From positions 7,547-64,515 of the forward strand of contig JBAZHE010000005.1 of NCBI GenBank assembly GCA_041652555.1: a stretch of 56,969 bases of DNA, given 5' to 3'. This document shows, piece after piece, positions 1 to 56,969 of this stretch. The position numbers were made by a program, and so were the translations under genes. This stretch comes from Patescibacteria group bacterium (lineage in GTDB: Bacteria; Patescibacteriota; Patescibacteriia; Patescibacteriales; WJLG01). The notes beneath the pieces were generated by a model. It made no database searches, was not told the origin of the DNA, and saw only the letters and a list, made by a program, of their open reading frames with translations. How positions within the stretch are numbered: the stretch's first letter is position 1; each line of letters begins with the position of its first letter.

Positions 1-393
1 AAGGGTCGTGTGAGCAAAAAGAAGAAAATTAAGTCTTTTGCTTTACATCTTACCAATGACACTTTGCATAGAAAAAAGAAGATTCTTCAAAGAGGAGCTC
101 CTTTTAAGCAGGGTGTTTGTGTTAAGGTTACCACAGTAACTCCAAAGAAACCAAACTCCGCTTTACGTAAAATTGCTCGTGTCAGACTATCCAATGGTAT
201 GGAAGTAACTGCTTATATTCCTGGAATTGGTCATAATTTGCAAGAACATTCCATTGTTTTGATAAAAGGTGGTAGAACCAAAGATCTTCCTGGTTTACGC
301 TATAAGATTATTCGCGGTGTTTACGACGCTCAGGGTGTTGAAGGTCGCCGCCAGTCCCGTTCTCGCTACGGCGCTAAGCGCCCCAAGGCTTAA
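1..393 (+). CDS. rpsL: 30S ribosomal protein S12 (5' end probably cut by window edge)
   Basis: Frame 1 is open from nt 1 (KGRVSKKKK...). Conserved core [15 protein letters not shown]...[27 protein letters not shown]. Followed by S7 and EF-G, the str operon order. Confidence 0.95.
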
Positions 394-412
394 ATATAAT
401 TTTTAAAATATT

Positions 413-880
413 ATGCGTGGAAAACAAGCTCCTAAAAGAAAAAAAGATGGTGATCCTAGATATAATGATCAAAGTATTGCCAAATTTATTTGTTATATAA
501 TGAAGGACGGTAAAAAAAGTATAGCCGAAAGAATCGTCTATGATGCTTTTGAATTGGTCAAGGATGAAACTAAACAAGATCCTCGTCATGTTTTTAATAA
601 GGCTATGAAAAAAGTTGCCCCGCTTTTGGAAACTAGAAGCAAAAGAGTCGGTGGCGCAAACTTTCAAGTTCCTATGCAAGTGCGTGGAAACCGTCGCTTT
701 ATTTTGGGCTGTCGCTGGATGATCACCGCCGCTAATACTCGCAAGGGCAAGCCGATGGCCGAGAAATTAGCTATTGAGATTATTGAAGCTGCTAATGGCA
801 CTGGTGCCGCTGTCAAAAAACGCGAAGATGTCCACCGTATGGCCGAAGCCAACAAAGCCTTTGCGCATTTCGCGCGATAA
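413..880 (+). CDS. rpsG: 30S ribosomal protein S7
   Basis: 155 aa with S7 motifs (KFICYIMKDGKKSIAERIVY..., VGGANFQVPMQV, RMAEANKAFAHF). Position after rpsL. Confidence 0.97.
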   Translation: MRGKQAPKRKKDGDPRYNDQSIAKFICYIMKDGKKSIAERIVYDAFELVKDETKQDPRHVFNKAMKKVAPLLETRSKRVGGANFQVPMQVRGNRRFILGCRWMITAANTRKGKPMAEKLAIEIIEAANGTGAAVKKREDVHRMAEANKAFAHFAR

Positions 881-962
881 TTTTAAGATATCCCCTTAGT
901 AGAGGATGTTTTATTTTTCCTTAATTTATAATTTATCATTCATTATTTATCATTGAAATTTT

Positions 963-3068
963 ATGCCTCGCGATTACGCTTTAGATAAAGTAAGAAATAT
1001 TGGCATTTGTGCTCATATTGACGCCGGAAAAACCACTTTTACCGAGCGGGTTTTGTTTTACACCGGTAAGAAACATAAAATTGGCGAGGTGCACGAAGGC
1101 GCTGCGGAAATGGATTGGATGGAGCAGGAGAAAGAAAGAGGTATTACCATTACTTCTGCCGCTACAACTTGTTTTTGGAAAAATCATAAAATAAACTTAA
1201 TTGATACTCCTGGGCACGTAGATTTTACCGTTGAGGTAGAACGTTCTATGCGTGTTTTGGACGGTGCTGTGGCCGTTTTTGACGGTTCTCAGGGTGTTGA
1301 ACCTCAGTCTGAGACTGTCTGGCGCCAAGCTGATAAATATCATATTCCTCGTTTGTGTTTCGTGAATAAAATGGATAAATTAGGTGCTGATTTTTATATG
1401 AGTTTGGAATCGATTCAGAAACGTCTCAACCCGGTGGCTTTTGCCGTACAATTGCCGATCGGTGCGGATAGCACTTTCTCCGGTTTAATTGATTTAATAG
1501 AAAAGAAGGCTTATAAGTTTGAAGGTGCCAATGGTGAAAAAATAGTTGAAATTGAAATTCCGGCTGATATGGTCGATCAAGTTGAAAAATATCATGCAAC
1601 GATGGTTGAAAAAATTGCTGAATGTGATGATATTTTAATGGACAAATTTTTTAATGGTCAAGAAATAACTGTTGATGAATTGAAAATTACTTTGCGTAAA
1701 GGTGTTGTGGACAGCAAGATTTATCCGGTTTTTTGCGGTTCCGCTTTGCAAAATGTCGGCGTTCAGCTTGTTTTGGACGCCGTAGTTGCCTATCTTCCTT
1801 CTCCGCTTGATGTGGAGTTTGTTGTAGGAACTGATGTTGATGATAAGGAAAAGGAGATAAAAGTTATTCCTTCTGACGAAGAACCTTTTGCCGGGTTGGC
1901 TTTTAAGATTGCTACCGATCCTTTTGTCGGAAAACTTTGTTTTGTCCGTATTTATTCTGGAAAATTAGAAGCTGGTTCTTATGTTGAAAATTCTACTAAT
2001 GGAGAAAAAGAAAGAATCGGTCGTCTTGTTCGTATGCACGCCAATCATCGCGAAGATGTCAAAGAAGTTTATGCTGGTGATATTGTTGCCGTTGTTGGTT
2101 TGAAAGCGACTACTACCGGAAATACTTTATGCGACGAGCGTCGTCCTGTTCTCTTGGAGAGTATTACTTTCCCTGAGCCGGTTATTAAAATTGCTGTGGA
2201 ACCAAAGACTAAGGCTGATCAAGAAAAGATGGGCGTGGCCTTGTCTAAATTAGCCGAGGAAGATCCGACTTTCCGAGTAGAATCTGATGAAGAAACTAAT
2301 CAAACTCTAATCTCTGGTATGGGTGAATTGCATTTAGATATTATTGTTGATCGCATGCGTCGTGAATTTGGCGTTGATGCTAATATCGGTAATCCCCAAG
2401 TTTCTTATCGTGAAGCTATCAAAAAATCCGCCGAAGGCGAAGGTAAATATATTAAACAGTCTGGTGGTCGTGGTCAATACGGTCATTGCTATTTAACAGT
2501 TGAACCGGCAACAGTTGATTCGGAAACCGGAGCAATTAAACCGTTTGAATTTGTTAATGCCACTAAAGGCGGATCAATTCCACGAGAATACATTCCAGCT
2601 ATTGAAAAGGGTGTTAAGGAAGCTTTGACTAATGGTATTGTTGCCGGTTATCCGTTGATAAATATTAAGGTGTCTGTAACAGATGGTTCTTACCATGAAG
2701 TTGACTCTTCAGAAATCGCTTTTAAAATGGCAGCTATCATGGGTTTTAAAGAAGCCTGCCGTAAAGCCGAACCGATTCTACTTGAGCCTATAATGAAAGT
2801 TGAAGTTATCACCCCAGAAGAATATATGGGAAACGTTGTTGGAGATTTGAGTTCTCGCCGTGGTCAAATAGAAGAAATGACCCAGCGCGGTACAGCCAAG
2901 GTTGTCAATGCCAAGGTTCCGTTAGCTGAAATGTTCGGCTATGTAACGGACTTGCGCTCTATGTCTCAAGGACGTGCTTCTTCAACGATGGAATTTTTTG
3001 AATACCACGAAGTCCCGAGAAATGTTTTGGAAAAAATTCAGGAAAAAGAAGGAAAATCAGCTAAATAA
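963..3068 (+). CDS. fusA: translation elongation factor G
   Basis: 701 aa. GTPase motifs [21 protein letters not shown]. Full-length EF-G domains. Confidence 0.98.
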
Positions 3069-3125
3069 TTTTAAGGGAGTGTCATTTTGTTGACCAATTA
3101 TTATTTTTAGGTTAAAATTATTTCT

Positions 3126-3719
3126 ATGAAAAGACAACTTTTAAAAGCTTTAGAAATAGCGGCCATAACTGGAGACAAAGTTATTGTAGTTGATGAAAAA
3201 ACCGATCAAGGTTTGGTTGTAATGGGCTTGGGTGAGTATGAACAGTTTTTGTTTGGTAGAAGAAGTGATGATTATTCTTTGACAGAAAATGATTCTCTTG
3301 ATAATATTAATGATGTCGCTTTTGAAAATAATGACTGGGAAAATGATCGGGAAAGCGAGAAATCTTCTCTTGCTGAAGCCATGAAGGATGAGGATGATTT
3401 TGAAGAAGAAGATGATGAATTGCCAGACATTTTTAAAGATAATGAAAAATTTAAAGATTCTGATATTCCCTTTGAAGATTTTTCTCCATTGGACGAGATC
3501 GCAGTGGATAAATCGCCTGCTTTCATTGAAGCTACGGCGGACAAGGTTGACGAAGATGAAAACCTTTATTATTACGAGGAACCAACAGAAAAGGCTAAAG
3601 AGAATAAAGAAAAAGATAGCGGGTTTACTAGCATTCAGGATGAATTAAAGGAAAAAAGAAAATGGGAAATTCCGCCAACCATTAAAAAGGGCGCAGAAGA
3701 AGTGATTAATAAAAATTAA
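3126..3719 (+). CDS. hypothetical acidic protein (small N-terminal module plus long Asp/Glu-rich tail)
   Basis: 197-aa ORF between fusA and tuf, same strand. No recognisable catalytic motif. Low-complexity acidic C-terminal two thirds. Confidence 0.6.
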   Translation: MKRQLLKALEIAAITGDKVIVVDEKTDQGLVVMGLGEYEQFLFGRRSDDYSLTENDSLDNINDVAFENNDWENDRESEKSSLAEAMKDEDDFEEEDDELPDIFKDNEKFKDSDIPFEDFSPLDEIAVDKSPAFIEATADKVDEDENLYYYEEPTEKAKENKEKDSGFTSIQDELKEKRKWEIPPTIKKGAEEVINKN

Positions 3720-3819
3720 TTTTTAAAAAATAATTTATTTTAAACGGCTGGCCCCTCTTTAATTAATGGGGAAAACCCGAACTACCATGAACGGAGATTC
3801 GGGGCTGTAAATCAAAAAT

Positions 3820-5007
3820 ATGGCAGAAAAATTTGAACGCACAAAGACGCATGTTAACGTTGGTACTATTGGTCATGTTGACCACGGTAAGACAACTTTA
3901 ACTGCGGCTATCCTCGCTGTTTTAACGGCGAAAGGCTTTACTACTTCCAATAAATCAGTTGATCAAATTGATGCGGCTCCGGAAGAAAAAGCTCGTGGCA
4001 TTACTATTAATACTGCTCACGTGGAGTACGAGACAGAGAAGAGACATTATGCTCACGTTGATTGTCCAGGGCATGCTGATTATGTTAAAAACATGATCAC
4101 CGGCGCCGCTCAGATGGATGGAGCTATCTTGGTTGTGGCCGCCACTGACGGTCCGATGCCTCAGACTCGCGAACACATTCTTTTAGCTCGTCAGGTTGGA
4201 GTTCCTTATATTATTGTTTTTTTGAACAAGTGCGACATGGTTGAAGACAAAGAATTGATTGACTTAGTAGAGGAGGAAGTTCGCGATCTTTTGAAACAAT
4301 ACCAGTTTCCTGGTGAAACCACTCCAATTGTACGCGGTTCCGCATTGAAAGCTTTGGAAAATCCGGCTGGTGAATGGGGTGATAAAGTTATGGAATTGAT
4401 GGGGCACTTAGATATCCATATTCCTGATCCAGTGCGTGATATTGAAAAACCATTCCTAATGCCGATTGAAGATATTTTTTCCATTGAAGGTCGTGGCACT
4501 GTTGTGACAGGCAGAATTGAAAGAGGTATTTGCAATTTAAATGATGACGTCGAGATCGTCGGTTTAGGGGAAACTCAAAAATCCGTTATTACCGGTATCG
4601 AAATGTTTAATAAGCAATTAGATAAAGGTATGTGCGGTGATAATGCCGGTATTCTTTTGCGCGGAACCAAGAAAGAAGAGGTGGAGCGTGGTATGGTTTT
4701 GGCCAAACCGGGCTCTATTACTCCTCATACTGAATTTGAAGCTCAGGTTTATGTCTTAACTAAGGAAGAAGGCGGTCGTCACAAACCTTTCTTTAAAGGT
4801 TATAAACCACAATTTTATATCCGTACCACTGACGTTACTGGTGAAATTGAATTACCGGCTGGAACTGAGATGGTTATGCCTGGAGACACTGTCACTGTCA
4901 CGGTTAAATTGATTTCTCCAGTGGCCTTGGAAGAAAAAGGTAAGTTCGCTATTCGTGAAGGCGGCCGCACTGTTGGTGCCGGTTCCGTCACTAAAATCAT
5001 TAAGTAA
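3820..5007 (+). CDS. tuf: translation elongation factor Tu
   Basis: 395 aa. [21 protein letters not shown]. Near-canonical EF-Tu throughout. Confidence 0.98.
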
Positions 5008-5126
5008 ACCGATATTTTTCCGGCTTGAATTATATTCGAGCCGGAGGCTGTATCCATTTATTCCGTTGAGATAGGCTACCTGAAATGGTGCCTTGGAAGG
5101 AGAGAAATCTCCCTCAACCTAACAAC

Positions 5127-5504
5127 ATGACTGAGGAGAAAATCAAAAAAGACGTAAAAGTCGCAGCTGTTAAAGTAAAAAAAGAAACAGAGGAAGTGAA
5201 GCAGAAAATCCGTATCAAGATTAAAGCTTTTGATCACAAAATCATTGACAAGTCTACCAAGACTATTATTGATACTGTGTTTAAAAGTGGTGCGCAGATT
5301 TTTGGCCCTATTCCTTTGCCAACAGAGAAAGTGCGTTATACTGTGAACCGGTCAACTTTTGTTAATAAAGATTCCCGCGATCAGTATGAAATGCGCGTCC
5401 ACAAAAGAATTATTGATATTGTCGACCCGAGCGCTAAAACTGTAGAGGATTTGTCTGGTTTGAATTTGCCGGCTGGCGTTGATGTGGAGATAAAAATGGT
5501 TTAG
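5127..5504 (+). CDS. rpsJ: 30S ribosomal protein S10 (with Lys-rich N-terminal extension)
   Basis: Core [18 protein letters not shown]...[12 protein letters not shown]. The ORF is open from 5085, but the ATG at 5127 is the likelier start. Confidence 0.9.
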
Positions 5505-5814
5505 GATGTGACGTTTTTCTTTCTTTTTTGTTTAAATTTGCTATTTTATAGTTAGAGCAACTCTTTGACTTTTGTTAAAGAAAGTGTTTTATTTATAAAT
5601 AGTAAGAGTATAAGAAGTTACTAAAGATACGCAGCAATAGCTAAAGTTATTATAAATTGCGCTAAATAGTAATTTTTTTAAAAGAAATTCAACTAAAGTT
5701 AGCCGAAAATTCAATATTGACTATTTTTTTATTTTAAGCTATGCTTAAATAGTCATTTTTAATGAATTGACCGCTTTTGTTGAAGGTCAATTTTTTGTTT
5801 AAAGTAAAGTGTTT

Positions 5815-6561
5815 ATGAAATTCATTATAGGTAAAAAAATTGAGATGACTCAGATTTGGCAGGGCGATAAGATTATCCCGGTTACCAAGGTGTTAGCCGG
5901 TCCATGTTCAGTTATTCAAGTTAAAAATAAAGAAAAAGACGGATATTGCTCCGTTCAGCTTGGTTTTGAAGAAAAGAAGGCAAAAAATATTGCTAAACCG
6001 CAACTTGGCCATTTTAAGAAGGTTGGGATTAATTTTAAGACGGTTAAAGAATTTCGTTTGGACAGGATTGGTCGTGAAGAAAAAACTGAGTTTTCTTTGG
6101 GGGATAAAATTGATGTTGGAACTTTTGTTATTGGAGATCAAATTGATATCGTTGGCGTTTCTAAAGGTAAGGGTTTTCAGGGTGTTGTTAAACGCCATCA
6201 TTTTGCTGGTGGTCGCAAAAGCCATGGCAACAAAGATCAGTTGCGTATGCCGGGGTCCGTGAGTTCCACTGGTGTTGGCCATGTTTTTCGCGGCACTAAA
6301 ATGGGTGGGCGAATGGGTGGTGACAGAGTTACTGTAAAAAATTCTGAAATAATTTCCATCGATGAAGTGAATAATTTTATATTTATTAAAGGTGCAGTCC
6401 CAGGTGCTAGAAATGGCCTAGTTTTAATTCAAGGTTTGGGAGAATTAAAAATTATAAAACCGTCAACCGCTAAGGTTCCGGAGGATGAACCAGAAATTAA
6501 AATTGAAAGCATTGAGACTGAGGAAATTAAAGCGGAAACGATAAAAGAAGAGGTTAAATAA
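5815..6561 (+). CDS. rplC: 50S ribosomal protein L3 (acidic C-terminal extension)
   Basis: FQGVVKRHHFAGGRKSHGN and MGGRMGGDRVT motifs. ATG at 5815 (GTG at 5809 also possible). Confidence 0.93.
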   Translation: MKFIIGKKIEMTQIWQGDKIIPVTKVLAGPCSVIQVKNKEKDGYCSVQLGFEEKKAKNIAKPQLGHFKKVGINFKTVKEFRLDRIGREEKTEFSLGDKIDVGTFVIGDQIDIVGVSKGKGFQGVVKRHHFAGGRKSHGNKDQLRMPGSVSSTGVGHVFRGTKMGGRMGGDRVTVKNSEIISIDEVNNFIFIKGAVPGARNGLVLIQGLGELKIIKPSTAKVPEDEPEIKIESIETEEIKAETIKEEVK

Positions 6562-6578
6562 TATTTTAATCAATTAGA

Positions 6579-7265
6579 ATGAAATTAAATATTTACAATC
6601 AGCAAGGAGAAACTAAATCAGAGATAGAAATTTCTGATAAGGTTTTTGGCGTTAAAGTCAATTCGGTTTTAATTAATGAGGCAGTGGTTGCGCAAATGGC
6701 TAATGAAAGGCAAGTTTTAGCTGACACTAAGGGTAGAAGCGAAGTTCGTGGTGGTGGTAGAAAGCCGTGGCGTCAAAAAGGCACTGGCCGCGCCAGAGCT
6801 GGTTCTAGTCGTTCTCCGATCTGGGTTGGTGGTGGTGTGACTTTTGGTCCAACCAAAGATCGTAATTTTTCTAAAAAAATAAATAAGCAAGCTAAGAAAA
6901 AAGCTTTATTGATGGTTTTATCCGATCGCGTTGCTAGTAATTCTTTGTTGATTTTAGATCAAGTTGTTTTAGAAGGTTTTAAAACCAAAGTTTTTAATGA
7001 AATTTTAAATAATTTGGAAGAAAAAGTTTTAAAAATAACAACTGTTGATGAAAAGAAGAAAAATAAAAAAGTTAGAAGTGGCAAGAGAAGTATTCTTTTT
7101 ATTAATGAGGCTAAAGACAAAAAAATAAATAATTCCGGTCGAAATTTATCTGGCGTAAAGATGCTGAATATTCAAAATATTAATATTGTTGATTTGTTAA
7201 AATATAAAACAGTTATCACGAGTGAGGTGGCTGTTAAAAAATTGGAAGAAATTTATAAAAAATAG
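6579..7265 (+). CDS. rplD: 50S ribosomal protein L4
   Basis: RGGGRKPWRQKGTGRARAGSSRSPIWVGGGVTFGP motif. S10 operon order. Confidence 0.95.
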   Translation: MKLNIYNQQGETKSEIEISDKVFGVKVNSVLINEAVVAQMANERQVLADTKGRSEVRGGGRKPWRQKGTGRARAGSSRSPIWVGGGVTFGPTKDRNFSKKINKQAKKKALLMVLSDRVASNSLLILDQVVLEGFKTKVFNEILNNLEEKVLKITTVDEKKKNKKVRSGKRSILFINEAKDKKINNSGRNLSGVKMLNIQNINIVDLLKYKTVITSEVAVKKLEEIYKK

Positions 7266-7266
7266 T

Positions 7267-7737
7267 ATGTCTTTGTTTGGCAATAAAAAAACTGAAGAAA
7301 AAGAAGTTAAGTCCGTTAAAGAAAAAACGACTTCTTCGGTTGTAAAAAAAGAAAATAAGCCGACAGCCAGTATGAAGAATCTTTATGGTGGCGAGGCTAA
7401 AAAAATAGCCATGGTCAGCTCTAATTCTTCTGTTGTTAAAAAAGGCTTGCCTATTTTAGCTGGCAGAGTTTTGGTTAAGCCGCTAGTCACTGAAAAGGGG
7501 AGTACTATGTCCGCTTCGGGAAAATATCTTTTTGCTATAGCAAATAAATCTAACAAGATTGAGGTGGAAAAAGCTATTTTAGAAGCTTATGGAATAAAAC
7601 CGTTGAAAGTTAATATTATTAATGTTCTGGGAAAAATTAAGAAACGTGGTCGCGTTGTTGGCAAGAGAAAAGATTGGAAAAAAGCCATTGTTACCTTACC
7701 GAAAGGAAAGACTATCCAAATTTACGAAGGAATATAA
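7267..7737 (+). CDS. rplW: 50S ribosomal protein L23 (about 60-aa Lys-rich N-terminal extension)
   Basis: L23 core LVKPLVTEKGS...KRKDWKKAIVTLPKG in the C-terminal half. ATG at 7267 directly after the rplD stop. Confidence 0.9.
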   Translation: MSLFGNKKTEEKEVKSVKEKTTSSVVKKENKPTASMKNLYGGEAKKIAMVSSNSSVVKKGLPILAGRVLVKPLVTEKGSTMSASGKYLFAIANKSNKIEVEKAILEAYGIKPLKVNIINVLGKIKKRGRVVGKRKDWKKAIVTLPKGKTIQIYEGI

Positions 7738-7742
7738 AAAAT

Positions 7743-8585
7743 ATGGGAATTAAAAAGATAAAACCTAATAATGCTGCTAGAAGGAATATAACTTTTGATG
7801 ATTTTTCCGATATTACCGGCAAGAATCGTGTTAAGTCTTTATTGTTGAAAAAGAAATCTACCAGTGGCCGCAATAATCAAGGACGGATTACAATTCGTCA
7901 TCGTGGTGGTGCGGTTAAGCGCGCGGTTAGAGTAGTTGATTTTAAAAGAGATAAGTTTGATATTCCGGCTATTGTTAAAGATATTGAATATGATCCGGGG
8001 CGTGGTGCGAGAATTGCTTTGCTTTTTTATGTTGATGGAGAAAAAAGATATATCGTTGCTCCAGAAGGCCTTAAAGCCGGCGATAAGATTGTAAGTTCAA
8101 AAAAAGAAATTGAAATTAAAGCTGGTAATTGTTTACCTTTGCAATTTATTCCGGCTGGCATAGAAATAAGCTGCGTGGAATTGGAGCCTAGCAAAGGTGC
8201 TAAAATTGCTCGTGGTGCTGGTAATTCCGTCTTAGTTATGGGTGTTGAGGGGAAATTTGCGCAATTAAAGATGCCTTCAGGTGAAATTCGTTTAGTTTGG
8301 AAAGATTGCCTTTGCACTATCGGAAAGGTAAGCAATTCTGATAGAATGCATATTGTTTACGGCAATGCCGGTCGCATGCGCAAGCGTGGCTGGCGTCCTG
8401 CTACTCGCGGTACGGCCATGAATCCTTGTGATCATCCGCACGGCGGTGGTGAAGGTAAGCAACCGATTGGTTTAAAGCATCCGAAGACTCCTTGGGGCAA
8501 ACCAGCACTAGGTGTTCCTACTAGAAGAAAAGGTCTGTCTAATAAATTTATTATTCAAAGAAGAAAAAGAAGAACAGATAAGTAA
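7743..8585 (+). CDS. rplB: 50S ribosomal protein L2
   Basis: GRNNQGRITIRHRGGG-like and MNPCDHPHGGGEGK motifs. ATG at 7743 (MGIKKIKP...). Confidence 0.95.
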   Translation: MGIKKIKPNNAARRNITFDDFSDITGKNRVKSLLLKKKSTSGRNNQGRITIRHRGGAVKRAVRVVDFKRDKFDIPAIVKDIEYDPGRGARIALLFYVDGEKRYIVAPEGLKAGDKIVSSKKEIEIKAGNCLPLQFIPAGIEISCVELEPSKGAKIARGAGNSVLVMGVEGKFAQLKMPSGEIRLVWKDCLCTIGKVSNSDRMHIVYGNAGRMRKRGWRPATRGTAMNPCDHPHGGGEGKQPIGLKHPKTPWGKPALGVPTRRKGLSNKFIIQRRKRRTDK

Positions 8586-8606
8586 AAAATTAAAAATTTA
8601 TTAAAT

Positions 8607-8912
8607 ATGTCCAGAAGTTTAAAAAAAGGTCCATACATTAACGAAAGATTATTAAAGAAAATTAAAGCGTTAAAGCCGACCGATAAAACAATTATTAAAA
8701 CTTGGGATCGTTCCTGTACGATAGTTCCGGAAATGGTTGGGTTTACTATTGGTGTACATAATGGTAAAATGCATTTTCCTGTTTATGTAGTGGAAAATAT
8801 GGTTGGACATAAGTTGGGAGAATTTTCTTTGACCAAGAAATTTATCGTTCACGGTGGGAAAATAGCCAAAGATGAGGCTACTGCCGCCGCAACCGCTGGA
8901 AAAAATAAATAA
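8607..8912 (+). CDS. rpsS: 30S ribosomal protein S19
   Basis: [11 protein letters not shown]...[13 protein letters not shown]...GHKLGEF. Confidence 0.96.
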
Positions 8913-8927
8913 ATCAGATTTTTATAT

Positions 8928-9470
8928 ATGGAAATAAAAGCTAAGTTAAACAATTTAATATTATCCCCGAAAAAAGTTCGCTTGGTGGTTAATTTGGTGC
9001 GTGGCTTGAAAACCAAGAAAGCTTTGGAACAATTAGCTTTTGCCAATAAGAAAGCTGCTTTGCCAGTGTCTAAGTTGATAAAATCAGCCATCGCTAACGC
9101 TGAGCATAATTACGAATTAGATAAAAATAATTTGTTTATTAAAGAAATTCGAGTTGATGAGGCTGGAATGTTGCATCGTTGGACTCCGAAAGCCCATGGT
9201 AGCGCTACTCCGATCCGCAAACGTTTGAGCCATATAATTCTTACTTTATCAGAAATTAAAGATAGTGGCGTGAAGGTGGCTAAAAAGAGAGAGGTTGAAG
9301 CTCCGTTGTCCCTGAGTGAAATGGCGAAAAAAGAAACTTCTAGCAAAGAAAATAAAGATACTAAAGATTCCCTTAAGAAAGAAGAAAAATTCGCTGGCAA
9401 TAAGACTGATGCTGCTGGCCGGAAAGGTTTTGTTAATAAAATTTTTCAAAGAAAAAGTGGCAACAGCTAG
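8928..9470 (+). CDS. rplV: 50S ribosomal protein L22 (about 65-aa Lys/Glu-rich C-terminal extension)
   Basis: L22 core SPKKVRLVVNLVRG...RWTPKAHGSATPIRKRLSHI. Confidence 0.95.
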   Translation: MEIKAKLNNLILSPKKVRLVVNLVRGLKTKKALEQLAFANKKAALPVSKLIKSAIANAEHNYELDKNNLFIKEIRVDEAGMLHRWTPKAHGSATPIRKRLSHIILTLSEIKDSGVKVAKKREVEAPLSLSEMAKKETSSKENKDTKDSLKKEEKFAGNKTDAAGRKGFVNKIFQRKSGNS

Positions 9471-9494
9471 AACATAAAAAGAAATTTTAAAAAT

Positions 9495-10187
9495 ATGGGA
9501 AAAAAAGTTAATCCAAAAGTAATAAGATTAGGTATCACCAGAACTTGGCCTTCTGTTTGGTTTTCTTCCGGAAAAGAATATCGTCAAAATCTTAAGCAAG
9601 ATGTTCTGTTGCGTCGGTTTTTAATAAATGATTTAAAAGAAGCTGGAATTGACAGCGTTAAGGTTGAAAGGGCCGTAAAGAAAATTTCCATAGAGATACT
9701 TGTTGCCAAGCCGGGCATCGTGATTGGTCGCGGTGGCAATGGCATCGAAGTGTTAAAGAAAAAAATTCATAGTGGATTTTTGAAAAATTTTCGTTTAAAT
9801 GAAATAAATATCAGTATTAAAGAATGCGATCGCCCCAATCTTTCTGCACAAATTGTTTTGCAATCAATGATTGATGATATTGAAAAAAGAATTGCTTTTA
9901 AGAGAACGATGAAACAGGCGATTGGTCGAGTGGAAAAATCCGGAGCCTTGGGTGTGAAGGTTGTTATGGCTGGACGTCTAAATGGTGCGGAAATTGCTCG
10001 TGAAGAAATGCTTGTTTCTGGAAAAATTCCTTTGCAGACTTTGCGCGCCGATATTGATTATTCTCGCGGCACAGCCAGAACCACTTACGGCGCCGTCGGT
10101 ATAAAGGTTTGGATATATAAAGGAGAGATTTTTGATAAAGATTTAAATAAAGATAGTATGGGAGAAGTTATTGGTAGAAAGAAATAA
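9495..10187 (+). CDS. rpsC: 30S ribosomal protein S3
   Basis: MGKKVNPKVIRLGI... with KH-domain GIVIGRGG motif and GRLNGAEIAR. Confidence 0.96.
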   Translation: MGKKVNPKVIRLGITRTWPSVWFSSGKEYRQNLKQDVLLRRFLINDLKEAGIDSVKVERAVKKISIEILVAKPGIVIGRGGNGIEVLKKKIHSGFLKNFRLNEINISIKECDRPNLSAQIVLQSMIDDIEKRIAFKRTMKQAIGRVEKSGALGVKVVMAGRLNGAEIAREEMLVSGKIPLQTLRADIDYSRGTARTTYGAVGIKVWIYKGEIFDKDLNKDSMGEVIGRKK

Positions 10188-10208
10188 AAAATTAGCACCA
10201 AGTTATAT

Positions 10209-10619
10209 ATGTTAATGCCCAAGAAAACAAAATATAGAAAATCCCATAAAGGTTCCCGTGGTGGCAAGGCAACCAGCGGTTTAACCGTGAGTTTTGGCAG
10301 TTATGGCATGAAGTCATTGGAGAATTGCTGGGTGACAGCTAATCAGATAGAAGCGGCTCGTCGCGTCTTAACCCGTTATATTAAAAAGGGTGGCCGCATT
10401 TTTATTAGGATTTTTCCAGCCAAACCGGTTACTGCTAAGGGTGGAGAAATGCCAATGGGTAAGGGCAAGGGCGGTGTTGACCATTATGTTTGCGTAGTTA
10501 AGCCGGGGGTGGTGATGTTTGAATTGGAAGGTATGACTGAGGCTGAAGCTCGTCAGGCAGTAAGATTTGCCAGTGATAAATTGCCGGTAAAATCAAAATT
10601 TGTTAAAGCCAACGAATAA
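10209..10619 (+). CDS. rplP: 50S ribosomal protein L16
   Basis: MLMPKKTKYRKSHKG...IRIFPAKPVT.KG.EMPMGKGKG. Confidence 0.96.
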   Translation: MLMPKKTKYRKSHKGSRGGKATSGLTVSFGSYGMKSLENCWVTANQIEAARRVLTRYIKKGGRIFIRIFPAKPVTAKGGEMPMGKGKGGVDHYVCVVKPGVVMFELEGMTEAEARQAVRFASDKLPVKSKFVKANE

Positions 10620-10623
10620 AAAT

Positions 10624-10809
10624 ATGGATTTTAAAGAATTACAAAAGAAAAGCGAAAAAGAATTGCAGATTATTTTAGCCGAAGAGCGCGAGAAATTACG
10701 CTTAGAGCGTTTTCGCGATGCCAATAAACAGCTTAAAGATGTTCGTGAAATTCGCAGTTTAAAAAAGGAAATCGCTCGTGCTTTAACTTTGATTAATGCT
10801 AAAAAGTAA
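10624..10809 (+). CDS. rpmC: 50S ribosomal protein L29
   Basis: MDFKELQKKSEKELQ...LRLERFRDANKQLKDVREIR. ATG at 10624 right after the rplP stop. Confidence 0.9.
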   Translation: MDFKELQKKSEKELQIILAEEREKLRLERFRDANKQLKDVREIRSLKKEIARALTLINAKK

Positions 10810-10816
10810 TAATTTT

Positions 10817-11056
10817 ATGAATAATAAGATAACTAGAAAATTTTCCGGTGTAGTGTTTGGTGCCAAAATGGAAAAAACTATCGTGGTTTTAGTAGAAAGA
10901 GTTAAAAAAGATCTTAAATACGGAAAACGCTATACTTTGAGTGATAAATATAAAGTTCACGATGAAAAGAAGCAATTTAAGGAGGGTGATAAAGTTTCTT
11001 TTGTGGAATGTCGTCCATTATCTAAAGAAAAGAGATGGAGAGTCTTGTATGAGTAA
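10817..11056 (+). CDS. rpsQ: 30S ribosomal protein S17
   Basis: GVVFGAKMEKTIVVLVER...KYKVHDEKKQFKEGDKVSFVECRPLSKEKRW. Confidence 0.9.
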   Translation: MNNKITRKFSGVVFGAKMEKTIVVLVERVKKDLKYGKRYTLSDKYKVHDEKKQFKEGDKVSFVECRPLSKEKRWRVLYE

Positions 11057-11076
11057 TATAATTTAGAATTAATTTT

Positions 11077-11445
11077 ATGATATTAGTTGGAACCAAACTT
11101 AAAGTAGCCGATAATACCGGCGCCAAAATAGCCGAATGCATTCAGGTTAAAGGTGGCTATAGAAAAAGATATGGACATGTCGGCGATGTTATAGTGGCGG
11201 CTGTCAAGGAGGCTATTCCGCACGCTCCCATTAAAAAGAGTGATGTCATTAAGGCGGTTATTGTAAGGACAAGAAAAGAAATTCGCCGTACCGATGGAAC
11301 ATATTTACGCTTTGATGAAAACGCTTGCGTTGTTATTGATGATAAAGGTGAGCCCAAGGGAACAAGAATTTTCGGTCCGGTAGCGCGCGAAATAAAAAAA
11401 AGAGGGTATGCAAAAATTGCTTCTTTAGCTCCGGAAGTGCTATAA
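11077..11445 (+). CDS. rplN: 50S ribosomal protein L14
   Basis: [17 protein letters not shown]...[28 protein letters not shown]. Confidence 0.97.
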
Positions 11446-11484
11446 AGATATTAGTAGATTAGGATAATTAGGATAATATATTTT

Positions 11485-11817
11485 ATGAAGATAAAAACAG
11501 GTGATAAAGTAAAAATTTTAACAGGGAAGGACGGTGGAAAAGAAGGTAAGGTCTTGCAGGTTTTTGTCGCCAAAAATAAAGCCAGCATTGAAGGCCTTAA
11601 TTTGGCAATAAAACATTTGCGCCCTCGTCGTCAAGGCGAAAAAGGGCAGCGCATAGAATTCCCAGCGCCAATAAATCTTTCCAATTTGCTTTTGGTTTGT
11701 CAGAAATGTGGCAAAGGAACCAGAGTGAGTTTTAAATTTTCCGAAGAAACTGTTAATGACAAAAAAATAGTTAAGAAAAACAGAGTCTGCAAAAAATGCG
11801 GCAAGAATATTGATTAA
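11485..11817 (+). CDS. rplX: 50S ribosomal protein L24 (C-terminal CxxC...CxxC)
   Basis: KOW motif KTGDKVKILTGKDGGKEGKV. The C-terminus carries CQKCG...CKKCG. Confidence 0.93.
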   Translation: MKIKTGDKVKILTGKDGGKEGKVLQVFVAKNKASIEGLNLAIKHLRPRRQGEKGQRIEFPAPINLSNLLLVCQKCGKGTRVSFKFSEETVNDKKIVKKNRVCKKCGKNID

Positions 11818-11837
11818 AATATCCATATTATATTTAT

Positions 11838-12386
11838 ATGAAATTGCAAGAATTATACAAAAAACAAATAGTGCCGGCTTTGAAAGAAAAACTGAAATTG
11901 AAAAATGTCATGTCTGTTCCTCGCCTGTCTAAAGTTGTTATTAACGTCGGTTTTGGTCGGAATGTGAAAGATAAAGAATTAATCAAAGATATAGAAAATA
12001 ACTTGATAATTCTTTCTGGGCAAAAACCAGTTTTCAATAAAGCTAAAAAAGCTATTTCCGCCTTTAAAATTAGAGATGGCATGATTATCGGTGCTAAGGT
12101 TACTTTGCGTGGCAAAAGAATGTGGGATTTTGTTGAGAAGCTGGTGAATGTTTATTTTCCCCGCGTTCGCGATTTTCGCGGTTTGTCCGATAAAGCAGTT
12201 GATAATTCAGGAAATTTAACTGTCGGCTTTAAAGATATTTTGGCTTTTCCAGAAATCGAAGTTGCTGATTTTGAAAGACTACACGGCTTGGAAATTTGTT
12301 TAAATACTACTGCTGGAAATCGTAGTGCCGGGTTGGAATTCTTTCACGCCCTGAATTTCCCCTTGTTAAATAAAGAAGAAAAATAA
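11838..12386 (+). CDS. rplE: 50S ribosomal protein L5
   Basis: NVMSVPRLSKVVINVG...AKVTLRGKRMWDFVEKL...RDFRGL. Confidence 0.96.
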   Translation: MKLQELYKKQIVPALKEKLKLKNVMSVPRLSKVVINVGFGRNVKDKELIKDIENNLIILSGQKPVFNKAKKAISAFKIRDGMIIGAKVTLRGKRMWDFVEKLVNVYFPRVRDFRGLSDKAVDNSGNLTVGFKDILAFPEIEVADFERLHGLEICLNTTAGNRSAGLEFFHALNFPLLNKEEK

Positions 12387-12405
12387 ATTTAATAATTTTT
12401 AAGAT

Positions 12406-12591
12406 ATGGCTAGAAAAGCTTTGCTAATAAAGGCTAGAAGAATACCAAAATTTTCCACCCGTAAAATACGACGTTGTTGGCGTTGCGGTCGCAATCACGG
12501 TTACATTCGTGATTTTGATTTGTGCCGTATTTGCTTTCGCGAATTAGCCGAAAAAGGAGAATTGCCGGGTATTAAGAAGGCTTCTTGGTAA
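12406..12591 (+). CDS. rpsN: 30S ribosomal protein S14 type Z (zinc-binding, 61 aa)
   Basis: 61 aa. CWRCGR...CRICFRE Cys4 pattern. Position between L5 and S8. Confidence 0.95.
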
Positions 12592-12623
12592 ATAGTATAT
12601 AAATACTAATTTTTGTAAATATT

Positions 12624-13028
12624 ATGACAGATCCAATAGCTGACATGCTTACTAGAATCAGAAACGCTGCTGCGGCCGGAAACGGCGAGCTTGTTTTGCC
12701 TATGAGCAGAATGAAAATGGCCATCGCTAAAATTTTAGAAGCTGAGGGCTGGGTGCAAAAATGCGAAGAGCTGGAAGGTGGAGAAAACGGCAAAGCCTTC
12801 AAGGAAATGAAGATTGTTTTGAAATACAAAAAAAGCGGCCGTCCGGCGATTTCTTCTATTAAAAGAATTAGCAAACCTGGTTTAAGAATTTATCATGGAA
12901 AGAATGATTTACCGGTAGTTTTGGGAGGCTTGGGTATAGCTATTGTTTCTACGTCGCAGGGAATCATGACTGTTAAAGAGGCTCGGGGTAAGAAGCTGGG
13001 AGGAGAAATCATCTGTGAAATATACTAA
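12624..13028 (+). CDS. rpsH: 30S ribosomal protein S8
   Basis: MTDPIADMLTRIRNA...GIAIVSTSQGIMT...GGEIICEIY. Confidence 0.96.
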   Translation: MTDPIADMLTRIRNAAAAGNGELVLPMSRMKMAIAKILEAEGWVQKCEELEGGENGKAFKEMKIVLKYKKSGRPAISSIKRISKPGLRIYHGKNDLPVVLGGLGIAIVSTSQGIMTVKEARGKKLGGEIICEIY

Positions 13029-13039
13029 AATAACTATAT

Positions 13040-13588
13040 ATGTCTAGATTAGGAAAATTACCAATTGAATTACCGAAAGAAGTCCAGGCCAGATTGGATG
13101 GAGATTTTATTATTGTAAAAGGGCCGAAGGGTGAGTTAAAAGAAAAAATAAATCCGAACGTTAAGGTGGAAATTGCCGAAGGAAAAATTTCTGTTTCGGT
13201 TTTTAATAGTGATAATAAAAAAATCGGAGCTTTATGGGGTTTATATCGTAATTTGATTAATAATTTAGTGCTCGGTGTTTCCGTGGGGTTTGAGAAGAAA
13301 ATGGAAATTAATGGTGTTGGTTATAAAGTGGCCTCCGCTGGGAGAAAACTTATTTTAAACGTAGGTTATTCTCATCCAGTTGACTTTCCTTTACCCGTCG
13401 GCATTGAAGGAAAGGTAGAAAATAATATTATTACGGTTTTAGGAATTGATAAAAAATTAGTTGGTGAAACGGCTGCTAAGATAAGAAAGATTAAAGAACC
13501 AGAACCGTACAAGGGTAAAGGTATAAAATATGTTGATGAAGTTATTAGAAGAAAAGAGGGTAAGGTGGCGGCTGGAAAGAGTGAATAG
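13040..13588 (+). CDS. rplF: 50S ribosomal protein L6
   Basis: MSRLGKLPIELPKEV...GVGYKV...EPYKGKGIKY. Confidence 0.96.
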   Translation: MSRLGKLPIELPKEVQARLDGDFIIVKGPKGELKEKINPNVKVEIAEGKISVSVFNSDNKKIGALWGLYRNLINNLVLGVSVGFEKKMEINGVGYKVASAGRKLILNVGYSHPVDFPLPVGIEGKVENNIITVLGIDKKLVGETAAKIRKIKEPEPYKGKGIKYVDEVIRRKEGKVAAGKSE

Positions 13589-13628
13589 GGTATAAAGTTA
13601 TATAATCATAAAAACATAGTTAACAAAT

Positions 13629-13982
13629 ATGAATACGCAAAAAGCTAAACAAATAAGAAAAATCAGACGGCACAAGAGGATTCGTTCTAAAATAAAAGGC
13701 ACGGCCGCTAAGCCGCGGTTGTCTGTTTTTCGCTCCAACAATGGGATGTTTCTTCAATTAATTGATGACGAGCGCAGCTTGACTTTAGCTTCCGCTAAAA
13801 CTTCCGCTTCCAAGAAGAATCAGAAAAAAAGCGAATTAGCTTTTGTTGCTGGCAAAGAATTGGCGGAAAAAGCTGTCGCTGATAAAATTTCTTTTGTTGT
13901 TTTTGATAAAGGCCCTTATAAATTTCATGGTCGCGTCAAGGCGGCGGCTGATGGCGCCCGTGAAGGCGGCTTGAAATTCTAA
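13629..13982 (+). CDS. rplR: 50S ribosomal protein L18
   Basis: RRHKRIRSKIKGTAAKPRLSVFRSN...VFDKGPYKFHGRVKAAADGAREGGLKF. Confidence 0.95.
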   Translation: MNTQKAKQIRKIRRHKRIRSKIKGTAAKPRLSVFRSNNGMFLQLIDDERSLTLASAKTSASKKNQKKSELAFVAGKELAEKAVADKISFVVFDKGPYKFHGRVKAAADGAREGGLKF

Positions 13983-13991
13983 AATATTTAT

Positions 13992-14630
13992 ATGATAAAA
14001 GACGACAAAAATATCAAAGAGACGGCGATGAAAATAGAGCCCGCTAAAGTCGCTGACAATATATCTTCCTCTAAAGATGCTTTTTCTGAAAAAGGCCGTG
14101 GACGGCGCAGTTTTGGTCCAAAAAAGTTTGGTTCTCGTTCGGAAAAGCCCAAGGAAGAATTTGAACAGAGAATTTTGGAGATTGCCCGCGTTACTCGTGT
14201 TATGGCTGGTGGTAAGAGAATGCGTTTTCGTGCTTGCGTGGCTATTGGCGACAAAAAGGGTCATGTCGGTGTTGGTGTTGGCAAAGGCGTTGATGTTACT
14301 TTGGCCGTTAATAAGGCTGTGAATAAAGCAAAGAAAGAAATGGTTGATGTGCCGATGATTAAAGATTCTGTTCCGCATCAGATTTATAATAAATATTGCG
14401 CTGCTAAAATTTTGATTAAGCCGGCCGGAAAGGGTCGTGGTGTAGTAGCTGGTGGCGCGGCGCGCGTTATTTTTGAGCTGGCCGGAATCAGAAATATTTC
14501 CAGTAAATCTTTAGGCTCCAGTAATAAAATTAGTTGCGCACGCTGTACGATTGAAGCTTTGAAAAAATTAAAAAGAGTAGAACAGCCGTCAGCTAAAAAG
14601 GAAAAGCCAGGAGATAAAGAAGTAAAATAA
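13992..14630 (+). CDS. rpsE: 30S ribosomal protein S5 (N-terminal extension)
   Basis: Core RVTRVMAGGKRMRFRACVAIGDKKGHVGVGVGKG. About 50 extra N-terminal residues. Confidence 0.93.
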   Translation: MIKDDKNIKETAMKIEPAKVADNISSSKDAFSEKGRGRRSFGPKKFGSRSEKPKEEFEQRILEIARVTRVMAGGKRMRFRACVAIGDKKGHVGVGVGKGVDVTLAVNKAVNKAKKEMVDVPMIKDSVPHQIYNKYCAAKILIKPAGKGRGVVAGGAARVIFELAGIRNISSKSLGSSNKISCARCTIEALKKLKRVEQPSAKKEKPGDKEVK

Positions 14631-14647
14631 TAAGTAATAAGAAAAAT

Positions 14648-15046
14648 ATGTTAAGTTTGAATAATATAAAAGCTAAGGAAGGTCAGAAAAAAACCAGACG
14701 CGTCGGCCGCGGACACGGCTCCGGTCGTGGTTGTTATTCTGGCAAAGGGCAGAAAGGCCAACATTCTCGTGCTGGTGTTTCCGGACTAAAACGTCTTGGC
14801 ATGAGACCGAGAATACTCCAGACTCCAAAATTGCGTGGCTTTAATTCGATACATCCAAAAAATCAAGTGGTTTCCATTGAGGAAATAAATGCTAATTTTA
14901 AAGACGGTGACAAAATAACAGCCAATATTCTTTTGCAGAAAGGCTTGATTAAGCGCACTAATCAACCGGTAAAAATTTTGGGTAAAGATAGGCTTACTGT
15001 TAAAGTTGAATTTAAGGGAATAAAATTGAGCAAAAGCGTGAAATAG
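14648..15046 (+). CDS. rplO: 50S ribosomal protein L15
   Basis: RRVGRGHGSGRG..SGKGQKGQ..R motif. Follows S5 after only a 17-nt gap, so there is no L30 gene. Confidence 0.93.
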   Translation: MLSLNNIKAKEGQKKTRRVGRGHGSGRGCYSGKGQKGQHSRAGVSGLKRLGMRPRILQTPKLRGFNSIHPKNQVVSIEEINANFKDGDKITANILLQKGLIKRTNQPVKILGKDRLTVKVEFKGIKLSKSVK

Positions 15047-15108
15047 TAAATGGTATTATTATAAATAATGAATAAAATTTATAATTTATAATTTATAATT
15101 AATAGGGT

Positions 15109-16380
15109 ATGTACGAAAAATTTTTAAAAATTTTGCAAGCCAAAGATTTACGTAACAAAATCCTTTTTGTTTTAGGACTATTGGTTGTTTTTCGTTTGTT
15201 TGCTCATATCCCAGTGTCCGGAGTAGATGTAGCGTCTTTACGTTCGCTTTTTTCTTCCAACCAGATGCTCGGGCTTTTGAATATTTTTTCCGGTGGTAGT
15301 ATGCAAAATTTTTCTATTGTGATGATGGGCATCGGTCCCTATATTACTTCGTCTATTATTTTTCAGCTTTTAGCAATGATCGTCCCTTCTTTGGAGGAAA
15401 TGCAGAAAGATGAAGTCGGACGCCAAAAAATAAACATGTGGACGCGTTGGCTAACTGTTCCGCTTGGATTTATGCAATCTTATGGAATGATTACTATTTT
15501 ACAACGTTCTTCCGGAGGAGTTATTGGTGCAATCGCCACTTTTGATAAAATAGTTATGATTATCACGATTACAGCTGGAACGGTTTTTTTGATGTGGCTA
15601 GGAGAATTGATTAGTGAAAAAAAAATTGGCAACGGCGTTTCAATTTTGATTTTTGCTGGTATCGTGGTTGATTTACCGGGTGTAGTTCAGCGCACTGCCG
15701 CTACTTACAATGCGGCAGAATTGCCAAAAATTTTAGCTTTCTTAGTTATTGCTTTAATTACCATTTGGGGAATCGTTAAAATTAATGAAGCGCAAAGAAA
15801 TATTCCGATTCAGCATGCCCGTCAAATTCGTGGTAATCGCTCTTTTGGCGGAACGACTACGAGTTTGCCGTTGCGTGTTAATATGGGTGGCGTCATCCCG
15901 ATAATCTTCGCCATCTCTGTTATTCTTTTTCCGTCAATGATTGCCCAGTTTTTTATTAATGCTAAAACCGATTGGATTGTGAGTGCCTCTCATTGGGTTT
16001 TAGGGGTGATGCAAAATAATTTGATCTACGGCATTCTTTATTTTGTAATGGTTTTTGCCTTCACCTATTTTTACACGGAAGTTATTTTTCATCCGGAAAG
16101 AATTGCCGAAAATTTGCAGAAGCAGGGCGCGTTTATTCCTGGTATCCGTCCGGGTACGCATACTAAGGATTATTTGTCTTATACTGCTTATCGTATAATT
16201 TTTATTGGCGCTTTATTCTTAGCTGTGATTGCTGTCATGCCATTAGTTTTGAAGCAATTCACTGGTATGCAACAATTAGCAATCGGCGGTACTAGTATTT
16301 TAATCGTTGTTTCAGTGGTTATTGACATAGTAAAGCAAATTGAAGCCCAGCTCACGATGAGGGAATATGAAGTTAACTAG
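15109..16380 (+). CDS. secY: preprotein translocase subunit SecY
   Basis: 423 aa, about 10 hydrophobic segments, SecY motifs (GIGPYITSSIIFQLL, WLGELISEKKIGNGVSILIF). Confidence 0.97.
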   Translation: MYEKFLKILQAKDLRNKILFVLGLLVVFRLFAHIPVSGVDVASLRSLFSSNQMLGLLNIFSGGSMQNFSIVMMGIGPYITSSIIFQLLAMIVPSLEEMQKDEVGRQKINMWTRWLTVPLGFMQSYGMITILQRSSGGVIGAIATFDKIVMIITITAGTVFLMWLGELISEKKIGNGVSILIFAGIVVDLPGVVQRTAATYNAAELPKILAFLVIALITIWGIVKINEAQRNIPIQHARQIRGNRSFGGTTTSLPLRVNMGGVIPIIFAISVILFPSMIAQFFINAKTDWIVSASHWVLGVMQNNLIYGILYFVMVFAFTYFYTEVIFHPERIAENLQKQGAFIPGIRPGTHTKDYLSYTAYRIIFIGALFLAVIAVMPLVLKQFTGMQQLAIGGTSILIVVSVVIDIVKQIEAQLTMREYEVN

Positions 16381-16402
16381 TATCTTGAATATTGAATAAA
16401 AA

Positions 16403-16425
16403 AGCCTTTTTAAAAGGGCTTTTTT
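16403..16425 (+). terminator. rho-independent terminator after secY
   Basis: agcctttt-t-aaaagggct hairpin (one bulge) followed by TTTTT. Confidence 0.6.
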
Positions 16426-16480
16426 GTTTATTTTTTTTGTAGTATAATAATAGTATTAATAAGTACGAGATGTAAAAAAT

Positions 16481-16792
16481 ATGACTATTTTTGATTTATT
16501 TAGTAGAATACCAAAACCTGGGGCTGGGTTTAATTTTAGTGATCCTGACGATGGGCTGGAAGTTAGGCTAAAAGCCCTGGTTTTGCGCAGTCCAAATTTT
16601 CAGAACTTGCAAAATAATATAAAAGTTATTTTGGATGTCTTAAGGGAATATGGACATTATCTACGTTCCGGCGGTCTGTCTTTTTGGCAGAAAAGAACTA
16701 TTTTGGAAAAAATAAAAAAAACTGATCACACACTAACCGAGGAGGATATAAAAGATGTAAAAAAAATTCTAAATAAACTGGGAAGAGAATGA
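16481..16792 (+). CDS. hypothetical protein (103 aa)
   Basis: Clean ORF between secY and adk. No recognisable motif. Confidence 0.55.
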   Translation: MTIFDLFSRIPKPGAGFNFSDPDDGLEVRLKALVLRSPNFQNLQNNIKVILDVLREYGHYLRSGGLSFWQKRTILEKIKKTDHTLTEEDIKDVKKILNKLGRE

Positions 16793-16826
16793 GAAGTTTT
16801 GTTATAAATTTTAAAGATAAAAGATT

Positions 16827-17420
16827 ATGCCGTTTTTTACTGCTAATTCTTTAAGAAAATCTTTAGTTGGTAAGGTTTTAAGTGCTAGCTTAAAGAAGAA
16901 TCTATCTGTTGCCGGTGCGAATCAAGGAAAAACAGTGCATTTTTTAGTTGAAAAACTCACTGGAAAAAATGAAGATGATAGAAAGAAGATTTATTCTAAG
17001 CTAGGTCTTTCTGTTTATGGCCGCAAGGAAGTTGAAGGTAAAATAAATGAAGGTGTTAAAGCTTTTTCCGGTGCCGAGAAGGCTCGGATAAAAAGAGAAG
17101 CAAATGAAAAAAAACGTATGAATGTAAGGCTTTCGCATGTTTTTTCCGAAGATAGCGGGTCTAGTTACGGATCAAGTCTTGGGCGTTTTGCTGGTGGTGT
17201 GACGCAACGCCGTTCGCGTGTTGGCGCTTCGGCCTCAGCACGGATAACTAACCCGTCAATTAAAAAAGATGAGACAGGAATTTTTTCTAAATCGTCTGAC
17301 CCCAAGAATAATAAGGACGAAAAAATTAAAAAAGGTTTTGCCGAACAAACTAAGGATAGAGAGAAGAATAATCACTCATCTAATCCACCCGCACGTCCAA
17401 TCGGGCTTGGTAGTTTATAA
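16827..17420 (+). CDS. hypothetical protein (197 aa, basic, low-complexity C-terminus)
   Basis: Clean ORF ending 4 nt before adk. No recognisable motif. Confidence 0.55.
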   Translation: MPFFTANSLRKSLVGKVLSASLKKNLSVAGANQGKTVHFLVEKLTGKNEDDRKKIYSKLGLSVYGRKEVEGKINEGVKAFSGAEKARIKREANEKKRMNVRLSHVFSEDSGSSYGSSLGRFAGGVTQRRSRVGASASARITNPSIKKDETGIFSKSSDPKNNKDEKIKKGFAEQTKDREKNNHSSNPPARPIGLGSL

Positions 17421-17423
17421 GTT

Positions 17424-18080
17424 ATGAATAAAAAAATGTTTTTGATATTTATTGGTCCTCCGGGGTCTGGCAAGGGGACGCAAACGGATATGCTGGCGGA
17501 GAAATTAGAAATTCCGGCGGTGTCACCGGGTGAGCTTTTGCGTCAAGAAGTGAAAAATAAAACTATTATTGGACGCAAGATTGAGAAGATTTTAGCTTCA
17601 GGAAAATTTGTTGAAAATGATATAGTAGAAGAACTTTTGAAAAAGCGCTTAGCGAAAAAAGACGCTAAGAGTGGTGTGATTTTTGATGGCTTTCCGCGCA
17701 ATTTTGCTCAGATGTCTTTCTTGGAAAAAAAATTAGAAAATTCCGGAAAAAATAAAAATAAAATTTTAGTCGTATATATACATATTAGCGATAAAGAGGC
17801 GAAGAAGCGCTTGTCACGCCGTCGTGTTTGCTTCTGTGGTGCTACTTATCATTTAGACTATAATCCGCCAAAGAAAAAAGATATCTGTGATGTTTGCGGT
17901 AAGAGATTAATGCATCGCGCTGATGATAAGCCAGACGTGGTTACTCGACGTCTAAAACTTTTTCATAAAGAAAATGATCCAATTATGAAACATTTTGTCA
18001 AAGAAAAAATATTAGTAAAAATAAATGGCGAACAAACAATAGATAAAATTCAGAAAGATATTTTAAAATACGTAATTTAA
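17424..18080 (+). CDS. adk: adenylate kinase (zinc-lid type)
   Basis: P-loop GPPGSGKGTQ. Lid CFCG...CDVCG. DGFPR motif. Confidence 0.95.
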   Translation: MNKKMFLIFIGPPGSGKGTQTDMLAEKLEIPAVSPGELLRQEVKNKTIIGRKIEKILASGKFVENDIVEELLKKRLAKKDAKSGVIFDGFPRNFAQMSFLEKKLENSGKNKNKILVVYIHISDKEAKKRLSRRRVCFCGATYHLDYNPPKKKDICDVCGKRLMHRADDKPDVVTRRLKLFHKENDPIMKHFVKEKILVKINGEQTIDKIQKDILKYVI

Positions 18081-18107
18081 TACGTAATTAATTACGTATA
18101 TAATTAT

Positions 18108-18938
18108 ATGGTTAGTATTAAATCAAAAGAAGAAATAGTGATTTTGCGTCAGGGCGGAAAGATTCTTGGCCGTATTTTGCGTGCGGTTGCAGACAAAGCT
18201 AAAATTGGCGTTAGCACGGCTGAATTGGAGGAAATAGCTTGTGCCTTAATAGAAAAGAGTGGTGGAAGGCCGGCTTTTAAAAATTACGAGATTCATAATG
18301 GGCGTTATTTTCCAACTGCTTTGTGTACTTCAATTAACGAAGAAATTGTTCACGGTCCAGCCGTGCCTGGGCGTATTTTAAAGAATGGCGACCTTCTAAG
18401 TATTGATATTGGCATGGAATGGCCGGTAAGAAAAGCCGAACAAAAAAAAATCGGTATAAGCAATTCTCATTCTTCAGATGGCGGTTTTTATACTGACACC
18501 GCTTTGAGTGTGCCGATCGGAAAAATTAGCGCTAAGAATGCCAAGCTTTTGCGAGTTACTAAAAAATCTTTAGAAATAGGCATAGCCGAAGCGCGACCTG
18601 GCAATACTTTAAATAACCTCGGCCGAGCCATCCAACGATATGTAGAAAAAAACGGTTTTTCCGTGGTGCGAGATTTGGTTGGTCATGGAGTCGGTTATCA
18701 AGTACATGAAAGTGCACCGGAAGTTTTTAATTATGAATTTACTAAATATGGAATTCCAGATACTATCTTAAAGCCGGGAATGGTAATTGCTATTGAACCA
18801 ATGATAACTGCCGGCAGTTATCACATCAAAAGTGGTCGTGGTGGCTATGCTATGGTAACAGCCGACGGTTCAATGGCCGCCCACTTTGAACACACTGTGG
18901 CGATTAAAGAAAAAGGGAATATTGTTATTACAGAATGA
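18108..18938 (+). CDS. map: type I methionine aminopeptidase (with about 19-aa insertion between the metal-binding Asp residues)
   Basis: HG...D..SID....DTA...VGHGVG...EP...EHTV metal-ligand pattern. Ends with TGA. Confidence 0.93.
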   Translation: MVSIKSKEEIVILRQGGKILGRILRAVADKAKIGVSTAELEEIACALIEKSGGRPAFKNYEIHNGRYFPTALCTSINEEIVHGPAVPGRILKNGDLLSIDIGMEWPVRKAEQKKIGISNSHSSDGGFYTDTALSVPIGKISAKNAKLLRVTKKSLEIGIAEARPGNTLNNLGRAIQRYVEKNGFSVVRDLVGHGVGYQVHESAPEVFNYEFTKYGIPDTILKPGMVIAIEPMITAGSYHIKSGRGGYAMVTADGSMAAHFEHTVAIKEKGNIVITE

Positions 18939-18948
18939 ATTTAATTAA

Positions 18949-19353
18949 ATGCAAGAAGAATTAAAAATTTATCTTGGGGTTGATTGGGGTGAGAAGAGGA
19001 TTGGTTTGGCTTTGGGGGATAGCGAAACAAAGGTTGCCACGCCCTTTAAGACTGTTTCTAGCGCCAAGGAAGTAGCAGAGGTTATCTATGAGGAGATTAT
19101 AGATGTTTTAGTTTTGGGTGAGCCGATTAAAATGAGAGGGGAGGATAATGGTTTGAATAAAGATTTTTTGATTTTTTTGGAAGAATTAAAAAAACTTTTA
19201 CCAAATATTAAAATAGAGTTGATTGATGAGCGATTATCTAGTCAGGAAGCCGATAAAATGCCAGGAAACAAAAAAACCAAAGCCAGCCGCGATGAAATAT
19301 CAGCCATGATAATATTACAAAATTACCTGGATAAAAATGGAACCAACTTTTAA
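18949..19353 (+). CDS. ruvX: YqgF/RuvX-like putative Holliday junction resolvase / pre-16S rRNA nuclease
   Basis: LGVDWGEKRIGLALGD N-terminus and DERLSSQEA motif, typical of the YqgF family. Confidence 0.85.
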   Translation: MQEELKIYLGVDWGEKRIGLALGDSETKVATPFKTVSSAKEVAEVIYEEIIDVLVLGEPIKMRGEDNGLNKDFLIFLEELKKLLPNIKIELIDERLSSQEADKMPGNKKTKASRDEISAMIILQNYLDKNGTNF

Positions 19354-19849
19354 TACTCGAGCTATAATTCTGGATAAAAAAGATTTTCGGGAAGCTGATT
19401 CTCGAATTATTGTTTTTAGCGAAGATTTTGGCAAAATGTTATTGGTTGTCCGCGGCGGGAAAAAAATAAAATCAAAATTAGCTGGTCATTCAGAGCCCTT
19501 TACTCTGTCACGTTTAATGGTTGTTCGCGGTAAAGATTTTGATTATGCCGGTTCCGTGGTCGGTGAAGAGTTTTACTCAGCCATTAAAGAAGATTTAGAT
19601 AAAATATTTATCGCTGGACAAGCCATTATGTTGGTTGATAAAATGACGCGGGAAGGCGAGGTTGACGGCCAAAAGGAAATTTTTAATCTCTTAAAAGAAT
19701 TTTTAGATGAACTGGAAAAATCCTCCTTACAAAATAGTTATGTCATCCCGGCGGAGGCTGGGATCCAGGATTTTGAAGTATTTTCTCAAAAACTAACTGT
19801 TATTTTAGGCTTTTCCCAAGAAGATTTTGAAGAATTAAGGCGAAAATAA
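19337..19849 (+). CDS. recO: short RecO-like recombination mediator (OB-fold N-domain, no zinc finger)
   Basis: TRAIILDKKDFREADSRIIVFSEDFGKMLLVVRGGKK resembles the RecO N-terminal OB fold. Only 170 aa. Contains a palindromic repeat copy at 19742-19768. Confidence 0.65.
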   Translation: MEPTFNTRAIILDKKDFREADSRIIVFSEDFGKMLLVVRGGKKIKSKLAGHSEPFTLSRLMVVRGKDFDYAGSVVGEEFYSAIKEDLDKIFIAGQAIMLVDKMTREGEVDGQKEIFNLLKEFLDELEKSSLQNSYVIPAEAGIQDFEVFSQKLTVILGFSQEDFEELRRK

Positions 19850-19991
19850 GGGATAATTTCTCCCTTGCCAAAAACAGCGAAATAGTGTAAGATAAAAGAT
19901 ATTTTTAAAAAATTTGGAAGGTTTTGATAGGTACATTTGACTTTAAAAACATTAAAGTCTAAGTAGTTTATTTAATCCAAGGAGATAGCTG

Positions 19992-20129
19992 ATGTTTATT
20001 CCAGATTTAGATGTTCGTAGTACGGCTAAAATTAATCAAAAACCTGTCACCAATAATGAGGATGAAAATCAGGTGTTTGATTTTCTTCCAATAGCAGGAG
20101 ATAATGATTCGGAGGAGCTGTATTTTTAG
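19992..20129 (+). CDS. small acidic hypothetical protein (45 aa)
   Basis: ATG preceded by AAGGAG at about 7 nt. MFIPDLDVRSTAKINQKPVTNNEDENQVFDFLPIAGDNDSEELYF. Followed by hairpin ggggaact-gagga-agttcccc (20140-20160). Below the ORF-track size cutoff. Confidence 0.4.
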   Translation: MFIPDLDVRSTAKINQKPVTNNEDENQVFDFLPIAGDNDSEELYF

Positions 20130-20195
20130 GGAATAAATGGGGGAACTGAGGAAGTTCCCCATCCATCAAAGTCTTTTTAAATTTTTTATTTTTTT

Positions 20196-21980
20196 ATGTT
20201 AAGAACACACACTTGTGGACAATTGAATGAAGCCGATATCGGTTTAGAAGTTGAGCTTTCCGGTTGGGTTTATCGCCGTCGTGATCATGGTGGAGTTATT
20301 TTTATTGATTTGCGCGATCGTTATGGCGTCACCCAGATTAAATTCGACGTTAACCACGGAACTTCAGAAGCAATGATGGCCGAAGCTGATAAATTAAGAA
20401 GCGAATGGGTAATCAATGTTAAAGGCAAGACAATTGGGCGTCCGGAAGATATGGTGAATTCAAAAATGCCGACCGGTGAAATTGAAATTGAAGTTTTGGA
20501 ATTAAATATTTTAAATACTTCCAAGGCTTTACCTTTTGAGTTAGAAGAGGAAAAAACTTCCAATATCAACGAAGCTTTGCGTTTGAAATATCGTTTTCTT
20601 GATTTACGGCGCGAGCGTTTGCAAAGCATAGTAAAAATGCGTAATTCCTTAATTAGATATATTCGCGATTATTTTCATAAAAATGACTTTATTGATATCC
20701 AAACTCCTATTTTAGCGAATTCTTCACCAGAGGGAGCGCGAGACTATTTGGTTCCTTCTCGTCTTTATCCGGGAAAATTTTATGCTCTTCCTCAAGCCCC
20801 TCAACAGTTTAAGCAACTACTAATGGTAGCCGGGATGGATAGATATTTTCAAGTCGCTCCCTGTTTTCGCGACGAAAATCCGCGTGAACATCGTCATGCC
20901 GGTGATTTTTATCAGGTTGATTTTGAAATGAGTTTTGTTGAGCAAGAAGATGTTTGGGCGATTACTGAGCCACTAATGATTGAATTGATAGAAAAATTTA
21001 CTGATAAAAAAGTAGTTAATAAGAAATTTCCGCGTTTGCCTTATAACGAGGCGATGATAAAATACGGTTCTGATAAACCTGATTTACGTTTTGATTTGGA
21101 AATAAAACCAATAACCGAATTAATAACAGCTGATTGTGGGTTTTCAGTTTTTGCCAGTGTGCTAAAAGATGGTGGCGTGATTCATGCTCTAAAAGTTGAC
21201 GGAGGTAATGTTTTTTCTCGTAGCGTGATAGATGAATTAACTGAAATAGCCAAAGATAAGGGAGCTAAGGGTTTGGCTTATATTCAGATGCGTGAAGATG
21301 GTCCGGCTTCGCCAATAAATAAATTTTTGGGCGATGAATTGATGAATAAGATAATTGCTATGGTTGGCGCTAAAATCGGTGATATAATTTTCTTTGGCGC
21401 CGATGAGTTAAGAATAGTTTGTTCAGCTTTGGGTGCTGTGCGTTCTAAATGCGGTGAACTTTTAAACTTAAAAGATCCGAAAAAGGTAGCTTTTGCCTGG
21501 ATTATTGATTTTCCAATGTATTCCATGTCAGAAATAGAGCCGGGGAAGATTGATTTTGAACATAATCCTTTTTCTATGCCTTCTGGCGGAATGGAGTCTT
21601 TGGAAAAAGAAAATCCTTTAGATATTAAAGCCAGTCAATATGATTTGGCTTGTAACGGTTATGAGCTTTTGTCCGGTGGTATTCGCAACCATAATCCTGA
21701 AATAATGTACAAAGCTTTTGAAATAGCTGGATATACTAAAGAGGATGTAGATAAAAAATTTGGCGCAATGTTGCGCGCTTTTGAATACGGCGCTCCGCCT
21801 CACGGTGGTGCAGCCATAGGTTTTGACCGTTTATTAATGATTATAATGGATTGCGATTCTATTCGTGATGTTTACGCTTTTCCCAAAGACGGCCAAGGAC
21901 GCGACGTGATGATGGATTCCCCCTCAGAAGTGACGCCAAAGCAGTTGAAGGAATTAGGTATTAAAATTGTAGAAAAATAA
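20196..21980 (+). CDS. aspS: aspartyl-tRNA synthetase
   Basis: 594 aa. Class II motifs (FRDE, GGIRNH, PPHGG.A.G.DRL). N-terminal OB anticodon-binding domain. Confidence 0.96.
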   Translation: MLRTHTCGQLNEADIGLEVELSGWVYRRRDHGGVIFIDLRDRYGVTQIKFDVNHGTSEAMMAEADKLRSEWVINVKGKTIGRPEDMVNSKMPTGEIEIEVLELNILNTSKALPFELEEEKTSNINEALRLKYRFLDLRRERLQSIVKMRNSLIRYIRDYFHKNDFIDIQTPILANSSPEGARDYLVPSRLYPGKFYALPQAPQQFKQLLMVAGMDRYFQVAPCFRDENPREHRHAGDFYQVDFEMSFVEQEDVWAITEPLMIELIEKFTDKKVVNKKFPRLPYNEAMIKYGSDKPDLRFDLEIKPITELITADCGFSVFASVLKDGGVIHALKVDGGNVFSRSVIDELTEIAKDKGAKGLAYIQMREDGPASPINKFLGDELMNKIIAMVGAKIGDIIFFGADELRIVCSALGAVRSKCGELLNLKDPKKVAFAWIIDFPMYSMSEIEPGKIDFEHNPFSMPSGGMESLEKENPLDIKASQYDLACNGYELLSGGIRNHNPEIMYKAFEIAGYTKEDVDKKFGAMLRAFEYGAPPHGGAAIGFDRLLMIIMDCDSIRDVYAFPKDGQGRDVMMDSPSEVTPKQLKELGIKIVEK

Positions 21981-21987
21981 AACGAAC

Positions 21988-22018
21988 GAAGCTCTAAAAA
22001 TGAGCTTCTTTTGTTTTT
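21988..22018 (+). terminator. rho-independent terminator after aspS
   Basis: gaagctc-taaaaat-gagcttc followed by TTTTGTTTTT. Confidence 0.7.
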
Positions 22019-22110
22019 GGTAAGGGAGTAGTATAATAAAGATAAATTTAAATTATTATTTTGTTAGCTAGAAAATCAAGGCTCTCTTGTTTTTTAGTGC
22101 AAGCAATTTT

Positions 22111-23076
22111 ATGGAAGAAATAAATAAAAATGAGGAGTCGCGTCCTTATAATGCGGCTAAGTATGTATTTTTTTATCTTACTCATTTGGTTTCCTTGATT
22201 TTTATGGCGATTTCTTTTGGTACGATAATTTTTCAGGCCATAAACAGAAAGATTAGCGACCCGATAAATCTTTATAGTGCTTTCTACCAGGAAGGAGCTA
22301 TGAAGTTCGGTATTGCCGCTTTATTTGTTTTCGCGCCGGTTTATTATATTGTGAGCCACTTTATTCTTAAAGCGGTGCGCCAAGGTGAAATCAAGCGCGA
22401 CTCCGGAATCCGCCGCTGGCTTACGTATTTAATTTTATTTGTTTCCTTTTTGGTTTTTGCTGGATATCTAGTCGCTTTCATTATCAGTTTCTTAAATGGA
22501 GAATTAACTTTGAAATTTATTTTGAAAGTTATTACTGTGATGATCATCGCCGCCGCGGTTTTTAGTTTTTATTTCTATGACATCATGAGAAAAAAAACTG
22601 AAGGGGAAAAAAGCCGCGTGATAAAAATTTATTTTTTATCCACAGCCATCGCTGTCGCAATAGTTTTTGTTGGTTCATTTTTTGTTATTGATAATCCAAC
22701 TCAGATGCGCGCAAAGAAATTGGATAATGAGGTTACGACTAAATTCTACACGATTGATAATTGCGTCGATCAGTATTATCGCGAGAAAAAAACCATGCCT
22801 TTAAATATGGATGAGATCAAAGCTAATTGCGATTATTTTTTGGATGATGTTGCTATAGATAAGGAATCCGGCAAAGCCTTTGAATATCGCTTAAAACAGG
22901 ATAAAACCTATGAATTATGCGCTCAATTTCGTGTTTCCAATAAAGACGATAAAAACAATAATCAACCGGCCTATACTTCGCCGGAAAATAAATCAATGTT
23001 GCATGATTCTGGTTGGCAATGTTTGGAAAGAAAAATTTATTACGCCGACACCGATCCAATCAACTTAGTAAAATAA
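22111..23076 (+). CDS. hypothetical multi-pass membrane protein with Cys-containing C-terminal soluble domain
   Basis: About 5 hydrophobic segments, then a polar about 120-aa domain. ATG at 22111 preferred over the TTG at 22087. Confidence 0.6.
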   Translation: MEEINKNEESRPYNAAKYVFFYLTHLVSLIFMAISFGTIIFQAINRKISDPINLYSAFYQEGAMKFGIAALFVFAPVYYIVSHFILKAVRQGEIKRDSGIRRWLTYLILFVSFLVFAGYLVAFIISFLNGELTLKFILKVITVMIIAAAVFSFYFYDIMRKKTEGEKSRVIKIYFLSTAIAVAIVFVGSFFVIDNPTQMRAKKLDNEVTTKFYTIDNCVDQYYREKKTMPLNMDEIKANCDYFLDDVAIDKESGKAFEYRLKQDKTYELCAQFRVSNKDDKNNNQPAYTSPENKSMLHDSGWQCLERKIYYADTDPINLVK

Positions 23077-23085
23077 AAATTAAAA

Positions 23086-23116
23086 ATGGTCCCGAGCGAT
23101 CGGGACCATTTTTTTG
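23086..23116 (+). terminator. rho-independent terminator
   Basis: Perfect 10-bp stem atggtcccga-gcga-tcgggaccat (GNRA loop) followed by T7. Confidence 0.85.
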
Positions 23117-23145
23117 TCAAAAAGTATTGTGGACAAAAAAAATTT

Positions 23146-23255
23146 GTGCTATAATTATTTTTAGATAGAATTTTTTTAAAAAATGTTTTCTTTTTTTCGG
23201 GAGTGTGTTATAATTTTAATTGAAAGCTTTTATTTTTTTTTAAAAGTGCTATAAT
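23146..23255 (+). promoter_or_regulatory. three tandem extended -10 elements (TGnTATAAT)
   Basis: TGcTATAAT at 23147-23155, TGtTATAAT at 23206-23214, TGcTATAAT at 23247-23255. The last ends 6 nt before the ATG at 23262. Confidence 0.45.
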
Positions 23256-23261
23256 TAAATT

Positions 23262-23951
23262 ATGACAGACAAGAAGAAAATTTTTCCAATCGCTCTAAAA
23301 AAATATTTAACTGCCCATAGTGTTAACTCGAAAATTTTAGAGCACAAAACAGTTTACACTGCGATTGATGTTGCTAATACTTTAAAAAAGAAAATGGAAG
23401 AAATAGTTAAATCGCTTTTGGTAAAGGTTGATAATTATTATTATATTGTTTGTCTGCCGGCTGATCATAATCTTGATTTTAAAAAAATAAAATCAGCGAT
23501 AGAAAGAACCACCGGAGTAAAAGTTAAAACTATAAAGATTCCTGACGAGAAGACAATGATTAAGGTTTTGAAACTTCAAAAAGAAGGGATGTCAGCTTTT
23601 GGTGGACTTTATAAGTTACCGGTCATTGTTGAGAAAAAATTAGCTAGTATTAAAAGAGCTGTTTTTTCTACCGGAACATTCAACCATTCAGTAGAATTGG
23701 GGTTAAAAGATTTTATTAAGTTAGAAAACGCTGTTTTGGCCAGTTTTGGGATTAAAAAGAAGGTTAAAGTTATTAATAAACGTTCTTCTTCATCTTTGAT
23801 GATGAAGCACGCCAATAAAAAACCTATGGCTACTAAAAAAAAGGCCGTAAAGAAAGCCGTCAAAAAAGCCAAGAAGCCTGTAAAAAAGGCTAAAAAGGCT
23901 GTTAAGAAGGTAAAAAAGGCCACTAAAAAGGCAAAAAAAGCGAAGAAATAA
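23262..23951 (+). CDS. YbaK/EbsC-type aminoacyl-tRNA deacylase domain fused to a Lys/Ala-rich histone-H1-like tail
   Basis: The N-terminal about 175 aa resemble the YbaK/ProRS-associated editing domain. The last about 45 aa are (K-K-A/V) repeats. Confidence 0.6.
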   Translation: MTDKKKIFPIALKKYLTAHSVNSKILEHKTVYTAIDVANTLKKKMEEIVKSLLVKVDNYYYIVCLPADHNLDFKKIKSAIERTTGVKVKTIKIPDEKTMIKVLKLQKEGMSAFGGLYKLPVIVEKKLASIKRAVFSTGTFNHSVELGLKDFIKLENAVLASFGIKKKVKVINKRSSSSLMMKHANKKPMATKKKAVKKAVKKAKKPVKKAKKAVKKVKKATKKAKKAKK

Positions 23952-23982
23952 TTAATTTTTAGCTTTTTCTTTACGAGGAGGA

Positions 23983-24020
23983 ACCACTTCGGCCCAATTA
24001 TGGACCGAAGTGGTTTTTTT
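23983..24020 (+). terminator. rho-independent terminator
   Basis: accacttcgg...ccgaagtggt 10-bp stem followed by T7. Confidence 0.8.
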
Positions 24021-24083
24021 GGAGATTTTTTAGTGTGGATAAGAGCTCTTTTAAAGATTAGCTTTTTTTGTTAAGATTAAAGA

Positions 24084-24800
24084 ATGATTAATGTTAAGTT
24101 AGAAAAATTTGAAGGTCCGCTGTCTTTGCTTTTGAAGATGATAGAGGCGGAAGAACTGGATATTACCCAGGTTTCCTTAGCCAAGATAGCTGATCAATAT
24201 GTAGAATATTTAAAAGGCTGCCAGGATATAGATCCGGATTTGTTAGCTGATTTTTTAGTGGTGGCCGCCAAGCTTCTATATATAAAATCTAGGGCGTTAT
24301 TGCCTTATCTTTTTCCAGCCGAAGAAGAAGACCTTGGCGATTTGGAACGCCAACTCAAAATGTATCGCGAGTTTTTGGATGCTATGGCTAAATTGATGGA
24401 AATTTTACAAAAAAAACATTTTTCTTTTTCTCCAACCGGACGGAATTTGCGCAAGATGATTGGCTTGGAAGATAAGTTTTTTTCACCGCCGAAGAAATTG
24501 TCCAAAGAAAATTTGGCTGAAATTTTTTCGTTTTTTTTGAAAAATAAAAAAGTTATTCATCTGGAAGAACGGGTGTTAGAACAAAAAATAAATATTGAAG
24601 ATAAAATTTTGCATATTCAGCAGGCGTTATTCAGTTGTTTAAAAGTAAGCTTTAAAGAATTTTTAACCACCGCGCAGTCGAAGAACGAAGTGATTGTAAG
24701 TTTTTTGGCGATGCTGGAGCTGATGAAGCAGAAATTTATCGATGTTCATCAGGAAGAATTATTTGCGGAAATAATGATGAGTAAAAAAGAAAATATATAA
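24084..24800 (+). CDS. scpA: segregation and condensation protein A (kleisin)
   Basis: FEGPLSLLLKMIEAEELDITQVSLAKIADQY N-terminus, typical of ScpA. Followed by scpB. Confidence 0.88.
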   Translation: MINVKLEKFEGPLSLLLKMIEAEELDITQVSLAKIADQYVEYLKGCQDIDPDLLADFLVVAAKLLYIKSRALLPYLFPAEEEDLGDLERQLKMYREFLDAMAKLMEILQKKHFSFSPTGRNLRKMIGLEDKFFSPPKKLSKENLAEIFSFFLKNKKVIHLEERVLEQKINIEDKILHIQQALFSCLKVSFKEFLTTAQSKNEVIVSFLAMLELMKQKFIDVHQEELFAEIMMSKKENI

Positions 24801-24804
24801 TTTT

Positions 24805-25395
24805 ATGAATAATCTAGAATCAAAAATCGAATCACTGCTTTTTATTTCCGGCCGTCCAATGTCGGTGCGTGAATTAGCTGAGTTAACTAATAGTGACGGC
24901 AAAGAAGTGGAGGAAGTTTGCGAGAAGCTTTTGGTAGCTAAAAAAGAATCTGGCGCCGGCTTGCAAATATTGAAAAATAATTCCAGCTTTCAAATGGTGA
25001 CCGCCCCAGAAAGCGCCACTTTAATTCAAGAATTTATCAAAGACGAAACAACCGGCGAATTAAGCCGGCCGTCTTTGGAAACATTAACCATTATCGCTTA
25101 TCGCGGACCGATTTCCAAAACTGATTTAGACAGAATTAGAGGCGTTAATTGTTCTTTAATATTACATAATTTATTAGTGCGTGGCTTGATTGATAGTCGT
25201 GATGACAAGAAAAAAAACGAGATTTATTATACTGTCACCTTTGATTTTTTAAAGTTTTTAGGTTTAAATGAAGTTAAAGAATTGCCTGATTTTAAGCGTT
25301 TAAGCCAAGATGATACAATCAACAGAATGTTATTTGAAGACGGTATTGATCAGTCTAAAAGCACAGCAGAAGAAAAATTAGGAGCTTTGCAATAA
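24805..25395 (+). CDS. scpB: segregation and condensation protein B
   Basis: IESLLFISGRPMSVRELAE...LSRPSLETLTIIAYRGPISKTDLDRIRGV, the ScpB winged-helix pattern. Confidence 0.88.
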   Translation: MNNLESKIESLLFISGRPMSVRELAELTNSDGKEVEEVCEKLLVAKKESGAGLQILKNNSSFQMVTAPESATLIQEFIKDETTGELSRPSLETLTIIAYRGPISKTDLDRIRGVNCSLILHNLLVRGLIDSRDDKKKNEIYYTVTFDFLKFLGLNEVKELPDFKRLSQDDTINRMLFEDGIDQSKSTAEEKLGALQ

Positions 25396-25398
25396 TTT

Positions 25399-26385
25399 AT
25401 GTTTTTTTCGCTTTTGGCTGGTTTTTTATTTTCCGGCTTGATTTCAATCTCGGCAATTAATCCCGCCGTTAAGGCGGAAGTTTTGTTTTTTGGCGAGTCT
25501 AGCCAGCTTCGAGTCGCCGTAGAATCCATTGATCGTTTACCAGAAAATACTTATAAAGATTTTTATTCGGAGAATTTTTTGCCGGAAAATAAAGGTTTAA
25601 TTCCTTGGCTGAAAGATGATGTTCCTTTGGAAAATTTTTCTATTTATGCTTCCAGCGCTTTGGCAATTGACGTTACTAGTGGAAAAGTTCTTTATTCCTC
25701 CGGTGCCGATAATGTTCGTTCAATCGCCAGTTTAAGCAAGTTGGCTACGGCTTTAACTTTTTTGGATTTGATGCCGGAATGGGGAAATTTTTATAAAATT
25801 AAAAAAAGTGATCTTCGTTCCGGTGGAAAAAGCTATATTTATGAAGGTGATGAAGTGAAGATAATTGATCTTTTTCATTTGTCGCTTATGGCTTCGGATA
25901 ACAGCGCGACCGTCGCCCTAGGCTCGGCTCTGGGGTTTTCGGAGGTGGAATTGGCTGCCAAAATGAATGCTAAGGCCATGGCTTTAGGACTTGTTAAAAC
26001 TCACTTTACTGATGTTACCGGACTAAGCTATGAAAATGTTTCCACAGCCAAAGAAGTTGCTGTTTTGGCGAAAAAAAGTTTTGCCAGAAAAAGTATCAGA
26101 GAAGTTGTTTTAAAAAGGGATTATTCTTTTTCTACGGCGGCTGGAAGAGTGGTAGAAGTTTTTCCGACTGATTATCTTTTGTCTGTTTTACCTCAAGAAA
26201 ATTTGGATATTTTGGGAGGAAAGACCGGCTACACTGTTGAAGCCGGATATTGTTTTGCCGGTGAATTTTTTCAGAATAATAAAAAAATAATTTCCGTTGT
26301 TCTTGGCGCTCCAACCGATTTGGCACGCTTTCAGGAAGCAAAGAAATTAGCTGAGTGGGTTTTTGCCAGCTTTTCTTGGAAATAA
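25399..26385 (+). CDS. D-alanyl-D-alanine carboxypeptidase (peptidase S11 / low-MW PBP)
   Basis: Signal peptide. SxxK (SLSK), SxN (SDN) and KTG (GGKTGYT) motifs. Confidence 0.85.
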   Translation: MFFSLLAGFLFSGLISISAINPAVKAEVLFFGESSQLRVAVESIDRLPENTYKDFYSENFLPENKGLIPWLKDDVPLENFSIYASSALAIDVTSGKVLYSSGADNVRSIASLSKLATALTFLDLMPEWGNFYKIKKSDLRSGGKSYIYEGDEVKIIDLFHLSLMASDNSATVALGSALGFSEVELAAKMNAKAMALGLVKTHFTDVTGLSYENVSTAKEVAVLAKKSFARKSIREVVLKRDYSFSTAAGRVVEVFPTDYLLSVLPQENLDILGGKTGYTVEAGYCFAGEFFQNNKKIISVVLGAPTDLARFQEAKKLAEWVFASFSWK

Positions 26386-26415
26386 AAAAAGTGTTTCTTC
26401 CGCCATTGACAGCTA

Positions 26416-26443
26416 TTGACTAAAATTATATTTTGTGTTAGTA
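26416..26443 (+). promoter_or_regulatory. candidate sigma70-type promoter of the DGR target gene
   Basis: TTGACT - 16 nt - TGtTAGTAT. An additional TTGACA lies at 26406-26411. Confidence 0.4.
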
Positions 26444-26523
26444 TATTTGTATACATTTGGATGTGTATCCTAATCTGCCGGGAAGAGCAGAAAAGCACTT
26501 TTACATTCAAAAAAGGATGGACT

Positions 26524-27168
26524 ATGAGCCAAAAAACACCAAGCTCCGGACAAGCGCTGGAACTAGCCGGTATCGCTGTTAAAGCGATAGCTAGTGGAAT
26601 TAAAAATGGAAATCCGGATTTTGATCGGGTTCAGGGAATAGTTGGTAATCCCGGAGCCATTTATGATTTCTTCAGCAATTTGTTCGCTGAAAAATCAGAG
26701 AAGCCGACCTCATCGATTTTGAAACTTCTCTCCGCCAGTGAAAACATGACCATCGAATCTCTCGACGGCAAGGAATTCATTCATGGAGACAGAAAAGTTT
26801 TCAAGTCGTATATTGACGACGATTTCAAAAACTGGAAACTGAATCAGGCGAGCGAAGCTACCAAGGAAACTGCCGTGCAGGTGCATGAGCTGGTTGAAGA
26901 CGCGACTTTCGCAAAAATGTTTACTTCGCTTTCCGGCGACTTAGACAAATTATGCCTTACGCAACATCAGATTAAGAGATTTTGCGAATATCCCGGCCAG
27001 CTTAGCCAGAGTGGCGCCACGTTCTTCCTGTTCAAGCTGAATGGAGAATATTTCGTGGCTGACGTGGACGTGTACGACGATGGTCTCTCTGTCTTCGTCC
27101 GCCGCTTCGAGATCGACCCTCTCTGGTGTGCCGAGTATGGTCACCGGCTTGTCGTCCCGCAACTTTAG
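26524..27168 (+). CDS. DGR variable (target) protein, 214 aa, VR at the C-terminus
   Basis: ATG at 26524 preceded by AGGA. The C-terminal 38 codons form the VR. Visibly more GC-rich than its neighbours. The ORF is open from the TTG at 26416, but that stretch looks like a promoter. Confidence 0.8.
   Translation: MSQKTPSSGQALELAGIAVKAIASGIKNGNPDFDRVQGIVGNPGAIYDFFSNLFAEKSEKPTSSILKLLSASENMTIESLDGKEFIHGDRKVFKSYIDDDFKNWKLNQASEATKETAVQVHELVEDATFAKMFTSLSGDLDKLCLTQHQIKRFCEYPGQLSQSGATFFLFKLNGEYFVADVDVYDDGLSVFVRRFEIDPLWCAEYGHRLVVPQL
27050..27165 (+). repeat. DGR variable region (VR)
   Basis: Ungapped match to 27546-27661 (offset 496). The 14 mismatches all lie where the TR has A. The stop codon TAG (27166-27168) directly follows the repeat. 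Confidence 0.9.
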
Positions 27169-27238
27169 TTTCCTAGATCACTTGAACTTGGAAACTTTGT
27201 CCCTTGGATTCTTTGAACTTAGGTTTTAACCTTCGTTC

Positions 27239-27267
27239 TTGAATTCAAGGGATTTTTTTTGTATAAT
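27239..27267 (+). promoter_or_regulatory. candidate promoter for the TR-containing RNA
   Basis: TTGAAT (27239-27244) - 17 nt - TATAAT (27262-27267). Lies about 280 nt upstream of the TR on the same strand. Confidence 0.5.
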
Positions 27268-27545
27268 AAAGATGCAGTTTTGATTTGTTCGCCGGCTAAG
27301 GCTGGTGAGCCAAGATTGTTTGAAGATATTTTTGAGAGTTTTGCCGGTTACGGCTGGCAAGAGAGGAAAATATTTTTAATTCAAATAAACAAGCTAAAGT
27401 TGGTATGGCGCGCTGGCGGACTTTAAGGAGATAAAATTTTCCCGATGTCCCGAATAATTTTCAGCCGTTTCTTTCGCACTCGGCGTCAGGGGCGGCGGTG
27501 GTAAAGGGGCTGGCAACCAGTCTCTTGAAGAAGGCGCGCTATGCA

Positions 27546-27661
27546 ATTTCGTGGCTAACGTGAACGTGAACGACGATGGTCTCAATGTCAACGTCAACCG
27601 CTTCGAGAACGACAATCTCTGGAATGCCGAGTATGGTCACCGGCTTGTCGTCCCGCAACTT
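27546..27661 (+). repeat. DGR template region (TR)
   Basis: Reads FVANVNVNDDGLNVNVNRFENDNLWNAEYGHRLVVPQL, with nine AAY codons. Non-coding copy of the VR. Confidence 0.9.
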
Positions 27662-28047
27662 GGCTGTTCCTCCTTCGCTTGTTGCGAGGGAGTTTTCTTT
27701 TCCAAACCTTTTTTCCAGCCGCCAAGTATGCGGCCGACTTCATTAAGTTTTTCCGATAATTCTGCGTATCGCTCATTGGAAAGGCATTTATTTTCCCAAG
27801 CCAATTGAAAGAAAAATTTAACGCCATCAAGTTTGACAATAGCTGAACCCAGCTCAAGATATTTTTTTTCTTTGGGAAGGTAAATGGCCGTAAAAATATT
27901 TTCTAACATCCCCAAAAAGTATTCTTCAATTTTTCCGCCCAGATTATAGCGATGAGCTTTGGGAAAATCAGTAAGAATTTTAAACCACAGCGCATAGGTT
28001 TCTTTGGCTTTTGTCATCACCGTCGGAATGCTATAATAGGTAGCCAT
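27637..28047 (-). CDS. avd: Avd-like accessory variability determinant (four-helix-bundle protein)
   Basis: 136 aa. The C-terminal NEVGRILGGWKKGL closely resembles the EVGRILGSW segment I recall from Bordetella phage bAvd. Helical heptad pattern. The 3' end overlaps the TR by 25 nt on the opposite strand. Confidence 0.8.
   Translation of the reverse strand: MATYYSIPTVMTKAKETYALWFKILTDFPKAHRYNLGGKIEEYFLGMLENIFTAIYLPKEKKYLELGSAIVKLDGVKFFFQLAWENKCLSNERYAELSEKLNEVGRILGGWKKGLEKKTPSQQAKEEQPSCGTTSR
27670..27701 (+). terminator. hairpin plus U-tract immediately downstream of the TR
   Basis: ctccttcgc-ttgtt-gcgagggag (9 bp, one G-U that pairs only in the + strand RNA), then TTTTCTTTT. Starts 9 nt after the TR end. 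Confidence 0.55.
28029..28037 (+). promoter_or_regulatory. possible extended -10 (TGcTATAAT) upstream of the RT gene
   Basis: TGCTATAAT lies 22 nt upstream of the RT ATG. The same motif occurs at 23147 and 23247. It lies inside the avd 5' coding region on the other strand. Confidence 0.35.
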
Positions 28048-28058
28048 AAATTTATAGG

Positions 28059-29063
28059 ATGAAAAAATTTATAAAAAAATACGAAGAAATAATCACAGTT
28101 AATAAATTACTTTCCGCCTGGGAAGGTTTTCTGGCTGGAAAAAAACAGCGGAGCGATGTGGCGGTTTTCCAGAGCCGCCTAATGGATAATATTTTGGCGC
28201 TTTATCATGATTTAAAGAATAAAACTTATCTGCATGAAGAATATAAGGCGTTCAATATTTCCGACCCCAAGCCGCGCAATATCCATAAGGCGACAGTCCG
28301 CGATCGCTTGTTGCATCATCTGCTTTATCAAGAAACATATGATTTTTTTGACCGGCAGTTTATTTATGATTCATATTCTTGCCGCCTTAACAAGGGCACG
28401 CATCGGGCGATTCGCCGTTTTGCTGATTTTACCAGGAGTGTTTCGCGGAACAATCGGAAAACAGTTTGGGTTTTGAAATGCGATATCAGAAAATTTTTTG
28501 CTAGCGTTGACCACCAAATTTTAAAAAATATTTTAGCTAAATATATCGTTGACAAAGATTTGCTCTGGTTGTTCGGACAAGTAATTGACAGTTTTAACAC
28601 CGAAGGAAAACAGGGGATTGGTCTGCCACTTGGCAATTTAACTTCGCAATTGTTGGTTAATATTTATATGAATGGATTTGACCAATTTGTGAAGCGCGAT
28701 TTGAAAATAAAATATTACGCGCGTTACGCCGATGATTTTATTTTTTTAGATAAAGACAGAAATAGTTTAGTCACCATTTTTTTGCAGATAGATAAATTTT
28801 TAAAAAACACGCTTAAATTATTTTTACATCCTGATAAATGTTTTATTAAAACTTTGACATCGGGTGTTGATTTTTTAGGCTGGGTTCAGTTTTGCGGTTA
28901 TAGAGTTTTAAGAACTTCCACTAAAAAACGGGTGTTTAAAAGAATAGAGGGTGATTCGGATTCGTCGCCAATCATTGCCACTTACCTCGGCTTGCTTAAA
29001 CATGGAAATGGCCATAAACTTGGCGAGCGAATTATTAAGTATGAAGTAAACAAAATATTATGA
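28059..29063 (+). CDS. DGR-type reverse transcriptase
   Basis: 334 aa. RT motifs DIRKFFASVDH, LPLGNLTSQLLVNIYMNGFD (the (I/L)GxxxSQ DGR signature) and YARYADDFIF (YxDD). No maturase or endonuclease domains. Confidence 0.92.
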   Translation: MKKFIKKYEEIITVNKLLSAWEGFLAGKKQRSDVAVFQSRLMDNILALYHDLKNKTYLHEEYKAFNISDPKPRNIHKATVRDRLLHHLLYQETYDFFDRQFIYDSYSCRLNKGTHRAIRRFADFTRSVSRNNRKTVWVLKCDIRKFFASVDHQILKNILAKYIVDKDLLWLFGQVIDSFNTEGKQGIGLPLGNLTSQLLVNIYMNGFDQFVKRDLKIKYYARYADDFIFLDKDRNSLVTIFLQIDKFLKNTLKLFLHPDKCFIKTLTSGVDFLGWVQFCGYRVLRTSTKKRVFKRIEGDSDSSPIIATYLGLLKHGNGHKLGERIIKYEVNKIL

Positions 29064-29165
29064 CATATTTTTGTAATTTATGCAATAGCTTGGTAAAAAG
29101 CATTGCCAAGTGATATTTTATTAAGTATAATATAAATAGGATTATTAATTATTATCAATTTGTTT

Positions 29166-29933
29166 ATGTATAGAAAAATTATTCTTGGTAATTGGAAAAT
29201 GAAGAAAGATCTAAATGTTAGCTTGGATGATTCTAAAAAATTTCAGGAAAAATTCAAAGATTTTAAAACTTCTGATAAAGAAGTGGTTATTTGCCCCAAT
29301 CATGTTGCTTTGACCGGAGTGGGGGAGAACTTAAAGGGTACGAAGATAAAGCTCGGCGCGCAGGATGTTTTTTGGGAACAGCAGGGCGCTTATACCGGCG
29401 AAATTTCTCCAACAACGCTGGTTGAGGCTGGTTGCCAGTATGTGATTATCGGCCATTCCGAGCGCCGCAAGCATATGCTGGAAAATTATTCCATGATTCA
29501 CCAGAAAGTCCGCGCAGTTTTAGATGTTGACGGCTTGACACCAGTAATATGTATTGGTGAAGAAAATGAAGATCGCAAAACCGATCGTCGCGATTATGTT
29601 TTATTATATCAATTACAGCAAGCTTTGGGTGGGATAGATATTGTCACTTATGGTAAGAATATTATTGTCGCTTACGAACCGGTTTGGGCGATTGGTTCTG
29701 GTACCGTGATCGAGCCGTCAGAGGTAACCTATGCCCACAAGATTATAAAGCTGGCTTTAAATGATATGTTTGGAATGAAAATAGTTGAGGAAAGCTTCAA
29801 AATAGTTTATGGCGGTAGTGTTACCAGCGTTAATGTTTCCCAGTTTTCCAACTTAGATAACATGGACGGACTTTTGGTTGGTGGCGCCAGTTTAGATGCC
29901 GAAGAATTCTATAAGATTTGCGAAGGAATTTAA
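29166..29933 (+). CDS. tpiA: triosephosphate isomerase
   Basis: GNWKM, IIGHSERR, AYEPVWAIGSG, YGGSV motifs. Confidence 0.95.
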   Translation: MYRKIILGNWKMKKDLNVSLDDSKKFQEKFKDFKTSDKEVVICPNHVALTGVGENLKGTKIKLGAQDVFWEQQGAYTGEISPTTLVEAGCQYVIIGHSERRKHMLENYSMIHQKVRAVLDVDGLTPVICIGEENEDRKTDRRDYVLLYQLQQALGGIDIVTYGKNIIVAYEPVWAIGSGTVIEPSEVTYAHKIIKLALNDMFGMKIVEESFKIVYGGSVTSVNVSQFSNLDNMDGLLVGGASLDAEEFYKICEGI

Positions 29934-29943
29934 TAAATTTCCT

Positions 29944-30741
29944 ATGTATAATATTATTCCTTTAATTATAATTTGTTTTAGTTTTCTGGCGATTTTAATT
30001 ATTGTCGTCCGCAAATTTCCGGCGGTCGCGACTTTGGATGTGGAAAATATGCCGGCGGAAAAAGAAATGCGTTTTAAGGAAAAAATCGCTGCCAGCCGTT
30101 TAGAAAGATCTTTAGCTAAATGGAAATTACACCTTGGCCGTGTTTTTGGTTTTTTTGGTCAGAGAATAAAATCATTCTTTCGTTGGTTAAATGGAAAATT
30201 GCGCGAAGAAAAGAAAAAATATTCTGTTCCCAAAATGCCGGAAATGATTGAGCCGGAAGACAAAGAAACGGTTATTAAAAATTTATTTGCTGAAAATGAA
30301 GCTCTTGACGATGGTGAAGATTTTGAAAAGAAAGAAGCTCGTCTAATAAAAATAATCGGTTTGGATGCTCACAATATAGAGGCTTTTTATTCATTGGGAG
30401 AGTTGTATTTTTTGAATAAAAAAAATGAAGAGGCCAAGCAGACTTGGGCGCATGCAATAAAACTTTTAGACGACAGTGAAACTGAAAAACAGGCTGAAAT
30501 TTATAATAGTTTAGCGACTTTGTATAAAGAGGCGCTTGATTTACCGTTAGCGCTGGAAACAGTTAAGATGGCCTCTAGATTGGCCCCAAATAGCCCTCGA
30601 TACCTTGACGCTTTGGCAGAAATAAGTATAATGAATAAAGATAAAACATCGGCTGAGGAAGCGGTATTCAGACTAGCTGAGGTTAATCCGGAAAACGGCA
30701 AAATAGAGGATTTTAAAAAACAAATAGAGGAAATTGAATAA
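29944..30741 (+). CDS. membrane-anchored TPR-repeat protein
   Basis: N-terminal TM segment (YNIIPLIIICFSFLAILIIVV). TPR-like helices in the C-terminal half. Confidence 0.6.
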   Translation: MYNIIPLIIICFSFLAILIIVVRKFPAVATLDVENMPAEKEMRFKEKIAASRLERSLAKWKLHLGRVFGFFGQRIKSFFRWLNGKLREEKKKYSVPKMPEMIEPEDKETVIKNLFAENEALDDGEDFEKKEARLIKIIGLDAHNIEAFYSLGELYFLNKKNEEAKQTWAHAIKLLDDSETEKQAEIYNSLATLYKEALDLPLALETVKMASRLAPNSPRYLDALAEISIMNKDKTSAEEAVFRLAEVNPENGKIEDFKKQIEEIE

Positions 30742-30771
30742 TTTTTGGCGTTGGCAATTCTAATTGTTTCC

Positions 30772-30793
30772 GCCGCTGTTTAGCGGCATTTTT
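30772..30793 (+). terminator. rho-independent terminator
   Basis: gccgct-gttt-agcggc followed by ATTTTT. Confidence 0.6.
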
Positions 30794-30847
30794 AGTAAAG
30801 TCATTCAAATTTCGAAATTCGCACTTTGTAATTCGAAATTTGATAAG

Positions 30848-30920
<73 letters not shown>

Positions 30921-30962
30921 CAGGGAGATTTTTAAATCAAAAAGAAAATCGTAAATCGAAAT

Positions 30963-31045
30963 GGGTCGGTACCAAAGCGGTCAACTGGGGGAGACTGTAA
31001 ATCTCCTGGCTTATGCCTTCGAAGGTTCGAATCCTTCCCGGCCCA
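30963..31045 (+). tRNA. tRNA-Tyr (anticodon GTA), long variable arm
   Basis: Acceptor gggtcgg/ccggccc, anticodon arm ggaga-ctGTAaa-tctcc, variable arm tggcttatgccttc, T arm gaagg-ttcgaat-ccttc. Confidence 0.88.
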
Positions 31046-31171
31046 CATTAAAAATTGAGGTTTAATACCTCTTTTTTTTATTGAGAAAAGATGATAGTAT
31101 ATTAGTAAACAAGGAGGCATTTTTTGGGTAATCCGTTAATGCTTATTTTTTGTATTTAATACTATAATTCA

Positions 31172-34100
31172 ATGTCTTTCGTCCATCTTCATGTTCATAC
31201 GCATTATTCTCTTCTTGACGGTTTAACCAAAATCAAGGAGCTGGTTAAGTATGCCAAAGAACAGGGCTCACCGGCTGTGGCTATAACTGACCACGGTACG
31301 ATGTATGGTGTGATTGAATTTTATAAAGCCTGTAAGAAGGAGGGGATTAAGCCGATAATCGGCGTAGAGCTTTATTTGGCGCCCGATCGCTTAAAAAAAG
31401 ATACAATTGACGATCGTCAAAATCGTCATATTTTACTTTTAGCCAAAAACAATCAAGGCTATAAAAATCTTTTGAAGCTTGTGACTATCGCGCATTTAGA
31501 AGGTTTTTATTATAAGCCACGTGTTGATTGGGAAGCTTTAAGCAAGCATTCTGAGGGGCTTATTGCTTGCACTGCCTGTTTGGGGGGTGAAATTCCTAAG
31601 CTAATTTCCAGCGGACAAATAGATAAAGCTAAGAGTAGAATATTAGAATATAATAAATTATTTGGCCAAGATAATTTTTATTTAGAAATACAAAGCCATC
31701 AGCAATCAGAAGATCAGAAAAAAATGAATGTCGCTTTGATAAAATTATCTCGAGAATTAAATATACCACTATTAGCGACTAACGACGTCCACTATTTAAA
31801 AAAAGAAGATGCCGAGGCGCAGGATATTCTTCTTTGTTTGCAAAATAAGAAAAAATTAGAAGACGAGGGTAGAATGAGTATGATGGAATTTGATGTTTCT
31901 ATGCGTTCAAACGATGAGATGATTGCCGCTTTTATTGAAACTTCGGACGCTACGGACAACACTTTAAAGATTGCTGAGATGTGTAATGTGGAAATTGAGT
32001 TAGGCAAGACTACTTTACCGTATTTCCAAGTGCCTGAAGGTTTTGATGAATTTTCTTATTTGGAAAAAATATCACATGACGGTTTAATGAAGCGCTATGG
32101 AAAAACTTACGAAGAAATCACTCCTATACAAAAAGAACGCTTGGATTATGAATTGTCAGTGGTAAAAAAAATGGGTTGGCCGTCTTATTTTTTGATTGTG
32201 GCTGATTTTATCAATTGGGCGAAGAATAATAAAATAGTCGTTGGTCCGGGGCGCGGTTCAGCCGCCGGTTCGCTGGTTTGTTATTTGATTGGTATTACTA
32301 ATCTTGATCCTTTGGAATATGATTTACTCTTTGAAAGATTTTTGAATCCGGATCGTATTTCTATGCCTGATATTGATACGGACTTTGCCGATACCCGCCG
32401 TGATGAGGTTATTCGCTATGTAGAAGAAAAATATGGCAAGAATCACGTGGCGCAGATTATTACTTTTGGAACCATGGCTGCTCGCGCTTCCATGCGTGAT
32501 GTTGGACGCGTCCTAGACGTTCCCTATGATTTTTGTGATAAACTCGCCAAGATTATTCCGCCACTGACGGATTTATCAGAAACTATGGAAAATGTGCAGG
32601 AGTTTAAAGATTTATATAACAAAGACCCGCAGGCGAAAAGAATTATTGATTATGCTTTGCGTTTGGAGGGTGTGGCGCGCCATGCTTCCGTTCATGCTTG
32701 CGGCGTAGTGATTACGCGTGAACCAGCGGTAGAATATATGCCGGTGCAACACGCTTCTTCTTCCGATTTGACAATTATTTCACAGTATTCTTTGCATCCG
32801 ATTGAAGATTTAGGTTTGTTGAAAATGGATTTTCTCGGTTTGAAGAATTTAACGATTATTGAATCGGCTCTGGATATTATTAAACGCACTAGGGGGGTAG
32901 AAATTGATATAGAAAAATTACCGCTGGATGATAAACTGGCGTATAAACTTTTTCAAGACGGTGAGACGACCGGTGTTTTTCAATTTGAATCTTCCGGTAT
33001 GAAGCGTTATTTGAAGGAATTGAAGCCGACAGTTTTTGAAGATATTATCGCTATGGTGGCGCTTTATCGCCCCGGACCAATGGAGTGGATTCCAGATTAT
33101 ATTGCCGGTAAGCACGGCCGCAAGAAGGTGCAATATCTGCATCCGAAATTACAGCCGATTTTGGATAAAACTTATGGGGTGGCGATTTATCAGGAGCAAG
33201 TCATGGAAATTGCTAAGGCCTTGGCCGGTTTTCCCATGAGCCAAGCTGATGTTTTGCGCAAGGCCATGGGTAAAAAAAATCCTGAACTTTTAGCTCAACA
33301 AAAAGAAAAATTCGTGGATGGCTGTGTTAAAAATGGCGTCCCTAAAGATTTGGGGGAGAAAGTTTTTTCATTTATTGAACCTTTTGCTGGATATGGTTTT
33401 AATCGTTCGCATGCCGCTTGCTACGCTATGATTGGCTACCAAACCGCTTATTTAAAAGCACATTATCCGGCGGAATTTATGGCCGCACTTTTAACTTCCG
33501 ATCAACAGGATATAGACCGTATTGCTATTGAAATTGAAGAATGTCGTGCGATGGGAATTCAGGTTTTGGCGCCTAATGTTAATGAATCATTTGCTTCTTT
33601 CACTGTAGTTTCAGGAGAAAAAGAGGGTGAAGAATTTATCCGTTTCGGTTTGAACGCCATTAAAAATGTCGGCGGACATATTGTGGAAGTTATTATTGAA
33701 GAGAGAAAAAACAATGGCAAGTATAAAGATATTTATGATTTTTTGGAAAGAATTGTGGATCGCGATATGAATAAAAAATCACTGGAATCACTGACTAAGA
33801 CTGGTGCTATGGATCTGTTCGGCGATCGTGGAATATTCTTAGCTAACATGGAAAATCTTTTGGAATTTAATAAAGAAGTAAGTCGTTCACGCGACAATAA
33901 ACAAGCTAGTCTTTTTGGTGGTGGCGGAAAAATTGAAACACCTCGCCCGAAATTAAAAGAGCAGGCGACGGCTAGCCGGCAAGAAAGGCTTTCATGGGAG
34001 CGCGAACTTCTTGGTCTTTATATCACAGAACATCCTTTCCGTGATTACAAAAAATTATTGGGCGATTATACAACATCATTAAATTGCTTAACTTCGCGCT

Positions 34101-34720
34101 TAAATGATGAAAATGTGCGTATTGCCGGGATTGTTATGTCGGTTAAAAAAATTATTACCAAAAGCAATAAAGCAATGCTCTTCGTTAAATTGGAAGACGC
34201 GACAGCGCCGACGGAAATTTTAGTTTTCCCAACGCTTCTGGAAAAAACCGCTGATCTTTGGGTGCCGGGTAAGGCTGTGATTTGCCAAGGAAAAGTTTCC
34301 GATAAAGATAACGAGATAAAATTTTTAGCCGATAAGGCGGCGGAACTTTTTTTGGATAATATTAACGTTTCACTGGATGCTTTTAAAAAAATAGAGGTGA
34401 AAACTAGAAATAATTTTTATCGCAATAGTGACCGTTCGGCTAATAAGGGCTATGTTAAAGCTCCTGAGCCGGCCGTAATTTCTTCCGGCTCGGAACCGCT
34501 CAAGATTATTCTTAATCGCGACTTAACTCAAGTTGAGTCGGAAAAAATTCGTGAAGCCATGCTAAAAAATAATGGCGCAAGTAAGGTTTATTTTAAAATA
34601 ATGAAAAATGGCCAGCCGACGATAATGGAAACCGGCTTTAGAGTTAACAATACTGGCAGTTTGCGTGATTATTTAAAAAAAGAATTAGGTGAAGCGATTG
34701 TTGTTGTAGACGGAAAGTAA
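31172..34720 (+). CDS. dnaE: DNA polymerase III alpha subunit
   Basis: 1182 aa. PHP domain start FVHLHVHTHYSLLDG, polymerase core PDIDTDF, C-terminal OB fold. Confidence 0.96.
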   Translation: MSFVHLHVHTHYSLLDGLTKIKELVKYAKEQGSPAVAITDHGTMYGVIEFYKACKKEGIKPIIGVELYLAPDRLKKDTIDDRQNRHILLLAKNNQGYKNLLKLVTIAHLEGFYYKPRVDWEALSKHSEGLIACTACLGGEIPKLISSGQIDKAKSRILEYNKLFGQDNFYLEIQSHQQSEDQKKMNVALIKLSRELNIPLLATNDVHYLKKEDAEAQDILLCLQNKKKLEDEGRMSMMEFDVSMRSNDEMIAAFIETSDATDNTLKIAEMCNVEIELGKTTLPYFQVPEGFDEFSYLEKISHDGLMKRYGKTYEEITPIQKERLDYELSVVKKMGWPSYFLIVADFINWAKNNKIVVGPGRGSAAGSLVCYLIGITNLDPLEYDLLFERFLNPDRISMPDIDTDFADTRRDEVIRYVEEKYGKNHVAQIITFGTMAARASMRDVGRVLDVPYDFCDKLAKIIPPLTDLSETMENVQEFKDLYNKDPQAKRIIDYALRLEGVARHASVHACGVVITREPAVEYMPVQHASSSDLTIISQYSLHPIEDLGLLKMDFLGLKNLTIIESALDIIKRTRGVEIDIEKLPLDDKLAYKLFQDGETTGVFQFESSGMKRYLKELKPTVFEDIIAMVALYRPGPMEWIPDYIAGKHGRKKVQYLHPKLQPILDKTYGVAIYQEQVMEIAKALAGFPMSQADVLRKAMGKKNPELLAQQKEKFVDGCVKNGVPKDLGEKVFSFIEPFAGYGFNRSHAACYAMIGYQTAYLKAHYPAEFMAALLTSDQQDIDRIAIEIEECRAMGIQVLAPNVNESFASFTVVSGEKEGEEFIRFGLNAIKNVGGHIVEVIIEERKNNGKYKDIYDFLERIVDRDMNKKSLESLTKTGAMDLFGDRGIFLANMENLLEFNKEVSRSRDNKQASLFGGGGKIETPRPKLKEQATASRQERLSWERELLGLYITEHPFRDYKKLLGDYTTSLNCLTSRLNDENVRIAGIVMSVKKIITKSNKAMLFVKLEDATAPTEILVFPTLLEKTADLWVPGKAVICQGKVSDKDNEIKFLADKAAELFLDNINVSLDAFKKIEVKTRNNFYRNSDRSANKGYVKAPEPAVISSGSEPLKIILNRDLTQVESEKIREAMLKNNGASKVYFKIMKNGQPTIMETGFRVNNTGSLRDYLKKELGEAIVVVDGK

Positions 34721-34755
34721 AAAATTTACTATACTTAAAATATATTCCTTAATAT

Positions 34756-34823
34756 GTCATTCCTGTGAAAACGGGAATCCAGTTTTTTAAATTTAGCTAG
34801 ATTCCCGCCTCCGCGGGAATGAC
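34756..34823. repeat. 68-bp palindromic (MITE/REP-like) element
   Basis: gtcattcctgtgaaaacgggaatccag ... gattcccgcctccgcgggaatgac. Terminal inverted repeats gtcattcc / ggaatgac. Inner perfect 8-bp hairpin attcccgc-ctcc-gcgggaat. Confidence 0.7.
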
Positions 34824-34833
34824 ACTTTTAAAT

Positions 34834-36285
34834 ATGGTATCTTCAAATTCTTCCAAAACATCATCTCGGGCTAAAGCAGTTACTGTTAAAAAAAATAAAG
34901 CTGAGGAGAAAATTAAAATTTCTGGCGCTTCCAGATCGCCAGTGAAAACTCCCAAAAAAACAAAATTGGCCGTGCGCGTGGTGGAAAAAAGTTTTTACCC
35001 CAAGGACAGCGATAGCGAGGAGGCTGTTGTTGGAAAAAATAAAAGAGCTCTAACAGTAAAGAAGAAAGAAATAGCTGGGGATTTTTTTGAGAAAGAAATT
35101 GTTGATGAATCCACTCTCACTGAAGTTGTGGAGGACAAAGAAGATGGTAAGGCAAAAAACAAGCCGTCACCCGGTCTTTATCGCAACATCGCTTTTAGTT
35201 TCCTGTTATTAACCGTCATTCTTCTAGCGGCGGTTTTTTATCTTTACTTTGTTACTTTAACGATTGAAATTGAGCCGAAAAAAGAACGTTTAAGCGACAA
35301 AATTTTTTTAAAAGTTTTTGATGAAAATAAAGTGGCCACTGGAACTTCAGAAAGTCATGTTTTGGGAGTAGTGGAAAACATTGAAATAAAAAAAGAAAAC
35401 ATTTATAGAGCCACTGGTGAAGAAATTTTGGGTCATGAAATTACTGGTCAGGTTATTTTAATCAATAACACCTCGGAAGATAGGCCGTTAGTGGCAACCA
35501 CGCGTCTTTTAAGTCCAGATGGAAAATTATTTAGATTAAAGAACAACGTTGTTATTCCGGCCAATGGTCAAATGAGGTCAGAAATTTACACCGACGAGCC
35601 TAGTCCGGAAATGGCGGTGGCGCCAGGCAGTTTTACGATTCCTGGGCTTTGGGCTGGTTTACAGGAAAAAGTTTATGCTAAAAATGATATTGTCTTCGTT
35701 TATAATAAACAGATAAAAAGAATAGTGAAACAGGGCGATTTGGATAGGGCAACGGAAGATTTAAAAAATACTCTTTTTAGCGAGGCCGAAGATAAGCTTG
35801 GTCAAAATTATAAAGGTTTTGACCAAGTCATTTTGGAAATTGACGAAGCGTCTTTAAAAACAGAGATTAGCGTGGTGGCTGGAGAGGAAACAGGGGAATT
35901 CAAAGTGGTTATGTCGGCCAAAGTGAAATTAGTCGCATTCAGTCTGGTGGCGGTTGAACAGTTGGCAGAAAAAAAGCTTCTAGCGTCTTTATTAAGTGAT
36001 AAAAATATTTCTTCGCTGGATAAAGAGAAAATGGATTTTTCTTTAATCGAAGCGGATTTTGAAAAAAGCGAAGCGAATATTGAAGTTTCTTTTGTTGGGT
36101 ATGTTATTTCCAAAAAGGCCGACAATCTCTTGGATAAGAAAAAAATCGTCGGTTTAAACGAAGCCCAGATTAATGATTACTTGAAAGGTTTGGATAAATT
36201 TTCCAGCTTTAAATTAAAATTCTGGCCTTTGTTTATTAAGAAAGCGCCAGTGCTGGTGGATAGGATAAAAGTAGTAGTTAAATAG
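34834..36285 (+). CDS. hypothetical single-pass membrane protein (Lys-rich N-terminus, large extracytoplasmic domain)
   Basis: The ORF is open from the ATG at 34819, which lies inside the repeat, so ATG 34834 is the likelier start. TM at IAFSFLLLTVILLAAVFYLYFV. Confidence 0.6.
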   Translation: MVSSNSSKTSSRAKAVTVKKNKAEEKIKISGASRSPVKTPKKTKLAVRVVEKSFYPKDSDSEEAVVGKNKRALTVKKKEIAGDFFEKEIVDESTLTEVVEDKEDGKAKNKPSPGLYRNIAFSFLLLTVILLAAVFYLYFVTLTIEIEPKKERLSDKIFLKVFDENKVATGTSESHVLGVVENIEIKKENIYRATGEEILGHEITGQVILINNTSEDRPLVATTRLLSPDGKLFRLKNNVVIPANGQMRSEIYTDEPSPEMAVAPGSFTIPGLWAGLQEKVYAKNDIVFVYNKQIKRIVKQGDLDRATEDLKNTLFSEAEDKLGQNYKGFDQVILEIDEASLKTEISVVAGEETGEFKVVMSAKVKLVAFSLVAVEQLAEKKLLASLLSDKNISSLDKEKMDFSLIEADFEKSEANIEVSFVGYVISKKADNLLDKKKIVGLNEAQINDYLKGLDKFSSFKLKFWPLFIKKAPVLVDRIKVVVK

Positions 36286-36308
36286 TAAAATATATTTTAG
36301 ATAAAAAA

Positions 36309-36331
36309 ATCCCGAAAATTCGGGATTTTTT
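36309..36331. terminator. bidirectional terminator hairpin
   Basis: A-run, atcccgaa/ttcgggat stem, T-run. Lies between convergent CDS and tRNA-Leu. Confidence 0.75.
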
Positions 36332-36336
36332 GTTAG

Positions 36337-36420
<84 letters not shown>

Positions 36421-36613
36421 CTTTCAAGTTTTGAAGTACGAGTTGCGAAGTGCGAATTTACTATATAGAAAAATCGCTGGTATTATCAAGCGATATTAGT
36501 ATTATAAGGCAGGTTTTAAAAATTGTCAAAGCCTGAAAAATAGTTTATACTATAAGTAGTTAATTTATTCTATTTGCGCGTTTTCTACAATTCGCGGAAT
36601 TATTATTGTATTT

Positions 36614-37381
36614 GTGGGTAAAATAATCGCTGTTGTCAATCAAAAAGGAGGCGTTGGAAAAACCACCACAGCTGTGAATTTGGGGGCTTATTTGGCGCAT
36701 TTCGGTAAACATGTTCTTTTAGTTGATGTTGATCCACAAGGCAATGCCACTTCTGGAATCGGCATAAATCCGCGCGAGTTGGAACACGGTTTATATGAAG
36801 CTTTAATTGACGAAAAACATATTTCTGAGATTATAAAAAGGACTAAGCATGATCGTTATAGTGTTGCACCTTCTACACCATCCTTGGCCGGTGCCGGCGT
36901 TGAATTAGTTTCAATGAACGATCGTGAATTTCGTTTAGCGCGTGTTTTAGAAAAAGTTCAAGGCGAATATGATTATCTTCTTATCGATGCACCGCCATCA
37001 CTTGGGCTTTTAACGGTTAATAGTTTGGTGGCGGCCGATGAGGTTTTGATTCCAATCCAAAGTGAGTATTATGCCCTAGAGGGCTTAAGTCAGCTTTTAG
37101 AAACGATTAATTTGGTACAAAATAATTTAAAGCCGGACTTGGGAATTATGGGCGCCGTAATAACAATGTTTGATCAGCGCAACAAATTATCCTCGCAAGT
37201 AATGAGCGAGCTTTACCAATATTTTCCCAATAAAGTCTTTCGTTCTGTTATTCCGCGTTCTGTCCGTTTAGCCGAAGCTCCGTCTTATGGCCGCTCTATT
37301 TTGCATTATGACCAGAATTCCAAAGGCGGTAAAGCTTACGAAAGATTAGCCAGAGAAGTTTTAGATTTAGAGAATAAATAA
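36614..37381 (+). CDS. parA: ParA/Soj chromosome partitioning ATPase
   Basis: Deviant Walker A NQKGGVGKTTT, DVDPQGNAT, LIDAPPSLG. GTG start. Confidence 0.93.
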   Translation: MGKIIAVVNQKGGVGKTTTAVNLGAYLAHFGKHVLLVDVDPQGNATSGIGINPRELEHGLYEALIDEKHISEIIKRTKHDRYSVAPSTPSLAGAGVELVSMNDREFRLARVLEKVQGEYDYLLIDAPPSLGLLTVNSLVAADEVLIPIQSEYYALEGLSQLLETINLVQNNLKPDLGIMGAVITMFDQRNKLSSQVMSELYQYFPNKVFRSVIPRSVRLAEAPSYGRSILHYDQNSKGGKAYERLAREVLDLENK

Positions 37382-37421
37382 TAATGTCTAGATCTCGAGT
37401 ATTCGGGATGACACATATTTT

Positions 37422-38306
37422 ATGTCTTACGGTCTAGGTAAGGGATTATCTTCTTTAATTCCGCAAAAAACAAACAAAGAATCAACGAGAAGCGTTATCC
37501 GTGAAGATGAATATCACGTTCCTACTCTAACGTCTGATGGAAAAGGTTTTTTTGAGGTAGAGGTTGAAAGAATAGATCCGAACCCGCGTCAGCCACGCAA
37601 GTCTTTTAATGATATTGATATTTCAGAATTAGCTCAATCATTAAAAGACTATGGGGTGATTCAGCCTTTAGTGGTAACAAAAAAAGGCGAGCGCTATGAA
37701 TTGATTGCCGGCGAACGCCGTTTGCGTGCCGCTAAAATGGCTGATTTGAAAAAAGTTCCGGTCGTGGTTCGTGATTATGATGAGCAGAAAAAATTAGAAG
37801 TCGCTTTGGTGGAAAATATCCAACGTTCAGACTTGAATCCAATGGAAAAAGCCATGGCTTATCGCCAGCTGATGGATGATTTTAATTTGACCGTGGAAGA
37901 AACCGCGCGTCGCGTCGGAAAATCTCGTCCACAGGTTTCTAATACTATACGTTTAATGGCTTTACCAGAAGAAATTTGCAATGCTTTATCGCATGGACAA
38001 TTGACTGAGGCGCACGCGATTTATTTAATTGGAATAGATAATCCTGTCCGGCAGATGGATATTTTTCGAAAAATTATTCAAAATAATTGGACAGTGAAGG
38101 AAACCGGCCGTCAAGTGCGACGTTTCGGAGGGACCAAGGAATCCAGGATAAAAGAAGATCCAGCCGACAGAGGTCGTTCTGCCGCTTTTCGCACATTTTT
38201 TGCCGCCAGAGTGGAAATTAAGCGAGAAAACCGCGGTGGAAAAGTAATTATTGATTTTATGACTAATGACGAGTTAGATGAAATGGTTAAAAAAATTAAA
38301 AGTTAA
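37422..38306 (+). CDS. parB: ParB/Spo0J chromosome partitioning protein
   Basis: IDPNPRQPRK, GERRLRAAKMA and an HTH segment. Confidence 0.93.
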   Translation: MSYGLGKGLSSLIPQKTNKESTRSVIREDEYHVPTLTSDGKGFFEVEVERIDPNPRQPRKSFNDIDISELAQSLKDYGVIQPLVVTKKGERYELIAGERRLRAAKMADLKKVPVVVRDYDEQKKLEVALVENIQRSDLNPMEKAMAYRQLMDDFNLTVEETARRVGKSRPQVSNTIRLMALPEEICNALSHGQLTEAHAIYLIGIDNPVRQMDIFRKIIQNNWTVKETGRQVRRFGGTKESRIKEDPADRGRSAAFRTFFAARVEIKRENRGGKVIIDFMTNDELDEMVKKIKS

Positions 38307-38336
38307 AAGTAAGAAGTGAAAATAAAAAAACAAAAA

Positions 38337-38360
38337 TCCGCTTTAAGCGGAATTTGTTTT
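38337..38360 (+). terminator. rho-independent terminator after parB
   Basis: tccgc-tttaa-gcgga followed by a T-rich tail. Confidence 0.55.
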
Positions 38361-38368
38361 ATTAAACA

Positions 38369-39706
38369 ATGAAGAAGACTTATTGCATTATAACTTTTGG
38401 TTGCCAGATGAATAAATCCGATAGCGAGCGTATTGCTGCTTATTTGGAGTTTTTTGGTTTTAAAAATGAGCTAGACAAGAAAAGGGCTGGTTTAGTTGTT
38501 TTAAATACTTGCGGGATTAGGCAAACAGCAGAAAATCGTAATTATGGTTTAATTCCTGATATAAAAAAAGAAAATCCAGGAGTGAAAATTATTTTAGCTG
38601 GTTGTTTGTCGGAGCGCAAAGATGTCATTAGGCGTCTTAGCAAGTGGGTTGATGTTTTTTTACCAATAAAAGATTTACCAGAGCTTTATAAGAAATTAAA
38701 TTTAAAAAAACTTCCCTCTACAAAAAAAGACAATATATTTGGTTCTGGAGATTATCTTGGTATTAAACCAAAAGTAGATTCAAAAATTTCAGCTTATATT
38801 CCTATTGGTAATGGTTGTGATAATTTTTGTTCTTATTGTGTTGTGCCTTTTGCTCGTGGTCGTGAACAATATCGTCCGGCCAATGAAATAATTAAAGAAG
38901 CGGAAGAATTTATTAAAAATAATTATAAAGAAATAATTTTGATCGCCCAGAATGTGAATAGTTATTCAACTGTTGCTTCCAAGAAAGATTTAAAATATTT
39001 TCCAAATAAAAAAAATGGTCAGGCGATAAATTTTGCCGAGCTTTTAGATGTTGTTGGGAGTTTATCGGGAAATTATTGGGTGCACTTTATTTCCAGCCAT
39101 CCAAAAAATATGAGTGATGACTTGATTGAAGTTGTCGCGCGCGGTGGCCGGATTGCTCCCCATGTCCATTTGCCGACGCAAGCGGGCGACGATAAAATTT
39201 TAGCAGTGATGAATCGCAAATACACTGCTAAACACTATTTAAGTCTAGTGAAAAAAATTCGCTTAGCCATCCCCGATGTTGGCCTGTCATCGGATATTAT
39301 TGTTGGTTTTCCCGGCGAAACAAAAAAACAATTCGCGCAATCGGAAAAATTAATGCGTCAGGCAAAATTTGATATGGTCTATACCTCACGCTTCAGTCCT
39401 CGCCCAGGAACCGCAGCTTACAAATTAAAAGATAATGTTTCTTCGGATGAGAAGGCTCGACGAGAAGATGCTTTAATAAAAATTTTAAGACAGACTGCTT
39501 CAAAAAATAATCAAAAATTTTTAAACAGGGAGATTGTTGTATTGGTTGGAGAAAAAAATAAAAGAGGCGAGTGGCTTGGAAGAAATGGACAATACATAAC
39601 TGTTAAAATAAAAGGTGCAGCTGACAAAGAATTAACAGGCAGATTTTCATTAATTAAAATAATCGCCTGCCATGATTTTGGCCTAGACGGAGAATTTGTA
39701 AAATAA
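38369..39706 (+). CDS. miaB: tRNA-i6A37 methylthiotransferase (radical SAM, MiaB family)
   Basis: N-terminal Cys triad (FGCQMN, NTCGIR, GCL), radical SAM CDNFCSYC, C-terminal TRAM-like domain. Adjacent to miaA. Confidence 0.85.
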   Translation: MKKTYCIITFGCQMNKSDSERIAAYLEFFGFKNELDKKRAGLVVLNTCGIRQTAENRNYGLIPDIKKENPGVKIILAGCLSERKDVIRRLSKWVDVFLPIKDLPELYKKLNLKKLPSTKKDNIFGSGDYLGIKPKVDSKISAYIPIGNGCDNFCSYCVVPFARGREQYRPANEIIKEAEEFIKNNYKEIILIAQNVNSYSTVASKKDLKYFPNKKNGQAINFAELLDVVGSLSGNYWVHFISSHPKNMSDDLIEVVARGGRIAPHVHLPTQAGDDKILAVMNRKYTAKHYLSLVKKIRLAIPDVGLSSDIIVGFPGETKKQFAQSEKLMRQAKFDMVYTSRFSPRPGTAAYKLKDNVSSDEKARREDALIKILRQTASKNNQKFLNREIVVLVGEKNKRGEWLGRNGQYITVKIKGAADKELTGRFSLIKIIACHDFGLDGEFVK

Positions 39707-40638
39707 TGGAAAACAATAAATCTAAAGTTATAGTCATTCTTGGTACAACCGCGTCAGGTAAAACTTCGTTAGGGGTGTCTTTGGCGTGTCGTTTTAATGG
39801 GGAGATAATTTCTGCTGATAGTCGCCAAGTTTATTGTGGATTGGATATTGGTTCCGGTAAGGATTTAATTGAGTATGGAGATATAAAATACCACCTTATA
39901 GATGTTGCTGATCCGCAAAATCGTTATTCGGTTGCGCAATACCAACGTGATGCTTTTTTTGCTATTGATGATATTTTAAAGCGAGGGAAGACTCCAGTCG
40001 TTGTTGGTGGTTCTGGGCAGTATTTGGAAGCAGTAGTAGAAAATTATCAGCTCACAGATATAAAACCAGATAATGAATTGAGAGAAAAATTAGAAAATTT
40101 AAGCACTGAAGAATTATTTGCTGAATTAGAAAAGAAAAATCCAGTCTTTGCAGAGAAATTAAATAATAGTGACAAAAACAACAAACGTCGCTTAATTCGT
40201 TATTTAGAAATTAATAATTCCCCTCTTGAGAGGGGTGGGAGCCCAAAGGGCGACGGGGTGTGTGAGGCTGGTAGTGAATACGATTTTTTGCTTCTCGGTT
40301 TAACCTATCCAAAAGAAATTCTCACTGAACGCATTTATAAGCGTTTAATTGAACGCTTAGAAAAAGAAGGAATGATTCAAGAAGTTTCCGATCTCCATGA
40401 CAAAAAAGGCCTTTCTTGGGAAAGGCTTATAGAATTCGGTTTAGAATATAAATTTATCTCCCAATATCTGCAAGAAAAAATAGATTACGATCAAATGGTA
40501 GAATTATTAGATCGTGCCATAAATCAATTTGCCAAAAAACAAATAACCTGGTTTCGTCGTTGGGAGAAAAAAAGAAGAATAAATTGGGTAGAGGATAAAA
40601 AAGAGGCAGAAAAAATGGTAGATGAATTTTTAGAATGA
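39706..40638 (+). CDS. miaA: tRNA dimethylallyltransferase (with in-frame repeat-element insertion)
   Basis: P-loop GTTASGKTS, SADSRQVY, KRQITWFRR-like C-terminus. Residues SPLERGGSPKGDGVCEAG are encoded by the repeat at 40215-40266. Confidence 0.9.
   Translation: MENNKSKVIVILGTTASGKTSLGVSLACRFNGEIISADSRQVYCGLDIGSGKDLIEYGDIKYHLIDVADPQNRYSVAQYQRDAFFAIDDILKRGKTPVVVGGSGQYLEAVVENYQLTDIKPDNELREKLENLSTEELFAELEKKNPVFAEKLNNSDKNNKRRLIRYLEINNSPLERGGSPKGDGVCEAGSEYDFLLLGLTYPKEILTERIYKRLIERLEKEGMIQEVSDLHDKKGLSWERLIEFGLEYKFISQYLQEKIDYDQMVELLDRAINQFAKKQITWFRRWEKKRRINWVEDKKEAEKMVDEFLE
40215..40266 (+). repeat. about 50-bp structured interspersed repeat, copy A (inside miaA)
   Basis: taattcccctcttgagaggggtgggagcccaaagggcgacggggtgtgtga. 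Near-identical to the copy at 46068-46116. Confidence 0.75.
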
Positions 40639-42381
40639 TAAATTTTCTAGCCATTCGTCTTCTTTTTCGGCAATCATTTTTTTTACTTCTTCCAACTCTC
40701 GAACTTTTTCGTAATTATAAGTAGTAGGATTTTCTAAAAAATATTTTAATAATTCCAATTGTTTCAAATTAAGTTTTTCTAATTTTTTTTCTAAAGCTAA
40801 AGCCTCTTTTTTGGCTGCCTTTTTTTCAAGATAATTTTCACTGCGTGGGATTGGTTTCTTTTCTTTTTGTATATTATTTTTTTCTTCCATTTCTAATTCT
40901 TTTTCTAGTTCTTCTACGTACTCCTCGTAATTTTCCAGACGTTGTTTGGCTTGCCCATCTTTTATTTCCAAGAGACTATTGGCGATTAAATTACTAAATG
41001 TTCGATCGTGACTGGCAAAAAGAATTGTGCCATTAAATTTCATTAAAGCTCTACCTAAGGATTCAACAGTTTCAAAATCCAGGTGGCAAGTAGGTTCATC
41101 TAGAATTAAAACATCAGGTTTAGATAGAAGTAGTCCGGCTAAAAGCAGGCGCGACTTTTCTCCACCAGAAAGTACCCCAATAGATTTTTTTAAATCATCG
41201 GCGCGAAACAAAAAATCTCCAGCCATCTTCAAAACCTGCTCGGTTTTTATTTCCGGTCTAGCTAAACGACGTAAATATTCTCCTACCTGCTCCTTATCAC
41301 TTAAATTCTCTATTGGGTCAGCTCCGTGATAGACAATCTTAGAATCGGCTGACCAATGAAAAGAACCGCTTAGGGGTGGCAAAAAACCGGCCAGGGTGCG
41401 CAGTAGAGTGGTCTTTCCTTGGCCATTTAAGCCAAGAATTGCCAATTTCTCGCCGGCTGGCAGGTCAATGTTGATATTCGCCACTACAGCTTTATCGCCG
41501 TAGCCAATGGCCATATTTTTGATTCTTAGGGCGAAATTATGCCGTTTTGGCGCCGGTGGAATATTAATTCTAGTAATACCAGCTTTGTGCTCTATAGTGA
41601 TTCGCTTGGTTTCTAGTTTATTTATTTTTCTAATAAAAGCTTGGGCTTGCTTAGCTTTAGACGCCTTAAAGCGAAAACGCTCAACAAAATCTTGCAAGTG
41701 TTCTTGTTGGCGTTCTAGACTTTTATTGGCCTTAAGCAGGGTGGAAAGTTTTTCTTCTTTAAAAATTAAATAGCTTTCAATGTTGCCGGGATAATGATAA
41801 CAGCCGGTAGAGGAGATATCTAAAGTTTCTTCACAAGTTTTTTTTAAAAATTCACGGTCATGAGAAATTATTAAAAAACTGCCCTTGTATGATTGTAAAT
41901 AATTTTGCAAAAGTAAAAGCGTATTTAAGTCTAGATAGTTAGTCGGTTCGTCTAAAAGAAATAAATTTGGTTCCGCCAAAAGCATGGCGGTAATTTTTAA
42001 ACGCATACGCCAGCCACCAGATAATCCTATTGCTGGTTGTTTAAGTTTTTCTTCGTCCAGCTGAAATTTGGAAGCCAATTTTTTTATAGTCCAATCTTCG
42101 CGTCCACTAGTGTGTTTTAAATATTCAAGTGCGCTTTCATCTTTGGTAAAATCATTTTCTTGCTTTAAATAACTAATGCGCGCTTCATTGCCGATAATAA
42201 TTTTTCCATCATCCGCTTCTTCTTCGCCGGTTAGAATTCTAAAAAGAGTGGACTTGCCAGCACCATTGCGTCCAATAACGCCAATTTTTTGTCGTGTTCG
42301 GACAGCAAAAGTTAGACCGAAAAATATTTTTTGGCCTAAGTAGCTTTTACTTAAATTAGTGGCTTGAAGAAGGATAGACAT
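40630..42381 (-). CDS. ABC-F family ATPase (two ABC domains, coiled-coil C-terminus)
   Basis: Two Walker A motifs (GRNGAGKST, GLNGQGKTT), two LSGG signatures, no TM domain. Confidence 0.9.
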   Translation of the reverse strand: MSILLQATNLSKSYLGQKIFFGLTFAVRTRQKIGVIGRNGAGKSTLFRILTGEEEADDGKIIIGNEARISYLKQENDFTKDESALEYLKHTSGREDWTIKKLASKFQLDEEKLKQPAIGLSGGWRMRLKITAMLLAEPNLFLLDEPTNYLDLNTLLLLQNYLQSYKGSFLIISHDREFLKKTCEETLDISSTGCYHYPGNIESYLIFKEEKLSTLLKANKSLERQQEHLQDFVERFRFKASKAKQAQAFIRKINKLETKRITIEHKAGITRINIPPAPKRHNFALRIKNMAIGYGDKAVVANINIDLPAGEKLAILGLNGQGKTTLLRTLAGFLPPLSGSFHWSADSKIVYHGADPIENLSDKEQVGEYLRRLARPEIKTEQVLKMAGDFLFRADDLKKSIGVLSGGEKSRLLLAGLLLSKPDVLILDEPTCHLDFETVESLGRALMKFNGTILFASHDRTFSNLIANSLLEIKDGQAKQRLENYEEYVEELEKELEMEEKNNIQKEKKPIPRSENYLEKKAAKKEALALEKKLEKLNLKQLELLKYFLENPTTYNYEKVRELEEVKKMIAEKEDEWLENLSF

Positions 42382-42383
42382 GA

Positions 42384-42980
42384 CTATTCTATTTTTAAAA
42401 CTTGATCAAGAACTTTATAAAATAAATCTTTTTTGCTTTTTATTATTTTTTGTCCTTCTGGCATTATTTTATTCCAACCTCTTTCCAGTTTATTTTTTAA
42501 CCAAACAGCGCCTTCATAAGTTTCTAACTTATGAATATTATAGGCCAAGAAAAGCATATCTGGAATACAAGAAAAATGTGACATAGCATCGGCGGAGGCA
42601 AGAATTTTTTCTTCGGTGGTTTCTTTCTTTAATATTACACTACCGCGATGGTTTAAAATGCATTGGGATACAGCCATTATTTTTTCTTTTGGCAGGCCAA
42701 GGTTGGTTAATATTTTTTTTGCTTCTTGGGCACCAATAATGTGATGTCTTTCAGCGTTTTTAAAATTAATTAAGGAAGCGTAATCATGAAGATAGGCGGC
42801 TAATTCCAAGACCTCTGCATCAGCTTTTAATTTCTTAGCCAGTTTCAAAGAATAAAAAGCGACAATTTCTAAATGATACGGCCAAACCGTCGGACCATAT
42901 TTATTAGCCTTAGCATTGTTAGCTTGTAAAACTATCCTCTTAACTTCTTTGAGGATATTTTGATAATTATATTTTTTCAT
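42384..42980 (-). CDS. HD-domain phosphohydrolase
   Basis: H...HD (AAYLHDYASL) and downstream His residues. Confidence 0.7.
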   Translation of the reverse strand: MKKYNYQNILKEVKRIVLQANNAKANKYGPTVWPYHLEIVAFYSLKLAKKLKADAEVLELAAYLHDYASLINFKNAERHHIIGAQEAKKILTNLGLPKEKIMAVSQCILNHRGSVILKKETTEEKILASADAMSHFSCIPDMLFLAYNIHKLETYEGAVWLKNKLERGWNKIMPEGQKIIKSKKDLFYKVLDQVLKIE

Positions 42981-43320
42981 CGGGTTTATTTTTATTTTCC
43001 AAAATTTTTCCAGCTAAAATCGTCATAGCAGGAATCATTAAATAGCCAAGTCCAATTTGAGGTAAATAATCTCCGATAGCTTTTCCCATTGGTACAAGTG
43101 TTACCATATCCAAGACTAAATTCATTACCATCCAGAGAAAGCCTAATAATAATCCTTCCTTGACGTAATTCTTATCGACGATTTTAAAATATTTAATAAT
43201 CAAAAAGGCAGTAAACCAGGTAGCCGAAACTACCATTATATTTTTGAATAATAATTGGTTAATAAGCAGTTCTCCTTTTGGGCTAAAAAATAAAAAAGAA
43301 AATATAAAGGGACTAGCCAA
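42967..43320 (-). CDS. small membrane protein (start uncertain)
   Basis: Hydrophobic 117-aa ORF with a TTG start and no SD. An upstream ATG at 43361 opens a signal-peptide-like 41-codon ORF in another frame. Confidence 0.45.
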   Translation of the reverse strand: MASPFIFSFLFFSPKGELLINQLLFKNIMVVSATWFTAFLIIKYFKIVDKNYVKEGLLLGFLWMVMNLVLDMVTLVPMGKAIGDYLPQIGLGYLMIPAMTILAGKILENKNKPDEKI

Positions 43321-43376
43321 GAAAGAAAACCGAAGACGATAGCTTTTTTGATTGATTTCATAAGAATGTTGTTAAT

Positions 43377-43404
43377 TTGACAATTTTATATTTTAATGTA
43401 TACT
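43377..43404 (+). promoter_or_regulatory. near-consensus sigma70 promoter
   Basis: TTGACA (43377-43382) - 16 nt - TATACT (43399-43404). Points toward the 3' end of the convergent toxin-like gene. Confidence 0.55.
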
Positions 43405-43410
43405 ATAAGT

Positions 43411-43481
43411 ATGATTGTTGGCCTCATTTATTGAGGCTCCGAGATCCCCACTACTCCGCAAGGATGGTGGGTTTCGTTTTT
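43411..43481 (+). ncRNA. candidate about 70-nt sRNA (promoter, two hairpins, U-tract), antisense to the 3' end of the PemK-like gene
   Basis: Hairpin 1 is gcctca-tttat-tgaggc (43421-43437). Hairpin 2 is a 10-bp stem with a GCAA loop (43447-43471), followed by TTTCGTTTTT. The U-tract exists on the + strand only. Confidence 0.4.
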
Positions 43482-43903
43482 ATATCTAGAATTTCAGCTA
43501 GCCTTTCTTTGATTATTAGAAAATCTTCTTTTGATAGAATATTATTTTTCATTTTTCTGATTAATCTTTTGGAACTGATTAGGCGTATCTGTGATAATAT
43601 AAAAATCTTTTTTTCTGCATTACTACTAAGCTCTAAATAATAATAACCTTTCTTTTCTTGTGTTGTTGGTGGAATAGCTAAAAGCGAGTTAGGGTTTATT
43701 TTCTTTAGAATTAAAATCGGTCTTTCAAAGTAACCGTTTTTACCATCAACTTCGTTGCCAATATTTACGCCGACACTGGCCCACCAAATCTCTCTTTCGT
43801 TAAAATAGATAATTCTTTTTTCATTGGAATGAATACGAATTTTTAATTTTGTCCACTCTACCATTTTTTCTAATTTTTCTCGTCCCTCCAATTTTTCCTC
43901 CAT
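43451..43903 (-). CDS. PemK/MazF-like toxin-fold protein (150 aa, N-terminal extension), no adjacent antitoxin ORF
   Basis: REIWWASVGVNIGNEVDGKNGYFERPILILKK ... ILSQIRLISSKRL matches the MazF/PemK SH3-like barrel pattern. Confidence 0.65.
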   Translation of the reverse strand: MEEKLEGREKLEKMVEWTKLKIRIHSNEKRIIYFNEREIWWASVGVNIGNEVDGKNGYFERPILILKKINPNSLLAIPPTTQEKKGYYYLELSSNAEKKIFILSQIRLISSKRLIRKMKNNILSKEDFLIIKERLAEILDIKTKPTILAE

Positions 43904-43911
43904 AAATTGTT

Positions 43912-44430
43912 TTATTTTAAAATTTTATATTTTATCATTAATATATCGTTATCAACTTTTTGAGAATTAGTAAGGGATAATCGTTTTTCAAATTCTTTTG
44001 TTGCAAAGACGGGAATGCCGCCACCAATAAATACTGGCTCAACTATTAAAACAACTTCATCTATTAAATTGTTGATTATAAAGGCGCTGTTAGTCATACT
44101 TCCGCCAGCTAAGACGGCGTTATCAATATTCATAGCCGTGGCTTTTTCAATAGCATCTTCCGGGGATTTGGCAAATACAAACGAAGAATCTGGTTGGAAA
44201 TTATTATTACTAGAAATAACTATTTTTAATTTTGTTTTTATATCATTAAAATTATAATCCGAATATTTTTGTACTGCTTCATAAGCTTTTCTGCCAACAA
44301 TAAGACAGTCGTGCTCCTCGACTGTTTTTACAAAATATTTCCAGCTAGTATCCGATAAAAAGTCTTCCTGACCGTTTTTGTCGGCAATCATACCATTAAC
44401 CGACATTGATGCAAATAAAATTATTTTCAT
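43912..44430 (-). CDS. dihydrofolate-reductase-like protein (RibD C-terminal domain family)
   Basis: MKIILFASMSVNGMIADKNG...LIVGRKAYE...LAGG pattern. Confidence 0.6.
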   Translation of the reverse strand: MKIILFASMSVNGMIADKNGQEDFLSDTSWKYFVKTVEEHDCLIVGRKAYEAVQKYSDYNFNDIKTKLKIVISSNNNFQPDSSFVFAKSPEDAIEKATAMNIDNAVLAGGSMTNSAFIINNLIDEVVLIVEPVFIGGGIPVFATKEFEKRLSLTNSQKVDNDILMIKYKILK

Positions 44431-44536
44431 AATTATTTTTGTAAATTTGGTAATTTAAAAATTATTTCAAAATTGAAAATTCAGAATTTAAAATTAATAA
44501 CCCTATATTCTTTTTATATGACACACAAGGAGGAGG

Positions 44537-46057
44537 TTAATTTAGTAGTTTAATCAAAAGCTCCTGTGCTTTTTTTGGATTAGCTTTTCCTTTTGTTGCG
44601 GCCATAACTTGGCCGACTAGGAATTGAGCAACGTTGGTTTTTCCGGCTCTGTATTGAGTTACTTGGTCTGGGTTTTTATCTAGGACTCCTTTGATAATCC
44701 CCTCTAGAGCGGCGGAGTCGTCCATTTGTTGTAGGCCCATGTCGTCCATGATGTTCGTTGGATCGCCACCTTTTTCGTACATCACACCGAGGATGGTTTG
44801 GGCGGCGGAGGAGTTTATTTTGTCTTGATAAACCAAAGTCATTAATTCGGCGAAGTTTTCCGGAGTGATTTTTATGTCGGTGATGGTTTGATTGTTGCTG
44901 TTTAAGTGTTTAAAAAGTTCACCTACTAGCCAGTTGGCGGAAAGTTTTGATAATTTATTTTTTTGTCTTTCCCAAGAATCGCCAGTGGCAATAATCCAGG
45001 CTTCTAATTCTGAAACTACATGTTCGGCGTAGTCGGCTAATTTTTTGTCGTTAATTAAAATTTCGGCAGTTTCGGAATCAAAACCGTACTCGGCAATGAA
45101 GCGAGCTTTTTTCTCGGCTGGCAATTCTATTAAATGAGTTTTTAATTCTTCTATTTTTTGTCCGGAAGTTTCAACTGGCGGAATATCTGGTTCTGGAAAG
45201 TAGCGATAGTCAGCAGAGGTTTCTTTAAAGCGTTGGTGAACAGTTTTGCCAGTGTTCTCATTCCAACCACGGGTTTCTTGTCTTAATTCTTCACCTTCGG
45301 CTAAGGCCTTTTGTTGTCTTTCTATTTCATAAATAATAGCCTTCTCCATCGCTTTGAAAGAGTTGATATTTTTAACTTCAATTTTTGGGTTTAATTTATA
45401 GTCGCCAAGAGGTTTTATTTCACAATTGCCAAGATATTCCCACTTGCCTTTTTCTTGCAAAGAAATATTGGCTTCACAGCGCATTTCGCCTTTTTCCATA
45501 TCAGCATTAGAAATTCCTAAGTAGCGTAAAGTTTGTTGATAACGCCAAGCGAATTTTTTGGCTTGTTCGGCGGATTTGATTACTGGTTCGGTTACTAATT
45601 CTACTAATGGTGTGCCGGCGCGGTTTAGATCAACCAAAGAATAATCCTTGCCAGTCATGTGGGAGGATTTTCCAGTATCTTCTTCCAAATGAATTCTAGT
45701 GATAGTAACTTTTTCGCCATCAACATCTAGCCAGCCGTCAGCGCAAAAAGGAATTTCAAATTGTGAAATCTGATAACCTTTTGGTAGGTCAGGATAGAAA
45801 TAATTTTTGCGGTCAAATTTGGAAAATTCATTAATTCGGCAATGCAAACCTAAACCAAGAATCATCGTCCAATCAATGGCTTCACGATTAGGATAGGGGA
45901 GAGTTCCAGGATGTCCGAGACAAATAGGACAGGTATTGGCGTTTGGTTCCGCACCTTCGGCTTTGCCATAAACAGTGTTTTGGCAACGGCAGAACATTTT
46001 GGACTTGGTTTTGAGTTCGGCGTGGATTTCCAGGCCGATAATGACATCGTAGTTCAT
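44537..46057 (-). CDS. gatB: Asp/Glu-tRNA amidotransferase subunit B
   Basis: YDVIIGLEIHAELKTKSKMFC...CPICLGHPGTLP, and a C-terminal GatB/YqeY domain. Confidence 0.95.
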   Translation of the reverse strand: MNYDVIIGLEIHAELKTKSKMFCRCQNTVYGKAEGAEPNANTCPICLGHPGTLPYPNREAIDWTMILGLGLHCRINEFSKFDRKNYFYPDLPKGYQISQFEIPFCADGWLDVDGEKVTITRIHLEEDTGKSSHMTGKDYSLVDLNRAGTPLVELVTEPVIKSAEQAKKFAWRYQQTLRYLGISNADMEKGEMRCEANISLQEKGKWEYLGNCEIKPLGDYKLNPKIEVKNINSFKAMEKAIIYEIERQQKALAEGEELRQETRGWNENTGKTVHQRFKETSADYRYFPEPDIPPVETSGQKIEELKTHLIELPAEKKARFIAEYGFDSETAEILINDKKLADYAEHVVSELEAWIIATGDSWERQKNKLSKLSANWLVGELFKHLNSNNQTITDIKITPENFAELMTLVYQDKINSSAAQTILGVMYEKGGDPTNIMDDMGLQQMDDSAALEGIIKGVLDKNPDQVTQYRAGKTNVAQFLVGQVMAATKGKANPKKAQELLIKLLN

Positions 46058-46067
46058 AAAATTGATA

Positions 46068-46116
46068 TTAATTCCCCTCTAGAGAGAGGTGGACGCCGAA
46101 GGCGGACGGGGTGTGT
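46068..46116 (+). repeat. about 50-bp structured interspersed repeat, copy B (upstream of gatB)
   Basis: ttaattcccctctagagagaggtggacgccgaaggcggacggggtgtgtt. Same orientation as copy A. Confidence 0.75.
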
Positions 46117-46265
46117 TATGCTTGGTTTACCACCGTTGTTTATAATAAATTTAATTTTACCGCTTAATAAGGTAAAAATCAAGTGGAGTAGTTGACAAAA
46201 AATAAAAATAGTGATAATATTATTCTTCAAAGATAAATGATAATTTCATCCCAAAGGAGAATGTA

Positions 46266-46508
46266 ATGAACAAAAAGGGGATAGTCGAAAGCTTCTTTTT
46301 TTATTTTTCAGAGGAAGAGGTGGAAATAACCAGAAAAGCCAAGCACGTAGTTGGCTTAACATTCAAAAGAAAGATGTGTATTGTTGACGGAAAAGAAAAA
46401 GAATACACAACTAAATCAAAAAAATTAACGAAAAGAAAAGGATATGTCGGCAATGGCATTTGTGGTGGGTCAAAACCCGAGTATCCACCTGAATATTACG
46501 TTGATTAA
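46266..46508 (+). CDS. hypothetical protein (80 aa)
   Basis: ATG preceded by AAAGGAGA. No recognisable motif. Confidence 0.5.
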   Translation: MNKKGIVESFFFYFSEEEVEITRKAKHVVGLTFKRKMCIVDGKEKEYTTKSKKLTKRKGYVGNGICGGSKPEYPPEYYVD

Positions 46509-46594
46509 GATTATGGTCGGTTGCAAGCGCAGCCGGCCCTTTTATTTCCAATAAAAAGGCCCTCATATCTTTAGAGGGCTTAAAAGTGTTAGTG

Positions 46595-46756
46595 TTATGG
46601 TTTTGGAATTTTGTAGAGATTATAGATAGTCCTATTAACTCCGCTAAGACAACTCGTTATTTTGGGGAATTTTTCTTTCTCACTCACCAAAATTATTATT
46701 CCAGCGAGAATCACTAAAGCAATTATAATGTTAAGTAATTCTTTCTTCCCCTTCAT
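46595..46756 (-). CDS. small single-TM hypothetical protein (53 aa)
   Basis: MKGKKELLNIIIALVILAGIIILVSEK... The start lies 2 nt after the stop of the upstream membrane gene. Below the ORF-track cutoff. Confidence 0.35.
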   Translation of the reverse strand: MKGKKELLNIIIALVILAGIIILVSEKEKFPKITSCLSGVNRTIYNLYKIPKP

Positions 46757-46757
46757 T

Positions 46758-47276
46758 TTAGACCCCCGTTTTTTTGTTTTTTATAAATAATTTATAGTCT
46801 CGCCAATCTTTTCTGTAAAGTAGAAATAAACTAATAGAGAAAATTATTGTCCCGACAATACTTCTAATTAGATCTGCTTTTTGTAAAAGAACGAAGTTTT
46901 TAATAAAAAGATGGGGGAGAAACGTAAACAATCCTACAAGAGATATTATTTTTGCCATAATAAACAGAACGCTTTTTGTTGTTTTTTTTCCTGATTGTAA
47001 GAGGGAAAAAACAATCAAGAGTATAGCATATAACCCCCACGACAACGCCATCCAATTGTTTATTAGACTTCCGGCGATTAAACAATTGGTCAGTTTTGCT
47101 GCCGTTATTATTTCTGTCAGGATTAACAGTATAAGGAAAAACATAAACATCTCTCCGATAAGTTCGCTGACAAAAAATACTTTTGGTTTTCTCTTGAAAT
47201 ATATCAAATATCCCAGGAGTGCACCAAGGACAAGTGGAAATAGAAGTGGCAATAAAAATTCTTTCAGTATATCCAT
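46758..47276 (-). CDS. hypothetical multi-pass membrane protein (172 aa)
   Basis: About 5 hydrophobic segments. SD GGAGGTG upstream of the ATG. Confidence 0.6.
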   Translation of the reverse strand: MDILKEFLLPLLFPLVLGALLGYLIYFKRKPKVFFVSELIGEMFMFFLILLILTEIITAAKLTNCLIAGSLINNWMALSWGLYAILLIVFSLLQSGKKTTKSVLFIMAKIISLVGLFTFLPHLFIKNFVLLQKADLIRSIVGTIIFSISLFLLYRKDWRDYKLFIKNKKTGV

Positions 47277-47310
47277 TTTTCACCTCCATAAGATTGTGAA
47301 AGGAACTTTT

Positions 47311-47340
47311 AAAAAACAATACCGCTCTTAGGCGGTATTG
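47311..47340 (-). terminator. rho-independent terminator (minus strand)
   Basis: caataccgc-tcttag-gcggtattg 9-bp stem, with the T-run on the minus strand. Confidence 0.75.
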
Positions 47341-47346
47341 TCAAAT

Positions 47347-47889
47347 TTATAAATTAAGTTTATCTATTTGGCTGTGCAAATTTTTTAAGTCAGAATCATT
47401 GAGCAATGGGTAGTCGGCCATAACAATCGGGCCACCTTTGTCGGAATTTTCAATTTCCGCCCAATCGCGACTTCTAGCCTCTTCTTCGGTATAGGGTCTT
47501 TCCAGTCTATTTGCCATACGATTATGGCGGATGCTTGGTGAGCAAATAGCGGCAATCACCATAAAATTGTCCTGATATTTTTCTTTTAAGATTTTATATT
47601 CATCCCAGCTGTATAAGCTTTCTATAATTAATTTGTCAGAATTTTTTAAAGCTTCTTCAATTTTTGGCAAAGAAAACAGGGCATAAGCACCCATACCACC
47701 TTCGGCGCGAATTTTTTCTCGGGCGTATCGTTCATTTTTTTCATTTACCTCTAAACCTTCTTTTTTGAGACGATCAAAAGTAATCTCGCCTAAGTAAACT
47801 ACTGGACAGCTATATTTTTCCTTTAAATATTTAGTTATTTCGCTTTTGCCGGAGCCGCACATCCCGACTACAGCATAGATTTTTGACAT
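47347..47889 (-). CDS. P-loop nucleotide/nucleoside kinase-like protein (CoaE/dNMP-kinase-like)
   Basis: Walker A GMCGSGKS at the N-terminus. 180 aa. Confidence 0.5.
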   Translation of the reverse strand: MSKIYAVVGMCGSGKSEITKYLKEKYSCPVVYLGEITFDRLKKEGLEVNEKNERYAREKIRAEGGMGAYALFSLPKIEEALKNSDKLIIESLYSWDEYKILKEKYQDNFMVIAAICSPSIRHNRMANRLERPYTEEEARSRDWAEIENSDKGGPIVMADYPLLNDSDLKNLHSQIDKLNL

Positions 47890-47893
47890 AATG

Positions 47894-47965
47894 TAGTCCC
47901 TAGGGGAATCGAACCCCTATTGCCAGGATGAGAACCTGGCGTCCTAACCGTTAGACGAAGGGACC
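47894..47965 (-). tRNA. tRNA-Glu (anticodon CTC)
   Basis: The reverse complement ggtcccttcgtctaacggttaggacgccaggttCTCatcctggcaataggggttcgattcccctagggacta parallels the E. coli tRNA-Glu architecture. G1-U72 wobble. Confidence 0.8.
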
Positions 47966-48055
47966 CCTTCTCAAATTTCGAATTAAAATAAAAAATCCGC
48001 TTTTGGATTTGTTTATATTATAAACAAATTTTTAAGAGTAGTCAAGGCGGAGTTG

Positions 48056-48084
48056 TTGACAATGATTTTTTTTTGTGCTATACT
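48056..48084 (+). promoter_or_regulatory. near-consensus promoter of the cold-shock gene
   Basis: TTGACA - 17 nt - (TGc)TATACT. Implies a 5' UTR of about 115 nt. Confidence 0.6.
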
Positions 48085-48206
48085 GTTTATGTTAGTCCAA
48101 AAGACTGACCAGACCTCAGAAAAGAGGTATGAAGTACGCAAGCAATGAAAATATTAAACTATTTTTATAACGCTACTACTAATTTATAAACTAGTTCTAA
48201 AAAAAC

Positions 48207-48407
48207 ATGAACGGAACAATCAAAAAGCTCGTTGTCGAAAAGAATTTCGGTTTCATCGCCCAAGAGGGTGCTGAAAAAGATTTATTCTTCCATGCTTCCT
48301 CTTTGGAAGGTGTTGATTTCAGCGAGTTAAGAGAAGGTGACGCTGTTACCTTTGAAGTTGGAGAAACCCCTAAGGGTCCTTCCGCTACTAATGTTAAAAA
48401 AGCTTAA
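48207..48407 (+). CDS. cold-shock domain protein (CspA family)
   Basis: 66 aa. RNP1-like NFGFI and RNP2-like LFFH motifs. Confidence 0.93.
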   Translation: MNGTIKKLVVEKNFGFIAQEGAEKDLFFHASSLEGVDFSELREGDAVTFEVGETPKGPSATNVKKA

Positions 48408-48430
48408 TAACTTTTTTATATAGTAAAAAT

Positions 48431-48457
48431 CATCCCGATAACTCGGGATGTTTTTTT
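48431..48457. terminator. bidirectional terminator between csp and fmt
   Basis: catcccga-taac-tcgggatg 8-bp stem flanked by an A-run and T7. Confidence 0.8.
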
Positions 48458-48458
48458 G

Positions 48459-49409
48459 TTACAAAATTGTTCCGATAAAATCTTTATGTCCGCGCAGGAA
48501 TTCCTCGGCGGAAAGTGGCTTGCCACCTTCTAATTGGAGTTTTGTTATAATCAAAGCATCTTGCCCGCATTGCACCGCTAATTTGTTATTATCTAAAAAT
48601 ACTTCCCCTGGTTTATATTTATTTATTGGAAAAATTTTATTTTCAACAGAAATTATTTTTAAAGTTTTATTGATAATTGAAGATTGATAATTGGAGATTG
48701 AAAACGTTCCTGGCCAGGGATAGTAGGCGCGGGCTTGGCGTTCGATTTCTATAGCCGGTTTATTCCAATCAATTTTTCCATCAGCTTTTTTTATTTCTGG
48801 GCAATATAATGTTTCTCTAGCTTGCGGTTCCGGAATTATTTTTCCTTGTGAAAAGTTAATTAAAATATCAGGCAAAGTTTTTGCGCCGAGAATTGAAAGT
48901 TTGTCGTGTAAGATTGCGCCGGTTTCATTTTTTTCTAAATTAACTTTGGCAATTTTTAAAATTGGGCCAGTATCAAGTCCTTCGTCCATCAACATAATAG
49001 TCACGCCAGATTCGTTGTCGCCGTTTAAGATTGGCGCTTGTAGGACAGCTGAACCGCGATAGAGAGGGAGAATAGAGCCATGGACGTTTACACAGCCGTA
49101 TTTCGGTAAAGTCAAGACGCTTTTTGGTACTAATTTTCCATAGGCAACAACAACCAAAAAATCCGGATTCAAGTCGGAAATTTTTTCAGCCACTTCTTTG
49201 ACTTTCTCCGGTTGCCAAACTGGAATATTATTTTCTAGAGCAAATTTTTTGACCGGTGGCGGTGTTAGAGTCATCTTGCGTCCGACTGGCTTGTCTGGTT
49301 GCGTTATTACTGCTAAAATTTTAAAGCGAGGGTCTTTGATTAAATTTTGCAAAGACGGTATGGCAAATTCGGGACTTCCTAGAAAAATTATTTTTATTTT
49401 ATTATCCAT
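48459..49409 (-). CDS. fmt: methionyl-tRNA formyltransferase
   Basis: KIIFLGSPEFAIPSL..., NVHGSILPLYRGSA, C-terminal Fmt domain. Confidence 0.94.
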   Translation of the reverse strand: MDNKIKIIFLGSPEFAIPSLQNLIKDPRFKILAVITQPDKPVGRKMTLTPPPVKKFALENNIPVWQPEKVKEVAEKISDLNPDFLVVVAYGKLVPKSVLTLPKYGCVNVHGSILPLYRGSAVLQAPILNGDNESGVTIMLMDEGLDTGPILKIAKVNLEKNETGAILHDKLSILGAKTLPDILINFSQGKIIPEPQARETLYCPEIKKADGKIDWNKPAIEIERQARAYYPWPGTFSISNYQSSIINKTLKIISVENKIFPINKYKPGEVFLDNNKLAVQCGQDALIITKLQLEGGKPLSAEEFLRGHKDFIGTIL

Positions 49410-49481
49410 ATTCCGCTAGCCTCGTCAGAGTCTCCCGGTAGGGGGCTCTAATGCTTTAGTAATTATTTTTTTATCTATTTT

Positions 49482-50087
49482 ATGAATTTTATAGTTTATC
49501 TTTTAAATTTTTTCGGCCATATGGGTTATGCTGGCATTGTTTTTTTAATGGCCGTAGAGAGCTCTTTTATTCCTTTTCCTTCCGAGGTTGTTATTCCGCC
49601 GGCCGCTTATCTGGCTTCGCAAGGAGAAATGAATGTTTGGTTGATAATTTTATCCGGTTTGGCTGGTAGCTTAATCGGTGCAACCCTAAATTATTTTATT
49701 GCTTTCTTTCTTGGGCGTGCCATAATTTATAAATTGGCTGATCATAAATTTTCTAATATATTTTTAATAAATTCAAAAAAGGTTCAGAAAGTGGAAGATT
49801 ATTTTTTGAAATATGGTCGGATGTCGACTTTGATCGGTCGTCTTGTTCCGGTGGTACGCCAACTCATTTCTTTGCCAGCCGGGTTTGCTAGAATGAATTT
49901 TGGTAGTTTTATTTTTTTTACTGCGATTGGTTCACTTATTTGGACTAGCACCTTAGCGGCGCTTGGTTATTATTTTGGTGCTAACCGCGAATTATTAGCT
50001 TCTTTCTATCATGAGATAACTTATGGTGGTTTAGTTTTGGGAATTGTTTTTGTAATTTTTATTTTTTGGCGGAAAAAAAGAAAATAA
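49482..50087 (+). CDS. DedA family membrane protein
   Basis: GYAGIVFLMAVESSFIPFPSEVV and GR.VPVVRQLISLPAG motifs. Confidence 0.88.
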   Translation: MNFIVYLLNFFGHMGYAGIVFLMAVESSFIPFPSEVVIPPAAYLASQGEMNVWLIILSGLAGSLIGATLNYFIAFFLGRAIIYKLADHKFSNIFLINSKKVQKVEDYFLKYGRMSTLIGRLVPVVRQLISLPAGFARMNFGSFIFFTAIGSLIWTSTLAALGYYFGANRELLASFYHEITYGGLVLGIVFVIFIFWRKKRK

Positions 50088-50122
50088 TTTTTGCCAAGCT
50101 AGAACAGGTCAGTGCCTTATCC

Positions 50123-50611
50123 CTACGATTTAATATCTATTTCATCTATTTTTTTAAGCTCCCTGGCTTTGTCTATAAAGAGAATTCCGTCTAGGTGATC
50201 TGCTTCATGTTGAATGACTCGCGCTAAAAGTCCGGAAGCTTTGATTTTATTTTCTCGGCCATTAATGTCAATAAAAGCACAAGTAATTGATTTGTGGCGG
50301 CGCACTTCGCCGAAATAAAACGGTACTGACAAACAACCTTCTTCTTCCCAATTTTTCAAAAAAGATTTTTTTATTATTTTGGGATTAAACATTATTAAAA
50401 CGCCGTCCTTGGCGCTAACGGTTATTAGGCGGATGTTTTTTCCGACTTGCGGGGCGGCTAAGCCAATCCCATCTTTTTTTTTCATGGTTTCCGCCATATC
50501 TAAAGAAAATTCATGCATTTTTTCCGTGTGCACATCTTTGGCCTTAACTTTTTCAGATTTTTGGCGCAGGTGCGGATTAGGATTAACTAATATTTCAAGT
50601 ATTTTTGGCAT
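50123..50611 (-). CDS. def: peptide deformylase
   Basis: GIGLAAPQVG, EGCLS, QHEADHLDG motifs. ATG at 50611 (MPKILEI...) preferred over the longer ORF reaching 50716. Confidence 0.92.
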   Translation of the reverse strand: MPKILEILVNPNPHLRQKSEKVKAKDVHTEKMHEFSLDMAETMKKKDGIGLAAPQVGKNIRLITVSAKDGVLIMFNPKIIKKSFLKNWEEEGCLSVPFYFGEVRRHKSITCAFIDINGRENKIKASGLLARVIQHEADHLDGILFIDKARELKKIDEIDIKS

Positions 50612-50689
50612 ATAATTGATTAAGGGCTTGCTATTTTTTTGCTTTTCTATTAGATTATTATTATAATGCTTTAATTTTAAAAAAGCAAA

Positions 50690-50995
50690 GTGGCTATGCC
50701 AGATAACAAAAATCAAGATTTCCAGAGTTTAGGTGCGCTATTTGCTGTTAAAAGAGCGAAAGCTCCGCCGCCGCCCGCCTATCAATGGCAGGAGTTGGCT
50801 TTGCGAGTAATAAGCGAGCTTGGTATTCCACCGTTTAAGAAATCCTCAGTTTTCAAAGCTTGCCGTGATCACCCTAAAGACTTCATAGAAATTTGCCTTA
50901 ACGACACTAAGGAATTATGCACGGATGGGCAAAGTTGGAAGTACTTTTTCAAGATCATTCAAAATAGAATAAAAGAAAAAAATAATAACCAATAA
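50690..50995 (+). CDS. hypothetical protein (about 100 aa)
   Basis: Clean ORF (GTG 50690 or ATG 50696). No recognisable motif. Confidence 0.45.
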   Translation: MAMPDNKNQDFQSLGALFAVKRAKAPPPPAYQWQELALRVISELGIPPFKKSSVFKACRDHPKDFIEICLNDTKELCTDGQSWKYFFKIIQNRIKEKNNNQ

Positions 50996-51013
50996 CATTT
51001 TAGAGGAGGGGTT

Positions 51014-51408
51014 ATGAAAATTGTTGTTGATTTATATCATAACACGAGGAATGTTAATTTGAGTGAGGTTTTTTTCTGTATCAGGCTGATGTTCTTCTGT
51101 GTGCTTTTACAGAAGAAGAAAGTGCGTTGTTGAAAGTTTATTGTTCTGGTTATGCGGTGTTATCATCCATTGAGAATTATTTCTCAAATATGTGCATGGT
51201 GTCCACTAAAAAGAGAAGAGATAAAAATCTTCTTGTTATAGAGTATGAGGGCAATATTTGGAGTGTTATAGAAAAAGAATGGAGTCTTCTTGGATATCTT
51301 CAAGAGACGTTCGCTTTTACAAATGATTTTTGTTGTGTTTTTTATTTAAAAGAAAAAGAGGCTGCCGGCGCAACATTTGATTTTGTTGTAAAAAATATAA
51401 AAAAGTAA
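51014..51408 (+). CDS. hypothetical protein split by a frame change at a T7 tract (ATG 51014 frame joins the 51127-51408 frame by a -1 shift)
   Basis: Strong SD (GAGGAGGGG) precedes the ATG at 51014. The second frame is open from 51067. T7 at 51069-51075 forms T_TTT_TTC in the zero frame. Confidence 0.45.
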
Positions 51409-51420
51409 TTTTATCAGTAA

Positions 51421-51445
51421 AAGCGCGGATAGGTAATCCGCGCTT
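51421..51445. terminator. bidirectional terminator hairpin
   Basis: aagcgcggat-aggta-atccgcgctt 10-bp stem between convergent genes. Confidence 0.75.
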
Positions 51446-52257
51446 TATTCTTGTTCTAAATGTTTATTTAAGTTGAGTAGGGTTGTTAGATAGCCAACCC
51501 CGAATGGGGCTTCGTAGACGAAATTTTCCATTCCCCAATCAATTCCAGCACCGCTTAAAATTCCCAAGAGCACGGCAATTGATTTTAAGCCACAGGGCCT
51601 GGCTTCGGAGATTTGCGCCTCTTTAAGAGCTATCATTTCCTCTATTTTTTTGTTTTGTAAAAGCTCAATTAAGCGTTGATCAAATTTGGCGGCCTTGGGT
51701 GAAAAGCCGGCCGGAGAATTTTTTGTTAAGCGATGCGAGAGATCGCCCGAAGCAATAACGGCGATTTTTTTCTTTTCGTTGGTTAAAATTTGGCCTATTT
51801 TTTCACCAACAACGAAATGTTTTGCTAGAGAAAATTTAGAAATATGAAAAGGGGAGACTTCCACATCTTTTTCTAAACAGAGGCGGTAAAGCGGTACGCC
51901 ACAGCCAAAATCTAAAACTTTTTCATTGATAATTCTGATTGGCGTATTTTCTTCTAATTTTTCTCGAATAACTTGAGTTAATTCCAGGTCGCCACCAATA
52001 GCTAATGACAAAGAAAAATCCCCGAATTCTTCAAAATTCAAAGAAAATTCTTTAGCAACATTAAAAACAAAAAAATCTTTCTCGATTTTTCCGTGCGAGG
52101 AAATTATAAAAATAGATTTTATTTTTTCTTGCTTGATCGTCTCCGCGATTTTTTGGTAGAAATTTTCCGTCTTGGCTAGGCGGGAAATATTTTCTTTGCC
52201 AATGGCTGGCACCAAAACAATCGGATGAGGGACAACAGCGGCTATTTTAATAGGCAT
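51445..52257 (-). CDS. class III extradiol dioxygenase (LigB/Memo-like) family protein
   Basis: AAVVPHPIVLVP N-terminus, SSHG, ASGDLSHRL motifs. Confidence 0.55.
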   Translation of the reverse strand: MPIKIAAVVPHPIVLVPAIGKENISRLAKTENFYQKIAETIKQEKIKSIFIISSHGKIEKDFFVFNVAKEFSLNFEEFGDFSLSLAIGGDLELTQVIREKLEENTPIRIINEKVLDFGCGVPLYRLCLEKDVEVSPFHISKFSLAKHFVVGEKIGQILTNEKKKIAVIASGDLSHRLTKNSPAGFSPKAAKFDQRLIELLQNKKIEEMIALKEAQISEARPCGLKSIAVLLGILSGAGIDWGMENFVYEAPFGVGYLTTLLNLNKHLEQE

Positions 52258-52262
52258 ATTTG

Positions 52263-53663
52263 TTAGAAACTTTTTTTATCTATAACTTCTCCGTTTGGAT
52301 ATTTAGCTAGGAATTGCGGGGAAACCGAGATTATGTTTTCCCATTTGTAGCCGAATTTTTCAAATACTTGGCCGGAAACAAATGGCCGTTTCATTCCATT
52401 CTCCACTAAATAAACCGCTTTAGTTGATGGAGAGGTTAAGAGTTCGCCATCGCTAAAGAGAATCGGCGTACCGGTTGGGTAAAGATCCAAATCTTTCGGC
52501 AAGACTGGGATGATTTTTTTCTTAGCAAATTTATAAGTTAAAAGAGATTTATCATGTAGAGGATATTTTATTCCTTCTTCAATCCAGAAAACACCGCCGG
52601 TTGTTTTGTCTTGCAATAAGGCGCCGGTTGGATAAGTGGAAGTAGCGGATAAAGGCACGCCATCAACATAAGAATTTATATCTTCCCAGCTGGCGTTCAT
52701 AACCTCTTCTGGATTATAGCCGAATGTTTTGAAGACATCAGAAGAGGTGAAGCCACGTTTTTTGTCATCAACTAAAAGGAAAATAGTGCCACGTGGAGAT
52801 TTAATTAGAGAATAATTAGGAAATTTAATCGGTGCGCCAGTTGGGTAGCCGTCTAAAACGCTTTTATCCACTTGGATTATTTTTTTTTGGTCAAAGCGAG
52901 AGGTTAGAGCACTTTTGGCGATGAACGGCCGTTTTTGACCTTTTTTAATTAGCCAGACACCAGCTTCTCCATTGGCTTGTAAAAGCGAGCCATTAGGGTA
53001 GGTTCTGGTAAAATATCGGCGCCACAATTTCCAAAAATTATAATTGCCGTTATAGACGTGTGGGGTGTAATTGTATAAGCCAGCCGTAGCGCCATTCTCT
53101 ATGGTAATGGTTAAATCACCTTTAATCGTTGTGGAATAAGGATTGGTAAAAGAATAAGTTTTTCCGGCTTGAAAAGAATAATCTTGAGGGCTTTCCAAGT
53201 AGTCAAAGAATTGTAAGGTAGCGCTATTTATTTGTTTCCAAATTCCTTGCCAGCGAGAATTACAACCGCCACCATCTGGACAGCCATAACCGGTGGCCCA
53301 ATCCAGTGAGCCGGAAGAGGGATTGGCATCTTCAATTAATCCTTGTTCTTTTTGCAAAAGCACTAAGACAAATTTCGGGCTGATTTTATTTTCCTGACAG
53401 CGAGTGTAAATTATTTTAGAAACGCGCATCATTTCATTAGTATTGGGGTCGGCCACGGAATAGTTAGCTAAATAACTATTTTTATCTTCTAAAAATTTTT
53501 GGATTTCTGCTTCGGTCATAGAATTATAATCCAAAATTTCCGCGTTGCTGATTATATTGCCGGGATTAAAATTTGGATCCGGCGCTTCTTGTGCAAAAGC
53601 AATTGAACAAAGGGAAATAGTTAAAACAACCGACAAAAGTCCAATTATTATTTTATTTTTCAT
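52263..53663 (-). CDS. secreted protein with Cys-rich N-terminal domain and repeated about 60-aa C-terminal modules (cell-wall associated?)
   Basis: Signal peptide MKNKIIIGLLSVVLTISLCSIAFA. Repeated G.W.I..G.KRPF......F...GY modules. Confidence 0.6.
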   Translation of the reverse strand: MKNKIIIGLLSVVLTISLCSIAFAQEAPDPNFNPGNIISNAEILDYNSMTEAEIQKFLEDKNSYLANYSVADPNTNEMMRVSKIIYTRCQENKISPKFVLVLLQKEQGLIEDANPSSGSLDWATGYGCPDGGGCNSRWQGIWKQINSATLQFFDYLESPQDYSFQAGKTYSFTNPYSTTIKGDLTITIENGATAGLYNYTPHVYNGNYNFWKLWRRYFTRTYPNGSLLQANGEAGVWLIKKGQKRPFIAKSALTSRFDQKKIIQVDKSVLDGYPTGAPIKFPNYSLIKSPRGTIFLLVDDKKRGFTSSDVFKTFGYNPEEVMNASWEDINSYVDGVPLSATSTYPTGALLQDKTTGGVFWIEEGIKYPLHDKSLLTYKFAKKKIIPVLPKDLDLYPTGTPILFSDGELLTSPSTKAVYLVENGMKRPFVSGQVFEKFGYKWENIISVSPQFLAKYPNGEVIDKKSF

Positions 53664-53797
53664 AAATATTTTTATTATTTTTTTAGATATGTTTATTATA
53701 GTATATTAGAAAGAATAATTCAATCAATTTTTTAGGTTAACTTTTTTGTAAATGATGTTATAATAAAAACAGCAAGAAAAAATAATTATTAAGATTT

Positions 53798-54469
53798 ATG
53801 AAAAACGAAAAACAGTTAGCTATTTTTGAAGGTAAAAAAATTCGTCGGATTTGGGATGAGAAAGAAGAAAAATGGTATTTTTCTATTGTTGATGTGGTTG
53901 GTATTTTGTCACAAAGTGTTGCCCCGCAAAACTATTGGAAAGTTTTGAAAAACCGATTAAAAAAGGAAGGATCTGAGGTGGTTACAAAATGTAACCAACT
54001 GAAAATGCAGGCTTCTGACGGGAAATATTATTTAACAGATTCCGCTGATACTGAAGTCGTTTTGCGTTTAATCCAGTCGGTTCCGTCTCCCAAAGCTGAG
54101 CCATTCAAGTTGTGGTTAGCCAAAGTAGGCTATGAACGAATCCAAGAAATAGAAGATCCTGAATTAGCCGCTCAGCGCGCTAGGAATATTTATCGAGCAA
54201 AAGGCTATCCCGAGTCGTGGATCGAAAAACGAATGCGAGGAATTGAAGTCCGCGAAACTCTAACTAACGAGTGGAAAAACAGGGGAGCCAAGGAGAGTGT
54301 AGAATTCGCCATCCTAACTAATGAAATAATGAAAGGTGCTTTTGATATGACCGCCGAAGGCTATAAGGAATTCAAGGGGCTTAAGCGGGAAAATCTTCGT
54401 GACCACATGGAAGACATGGAATTGATTCTGACAATGCTCGGCGAAGCGACAACAAACAAAATTCATTAA
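53798..54469 (+). CDS. Bro-N domain / DinD-like protein, truncated by an in-frame TAA (homology continues to 54631)
   Basis: N-terminal [28 protein letters not shown] (Bro-N). Paralog of 55885-56721. The codon aligned to Glu in the paralog is TAA here. Confidence 0.75.
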
Positions 54470-54631
54470 GGGCGAGAGTCAAAAGGGCTTCCTTCGCTTA
54501 AAAAAGACGCTAAAGACGGCGGTGATTTGGCTGGCAGAACAAGAAAGGATATTGAAAAGCAAATCGGCAAGCCGGTTATTTCTAAAAAGAATTTCAAAGC
54601 TATAAAAAAACAAAAAAAATTAAACCCGTAG

Positions 54632-54652
54632 GAACAGGGCACTGCCCTGTTC
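54632..54652 (+). terminator. hairpin after the DinD-like reading frame
   Basis: gaacaggg-cact-ccctgttc 8-bp stem. No clear T-run. Confidence 0.4.
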
Positions 54653-54757
54653 TGTTGGCTAAGTAGTATAATTTAATTTATCCACCAAACGCTGTTTTTT
54701 GTTTTTTAAAATAATGCTATATTGAAAATAGTAAGAATAAAAAATTATTATAAAATT

Positions 54758-55717
54758 ATGGAGGGGAAAAACAATCAAATCATTATTTACAGCACCACAG
54801 ATGGTCAGACTAAAATTGAAGTAAACGTCAAAGAAGAAACAGTCTGGCTAAGCCAAAAACAGATGGCTGAACTTTTTGATAAAGATGTCAGAACGGTTAA
54901 TGAGCACATCGGAAATGTTTATAAAGATGCTGAGCTTAGCCAAGATCGAACTATCCGGAAATTCCGGATAACTCAAAGTGAAGGTGGAAGATCCGTAGCT
55001 AGAGAGATAGAATTTTACAATTTAGATGTTATTATTTCTGTCGGTTATCGGGTAAGCTCATTGCGTGGGACTCAATTTCGCATCTGGGCTACGCAAAAAT
55101 TAAAGGAATATATTATTAAGGGTTTTGTGATGGATGATAATCGCTTGGCTAACGGTGGCGTAGACAAGGGCTATTTCGAGGAATTTGAAGAAAGGATTAG
55201 AAGAATCAGGACTTCTGAAGCTAATTTTTATCAAAAAGTAAGAGATGTGTTTGCCACTAGCGTTGATTATAATTCTAAGGCTGATTACGCCAAAGAATTT
55301 TTTGCCACAGTTCAAAATAAATTCCATTACGCCATCACCGGATTAACGGCGGCGGAAATCGTCTCTAAGCGTATAGATAGTAGCAAGGATAATATGGGGC
55401 TGACGAACTGGAAAGGCGAGATTATAACGCGTGACCAAGCTGAAATCGCTAAAAATTATTTGGAAGAATTAGAACTAACGCGCCTTAATCTTTTGGTTGA
55501 ACAATTTTTATCCTTCGCCGAATTGCAAGCTGTGGAAAAGCGGGTGATGTATATGAGGGACTGGCAGAAGAAGTTAGATGGATTTTTAATTTTGAATGAA
55601 AAGAAAATTTTAGCCGGCTCCGGCAATGTATCGCATAGCCAAATGGAAACGCAGGTTCGAGTAGAGTTGGAAAAATACAAACGCTTGCTCCCAACTGTTC
55701 CGCGTGGTAAAATATAA
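54758..55717 (+). CDS. rhuM: RhuM-family protein
   Basis: IIIYSTTDGQTKIEVNVKEETVWLSQKQMAELF...FYNLDVIISVGYRVSSLRGTQFRIWAT, typical of the RhuM family. Confidence 0.8.
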   Translation: MEGKNNQIIIYSTTDGQTKIEVNVKEETVWLSQKQMAELFDKDVRTVNEHIGNVYKDAELSQDRTIRKFRITQSEGGRSVAREIEFYNLDVIISVGYRVSSLRGTQFRIWATQKLKEYIIKGFVMDDNRLANGGVDKGYFEEFEERIRRIRTSEANFYQKVRDVFATSVDYNSKADYAKEFFATVQNKFHYAITGLTAAEIVSKRIDSSKDNMGLTNWKGEIITRDQAEIAKNYLEELELTRLNLLVEQFLSFAELQAVEKRVMYMRDWQKKLDGFLILNEKKILAGSGNVSHSQMETQVRVELEKYKRLLPTVPRGKI

Positions 55718-55805
55718 GCAGATAAAAAAATCAAAGCAGAAAAAGATTAAAACATAATGAAGTATGCACAAGGTTCTCTATTCTGTAATTAAGAAAAAAA
55801 TAGTA

Positions 55806-55815
55806 GGGGGGGGGG
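55806..55815. repeat. G10 homopolymer tract
   Basis: Ten consecutive G in an AT-rich intergenic region, 70 nt upstream of the ATG at 55885. Confidence 0.9.
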
Positions 55816-55884
55816 AATACTAAAAACGCTTTTAAGCATAAAATTTAAGGAGGGTAATAATTTTTAAAATAATTATTAAGATTT

Positions 55885-56721
55885 ATGAAAGATGAAGTAA
55901 AAATGGCAATTTTTGAAGGCCAAAAAATCCGGCGTTACTATAATGAAAAAAACGAAACCTGGTATTTTTCAGTAGTTGATATTGTCTCTGTACTCACGGA
56001 AAGTGCTAATCCCACTGACTATTTGAAAAAATTAAGGAAGAGAGATCTTTTACTTGGCGAGTACATAGGGACAAATTGTCCCCAGGTAGAAATGGCCACG
56101 GAAACTGGGAAAAACAGAAAAACCTTAGCAGGAAATCCCGAACATTTATTTAGGATTATTCAATCTATTCCTAGTAAAAAAGCGGAGCCTATCAAAATTT
56201 GGCTCGCTAAAGTCGGCTATGAAAGAATCCAGGAAGTATCTGACCCAGAAAAGGCTCTAAATCGTTCAAGAACATATTGGCAAAGAATGGGCCGAAGTGA
56301 GAAATGGATACAACAGCGGATGATGGGTCAAGAGATTAGAAATAAATTAACAGACTACTGGAAAAATAATGAAGTTGAAGAAAAAAAAGAATACGCTATT
56401 TTGACGAATATTATCCATCAAGAATGGAGCGACTTAACCGTTAAAGAACATAAAGATTTGAAAAGTTTGAAAACAGAAAATTTACGCGATCATATGTCGG
56501 ACGCCGAATTGGTTTTTACGGCCTTGGCTGAGCTTTCTACCCGCCAGATTGCCGAGACAATGCAAACCAAAGGTTTGGTAGAAAATAAAGTTCCGGCCAG
56601 GAAGGGCGGACGGATTGCCAAGAATGCGCGCCTAGAATTGGAACAAAAAACCGGCAAGAAAGTCGTGAGAGGGGAGAATTTTTTGTCAGCGCGTGAAAAT
56701 CGGAAAAAATTGAAAAAATAA
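55885..56721 (+). CDS. Bro-N domain / DinD-like protein (full length, 278 aa)
   Basis: FEGQKIRRYYNEKNETWYFSVVDIV..., [18 protein letters not shown]. Shares an identical 25-nt start region with 53798. Confidence 0.8.
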   Translation: MKDEVKMAIFEGQKIRRYYNEKNETWYFSVVDIVSVLTESANPTDYLKKLRKRDLLLGEYIGTNCPQVEMATETGKNRKTLAGNPEHLFRIIQSIPSKKAEPIKIWLAKVGYERIQEVSDPEKALNRSRTYWQRMGRSEKWIQQRMMGQEIRNKLTDYWKNNEVEEKKEYAILTNIIHQEWSDLTVKEHKDLKSLKTENLRDHMSDAELVFTALAELSTRQIAETMQTKGLVENKVPARKGGRIAKNARLELEQKTGKKVVRGENFLSARENRKKLKK

Positions 56722-56769
56722 TGTTTTTTGTTACAATGTTAAAAATTAAAGGAATTAAATTTTTAGATT

Positions 56770-56969
56770 ATGACAAAAGTTTTAGGACAACAAAACGTCA
56801 ATTTACGCTTGTAAAATATATTTGAAGATAAAGAATTAAATCAAGATTCAGTTATCAAGGATTTTTTGACAACTGCCACGGATGACAAGAAATATCACAG
56901 CGATATCTACATCGCAAAAAATTATTTAAATGAAAAGGAATTGGATTTGCTTAACAGGATCGTAACAAT
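56770..56969 (+). pseudogene. decayed RhuM-family fragment (in-frame TAA, internal deletions, runs off the window)
   Basis: One frame reads MTKVLGQQNVNLRL*NIFEDKELNQDSVIKDFLTTATDDKKYHSDIYIAKNYLNEKELDLLNRIVT. The pieces align to separated parts of the 54758-55717 product. Confidence 0.6.

Follow-up and report, generated by a model that had tools for sequence, protein, structure and literature searches.

The window analysed here is a stretch of 56,969 nt from a contig of a Patescibacteria group bacterium, and all positions given below are those of that stretch. It carries a gene for a variable protein (the target gene, 26524..27168, + strand, 214 aa), whose start in the list of open reading frames is the same ATG at which the alignment of its homologues begins, followed by a template repeat (TR, 27546..27661, + strand), an avd gene on the opposite strand (27637..28047, 136 aa) and a reverse transcriptase (RT) gene (28059..29063, + strand, 334 aa). 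The terminal 116 nt of the target gene constitute the variable repeat (VR, 27050..27165, + strand). The avd and RT genes are arranged head-to-head, 11 nt apart, and the strand and position of avd are the same in about 40 loci. The locus is flanked by housekeeping genes (aspS, scpA, scpB, a DD-carboxypeptidase gene, tpiA, tRNAs and dnaE), and nearly all named homologues and related loci belong to Patescibacteria MAGs; it is cellular and chromosomal, not phage-borne. The sequence-only reading had described a complete diversity-generating retroelement (DGR) with the signature of mutagenic retrohoming, and every component that it named was present and passed a test.

The VR and the TR aligned without gaps over their 116 nt, at an offset of 496 nt, with 14 mismatches, in all of which the TR base was an A. 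As the TR contains 28 adenines, 88 non-A positions are left, and all of them (88/88) were identical in the VR. The hypergeometric probability that 14 of 14 mismatches fall on A sites is 9.9e-11 (P about 1e-10). The gapless alignment with A-only mismatches reported before was reproduced exactly, with no mismatch at a non-A TR position. In the frame of the target ORF the TR holds nine AAY codons, all nine being altered in the VR, and the changes from N to D, D, Y, S, F, R, I, P and C are the same as those listed earlier. All of these changes lie at positions 1 and 2 of the AAY codons and none of them created a stop. The number of peptide variants that nine such codons allow, 15^9 or 3.84e10, had also been calculated correctly (about 3.8e10), because NNY codons specify 15 amino acids and no stop.

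Four adenines of the AAY codons were left unchanged in the VR. The unchanged adenines outside positions 1 and 2 of these codons had been counted as nine, a number that has to be corrected to ten, one of which (27546) lies off the codon grid. Their conservation had been attributed to selection on scaffold residues, which a single sequence cannot show, and one of these non-AAY adenines (27080) is mutated in a sister strain. The final mismatch between both repeats is at 27128, leaving 37 identical terminal nucleotides, compared to the approximately 36 bp previously noted, and the homology ends at 27165, immediately 5' of the TAG stop codon, where it had been said to stop. An extra matching base is found just outside the VR, at 27049. 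A third copy of the repeat, which would represent a further VR, was sought across the whole window and none was found.

The RT was assigned by profile matches to RVT_1 (6e-21) and phrog_1423 (1e-91), and its best solved relative was the DGR RT of the Bordetella phage (bRT, 8ub7; E 8e-34, 121 bits), whereas group II and retron RTs matched at about 1e-15 and with at most 61 bits (27-61 bits for the retron RTs). Thus, when matched to solved structures, the enzyme groups with the DGR RT and not outside the DGR clade. Its LGNLTSQ motif aligned to the IGSLTSQ of bRT and YADD is present, the DGR pattern being [I/L/V]GxxxSQ in motif 4 plus YxDD, and in this way the earlier assignment to the DGR type from these two motifs was borne out. 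Avd is an accessory protein present in most, although not all, DGRs. The Avd-like gene claimed before matched three independent family libraries, two of which name the DGR Avd: Pfam bAvd (3.6e-14, 53.6 bits, above the 40-bit cut-off), NCBIfam NF033474 (DivGenRetAVD; 7.9e-20, 71.1 bits, below the 80-bit cut-off) and phrog_3206, 'Avd protein of DGR' (E 3e-20). The Avd domain ends near residue 114, and the tail of the protein is encoded antisense to a stem-loop that follows the TR and, for the final 25 nt of avd with its stop codon, to the 3' end of the TR itself.

In NCBIfam, a library that appears to lack a DGR RT model, the first match of the RT was a group II intron RT/maturase model, with 130 bits, far below its 300-bit cut-off. 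This match is the one point in line with the view that the 3' end of a gene was simply duplicated beside an unrelated retron or group II intron RT, the adenine bias being coincidental. Against such a coincidence stand the probability of about 1e-10 for the mismatches, the finding of bRT as by far the best solved relative, the lack of any group II intron or retron RNA family in the Rfam search and the recurrence of the same adenine bias at dozens of independent loci. The layout of the present cassette is shared by about 40 genome loci, with nearly all of their TR/VR mismatches at A. The A-only mismatches, their recurrence across loci and the bRT match refute this explanation, to which practically no probability can be assigned.

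The comparison with the sister strain showed which of the two repeats is the polymorphic copy. Of the 116 nt of its VR, 15 were different, with 14 of these changes at TR adenines, compared to 5 of 526 nt in the remainder of the target gene and to a single change (27586 T>C) in the 74 comparable nt of the TR. Between these two strains the polymorphic copy is thus the VR, the TR being nearly constant. The fifteenth change in the VR of the sister strain, 27090 T>C, is the mirror of the only change in its TR, and when its own VR and TR were compared all nine differences were at A sites. As judged from both genome sequences, this shows turnover of the VR with transfer from TR to VR between the sister strains, and suggests, from two strains, that the DGR has recently been active.

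These data also bear on whether the cassette could be a decayed, inactive DGR whose VR/TR differences are fossils of past activity. Decay does occur in the family, as some related loci (L021, L049, L077, L032 and L055) have targets with weak or degenerate matches to the RNA model described below and neither avd nor RT within reach. At the present locus, however, neither the RT nor the Avd ORF is truncated and their motifs are intact, the 88 non-A positions of the repeats are still identical, a strain about 1% apart in flanking gene sequence has a VR that differs at 14 TR-A positions, and that strain has copied a point change of the TR into its VR. Decay is thus very unlikely here, and the locus is very probably a complete, recently active chromosomal DGR of the Patescibacteria (CPR) lineage, with the arrangement target/VR(+) - TR(+) - avd(-) - RT(+).

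The target protein has 230 homologues, all of them unnamed and without a Pfam domain, mostly of about 212 aa and from Patescibacteria. Its N-terminal 55 aa or so are helical and variable across the family, whereas the core (residues ~62-214) is conserved and was modelled by AF2 with a pLDDT around 90. The variable residues (180, 182, 184, 189, 191, 193, 197, 199 and 202) follow an alternating x-V-x-V pattern on the predicted strands 175-184 and 187-194, and the columns altered in the VR are likewise hypervariable in the family alignment. A sequence-profile search against PDB chains gave no match, the search of the AF2 model with Foldseek against PDB and BFVD gave nothing with an E below 0.1, and searches of NCBIfam and PHROG yielded nothing usable. 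The match to Pfam DUF7638 (E 0.0097) was discarded as noise because only one of 31 family members carries it. The protein resembles the C-type-lectin-fold variable proteins of other DGRs (Mtd, TvpA and the archaeal/CPR AvpA-type) in having the VR at its extreme C terminus, its AAY-encoded variable residues clustered on strands plus a loop, and a modular N-terminal part, and differs from them in lacking a PDB profile match or a Foldseek match with E below 0.1; the resemblance to C-type lectins detected by Foldseek was faint (TM 0.25-0.28 query-normalised and 0.37-0.39 target-normalised), with no E below this value.

The 380-nt 'spacer' between VR and TR contains a promoter followed by a structured RNA of about 270 nt. 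A terminator of the target gene was read from the sequence at 27201..27260 (+ strand; CCCTTGGATTC ... GAATTCAAGGG followed by T8), which is conserved in related loci and whose 3' arm includes the -35 box of the predicted promoter of the TR RNA (27239..27267, + strand). This promoter matched at 10 of 12 positions in a promoter scan (TTGAAT, a 17-nt spacer and TATAAT, with TG upstream). In 90 of 93 loci a -10-like hexamer occupies the corresponding position, and in 74 of 93 a run of at least five Ts precedes the -10 box. Downstream of the TR, a terminator scan detected a 9-bp stem-loop (CUCCUUCGC / GCGAGGGAG) followed by a U run (27670..27702, + strand), and a hairpin followed by T4 or longer is present after the TR in 87 of 93 loci, with covarying stems. 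Handa et al. (bioRxiv 10.1101/2023.10.23.563531) describe stem-loops close behind the TR for 207 of 278 DGRs, and the one detected here may be the Avd-binding stem-loop, possibly also acting as a terminator. As the promoter scan revealed no promoter-like site within 27700-28058, the RT is probably expressed by read-through from the promoter of the TR RNA.

The structured RNA was analysed with RNAalifold and by counting pairs. Its first part (27274..27379, + strand) is formed by the hairpins P1 (27274-27319) and P2 (27320-27379), with compensatory changes in 30 of 40 pairs and 92-96% of cells paired, and both tips present G.U / G-C / Y.G pairs with a UAAG or UACG-type tetraloop. The second part, the P3 domain (27403..27544, + strand), is closed by a helix of 12 bp (27403-27414 with 27533-27544) that ends 1-2 nt before the TR at a fixed spacing; the TR-proximal strand has its partner upstream and not downstream. 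P3 encloses two stem-loops, the short P3a (27418-27450) and P3b (27464-27496), as well as the conserved single strand CGAAUAAUUUUCAG (27451-27464) and a conserved GGUG. Compensatory changes were detected in 9 of 12 pairs of P3 (97% of cells paired), in 4 of 4 of P3a and in 7 of 7 of P3b. Taken as a whole, the consensus has an energy of -64.5 kcal/mol, and compensatory changes occur in 51 of its 64 base pairs; paired cells amounted to 94%, compared to 43-49% in slid controls, and none of 500 shuffles reached the observed values.

A covariance model built on this RNA (R1) gave one match per locus in 50 of 82 sources and, among metagenome contigs selected by pattern, matched 86 of 100. Where the target gene defined the orientation of a locus, all matches lay on the strand of that gene and immediately behind it. 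The only viral contig selected by the pattern (L085) had no match to the model and was regarded as chance. More than 130 DGR loci, differing in their targets, carry the domain, which also precedes TRs that serve another target family. The sequence data therefore show a promoter and an RNA of about 270 nt supported by covariation immediately 5' of the TR in these loci, and a stem-loop with a U run 3' of it, whatever the target family. When Rfam was searched over 27100-28100, at the gathering threshold and with E up to 10, only chance-level matches were obtained, namely CRISPR-DR58 on the hairpin that follows the VR and some sRNAs; none of the RT-1 to RT-19 motifs was matched, nor was any RNA family of group II introns or retrons.

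In contrast to the upstream domain, the stretch antisense to avd (~360 nt) showed no conserved structure (consensus -2.6 kcal/mol), and no conserved duplex like that of the BPP-1 phage DGR was detected between sequences upstream and downstream of the TR, the 35 nt upstream having been checked. The conserved structure downstream of the TR is limited to one stem-loop, so that neither a priming or RT-binding RNA 3' of the TR nor an upstream-downstream stop duplex, as in BPP-1, was found.

The 3' end of the VR carries CCGCAACT (27157..27164, + strand), a putative IMH-like cis element, which contains the complement of an invariant AGUUG of the upstream RNA. Of 92 VR-end windows, 71 contained CAACT. 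It falls in codon phase 0 in 59 loci and in phases 1 and 2 in 6 loci each, an occurrence in all three phases that indicates conservation at the nucleotide level and not through the peptide. Of the IMH-like boundary that had been assigned to the whole identical 3' tract, the motif at the VR end stands, but it is better limited to the terminal CCGCAACT than extended over the 37 bp, and no difference of the IMH vs. IMH* kind was seen inside the repeat in this window. Just after the VR there is a hairpin (AGTTTCC ... GGAAACT; 27167..27196, + strand; -13.3 kcal/mol) that is not GC-rich and occurs in many, although not all, related loci; this is weak evidence, and the hairpin may be the counterpart of that located downstream of the IMH in BPP-1.

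The invariant AGUUG (27398-27402) lies immediately upstream of P3 and, together with the A-rich linker that precedes it, forms the proposed primer strand (27388..27402, + strand), which pairs with the TR-terminal CAACUU and the adjoining GGCUGUU (27656..27668, + strand) over 13 bp (-10.7 kcal/mol). AGTTGGT was invariant in 24 of 24 aligned loci. In this putative helix, named PT, cognate duplexes averaged -6.26 kcal/mol compared to -4.40 for non-cognate ones, and none of 2000 permutations was as low. In a fixed register, 49-65% of cells were paired at covarying positions. The base opposite the last G of AGUUG is A instead of C in the TR of about half of the loci, and about four of six PT pairs form in a subgroup whose TR ends in GAAAAUG. 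Taken together, covariation and pairing energies give moderate support to helix PT. The GAAAAUG subgroup speaks against the AGUUG:CAACU pairing, and the covariation of the adjoining linker in a larger set of loci speaks for it.

These elements could also belong to a genuine DGR in which the 5' RNA is a regulatory leader or an sRNA outside the RT RNP, the priming elements being located elsewhere, for example in the stretch antisense to avd as in the Bordetella phage. Control of read-through into the RT gene, or action against the convergent avd mRNA, would be examples of such regulation. The stem-loop and U run after the TR resemble an attenuator before the RT gene, the probable expression of the latter by read-through from the same promoter, with no promoter-like site of its own in 27700-28058, fits with such a role, and the TR RNA and the avd mRNA are convergent and overlap. 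Nevertheless, the spacing between P3 and the adjoining TR is fixed, covariation links both the linker and AGUUG to the 3' end of the TR and its flank, and the domain accompanies the DGR irrespective of target family. The antisense-avd region, for its part, showed neither conserved structure nor a conserved duplex with the 35 nt that precede the TR, which argues against priming elements there. A regulatory role outside the RNP is thus rather unlikely, and a role of the 5' domain in reverse transcription itself is preferred.

At the level of the cassette there is no essential difference from the DGRs of CPR bacteria already described, which have the same order and strands of target, TR, reverse avd and RT (architecture B3 of Wu et al. 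2018, PMC5758913; DGR clade 2 of Roux et al. 2021, PMC8144416) and are likewise cellular and chromosomal, with targets lacking a recognisable domain or membrane anchor. [quoted passage not shown] 2018), and the loci related to the present one include groundwater MAGs from 2015-2016, such as GW2011_GWA1_40_21. Thus, the cassette belongs to a known kind of CPR DGR, common in ultra-small bacteria, and what is new is the RNA structure upstream of the TR. No description of such an RNA, or of the permuted arrangement proposed below, was found in Rfam 15 or in the literature covered.

The likenesses to BPP-1 (mtd-VR, avd, TR, Sp, brt) begin with the adenine-specific TR-to-VR pattern and the homologous RT (8ub7, E 8e-34) and Avd. 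As in the RT-Avd-RNA particle of BPP-1 (Handa et al., bioRxiv 10.1101/2023.10.23.563531), a stem-loop directly follows the TR, a duplex of ~12 bp lies beside its 5' end and one of ~10-13 bp on its 3' end, with the 4-5 pairs nearest to the template conserved, and the order of duplex strand, short stem-loop, A-rich single strand and longer stem-loop is shared, although this mapping of elements is based on order and geometry and not on sequence similarity. In contrast to BPP-1, avd is here inverted and overlaps the end of the TR, the structured RNA is 5' and not 3' of the TR, the stop-like duplex has its two strands on the upstream side of the TR, the strand presumed to act as primer likewise precedes the template, and priming would presumably be from a G instead of an A. 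In this window, moreover, VR and TR show no IMH/IMH* difference; the element is cellular and not phage-borne, and its target is not Mtd-like.

In the msr-msd ncRNA of retrons, the primer-bearing RNA is 5' of the template, and the strand next to the primer forms a helix with the template's 3' flank that places an internal nucleotide for priming. The RNA proposed here would resemble that of retrons in topology only. The RT is of the DGR clade (retron RTs reaching only 27-61 bits), no retron RNA family was matched, and the product would serve for mutagenic homing into the VR instead of being kept as msDNA.

In the most probable account of the locus, the RT-Avd complex reverse-transcribes a TR-containing transcript, with random misincorporation opposite template adenines, and the VR is then replaced by the cDNA. 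In this way nine AAY-encoded residues (180-202) are rewritten, which lie on one face of a predicted C-terminal beta-hairpin and on the loop that follows it. A more tentative model can be proposed for the RNA. The AGUUG paired to the TR-terminal CAACU would be the primer strand, with copying starting at G27655; the 12-bp P3 helix abutting the 5' end of the TR would act as the stop duplex, RT binding would fall to the elements that P3 encloses and Avd would bind to the stem-loop after the TR. CAACT at VR ends would be an IMH-like boundary, matching the RNA primer segment still attached to the cDNA. By analogy, the 5' domain would, on balance, seem to take the role of the 3' 'spacer' RNA of BPP-1, in permuted order. 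With confidence evenly balanced, it is proposed that the CPR DGR lineage uses a circularly permuted, retron-like RNA, in which primer strand, stop duplex and RT-binding elements are 5' of the template, the Avd-binding stem-loop alone is 3', and a primer-matched CAACT defines the homing boundary.

The locus in itself is a textbook DGR, and adds to those of the Patescibacteria one more for which recent activity is well supported. Mechanistic ideas on how DGRs are reverse-transcribed, however, rest on one phage element whose functional RNA is downstream of the template, whereas in a whole lineage, that of the CPR, probably the most DGR-rich group of organisms, the RNA appears to be organised the other way round, with a strongly covarying 5' domain, a candidate primer strand and a frame-independent motif at the VR end that matches it. 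If true, this would explain why avd is inverted directly after the TR in CPR DGRs and would provide a sequence-defined rule for the point at which homing stops. It would also mean that the compact RNA model R1 can be used to detect these DGRs, together with their TRs, in metagenomes with no need for protein searches, and that a minimal RNA is defined for reconstituting a CPR DGR, toward protein-diversification tools.

Base-by-base comparison of the variable repeat (VR, 27050-27165, at the end of the target gene 26524-27168) with the downstream template repeat (TR, 27546-27661) of the diversity-generating retroelement (DGR) bore out the gapless 116-nt alignment described in the sequence-only reading, with 14 mismatches and an A in the downstream copy at all 14. 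The TR contains 28 A, and the probability that 14 mismatches placed at random over the 116 positions would all fall on A is 9.9e-11. The same pair was recovered by an independent repeat search (family D1), and no third copy was found in the window. In the frame of the target ORF the TR carries nine AAY codons, all of them changed in the VR (to D, D, Y, S, F, R, I, P and C) and none to a stop, and the similarity ends at the base adjoining the target TAG, as had been claimed. Two counts were adjusted: 10 unaltered TR adenines, not 9, lie outside positions 1 and 2 of the AAY codons, with four further unaltered adenines within these, and the identical 3' tail of both repeats extends over the last 37 nt, where about 36 bp had been estimated. 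The initial observation was correct in all important respects.

The RT (28059-29063, + strand, 334 aa; RVT_1, E 6e-21; PHROG 1423, 1e-91) proved to be of the DGR type, its closest solved structure being the Bordetella phage DGR RT (bRT; 8ub7-8ube; E 8e-34, 121 bits), whereas the solved structures of group II intron and retron RTs reached at most 61 bits. Its LGNLTSQ motif, already pointed out from the sequence, is the counterpart of IGSLTSQ in the bRT alignment. The gene proposed as Avd-like (avd, 27637-28047, - strand, 136 aa, domain end near residue 114) matched Pfam bAvd above the cut-off and also the PHROG 'Avd protein of DGR', and scored against NCBIfam DivGenRetAVD with E 8e-20 and 71.1 bits, under the 80-bit cut-off. 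The genes flanking the cassette (aspS, scpA, scpB, a DD-carboxypeptidase gene, tpiA, tRNAs and dnaE) are housekeeping ones; therefore, the element is chromosomal.

The avd and RT genes are placed head-to-head with 11 nt between their start codons, and the last 22 residues of Avd plus the stop codon are antisense to the last 25 nt of the TR and the first 60 nt beyond it. The avd mRNA (-) and the TR RNA (+) are convergent and overlap by at least 60 nt (27637-27702, both strands). No promoter-like site was found between 27700 and the RT start, and the closest minus-strand promoter-like site for avd (28555-28527) is located ~480 nt inside the RT gene. Because of this convergent overlap and of promoter-like sites being absent or distant, the production of RT and Avd may be tied to transcription of the TR RNA or be counteracted by it.

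A scan of species-representative genomes yielded 79 related loci, nearly all of them from Patescibacteria MAGs. The whole cassette was visible on the ~40 contigs of sufficient length, always as target(+)-TR(+)-avd(-)-RT(+) and with a second target in some of them, and the VR/TR mismatches in related loci fell almost exclusively on TR adenines (e.g. 14/14, 18/18 and 23/23). The window cassette has the same architecture as the 'B3, TR-(avd)-RT' found in 90% of the CPR set of Wu et al. 2018 (PMC5758913), and corresponds to the cellular, Patescibacteria-restricted 'clade 2' of Roux et al. 2021 (PMC8144416). The interpretation as a complete DGR cassette stands; the DGR is evidently functional, and the cassette itself belongs to an already catalogued class. 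As a separate observation, tracts of 8-10 consecutive G (+ strand) occur near the avd start codon or past the TR in many related loci, either between the avd and RT starts (L014, L016, L018, L023, L038, L040, L043, L052, L039 and L057) or just past the TR (L002/L003). Several of these tracts adjoin assembly N runs, and the window has none. Phase variation at homopolymers could account for them, as could assembly difficulties.

No family assignment was found for the 214-aa target, which belongs with at least 230 unnamed Patescibacteria proteins of ~212 aa; a weak match to DUF7638 was discarded as noise, because just 1 of 31 relatives shared it. The family alignment revealed a conserved core joined to several unrelated helical N-terminal modules of ~55 aa, and a C-terminal consensus, FVAxVxVxSDGLxVxVxRFExDxVWxAExxxRVVVPQL, in which the hypervariable positions (x) coincide with AAY codons. 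In an AlphaFold2 model of the core (pLDDT around 90), variable residues 180/182/184 and 189/191/193 occupy alternate positions on two adjacent strands and residues 197/199/202 lie in the loop after them, a predicted arrangement implying that the variable residues would form a single contiguous face. No structural match at E <0.1 was obtained for the target, either by PDB profile search or by Foldseek against the PDB and viral models, C-type lectins, whose fold would be expected here, resembling the model only faintly (TM about 0.37-0.39 normalised to the target, none with E <0.1). Inspection by eye revealed no signal peptide or membrane segment in the target, the same remark having been made on CPR targets generally (Roux et al. 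2021, PMC8144416).

The element was further compared with that of a sister strain, represented by two contigs (L080 and L081) encoding a 93% identical target protein. Within the target gene, the window and the sister strain differ at 15 of 116 nt inside the VR and at 5 of 526 nt outside. Fourteen of the 15 VR differences are at TR-adenine positions, one being the non-AAY adenine 27080, and the fifteenth (27090 T>C) is homologous to the sole TR difference (27586 T>C); the differences between the sister strain's own VR and TR are at adenines in 9 of 9 cases. The variable VR anticipated from the sequence was seen between the two strains, with a near-invariant TR whose single change is mirrored in the VR. 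As the VR changes lie at TR adenines and the change at 27586 is mirrored at 27090, sequence has passed from TR to VR, accompanied by mutagenesis at adenines, after the split of the two strains. The similarity with the sister strain starts abruptly at 26410, ~114 nt 5' of the target start codon, and upstream of this point the sister strain carries an M23-peptidase-like gene (L080:1-860) instead of the DD-carboxypeptidase gene of the window. In another locus, L082 (target 81% identical), the cassette is flanked by an MFS transporter gene on one side and typA/bipA on the other. Therefore, the cassette occupies different chromosomal contexts, which suggests cassette mobility or frequent rearrangement.

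When the related loci were read side by side, the VR-TR interval showed a conserved layout over 330-400 nt, consisting of a terminator hairpin plus T run, the 3' arm of which bears a -35 box, the TG-TATAAT of a predicted promoter (here 27239-27267), with a -10-like hexamer at this place in 90/93 loci, and a conserved G+C-enriched stretch reaching the TR. The RNAalifold consensus of a 24-locus alignment had -64.5 kcal/mol and 64 pairs, 51 of them with compensatory double changes. Paired cells amounted to 94.1%, compared to 43-49% with partners slid by 1-3 columns, and the slid controls retained compensatory changes in 11-22 pairs; none of 500 shuffles attained any observed measure. The structure contains hairpins P1 (27274-27319) and P2 (27320-27379), whose UAAG/UACG-type tips resemble each other, an A-rich linker with the invariant AGUUGGU (27398-27404) at its end, and P3, a 12-bp helix (27403-27414 with 27533-27544) that ends 1-2 nt short of the TR. 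Enclosed by P3 are two stem-loops, the first of them short, separated by the conserved single strand CGAAUAAUUUUCAG and followed by GGUG. Past the TR there is a stem-loop of 9 bp with a U run (27670-27702), and a hairpin plus T4+ was present at the equivalent position in 87/93 loci, with covarying stems. No conserved structure was detected in the ~360 nt antisense to avd, from the post-TR stem-loop to the RT start (consensus -2.6 kcal/mol), and the VR-TR RNA had no match in Rfam 15, even with E up to 10.

Two hairpins beyond those of most relatives were present in the RNA of the window, one inside P3a, the short stem-loop within P3 (27422-27446, GGAGAUAAAAUUUUCC), and the other ahead of the P3 3' strand (27505-27525, GGGGCUGGCAACCAGUCUC); these sites of variable expansion may correspond to RNP regions exposed to solvent. 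The same insertions were found in L079 (DATJQC010000114.1), which also had the top avd (250 bits) and RT (552 bits) scores against those of the window among the genome loci scanned. Its record is labelled 'Candidatus Nanoarchaeia archaeon', suggesting either that the contig was mis-binned or that transfer took place between DPANN archaea and CPR bacteria; several further loci carry Gammaproteobacteria or Saccharibacteria labels in automated MAG records.

A covariance model (R1) derived from the 24-locus alignment matched the window exactly once (27268-27558, 180 bits). Among 82 sources, a single match was found in each of 50, including 25 loci outside the model-building set, and in target(+)-oriented loci all matches were on the + strand and directly 3' of the target gene. 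With a motif pattern derived from the domain, at least 120 metagenome contigs were retrieved; R1 was run on 100 of them and matched 86 (60-234 bits), most with avd(-) and RT(+) downstream. The lower-scoring matches corresponded to DGRs of a different target family, ending in ...NGYANLFYV...RVFSxxN, with the same layout and adenine-only mismatches (e.g. 15/15, 17/17, 19/19 and 20/20). Since the RNA is common to DGRs of different target families, it is a component of the retroelement lineage and not of a single target, and its existence and association with DGRs are near certain. This second family, distantly similar to the first (C terminus ...NGYANLFYVxxxVVxVxW...RxWxV..W..DD..W..GxRVFSxxN) and with the same 5' RNA domain and layout, was found on metagenome contigs L125, L168, L169, L170, L182, L108, L143 and L156, L143 having one ORF with two tandem VR-bearing repeats. 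In six loci with a target gene (L019, L021, L032, L049, L055 and L077), avd and RT were undetected within ~3.5 kb downstream; the R1 match after the target was intact in L019 (230 bits) and weak and partial in the other five (24-107 bits). Such loci could represent cassettes that are decaying or have been orphaned, or their targets could be served in trans.

The TR-terminal CAACU is the complement of the invariant AGUUG, and a 13-bp duplex (-10.7 kcal/mol) is possible between the linker plus AGUUG (27388-27402) and 27656-27668. Over 72 non-redundant loci, the duplex of the linker with its own TR end averaged -6.26 kcal/mol vs. -4.40 kcal/mol with the TR ends of other loci, and 0 of 2000 permutations gave an energy as low. 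In a fixed register, pairing at positions just past the invariant core was above shuffled controls, with several pair types, the absolute level being 49-65% because bulges move the register. Regarding the VR end, CAACT, usually part of CCGCAACTG, was the terminus in 71/92 VR-end windows and was read in each of the three codon phases (59 loci with PQL, 6 with PAT and 6 with (S)RN-stop); therefore, it is kept at the nucleotide and not at the peptide level. The first C of CAACT is replaced by A in about half of the TRs but retained in the VR, so this part of the VR is not simply overwritten by the TR, and the difference resembles in its behaviour the IMH/IMH* pair of boundary elements of the Bordetella phage element BPP-1; the window itself shows no IMH/IMH* difference within the repeat. 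In the sister strain, a one-base insertion in this VR-end motif (L080:1600-1612, equivalent to 27157-27165; CCGCAAGCTT vs. CCGCAACTT) shifts the frame, so that the protein is longer and ends in ...PQALVS; this may reflect either a mistake in the assembly or genuine damage to the proposed homing boundary. No description of the lineage-wide 5' RNA domain, its TR-end pairing or the frame-independent VR-end motif was found in the accessible literature.

In BPP-1, all functional elements of the RNA lie in the spacer (Sp) 3' of the TR, in the order Avd-binding stem-loop Sp3-33; primer strand Sp47-56, paired with TR117-129 and with four essential active-site-proximal pairs; priming A56 followed by G57 and C58; Sp strand of the 12-bp stop duplex, the other strand being just 5' of the TR; short stem-loop followed by adenosines with A-minor contacts; 12-nt single-stranded 'thumb ring'; and long RT-binding stem-loop (Handa et al., bioRxiv 10.1101/2023.10.23.563531). 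In the window RNA, a primer-like strand is followed by the 5' strand of the 12-bp duplex, after which come a short stem-loop, a conserved A-rich single strand and a second stem-loop, before the 3' strand of the duplex leads into the TR and a final stem-loop. This succession is a circular permutation of the BPP-1 order, opened past the Avd stem-loop and joined again at the ends, and it gives a retron-like topology with a candidate primer 5' of the template. In 24/24 loci, the upstream partner of the TR-proximal strand of P3 was better than any pairing in the 110 nt downstream. The DGR survey of Handa et al. covered TR flanks of 40 nt upstream and 100 nt downstream (bioRxiv 10.1101/2023.10.23.563531); therefore, an upstream RNA arrangement would have escaped it. 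From order, spacing and covariation we infer the mapping onto the BPP-1 elements, including a putative role in priming, and the chances that the 5' RNA is a permuted equivalent of the BPP-1 spacer appear about evenly balanced.

Follow-up and report, generated by a model that had tools for sequence, protein, structure and literature searches.

The stretch of Patescibacteria (CPR) DNA analysed here (56,969 nt, hereafter the window) carries a complete DGR: a target gene ending in a variable repeat (VR), a template repeat (TR), an accessory avd gene on the opposite strand and a reverse transcriptase (RT) gene, in that order (Table 1). The RT product matches Pfam RVT_1 (E = 6.2e-21) and PADLOC RT (E = 1.7e-46), and its translation contains both YADD and LGNLTSQ, the latter of the form LGxxxSQ that we take to be a mark of DGR-type RTs. 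The avd product matches Pfam bAvd (E = 3.6e-14; 53.6 bits, over the cut-off of 40) and NCBIfam DivGenRetAVD (E = 7.9e-20; 71.1 bits, under the cut-off of 80); the gene is convergent with the TR, whose last 25 nt it overlaps. The order TR-(avd)-RT is architecture B3, found in 90% of CPR DGRs and almost nowhere else (Wu et al., PMC5758913). The coordinates of the TR, avd and RT place the present cassette in B3, and the same order is repeated in 30-34 of 80 related loci. The window has one target, and several related cassettes have two targets with one TR. The element is thus an ordinary CPR DGR of standard layout.

Table 1. Coordinates of the DGR features in the window, with secondary structure as predicted by AlphaFold2
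Feature	Position	Strand	Remarks
Two overlapping sigma-70-like promoter sites, putatively of the target gene	26406..26444	+	TTGACA-17-TATTTT; TTGACT-17-TAGTAT with preceding TG; scan
Non-coding 5' leader	26445..26523	+	Shine-Dalgarno AAAGGA just before the ATG; conserved in alignment
DGR target (variable protein) gene	26524..27168	+	214 aa, stop TAG; ORF list, homologues, VR/TR pair
N-terminal module, ~61 residues	26524..26706	+	Low-confidence helices, pLDDT 50-66; swapped among family members
Invariant part of the ~155-residue conserved module (residues 62-175)	26707..27048	+	Short strands; strand 116-123; helices 129-134, 140-143, 147-153; strand 165-172
VR	27050..27165	+	Residues 176-214; hairpin strands 175-184 and 187-194, loop 195-207, last strand 208-212
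Invariant VR 3' end, presumed initiation of mutagenic homing (IMH) region	27130..27165	+	Identical to TR 3' end; encodes A-E-Y-G-H-R-L-V-V-P-Q-L
Inverted repeat beginning within the stop codon	27167..27196	+	14-nt arms, 86% complementary; DNA fold z = -2.8
Promoter-like site between VR and TR	27239..27267	+	TTGAAT-17-TATAAT; scan, 10/12 matches
TR	27546..27661	+	Non-coding, 28 adenines
avd accessory gene	27637..28047	-	136 aa; Pfam bAvd and NCBIfam DivGenRetAVD matches
Hairpin and following run	27670..27702	+	CUCCUUCGC-UUGUU-GCGAGGGAG then UUUUCUUUUC; 9 nt past TR, antisense to avd 3' end
DGR reverse transcriptase	28059..29063	+	334 aa; Pfam RVT_1, PADLOC RT, LGNLTSQ and YADD

Template and variable repeats

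The VR and TR are each 116 nt long and differ at 14 sites, all 14 of which are A in the TR and non-A in the VR; one extra A-to-T difference lies at the 5' boundary of the repeats (27545/27049). Together with the ORF itself and the RT and avd genes, this pattern bears out the first-pass annotation, which had described a 214-aa DGR target starting at ATG 26524. The 36-nt 3' end shared by the repeats is present in exactly two copies in the window, against 0 expected by chance, and we presume by analogy with TaqVP and Mtd that it is the IMH region.

The TR encodes the peptide A-N-V-N-V-N-D-D-G-L-N-V-N-V-N-R-F-E-N-D-N-L-W-N-A-E-Y-G-H-R-L-V-V-P-Q-L. Its nine AAY codons correspond to residues 180, 182, 184, 189, 191, 193, 197, 199 and 202, and further A-containing codons are those of D185, D186, E196, D198, E204, Y205, H207 and Q213; a stop codon is unreachable from any of them. 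The AAY codons alone allow 15^9 = 3.8e10 protein variants and all A-containing codons together about 3e15. From related loci we obtained 35 TR/VR pairs. Of their 557 mismatches, 540 are at adenines of the TR, and nearly all their TRs encode the consensus peptide FFVANVNVNSDGLNVNVNRFENDNVWNAEN.HR.VVPQL. In an alignment of 96 sequences, the nine AAY columns have an entropy of 3.0-3.4 bits, and the V/L columns interleaved with them stay at or below about 0.6 bits. Outside the VR the closest relative (P0002) shares 98% identity with the target, inside it 72%, which reads as the signature of recent or ongoing diversification of the VR.

The target also stands out in composition. Its GC content is 47.4% (VR 58.6%, remainder 45.1%), well above the RT (35.9%) and the window (37.1%), in agreement with the earlier description of the gene as richer in GC than the RT and its flanks; no other ORF among the 50 with a length of at least 150 aa is as GC-rich, and it lies about 3 sd over their mean (z = 3.0). 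Over 81 loci the mean GC content of the VR is 54.9% versus 38.9% for the locus, and the non-VR part of the target is richer in GC than the RT in 90% of 30 cassettes. We considered foreign origin as the source of the excess and rejected it, since the RT is at host GC and the excess runs through the whole family, with its maximum in the VR. These two properties of the excess point instead to TR/VR sequence constraints, and it is best explained by the A-poor, GC-rich design of the repeats together with A loss through mutagenesis, recent transfer being the poorer explanation.

Established DGR biology suggests how the parts would work together. The TR would be transcribed, perhaps from the promoter-like site that lies between VR and TR and is a candidate for the promoter of this transcript, and the transcript would end at, or be structured by, the hairpin at 27670-27692. 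RT and Avd would then copy the TR RNA into cDNA, misincorporating opposite adenines, and the cDNA would replace the VR, anchored through the invariant 36-nt 3' end. At least 23 of 31 related loci have an equivalent CUCC...GGAG hairpin followed by a U-run (z -2.4 to -6.9 by single-sequence folding), with inner stem sequences that differ from locus to locus; the hairpin may terminate the TR transcript or else be a structural part of the DGR RNA. RNAalifold returned zero structure downstream of the TR, where the stems are out of register in the alignment. The inverted repeat that follows the VR was tried as a conserved homing hairpin and rejected, the median z over 29 VRs of the family being -0.56; with no family conservation, its role is doubtful.

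Start codon and architecture of the target protein

The sites in front of the gene span an alternative TTG start at 26416, from which an extension would add a hydrophobic segment (19-residue Kyte-Doolittle score, KD19, of 2.49). We aligned the upstream region with those of two relatives (L081 and L002), whose proteins are 81% and 69% identical to the target. The segment TTGACTAAAATT.TATTTT is invariant among the three, the -35 box and the Shine-Dalgarno sequence are conserved, and the leader contains the conserved block ATCTGCCGGG.AAG.GCAGAAAAG.ACTTT.ACATTCAAAAAAGGATG. Between TTG 26416 and the ATG, the relatives show three one-base indels and a 13-nt indel, which break the frame. A signal-anchor start at TTG 26416 is excluded on these two grounds, its position within conserved promoter boxes and the broken frame, and the first-pass annotation was right to treat the hydrophobic extension as promoter-like DNA. 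Homologues are about 212 aa long and start at the equivalent Met; by this comparative evidence ATG 26524 is the real start.

In a hydropathy scan of the 120 homologues listed, with their at least five N-terminal modules, none showed a signal peptide, a lipobox, a TM segment or a pilin-type leader, and over the first 70 residues KD19 has a mean of 0.55 and a peak of 1.70. The proposal that the target has neither signal peptide nor TM segment therefore extends to all the homologues listed. Because a classical export signal is missing, the protein is most likely a diversified ligand-binding module that works intracellularly or once exported by a non-classical route. CPR clade-2 targets are typically without TM segments or other recognisable domains, and it remains to be established whether CPR targets are genuinely non-membrane-bound (Roux et al. 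2021). Cytoplasmic location is read here from the absence of recognisable signals, in a lineage rich in unrecognised features.

An AlphaFold2 run with the 96-sequence alignment gave a mean pLDDT of 83.4 and block means above 90 over residues 81-214. By this model the protein consists of an exchangeable, helical N-terminal segment of ~60 residues followed by a compact alpha/beta module of ~155 residues. Among the 120 homologues listed, the same C-terminal module is preceded by N-terminal sequences of at least five unrelated types, and many relatives match only residues about 57-214. When the model was cut to residues 108-214, pLDDT fell from above 90 to 73.6; this loss of confidence suggests that residues 62-107 belong to the domain.

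Strands 175-184 and 187-194, both modelled at pLDDT above 90, form a predicted hairpin around a D185-D186 turn. Along these strands (residues 175-194), fixed V, L or A residues alternate with six of the nine variable positions, which would therefore lie on one face. With a two-residue turn, paired residues should sum to 371, and the pairs 180/191 and 182/189 would share that face with 184 and 193; V181/V190, V183/L188 and A179/V192 would occupy the opposite face, judging from the DSSP string. An alternating pattern displayed on a two-stranded hairpin is what had been proposed from the template alone, and the alternation is family-wide. The other three variable positions (197, 199 and 202) sit in the loop, which includes a short helix, between strand 187-194 and the invariant last strand R-L-V-V-P (208-212), itself encoded by the segment common to VR and TR. 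That strand is the part of the supposed fixed AEYGHRLVV strand that stands; AEYGH is fixed in the window only, and residues 204-207 vary across the family (1.99-2.79 bits).

Family and genomic setting

The search for homologues gave 230 at E<=1e-3; of the 120 listed, 91 have a length of 210-219 aa. A profile search of 1.84 billion representatives recovered 2,483 clusters at E<=0.001, of which 983 reach E<=1e-30, these family clusters (about 2,500) being at the 50% identity level. The conserved unit is profile region 56-215, a C-terminal module of ~155 residues that is also found stand-alone (153-161 aa) and in tandem arrays of two or three. Among named homologues, the closest are from Patescibacteria metagenome-assembled genomes, and 79 genomic loci carry 103 copies of the module, all but a few from Patescibacteria-labelled or related genomes. 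An RT is present in 30 of these loci and avd in about 34, in the same order as here. Clustering of neighbouring genes over the 79 loci showed that only target, RT and Avd recur, with no partner family.

Members of this family are already catalogued. Two entries of the reference set that Roux et al. 2021 (Supplementary Data 8) redistributed from Wu et al. 2018, REF_DGR t311 (LBYE01000042.1) and t343 (LBQD01000003.1), are of the same protein family as the target, with VR class 'misc'. They share with it DLDKLC(L/F)TQHQI, TFFLFK, FVA.V...S.G...V...RL...VW and the ending ...R..V.PQL, and differ from it in their N-terminal segments. The t343 contig is one of our related loci (L078), where residues 60-214 are matched at 44% identity beside the same TR-(avd)-RT order. 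Both were catalogued without assignment of fold or function (Wu et al. 2018; Roux et al. 2021), and 45 CPR VRs were left ungrouped, with no fold assignable, by Wu et al. (PMC5758913). The target had been called unusual, a claim that does not survive these comparisons: the same design runs through a huge CPR family, already in DGR catalogues, and the cassette is a standard B3. The target is an added member of a catalogued family, and the gene itself adds nothing beyond that family.

Fold, location and significance

[quoted passage not shown] The predicted order in the target, strand-helix-helix-strand-strand-strand-strand, is that of the CLec core as far as secondary-structure order goes, and its VR placement is also CLec-type, with variable residues 180-202 followed by the invariant strand 208-212.

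Structural searches gave little beyond this. With both full and trimmed models, Foldseek returned zero matches at E<=0.001 among 350,542 PDB chains and BFVD. With the full model, Mtd, TvpA, AvpA and TaqVP are absent from the best 50 matches. Lectin matches had E of 1.8 or higher and probability of 0.16 or lower (PDB 3whd and 3wbr: E 1.8-2.3, probability 0.12-0.16), 3wbr and UL45 being the looser lectin-type matches. The C-type lectin domain of 3whd superposes at an rmsd of 5.1-5.3 Å with a target-normalised TM of 0.36-0.38, and a BFVD herpesvirus lectin at 4.2 Å; both matches are non-significant. Among the matches listed, only one C-type lectin domain per library combines more than 100 aligned columns with an rmsd of at most about 5 Å. 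The trimmed model (108-214) matched no lectin, only pseudopilin, SH2 and PopP2 structures, all non-significantly.

Sequence comparisons were equally negative. Pfam FGE-sulfatase, DUF1566 and Lectin_C match none of 96 family members at E<=1, searching PDB sequences with the single protein or the family profile gave nothing relevant and no lectin, and the target protein has no family match in Pfam or NCBIfam. One match to Pfam DUF7638 (E = 0.0097) was dismissed as chance, being below the cut-off and in 1 of 96 members. Aligned by hhalign with ten CLec2 targets (Roux Supplementary Data 8), the family scored a probability of 0.03%. The usual lectin and FGE-like motifs, whose absence the first-pass annotation had remarked on, are thus missing by Pfam, profile and Foldseek alike.

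Like Mtd, TvpA, TaqVP and AvpA, the target has a C-terminal VR of ~40 residues with its variable residues between the third and last strands, invariant end residues that form a strand encoded by the TR-shared segment, a core order of strand, two helices, three-strand meander and last strand, and AAY-based, stop-free recoding. It shows no significant structural or sequence similarity to these four proteins. Compared with CLec-fold variable proteins it has no inserts between core elements and places its variable residues mainly on regular strands, in strict alternation; its domain of ~155 residues compares with ~270 for the TaqVP CLec domain (residues 112-381, PMC6328139). By eye, DUF1566/CLec2 proteins (Legionella LdtA type) show a similar alternation of variable and hydrophobic residues around a D-G turn (YVHVGDGLVY, t011) and a V-R-P-V ending, but the profile-profile probability is the 0.03% given above and the target family lacks the WYLPS and YWSSSE motifs; moreover LdtA-type proteins are surface lipoproteins (Wu et al., PMC5758913), whereas the target family has no lipobox or signal. 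A precedent for predicted-cytoplasmic DGR targets is offered by the putative antigen sensors of multicellular bacteria (Dore et al. 2024, PMC10907252), which like the target family combine modular N-terminal regions with a constant diversified C-terminal domain. Those targets have recognisable CLec/FGE domains fused to STAND or other NTPases, in conflict-system operons (PMC10907252), whereas the present target has no NTPase, effector or conserved neighbour; their RTs are of another clade, and the majority of CPR RTs form the separate clade 2 (Roux et al. 2021; PMC10907252).

The hairpin had been offered as an alternative to a CLec fold. The hairpin is indeed predicted, but the contrast may be false, since element order and VR placement are those of the CLec core. 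We rate the odds as roughly even that the scaffold is a stripped-down lectin-like core; new lectin-fold variants are expected in CPR (Roux et al. 2021). The scaffold might instead be a new alpha/beta fold unrelated to CLec, a second independent solution that carries its diversity on an exposed beta-hairpin face, a reading that we take seriously while leaning against it. For it speak the empty Foldseek result in PDB and BFVD with either model, the lack of any PDB-sequence profile match or Pfam/NCBIfam family, the hhalign result against CLec2, the 'misc' label of a VR type that Wu et al. assigned to no class, and the drop in pLDDT without residues 62-107, by which the domain would need N-terminal elements outside the minimal CLec core. 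It has to contend with the fit of secondary-structure order and VR position to the CLec core, and with lectin domains as the best global superpositions in each of two independent libraries. A bolder form, in which the ~155-residue module is a non-lectin, free-standing antibody-like binder inside the cells of ultra-small symbiotic bacteria, with ~1e10+ hairpin-face variants and an exchangeable N-terminal segment that couples it to different partners, seems to us doubtful.

As to location, the protein might be exported or surface-displayed without a classical signal, as a diversified adhesin by which the episymbiont attaches to host cells or particles. Cellular DGR targets are mostly binders that are secreted or anchored in the membrane (Roux et al. 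2021), CPR bacteria live attached to hosts (PMC11665869), a T2SSE/PilB-like ATPase gene adjoins one family member, and the best Foldseek matches of the trimmed model are minor pseudopilins, though non-significant (E = 0.038). Those matches, however, are at rmsd 10-12 Å and come from a lower-confidence model, pilus and secretion genes do not recur beside the target at the 79 loci, and the count of signal peptides, lipoboxes, TM segments and pilin-type leaders among the 120 homologues listed is zero; we therefore think such an adhesin rather unlikely. Far less probable still is that the cassette is part of a prophage or mobile element and the target a phage receptor-binding protein. Cassettes of close relatives do sit in different genomic neighbourhoods, a serine-recombinase-like ORF lies nearby in 6 of 79 loci, and the GC content of the target is above its surroundings. 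Yet the flanks in the window are housekeeping-like by their translations (ScpA/ScpB-like, D-Ala-D-Ala carboxypeptidase-like, triose-phosphate isomerase-like and DnaE-like genes, and four tRNAs), no phage structural gene family recurs over the 79 loci, the RT is at the GC content of the host (35.9%), the GC excess is family-wide and concentrated in the VR, and there is no significant BFVD structural match. We conclude that the gene is likely the variable-protein gene of a chromosomal Patescibacteria (CPR) DGR, encoding a diversified ligand-binding module that is probably intracellular or non-classically exported.

The family to which it belongs is among the largest sets of CPR DGR targets, with about 2,500 clusters at 50% identity. 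It is relevant to two questions posed in published work: are CPR targets new variants of the lectin fold or a different kind of protein, and do they really lack attachment to a membrane? A domain of ~155 residues that is free of inserts, confidently modelled and able to take 1e10+ variants on a flat hairpin face would in addition be attractive as a scaffold for display.

The 3' end of TR

The accessory gene avd runs convergently into TR, and the two share the final 25 nt of TR (window 27637-27661), so that the C-terminal tail of Avd is encoded antisense to the invariant end of TR, and the same seven codons therefore also lie antisense within VR (27144-27164). Relatives show the same overlap, as at loci L003 and L012.

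About 10 nt past TR lies a strong hairpin of 8-10 bp, followed by a U-run reading UUUU.UUUUC; of 31 related cassettes, at least 23 have it (equivalents in L005, L006, L009, L010, L012, L018, L028, L034, L036-L043, L050, L051, L062, L063, L075 and L079). Pairing is maintained although the inner stem sequences vary from locus to locus. The hairpin could be the terminator of a short TR transcript, or it could contribute to the structure of the DGR RNA.

Additional features of the window
Feature	Position	Strand	Description
229-aa ORF	23262-23951	+	globular N-terminal part, then KKA/KKAVKK-repeat C-terminal tail
Promoter-like TTGAAT-17-TATAAT	27239-27267	+	within the 377-nt spacer between target and TR
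Hairpin CUCC...GGAG + U-run	27670-27702	+	antisense to the 3' end of avd

Leader and spacer of the target gene

Among relatives with 69-81% identical proteins, the target gene's 5' leader (window 26445-26523; L081 4900-5000; L002 2710-2811) shows the same degree of conservation as the coding sequence. It contains a small inverted repeat, CTGC...GCAG, and may be a regulatory element.

Downstream, close relatives carry a second target of 212 aa between the first target and TR (the contigs of proteins P0003 and P0007; L081 5928-6566). The corresponding spacer in the window is only 377 nt (27169-27545), and no remnant of a second target is detectable within it. Short motifs such as TGTCCCTTGGA or TCCCTTTG recur in many related loci 25-50 nt past the target stop codon; in the window they fall at 27195-27215.

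Module copies, paralogue arrays and neighbouring genes

The conserved C-terminal module of 155 residues, which includes VR, occurs in two or three tandem copies in P0121 (476 aa), P0122 (560 aa) and P0123 (381 aa), where the final copy alone retains the typical VR motif. Family members are also repeated: two to four paralogues form arrays at L054 (4792-7183), L049, L059 and L061, and the two copies at L059 share an identical 141-nt C-terminal segment. No reverse transcriptase gene was found within 6 kb of these four arrays; their paralogues are possibly remote targets, or else copies that are not diversified.

Elsewhere in the window, the tail of the 229-aa ORF is rich in lysine and alanine and resembles histone H1. 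Among the 79 loci, six have a serine-recombinase-like ORF of approximately 465 aa no more than 6 kb from the target (for example L003 2682-4298, minus strand), with the N-terminus YVRKSTEGEERQALSISSQ; its presence hints that some of the cassettes reside on or near integrative elements.

Follow-up and report, generated by a model that had tools for sequence, protein, structure and literature searches.

Results

Organisation of the locus and its relatives

The window, by which we mean the whole 56,969-nt stretch of Patescibacteria DNA analysed here, contains a DGR that is chromosomal, belongs to the CPR/Patescibacteria clade and has the layout standard there, known as B3. Along the locus the order is target gene with VR, gap, TR, avd (on the other strand) and RT, made up of the following features:

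26524..27168, + strand: DGR target gene, 214 aa, carrying the VR at its C-terminus (ORF)
27050..27165, + strand: VR, a 116-nt repeat (repeat comparison with the TR)
27546..27661, + strand: TR (repeat comparison with the VR)
27637..28047, - strand: avd, divergent from RT (ORF and profile matches)
28029..28037, + strand: TGCTATAAT inside the 5' end of avd, a possible RT promoter (sequence; not conserved)
28059..29063, + strand: DGR reverse transcriptase, 334 aa (ORF; RVT_1 match)

The VR and TR form a 116-nt pair with 88% identity in which all 14 mismatches fall at TR adenines, as expected of a DGR. This restriction of VR-TR differences to adenines is compatible with past mutagenic retrohoming. 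The VR ends 3 nt before the stop of ORF 26524-27168 and so lies at the 3' end of its target gene, again as in other DGRs; the only Pfam match of the target gene is a weak one to DUF7638. The avd product scores 53.6 bits against Pfam bAvd (cut-off 40), which places it among the DGR Avd proteins, and 71.1 bits against NCBIfam DivGenRetAVD, under the cut-off of 80; its Avd domain ends near residue 114 of 136. The DGR-clade RT family is defined by an [I/L]GxxxSQ motif, and the RT ORF, which matches RVT_1 (6.2e-21), carries LGNLTSQ and YADD in its translation and belongs to this clade. RT homologues in Patescibacteria number in the thousands, and for comparison we used 80 loci with related RTs out of more than 500 reported in GTDB.

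All coordinates in the original prediction proved correct on recheck, and the ORFs confirm that avd lies on the strand opposite to RT with 11 nt between the two start codons. The description of this layout as non-canonical, however, did not hold. Architecture B3, defined as TR-(avd)-RT with a reverse-strand avd, makes up 90% of the CPR DGRs in Wu et al. 2018 (NAR 46:11, PMC5758913) and is the CPR norm. The coordinates in the window fit this definition: TR, avd and RT have the same order and orientation, the hosts likewise belong to CPR/Patescibacteria, and upstream there is a target gene whose 3' end holds the VR. We found no difference in gene order from the cassette of that study, which describes no TR promoter, post-TR terminator or structured leader in the VR-TR gap. 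The orientation of genes in related DGR loci gives the same answer, since avd is inverted directly upstream of RT, in the arrangement seen in the window, in all those of the compared GTDB relatives that retain upstream DNA. An inverted avd or (in 61) a TR/VR pair lies beside 78 of the 80 RT relatives, and in the other two loci (L008 and L021) truncation has left too little upstream DNA for either to be seen. The distance from TR end to RT is 400-420 nt in the relatives, and the VR-TR gap is typically about 300-410 nt (full range 265-694).

The TGA stop of avd (TCA on the + strand) lies at 27637-27639, so that the ORF shares 25 nt with the TR and its final ~20 codons are antisense to the terminator, linker and TR end. 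This overlap, which the original prediction had treated as part of an unusual design, is real in the window, but we rejected it as a conserved feature because among relatives the stop can lie as far as 56 nt outside the TR or as far as 238 nt within it. In many relatives the stop is the TCA of a conserved linker, TTCATTT. The overlap is incidental, and is set by where the first stop falls.

The TR lies between a conserved -10 box and a terminator-like hairpin

Three further elements bear on transcription of the TR:

27199..27260, + strand: predicted target-gene terminator, a long hairpin (27199-27252) followed by a run of eight T (single-sequence fold)
27262..27267, + strand: predicted -10 box of the TR RNA, TATAAT (promoter scan; aligned column in relatives)
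27670..27701, + strand: post-TR hairpin (27670-27692) and U-tract (27693-27701), a terminator-like 3' end of the TR RNA (fold, conservation)

Upstream of the TR, a promoter had been proposed in the form of TTGAAT-17-TATAAT at 27239-27267, which scores 10 of 12 promoter matches in a scan. The window holds 12 promoter-like sites against 7.0 +/- 2.5 in shuffled sequence, and sites of this kind are common in this AT-rich DNA, so the match alone means little. The relatives divide the proposed promoter into a part that stands and a part that does not. A TAnnnT sequence occupies the same aligned column in 53 of 60 loci (1.8% of random positions), preceded by TGn, as in an extended -10 element, in 28 of the 60 and by an upstream T-run in 53. 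No conservation was detected for the -35 hexamer TTGAAT (27239-27244), for which the mean match in relatives is 2.67/6 compared with 2.46 in controls, and it was rejected as a conserved element. The TR promoter thus looks like one of the extended -10 type with a preceding T-run. Between VR and -10 box, a hairpin and T-run comparable to the predicted target-gene terminator is found in 35 of 60 relatives.

Downstream of the TR, a stem of nine pairs (six G-C and one G.U) is followed by TTTTCTTTT, which extends to 27701, and together these have the form of a Rho-independent terminator. Pairing was scored by folding each sequence separately, with controls, because a MAFFT alignment leaves hairpins with variable loops out of register. 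By this measure a hairpin with U-tract follows the TR on the + strand in 56 of 62 loci and on the - strand in none, compared with 5.9% of random windows, and GUUUUnUUUU is conserved directly after the stem in 56 of the 62. The stems differ in sequence from locus to locus while their pairing is kept, with 43 G.U pairs against a single A.C mismatch. The + strand specificity claimed for the hairpin in the original prediction is borne out, and its pairing, for which a covariation test was proposed there, is kept. A bidirectional terminator that would also serve avd was considered and rejected, as none of the 62 loci qualifies on the - strand.

The proposal that the TR RNA is a discrete transcript therefore has comparative support from both ends, through the positioned -10 box (53/60) and the post-TR hairpin with U-tract (56/62). 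We consider it well supported by these sequence comparisons that the TR has its own transcription unit, with a predicted RNA of ~428 nt (27274-27701) antisense to the 3' end of avd. As for RT, TGCTATAAT is present at 28029-28037 as described, but relatives lack it at that position; it was rejected as a conserved RT promoter, and a search of the relatives for such a promoter found none.

A conserved, covarying leader fills the VR-TR gap

The elements predicted in the RNA upstream of the TR are these:

27274..27545, + strand: structured 5' leader of the TR RNA (RNAalifold, pair counts, MFE)
27288-27309, + strand: leader helix P1 (consensus fold)
27326-27333/27367-27374, + strand: leader helix P2 (consensus fold)
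27339-27362, + strand: leader helix P3 (consensus fold)
27384..27547, + strand: leader domain B, comprising primer strand, P4, P5, a single-stranded AAUAAU segment and P6 (covariance model)
27403-27414/27533-27544, + strand: leader helix P4, 12 bp (consensus fold)
27418-27421/27447-27450, + strand: leader helix P5 (consensus fold)
27464-27468/27492-27496, + strand: leader helix P6 (consensus fold)

Comparative alignment shows that the VR-TR gap encodes a conserved and strongly covarying leader of ~230-280 nt. For 52 loci RNAalifold predicted 48 leader pairs, 41 of them with compensatory changes. In pair counts across loci 89.7% of cells are paired (66.5% when shuffled, 42-48% when slid), and the covariation score is 0.70 compared with 0.25 for shuffled and 0.13-0.19 for slid controls. 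P4 is 98% paired, with changes on both sides in 10 of its 12 pairs. The ~230 nt of covarying structure are maintained across RT identities of 56-70%. A covariance model (R1) that was built without the window finds domain B at 41.5 bits (E = 1.6e-6) as the sole significant match in the 57-kb window, and in every non-seed locus with upstream DNA it finds one copy, ending at the TR start. The fold of the window RNA has a z score of -5.6 for the + strand, compared with -0.65 for the - strand, and the MFE structure recovers all consensus helices checked (P1, P4, P5, P6 and the terminator) as well as the primer helix described below.

The two similar stem-loops that had been noted in this region are real, conserved and covarying; they correspond to P1 (27288-27309) and P3 (27339-27362), which share a repeated conserved apical motif, CGGYYAMGGCU. 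The leader goes well past these two hairpins: it is a covarying structure of ~230 nt which, by analogy, seems to have assumed the role of the BPP-1 spacer RNA. Searches of Rfam returned only tRNAs at the gathering threshold and only weak chance matches at E <= 10, and RF03022 (Phage_DGR) gave no match to 27100-28100 even at E <= 10, while the BPP-1 spacer, as positive control, scored 104.7 bits. If our reading of the leader is true, it would be a new RNA family absent from Rfam and usable for the annotation of DGRs.

The features of the locus stand above chance because they are conserved in relatives, the exceptions being the -35 hexamer, TGCTATAAT and the avd/TR overlap. Taken as a whole, the original prediction is partly supported: the separate TR unit and the leader stem-loops stand, whereas the novelty of the layout does not, nor do the overlap, the -35 element and TGCTATAAT as conserved features.

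A candidate primer strand in the leader matches the VR boundary

Within domain B, one strand pairs at a distance, and a second site at the end of the VR is complementary to it:

27388..27402, + strand: putative primer/guide strand, ending in an invariant UUGG (27400-27403) (covariation, MFE)
27160..27171, + strand: VR 3' boundary CAACTTTAGTTT, spanning the TAG stop; putative equivalent of the BPP-1 IMH (complementary to the leader primer strand)

The strand at 27388-27402 has its pairing partner in the TR 3' end and linker (27656-27669) and continues without a break into P4; the conserved post-TR linker TCTTCATTT is the partner of leader sequence AAATGAAGA. This helix is 75.9% paired across the loci, and 9 of its 15 pairs show changes on both sides. 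Systematic mismatches occur beside the proposed priming site, with positions 1, 4 and 6 paired in 55%, 55% and 27% of TRs, respectively. The U-tract downstream of the TR was also considered as primer strand, through pairing with GAAAC/GCAAC at the TR end, and was rejected because this pairing is weak and of low complexity and the leader offers a better covarying partner.

The same strand is matched more closely to the VR than to the TR. In the window it forms an uninterrupted 12 in-register pairs with the VR (VR 27160-27171 with leader 27391-27402, including one wobble) compared with 6 with the TR. At leader position 4, complementarity to the VR holds in 46 of 49 loci (C:G in 27, G:C in 17, A:T in 2) but to the TR in only 27 of 49, and position 1 of the VR is always C, whereas the TR has A there in 22 of the 49 loci. 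Past position 6, leader:VR complementarity is present in some loci only, and within the largest class it is not significant (p about 0.1; permutation p-values here are uncorrected for locus relatedness); extended complementarity was rejected as a general rule for this reason.

Discussion

The inverted-avd layout of this locus was already known; what is new relative to the original prediction is the covarying leader. A model of how such a DGR may work, which we regard as probable on comparative grounds, combines a B3 DGR with a separate TR RNA, a leader that serves as a relocated spacer, priming, a stop at P4 and choice of the target. According to the model, a non-coding TR RNA of ~430 nt would start ~7 nt past the (extended) -10 box, directly behind the target-gene terminator, and end at the hairpin and U-tract (27670-27701), which would keep transcription from running on into the convergent avd. 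RT and Avd, each produced from a gene of its own in divergent orientation, would bind this RNA in trans. The primer strand (27388-27402, ending in UUG) and the TR 3' end with its linker (27656-27669) would form a template:primer duplex stacked directly on the 12-bp P4. cDNA synthesis by RT-Avd would then be primed at or beside the invariant UUGG, proceed along the TR with mutagenesis at adenines and halt at P4, whose 3' strand ends 1-2 nt before the TR and which would therefore serve as an analogue of the cPRT-stop. The primer strand is complementary over its final 5-6 nt (12 in the window) to the VR-specific 3' boundary, and less so to the TR's own end, which would lead the RNA-cDNA product to anneal in register at the VR instead of the TR. 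Naorem et al. (2017) put forward this account of directionality for BPP-1.

The BPP-1 RNA comprises the avd 3' end, TR and spacer (Handa 2018; Naorem 2017), and its likeness to the predicted RNA is one of topology and element order, the BPP-1 order being taken from a cryo-EM preprint (Handa et al. bioRxiv 10.1101/2023.10.23.563531). In both, the TR 3' end is matched by a primer strand, putative in the window, that leads at once into a duplex of ~12 bp with a partner just upstream of the TR, P4 falling in the ~11-13-bp duplex class and the TR starting at 27546. Next in both come a small stem-loop, a single-stranded A-rich segment and another stem-loop. P5, the A-rich strand and P6 would thus take the places of the BPP-1 small stem-loop, A-minor/thumb-ring segment and RT-binding stem-loop, while P1 and P2/P3, which directly precede the primer strand, would stand where BPP-1 has its Avd-binding stem-loop. 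In each RNA the base adjoining the paired TR segment on its 5' side is a G. Greater complementarity of the BPP-1 primer to the VR end is published (PMC5703328); for BPP-1 we computed 10 pairs with the VR and 7 with the TR, and in the window too the primer strand matches the VR end (IMH) better than the TR end (IMH*). The 270-nt leader would on this basis fill the role of the 140-nt BPP-1 spacer (Sp), which lies downstream of the TR.

There are also differences. The priming and stop module of the window lies entirely 5' of the TR, whereas that of BPP-1 is 3'; the stop duplex is contained in the leader and does not join upstream and downstream flanks; the RNA is predicted to end at a terminator ~40 nt past the TR, unlike in BPP-1; avd, inverted, occupies the place of Sp; and there is an extra 5' domain (P1, P2/P3). 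BPP-1 requires the four pairs nearest the active site, whereas the window family has mismatches beside the putative priming site. With its module 5' of the TR and no match to RF03022 (Phage_DGR / RT-10 motif), the RNA falls outside the BPP-1 type, and the equivalence to Sp is therefore drawn from topology and element order rather than from detectable homology. A precedent for separate expression of the TR, which in the window is predicted from sequence, is the Trichodesmium erythraeum TR-RNA, a discrete and abundant non-coding RNA of 265 nt whose own start has been mapped experimentally (Pfreundt et al. 2014, PMC4143802); it lies downstream of RT in another DGR lineage, and no structured 5' module was reported for it. 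Retron msr-msd RNAs resemble the model in that a dedicated RT has both its template and its internal priming nucleotide in one structured non-coding RNA. They differ in having no VR/TR pair, Avd or adenine mutagenesis, and in a priming G that lies in msr and is flanked by inverted repeats; retrons are moreover defence systems, whereas DGRs are protein diversifiers.

The hairpin after the TR admits more than one reading. In 207 of 278 DGRs, CPR included, Handa et al. predicted that the TR is closely followed downstream by a stem-loop that binds Avd and usually has 9 bp, and by their reading the post-TR hairpin may be more than, or other than, a terminator; by analogy it may be an Avd-binding stem-loop. 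The 9-bp stem in the window and the lack of a conserved RT promoter among relatives would suit a stronger version, in which the hairpin binds Avd as in BPP-1 and transcription, as in the alternative put forward in the original prediction, reads through into a single TR-anti-avd-RT RNA. We think this unlikely, because GUUUUnUUUU is conserved right after the stem in 56 of 62 loci and such a transcript would be antisense to the whole of avd; with analogues of the primer strand and stop duplex upstream, nothing downstream is required. It is also conceivable that the hairpin is only an insulating terminator, that promoter and terminator avert collision with avd, and that the leader is passive or regulatory, with priming elements elsewhere or a different form of priming. 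The textbook intrinsic-terminator form of the strand-specific hairpin and U-tract, the lack of detectable RF03022 similarity in the leader and the mismatches beside the proposed priming site are in keeping with this. Against it, ~230 nt of covarying structure kept across RT identities of 56-70% go far beyond what a passive leader needs, one leader strand covaries with two sites that are hundreds of nucleotides distant, the VR boundary and the TR 3' linker, and P4 borders on the TR in just the way that the stop duplex of BPP-1 does; we judge this reading improbable.

Two other readings of the leader are in our view very unlikely. A cis-regulatory RNA (riboswitch, attenuator or protein-binding leader) that sets the amount of TR RNA from outside the reverse-transcription machinery would account for a structured 5' leader between promoter and functional part, and the apical motif repeated in P1 and P3 could be a protein-binding site. 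However, the leader has no terminator/anti-terminator alternative and no Rfam riboswitch match, and a regulatory role would leave unexplained why the leader forms a long-range helix to the TR 3' end and covaries with the VR boundary. Similarly remote is the proposal that leader and VR are complementary because they form a helix within one long co-transcript from the target gene, and not because a DNA target is recognised. The VR end and leader do lie on one strand, 230 nt apart, and just 35 of 60 loci pass the terminator test between VR and -10 box; yet the -10 box and its upstream T-run are conserved, the same leader strand pairs with the TR 3' end too, and the corresponding primer/IMH relation of BPP-1 is known without invoking a co-transcript helix.

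More tentatively, and as a possibility to which we give somewhat less than even weight, the DGR RNA of CPR, the most DGR-rich lineage known, may have been reorganised into a 5' module (primer strand, stop duplex and protein-binding stem-loops) followed by template and terminator, with the 3' end of the primer reading the VR boundary. The RNA would then guide the choice of the target, which 5-12 nt of leader would determine, and the target boundary would be reprogrammable by joint change of leader and TR. The element would be a compact, self-contained diversifier, consisting of a 334-aa RT, a 136-aa Avd and a ~430-nt RNA made in trans, and it would be open to direct and cheap experiments with an in vitro transcribed 428-nt RNA and two small proteins.

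DGRs are most abundant in CPR and DPANN, yet a single phage element, whose genes are ordered differently, is the basis of all mechanistic work. If the model of a 5' leader and terminator is true, it would explain the inversion of avd into the place of the spacer, and would imply that the DGR RNA scaffold can be permuted while its topology is kept. Three covarying pair types in ~50 genomes would then provide independent comparative support for an RNA primer that chooses the VR end and so sets the direction of homing.

A complete DGR of a published architecture

The window carries a complete diversity-generating retroelement (DGR), in which all 14 differences between the template and variable repeats fall at template adenines.

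Features of the DGR
26524-27168, plus strand: target ORF, 214 aa, its 3' end closed by the variable repeat
27050-27165, plus strand: variable repeat (VR), the C-terminal end of the target ORF
27199-27252, plus strand: target-gene terminator hairpin, then eight T (from the folded sequence)
27546-27661, plus strand: template repeat (TR), 88% identical to the VR
27637-28047, minus strand: accessory gene avd (Pfam bAvd 53.6 bits, cut-off 40; NCBIfam DivGenRetAVD 71.1 bits, below cut-off)
28059-29063, plus strand: reverse transcriptase (RT), an RVT_1 match with LGNLTSQ and YADD in the translation

As originally predicted, the avd and RT start codons lie 11 nt apart, the avd ORF overlaps the TR by 25 nt and TGCTATAAT occupies 28029-28037. 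The DGR looks chromosomal rather than phage-borne, because the flanking ORFs (ScpA/ScpB-like, triose-phosphate-isomerase-like and DnaE-like) are what we take, by eye from their translations, to be ordinary housekeeping genes. Rfam places four tRNA genes in the window (30848-30920, 30963-31045, 36337-36420 and 47894-47965).

The original prediction described this layout as non-canonical, and comparison of gene orientation in related loci does not bear this out. RT homologues number in the thousands, from Patescibacteria, and our comparison set was drawn from GTDB species representatives and comprised 80 loci at RT identities of 56-70%. In every fetched locus that retains upstream DNA, avd is inverted and lies directly upstream of the RT. 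Since this is also the published architecture B3, "TR-(avd)-RT", where parentheses denote the reverse strand (Wu et al., 2018; PMC5758913), the layout is canonical for the lineage. The order in relatives is target/VR, gap, TR, with a VR-TR gap of typically ~300-410 nt (full range 265-694) and 400-420 nt from TR end to RT start, and by this comparison the layout is highly stereotyped.

Two of the related loci, L009 and L043, have one TR matching two VRs with adenine-specific differences (3042-3155 and 5706-5819 in L009; 1624-1724 and 632-731 in L043), and these cassettes therefore have two targets. The contig of a third, L039, carries an additional DGR of distinct type (5009-7025), the RT of which is 31% identical to the window RT; its TR (5791-5933) lies directly upstream of the RT without an intervening avd, and its VR is at 5009-5151.

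Conserved signals at the ends of the predicted TR RNA

Taken alone, neither the promoter-like matches in the window (12, with 7.0 +/- 2.5 after shuffling) nor the terminator-like ones (4, with 3.2 after shuffling) stood out from chance, so that conservation became the deciding question. The predicted TR promoter, TTGAAT-17-TATAAT, is present at 27239-27267, and its -10 box is conserved: a TAnnnT hexamer occupies one alignment column of the VR-TR gap in 53/60 loci, compared with 1.8% of random positions, most often as TATACT (20 loci), TATAAT (11) or TAAAAT (7). A T-run lies just upstream in 53 of the 60 loci, and a TGn giving an extended -10 precedes the box in 28. In most loci 222-258 nt separate the box from the TR; in the window the distance is 278 nt, owing to two insertions in its leader. 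The other half of the predicted promoter did not stand, as no -35 conservation was detected across relatives (mean match 2.67/6 versus 2.46 in controls). TTGAAT was rejected as a conserved -35 element; in the window it is the 3' arm of the target-gene terminator hairpin.

This hairpin is one of two downstream of the VR (27167-27196 and 27199-27252), a region (27167-27252) that also holds a run of CTTNG/CTTTG-like words. In the Bordetella phage BPP-1 DGR, a hairpin just past the VR boosts homing, a part that the first of the two hairpins might also play here.

At the other end, the predicted 9-bp hairpin is found at 27670-27692, with a T-tract to 27701. When each locus was folded alone, 56/62 had, 0-16 nt past the TR, a stem-loop whose end lies no more than 2 nt from a TTTTnTT run, against a background of 5.9% of 1184 random windows from the same loci and 0/62 for the other strand of this region; one further locus has a hairpin and T-run 47 nt past the TR, and five of the six loci outside the 56 show an obvious hairpin/T-run variant. 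Stems differ among these homologous cassettes with pairing kept (CTCCTCC/GGAGGAG, CCGCGC/GCGCGG, CTCTCC/GGAGAG). They contain 43 G.U pairs and one A.C mismatch, so the hairpin works as plus-strand RNA. Across the loci folded, the hairpin and U-tract are both conserved and strand-specific.

We infer that the TR RNA would start near 27274 and stop near 27701, a predicted length of 428 nt that agrees with the earlier estimate of ~430 nt. A discrete TR RNA of 265 nt with its own start site has been demonstrated experimentally in Trichodesmium (PMC4143802).

The avd 3' end and the avd-RT junction

The Avd domain ends at about residue 114 of 136, and the codons beyond it are antisense to the T-tract, hairpin and linker and, in the window, to 25 nt of the TR. 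The overlap with the TR was rejected as a conserved feature and is incidental, since over 62 loci the avd stop falls as much as 56 nt outside the TR or as deep as 238 nt within it, in many loci being the TCA of a conserved linker, TTCATTT, between TR and hairpin. What is conserved instead is that the last 10-15 avd codons are antisense to the hairpin and U-tract; two transcription units thus converge with overlapping 3' ends.

A simple-sequence tract occupies the short junction between avd and RT in 62/75 related loci (including L006, L007, L010-L026 and L028-L043; for example L007:3975-3990), 0-47 nt upstream of the RT start; none occurs at window 28000-28058 or in the nearest relatives, L001-L005 and L009. 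The tract is poly-G of 7-11, (GA) of 5-15 units or, in one locus, (GT) of 13 units, and seen from the avd strand it is poly-C or (TC)n, located at the Avd N-terminus or ahead of it. Poly-G lengths of 9, 10 and 11 are about equally common (16, 17 and 12 loci), and this spread suggests a phase-variation switch that acts on avd, RT or both by strand slippage.

A structured leader upstream of the TR

The region between the -10 box and the TR, the 5' part of the predicted RNA (27274-27545), folds into a consensus structure across 52 loci, for which RNAalifold predicted 48 pairs, 41 with compensatory changes.

Helices of the leader (RNAalifold consensus)
27288-27309, plus strand: P1
27326-27374, plus strand: P2, enclosing P3
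27403-27414 with 27533-27544, plus strand: P4, a long-range 12-bp helix enclosing P5 and P6
27418-27450, plus strand: P5, 4 bp, inside P4
27464-27496, plus strand: P6, inside P4

In the alignment 89.7% of pair cells are paired, versus 66.5% in column shuffles and 42-48% with slid partners, and the covariation score is 0.70 versus 0.25 and 0.13-0.19, respectively; P4 is 98% paired, with both-sided changes in 10/12 pairs. The 428-nt window RNA folds at -169.5 kcal/mol (z = -5.6) and its complement at -108.4 kcal/mol (z = -0.65), and the single-sequence MFE recovers all consensus helices checked (P1, P4, P5, P6 and the terminator). R1, a covariance model of the primer-P4-P6 domain built from 51 loci with the window excluded, matched the window at 27384-27547 (41.5 bits, E = 1.6e-6), its sole significant match in 57 kb, and in each non-seed locus with upstream DNA it found a single plus-strand copy that ends where the TR begins. 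It matched neither phage BPP-1 nor the second DGR of L039. By these measures the leader is a conserved, structured and covarying RNA. Rfam has no family for it; RF03022 recognises the BPP-1 spacer (104.7 bits).

The two similar stem-loops originally noticed in the leader (GCCGGYTAMGGCTGG) are real, being the tops of the conserved, covarying helices P1 and P3. Their apices (27293-27304 and 27344-27355) share the motif CGG-YY-A-M-GGCU, which has a tetraloop of the UAAG/UACG type and G.U pairs that hardly vary (47/52 and 50/52 loci), and could be binding sites of one protein, perhaps Avd. Compared with most relatives the window has an enlarged P5 loop (27422-27446; UUUAAGGAGAUAAAAUUUUCCCGAU) and an extra hairpin between P6 and the P4 3' strand (27503-27530; GGGGCUGGCAACCAGUCUCU), so that its leader measures ~270 nt versus ~225 nt. 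In L017, where the VR-TR gap is 694 nt, two weak R1 matches of ~37 bits each (2985-3101 and 3287-3397) suggest that the leader domain is duplicated or degenerate.

A putative primer strand that fits the VR better than the TR

Leader 27388-27403 (14-15 nt, ending in invariant UUGG), which includes the putative primer strand (27388-27402), pairs with the TR 3' end and linker at 27656-27669, the conserved linker TCTTCATTT being the partner of the leader's AAATGAAGA. Over the set of loci the helix is 76% paired, with both-sided changes in 9/15 pairs, and it continues straight into P4, the 3' strand of which stops 1-2 nt before the TR.

With the register counted from the G preceding P4, a choice of anchor that partly fixes VR positions 1-3, the VR plus strand pairs with the leader at positions 1-6 in 100, 100, 100, 94, 86 and 67% of loci and then decays, whereas the TR pairs at 2, 3, 5 and 7-14 and poorly at 1, 4 and 6 (55, 55 and 27%). 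Leader position 4 can pair with the VR in 46/49 loci, through three pair types (C:G 27, G:C 17, A:T 2), and with the TR in only 27/49. At position 1, all 49 VRs have C, a count partly constrained by the anchor, and 22 of the 49 TRs have A. In the window, the leader forms 12 pairs with the VR boundary CAACTTTAGTTT (27160-27171, spanning the stop codon) and, with the TR, only six uninterrupted pairs counted from the junction. Beyond position 6, leader:VR complementarity differs from locus to locus; within one class it gives p about 0.1, by permutations that treat loci as unrelated. Judged by complementarity, the leader strand discriminates VR from TR.

In the clearer loci, position 1 (TR 27656, VR 27160) lies in a codon that is CGA in the TR and CGC in the VR, both Arg. 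Other TR adenines are randomised, but here the VR base seems to be held constant at the level of the nucleic acid.

Comparison with BPP-1 and a model for the TR RNA

In the BPP-1 RNP, primer strand Sp47-56, in the spacer (Sp) downstream of the TR, pairs with TR117-129; two nucleotides on, Sp59-70 pairs just upstream of the TR as the 11-bp cPRT stop, followed by a small stem-loop, unpaired adenosines, a single-stranded "thumb ring" and an RT-binding stem-loop (bioRxiv 10.1101/2023.10.23.563531). The CPR leader has this topology, with a putative primer helix running into a duplex, P4, that abuts the TR; past the primer strand come P4, P5 (4 bp), an A-rich single strand (CGAAUAAUUUUCAG) and P6, and P1-P3 lie directly 5' of the primer strand, at the place of the BPP-1 Avd-binding stem-loop. 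In element order the module therefore follows Sp, although its place is 5' of the TR. In both systems the primer strand fits the VR end better than the TR end, Sp47-56 pairing in register at 10 positions of the VR IMH and at seven of the TR IMH*. However, the CPR mismatches adjoin the proposed priming site, whereas in BPP-1 those pairs are required.

The B3 layout, conserved -10 box, conserved strand-specific hairpin/U-tract and covarying leader are shown by sequence and locus comparison, as are the leader:TR-end helix stacked on P4 and the leader:VR complementarity. In the model that we propose, RT and Avd would act on the TR RNA in trans, priming would occur at or next to UUGG, P4 would halt cDNA synthesis and the primer strand would anchor the RNA-cDNA product at the VR. 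Alternatively, the post-TR hairpin may be an Avd-binding stem-loop, with read-through into the RT, and Handa et al. do predict such stem-loops downstream of TRs, CPR included. The leader may also be merely regulatory, or its pairing with the VR may be intramolecular, within a long co-transcript. None of these, however, explains the full pattern, and we favour a discrete RNA acting in trans.

The BPP-1 RNA elements, the gene order and the primer/IMH idea have all been published before. We found no description of the conserved 5' leader, of its Sp-like topology or of a terminator ending the TR RNA in B3-type DGRs in Rfam or the literature surveyed, which excluded Paul et al. (2017); the analysis of Handa et al. 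took in only 40 nt on the 5' side of each TR and 100 nt on its 3' side, and would therefore miss the leader. Primer/IMH complementarity was proposed to explain the directionality of homing (Naorem et al., 2017; PMC5703328), and the CPR loci provide independent comparative support for that explanation.
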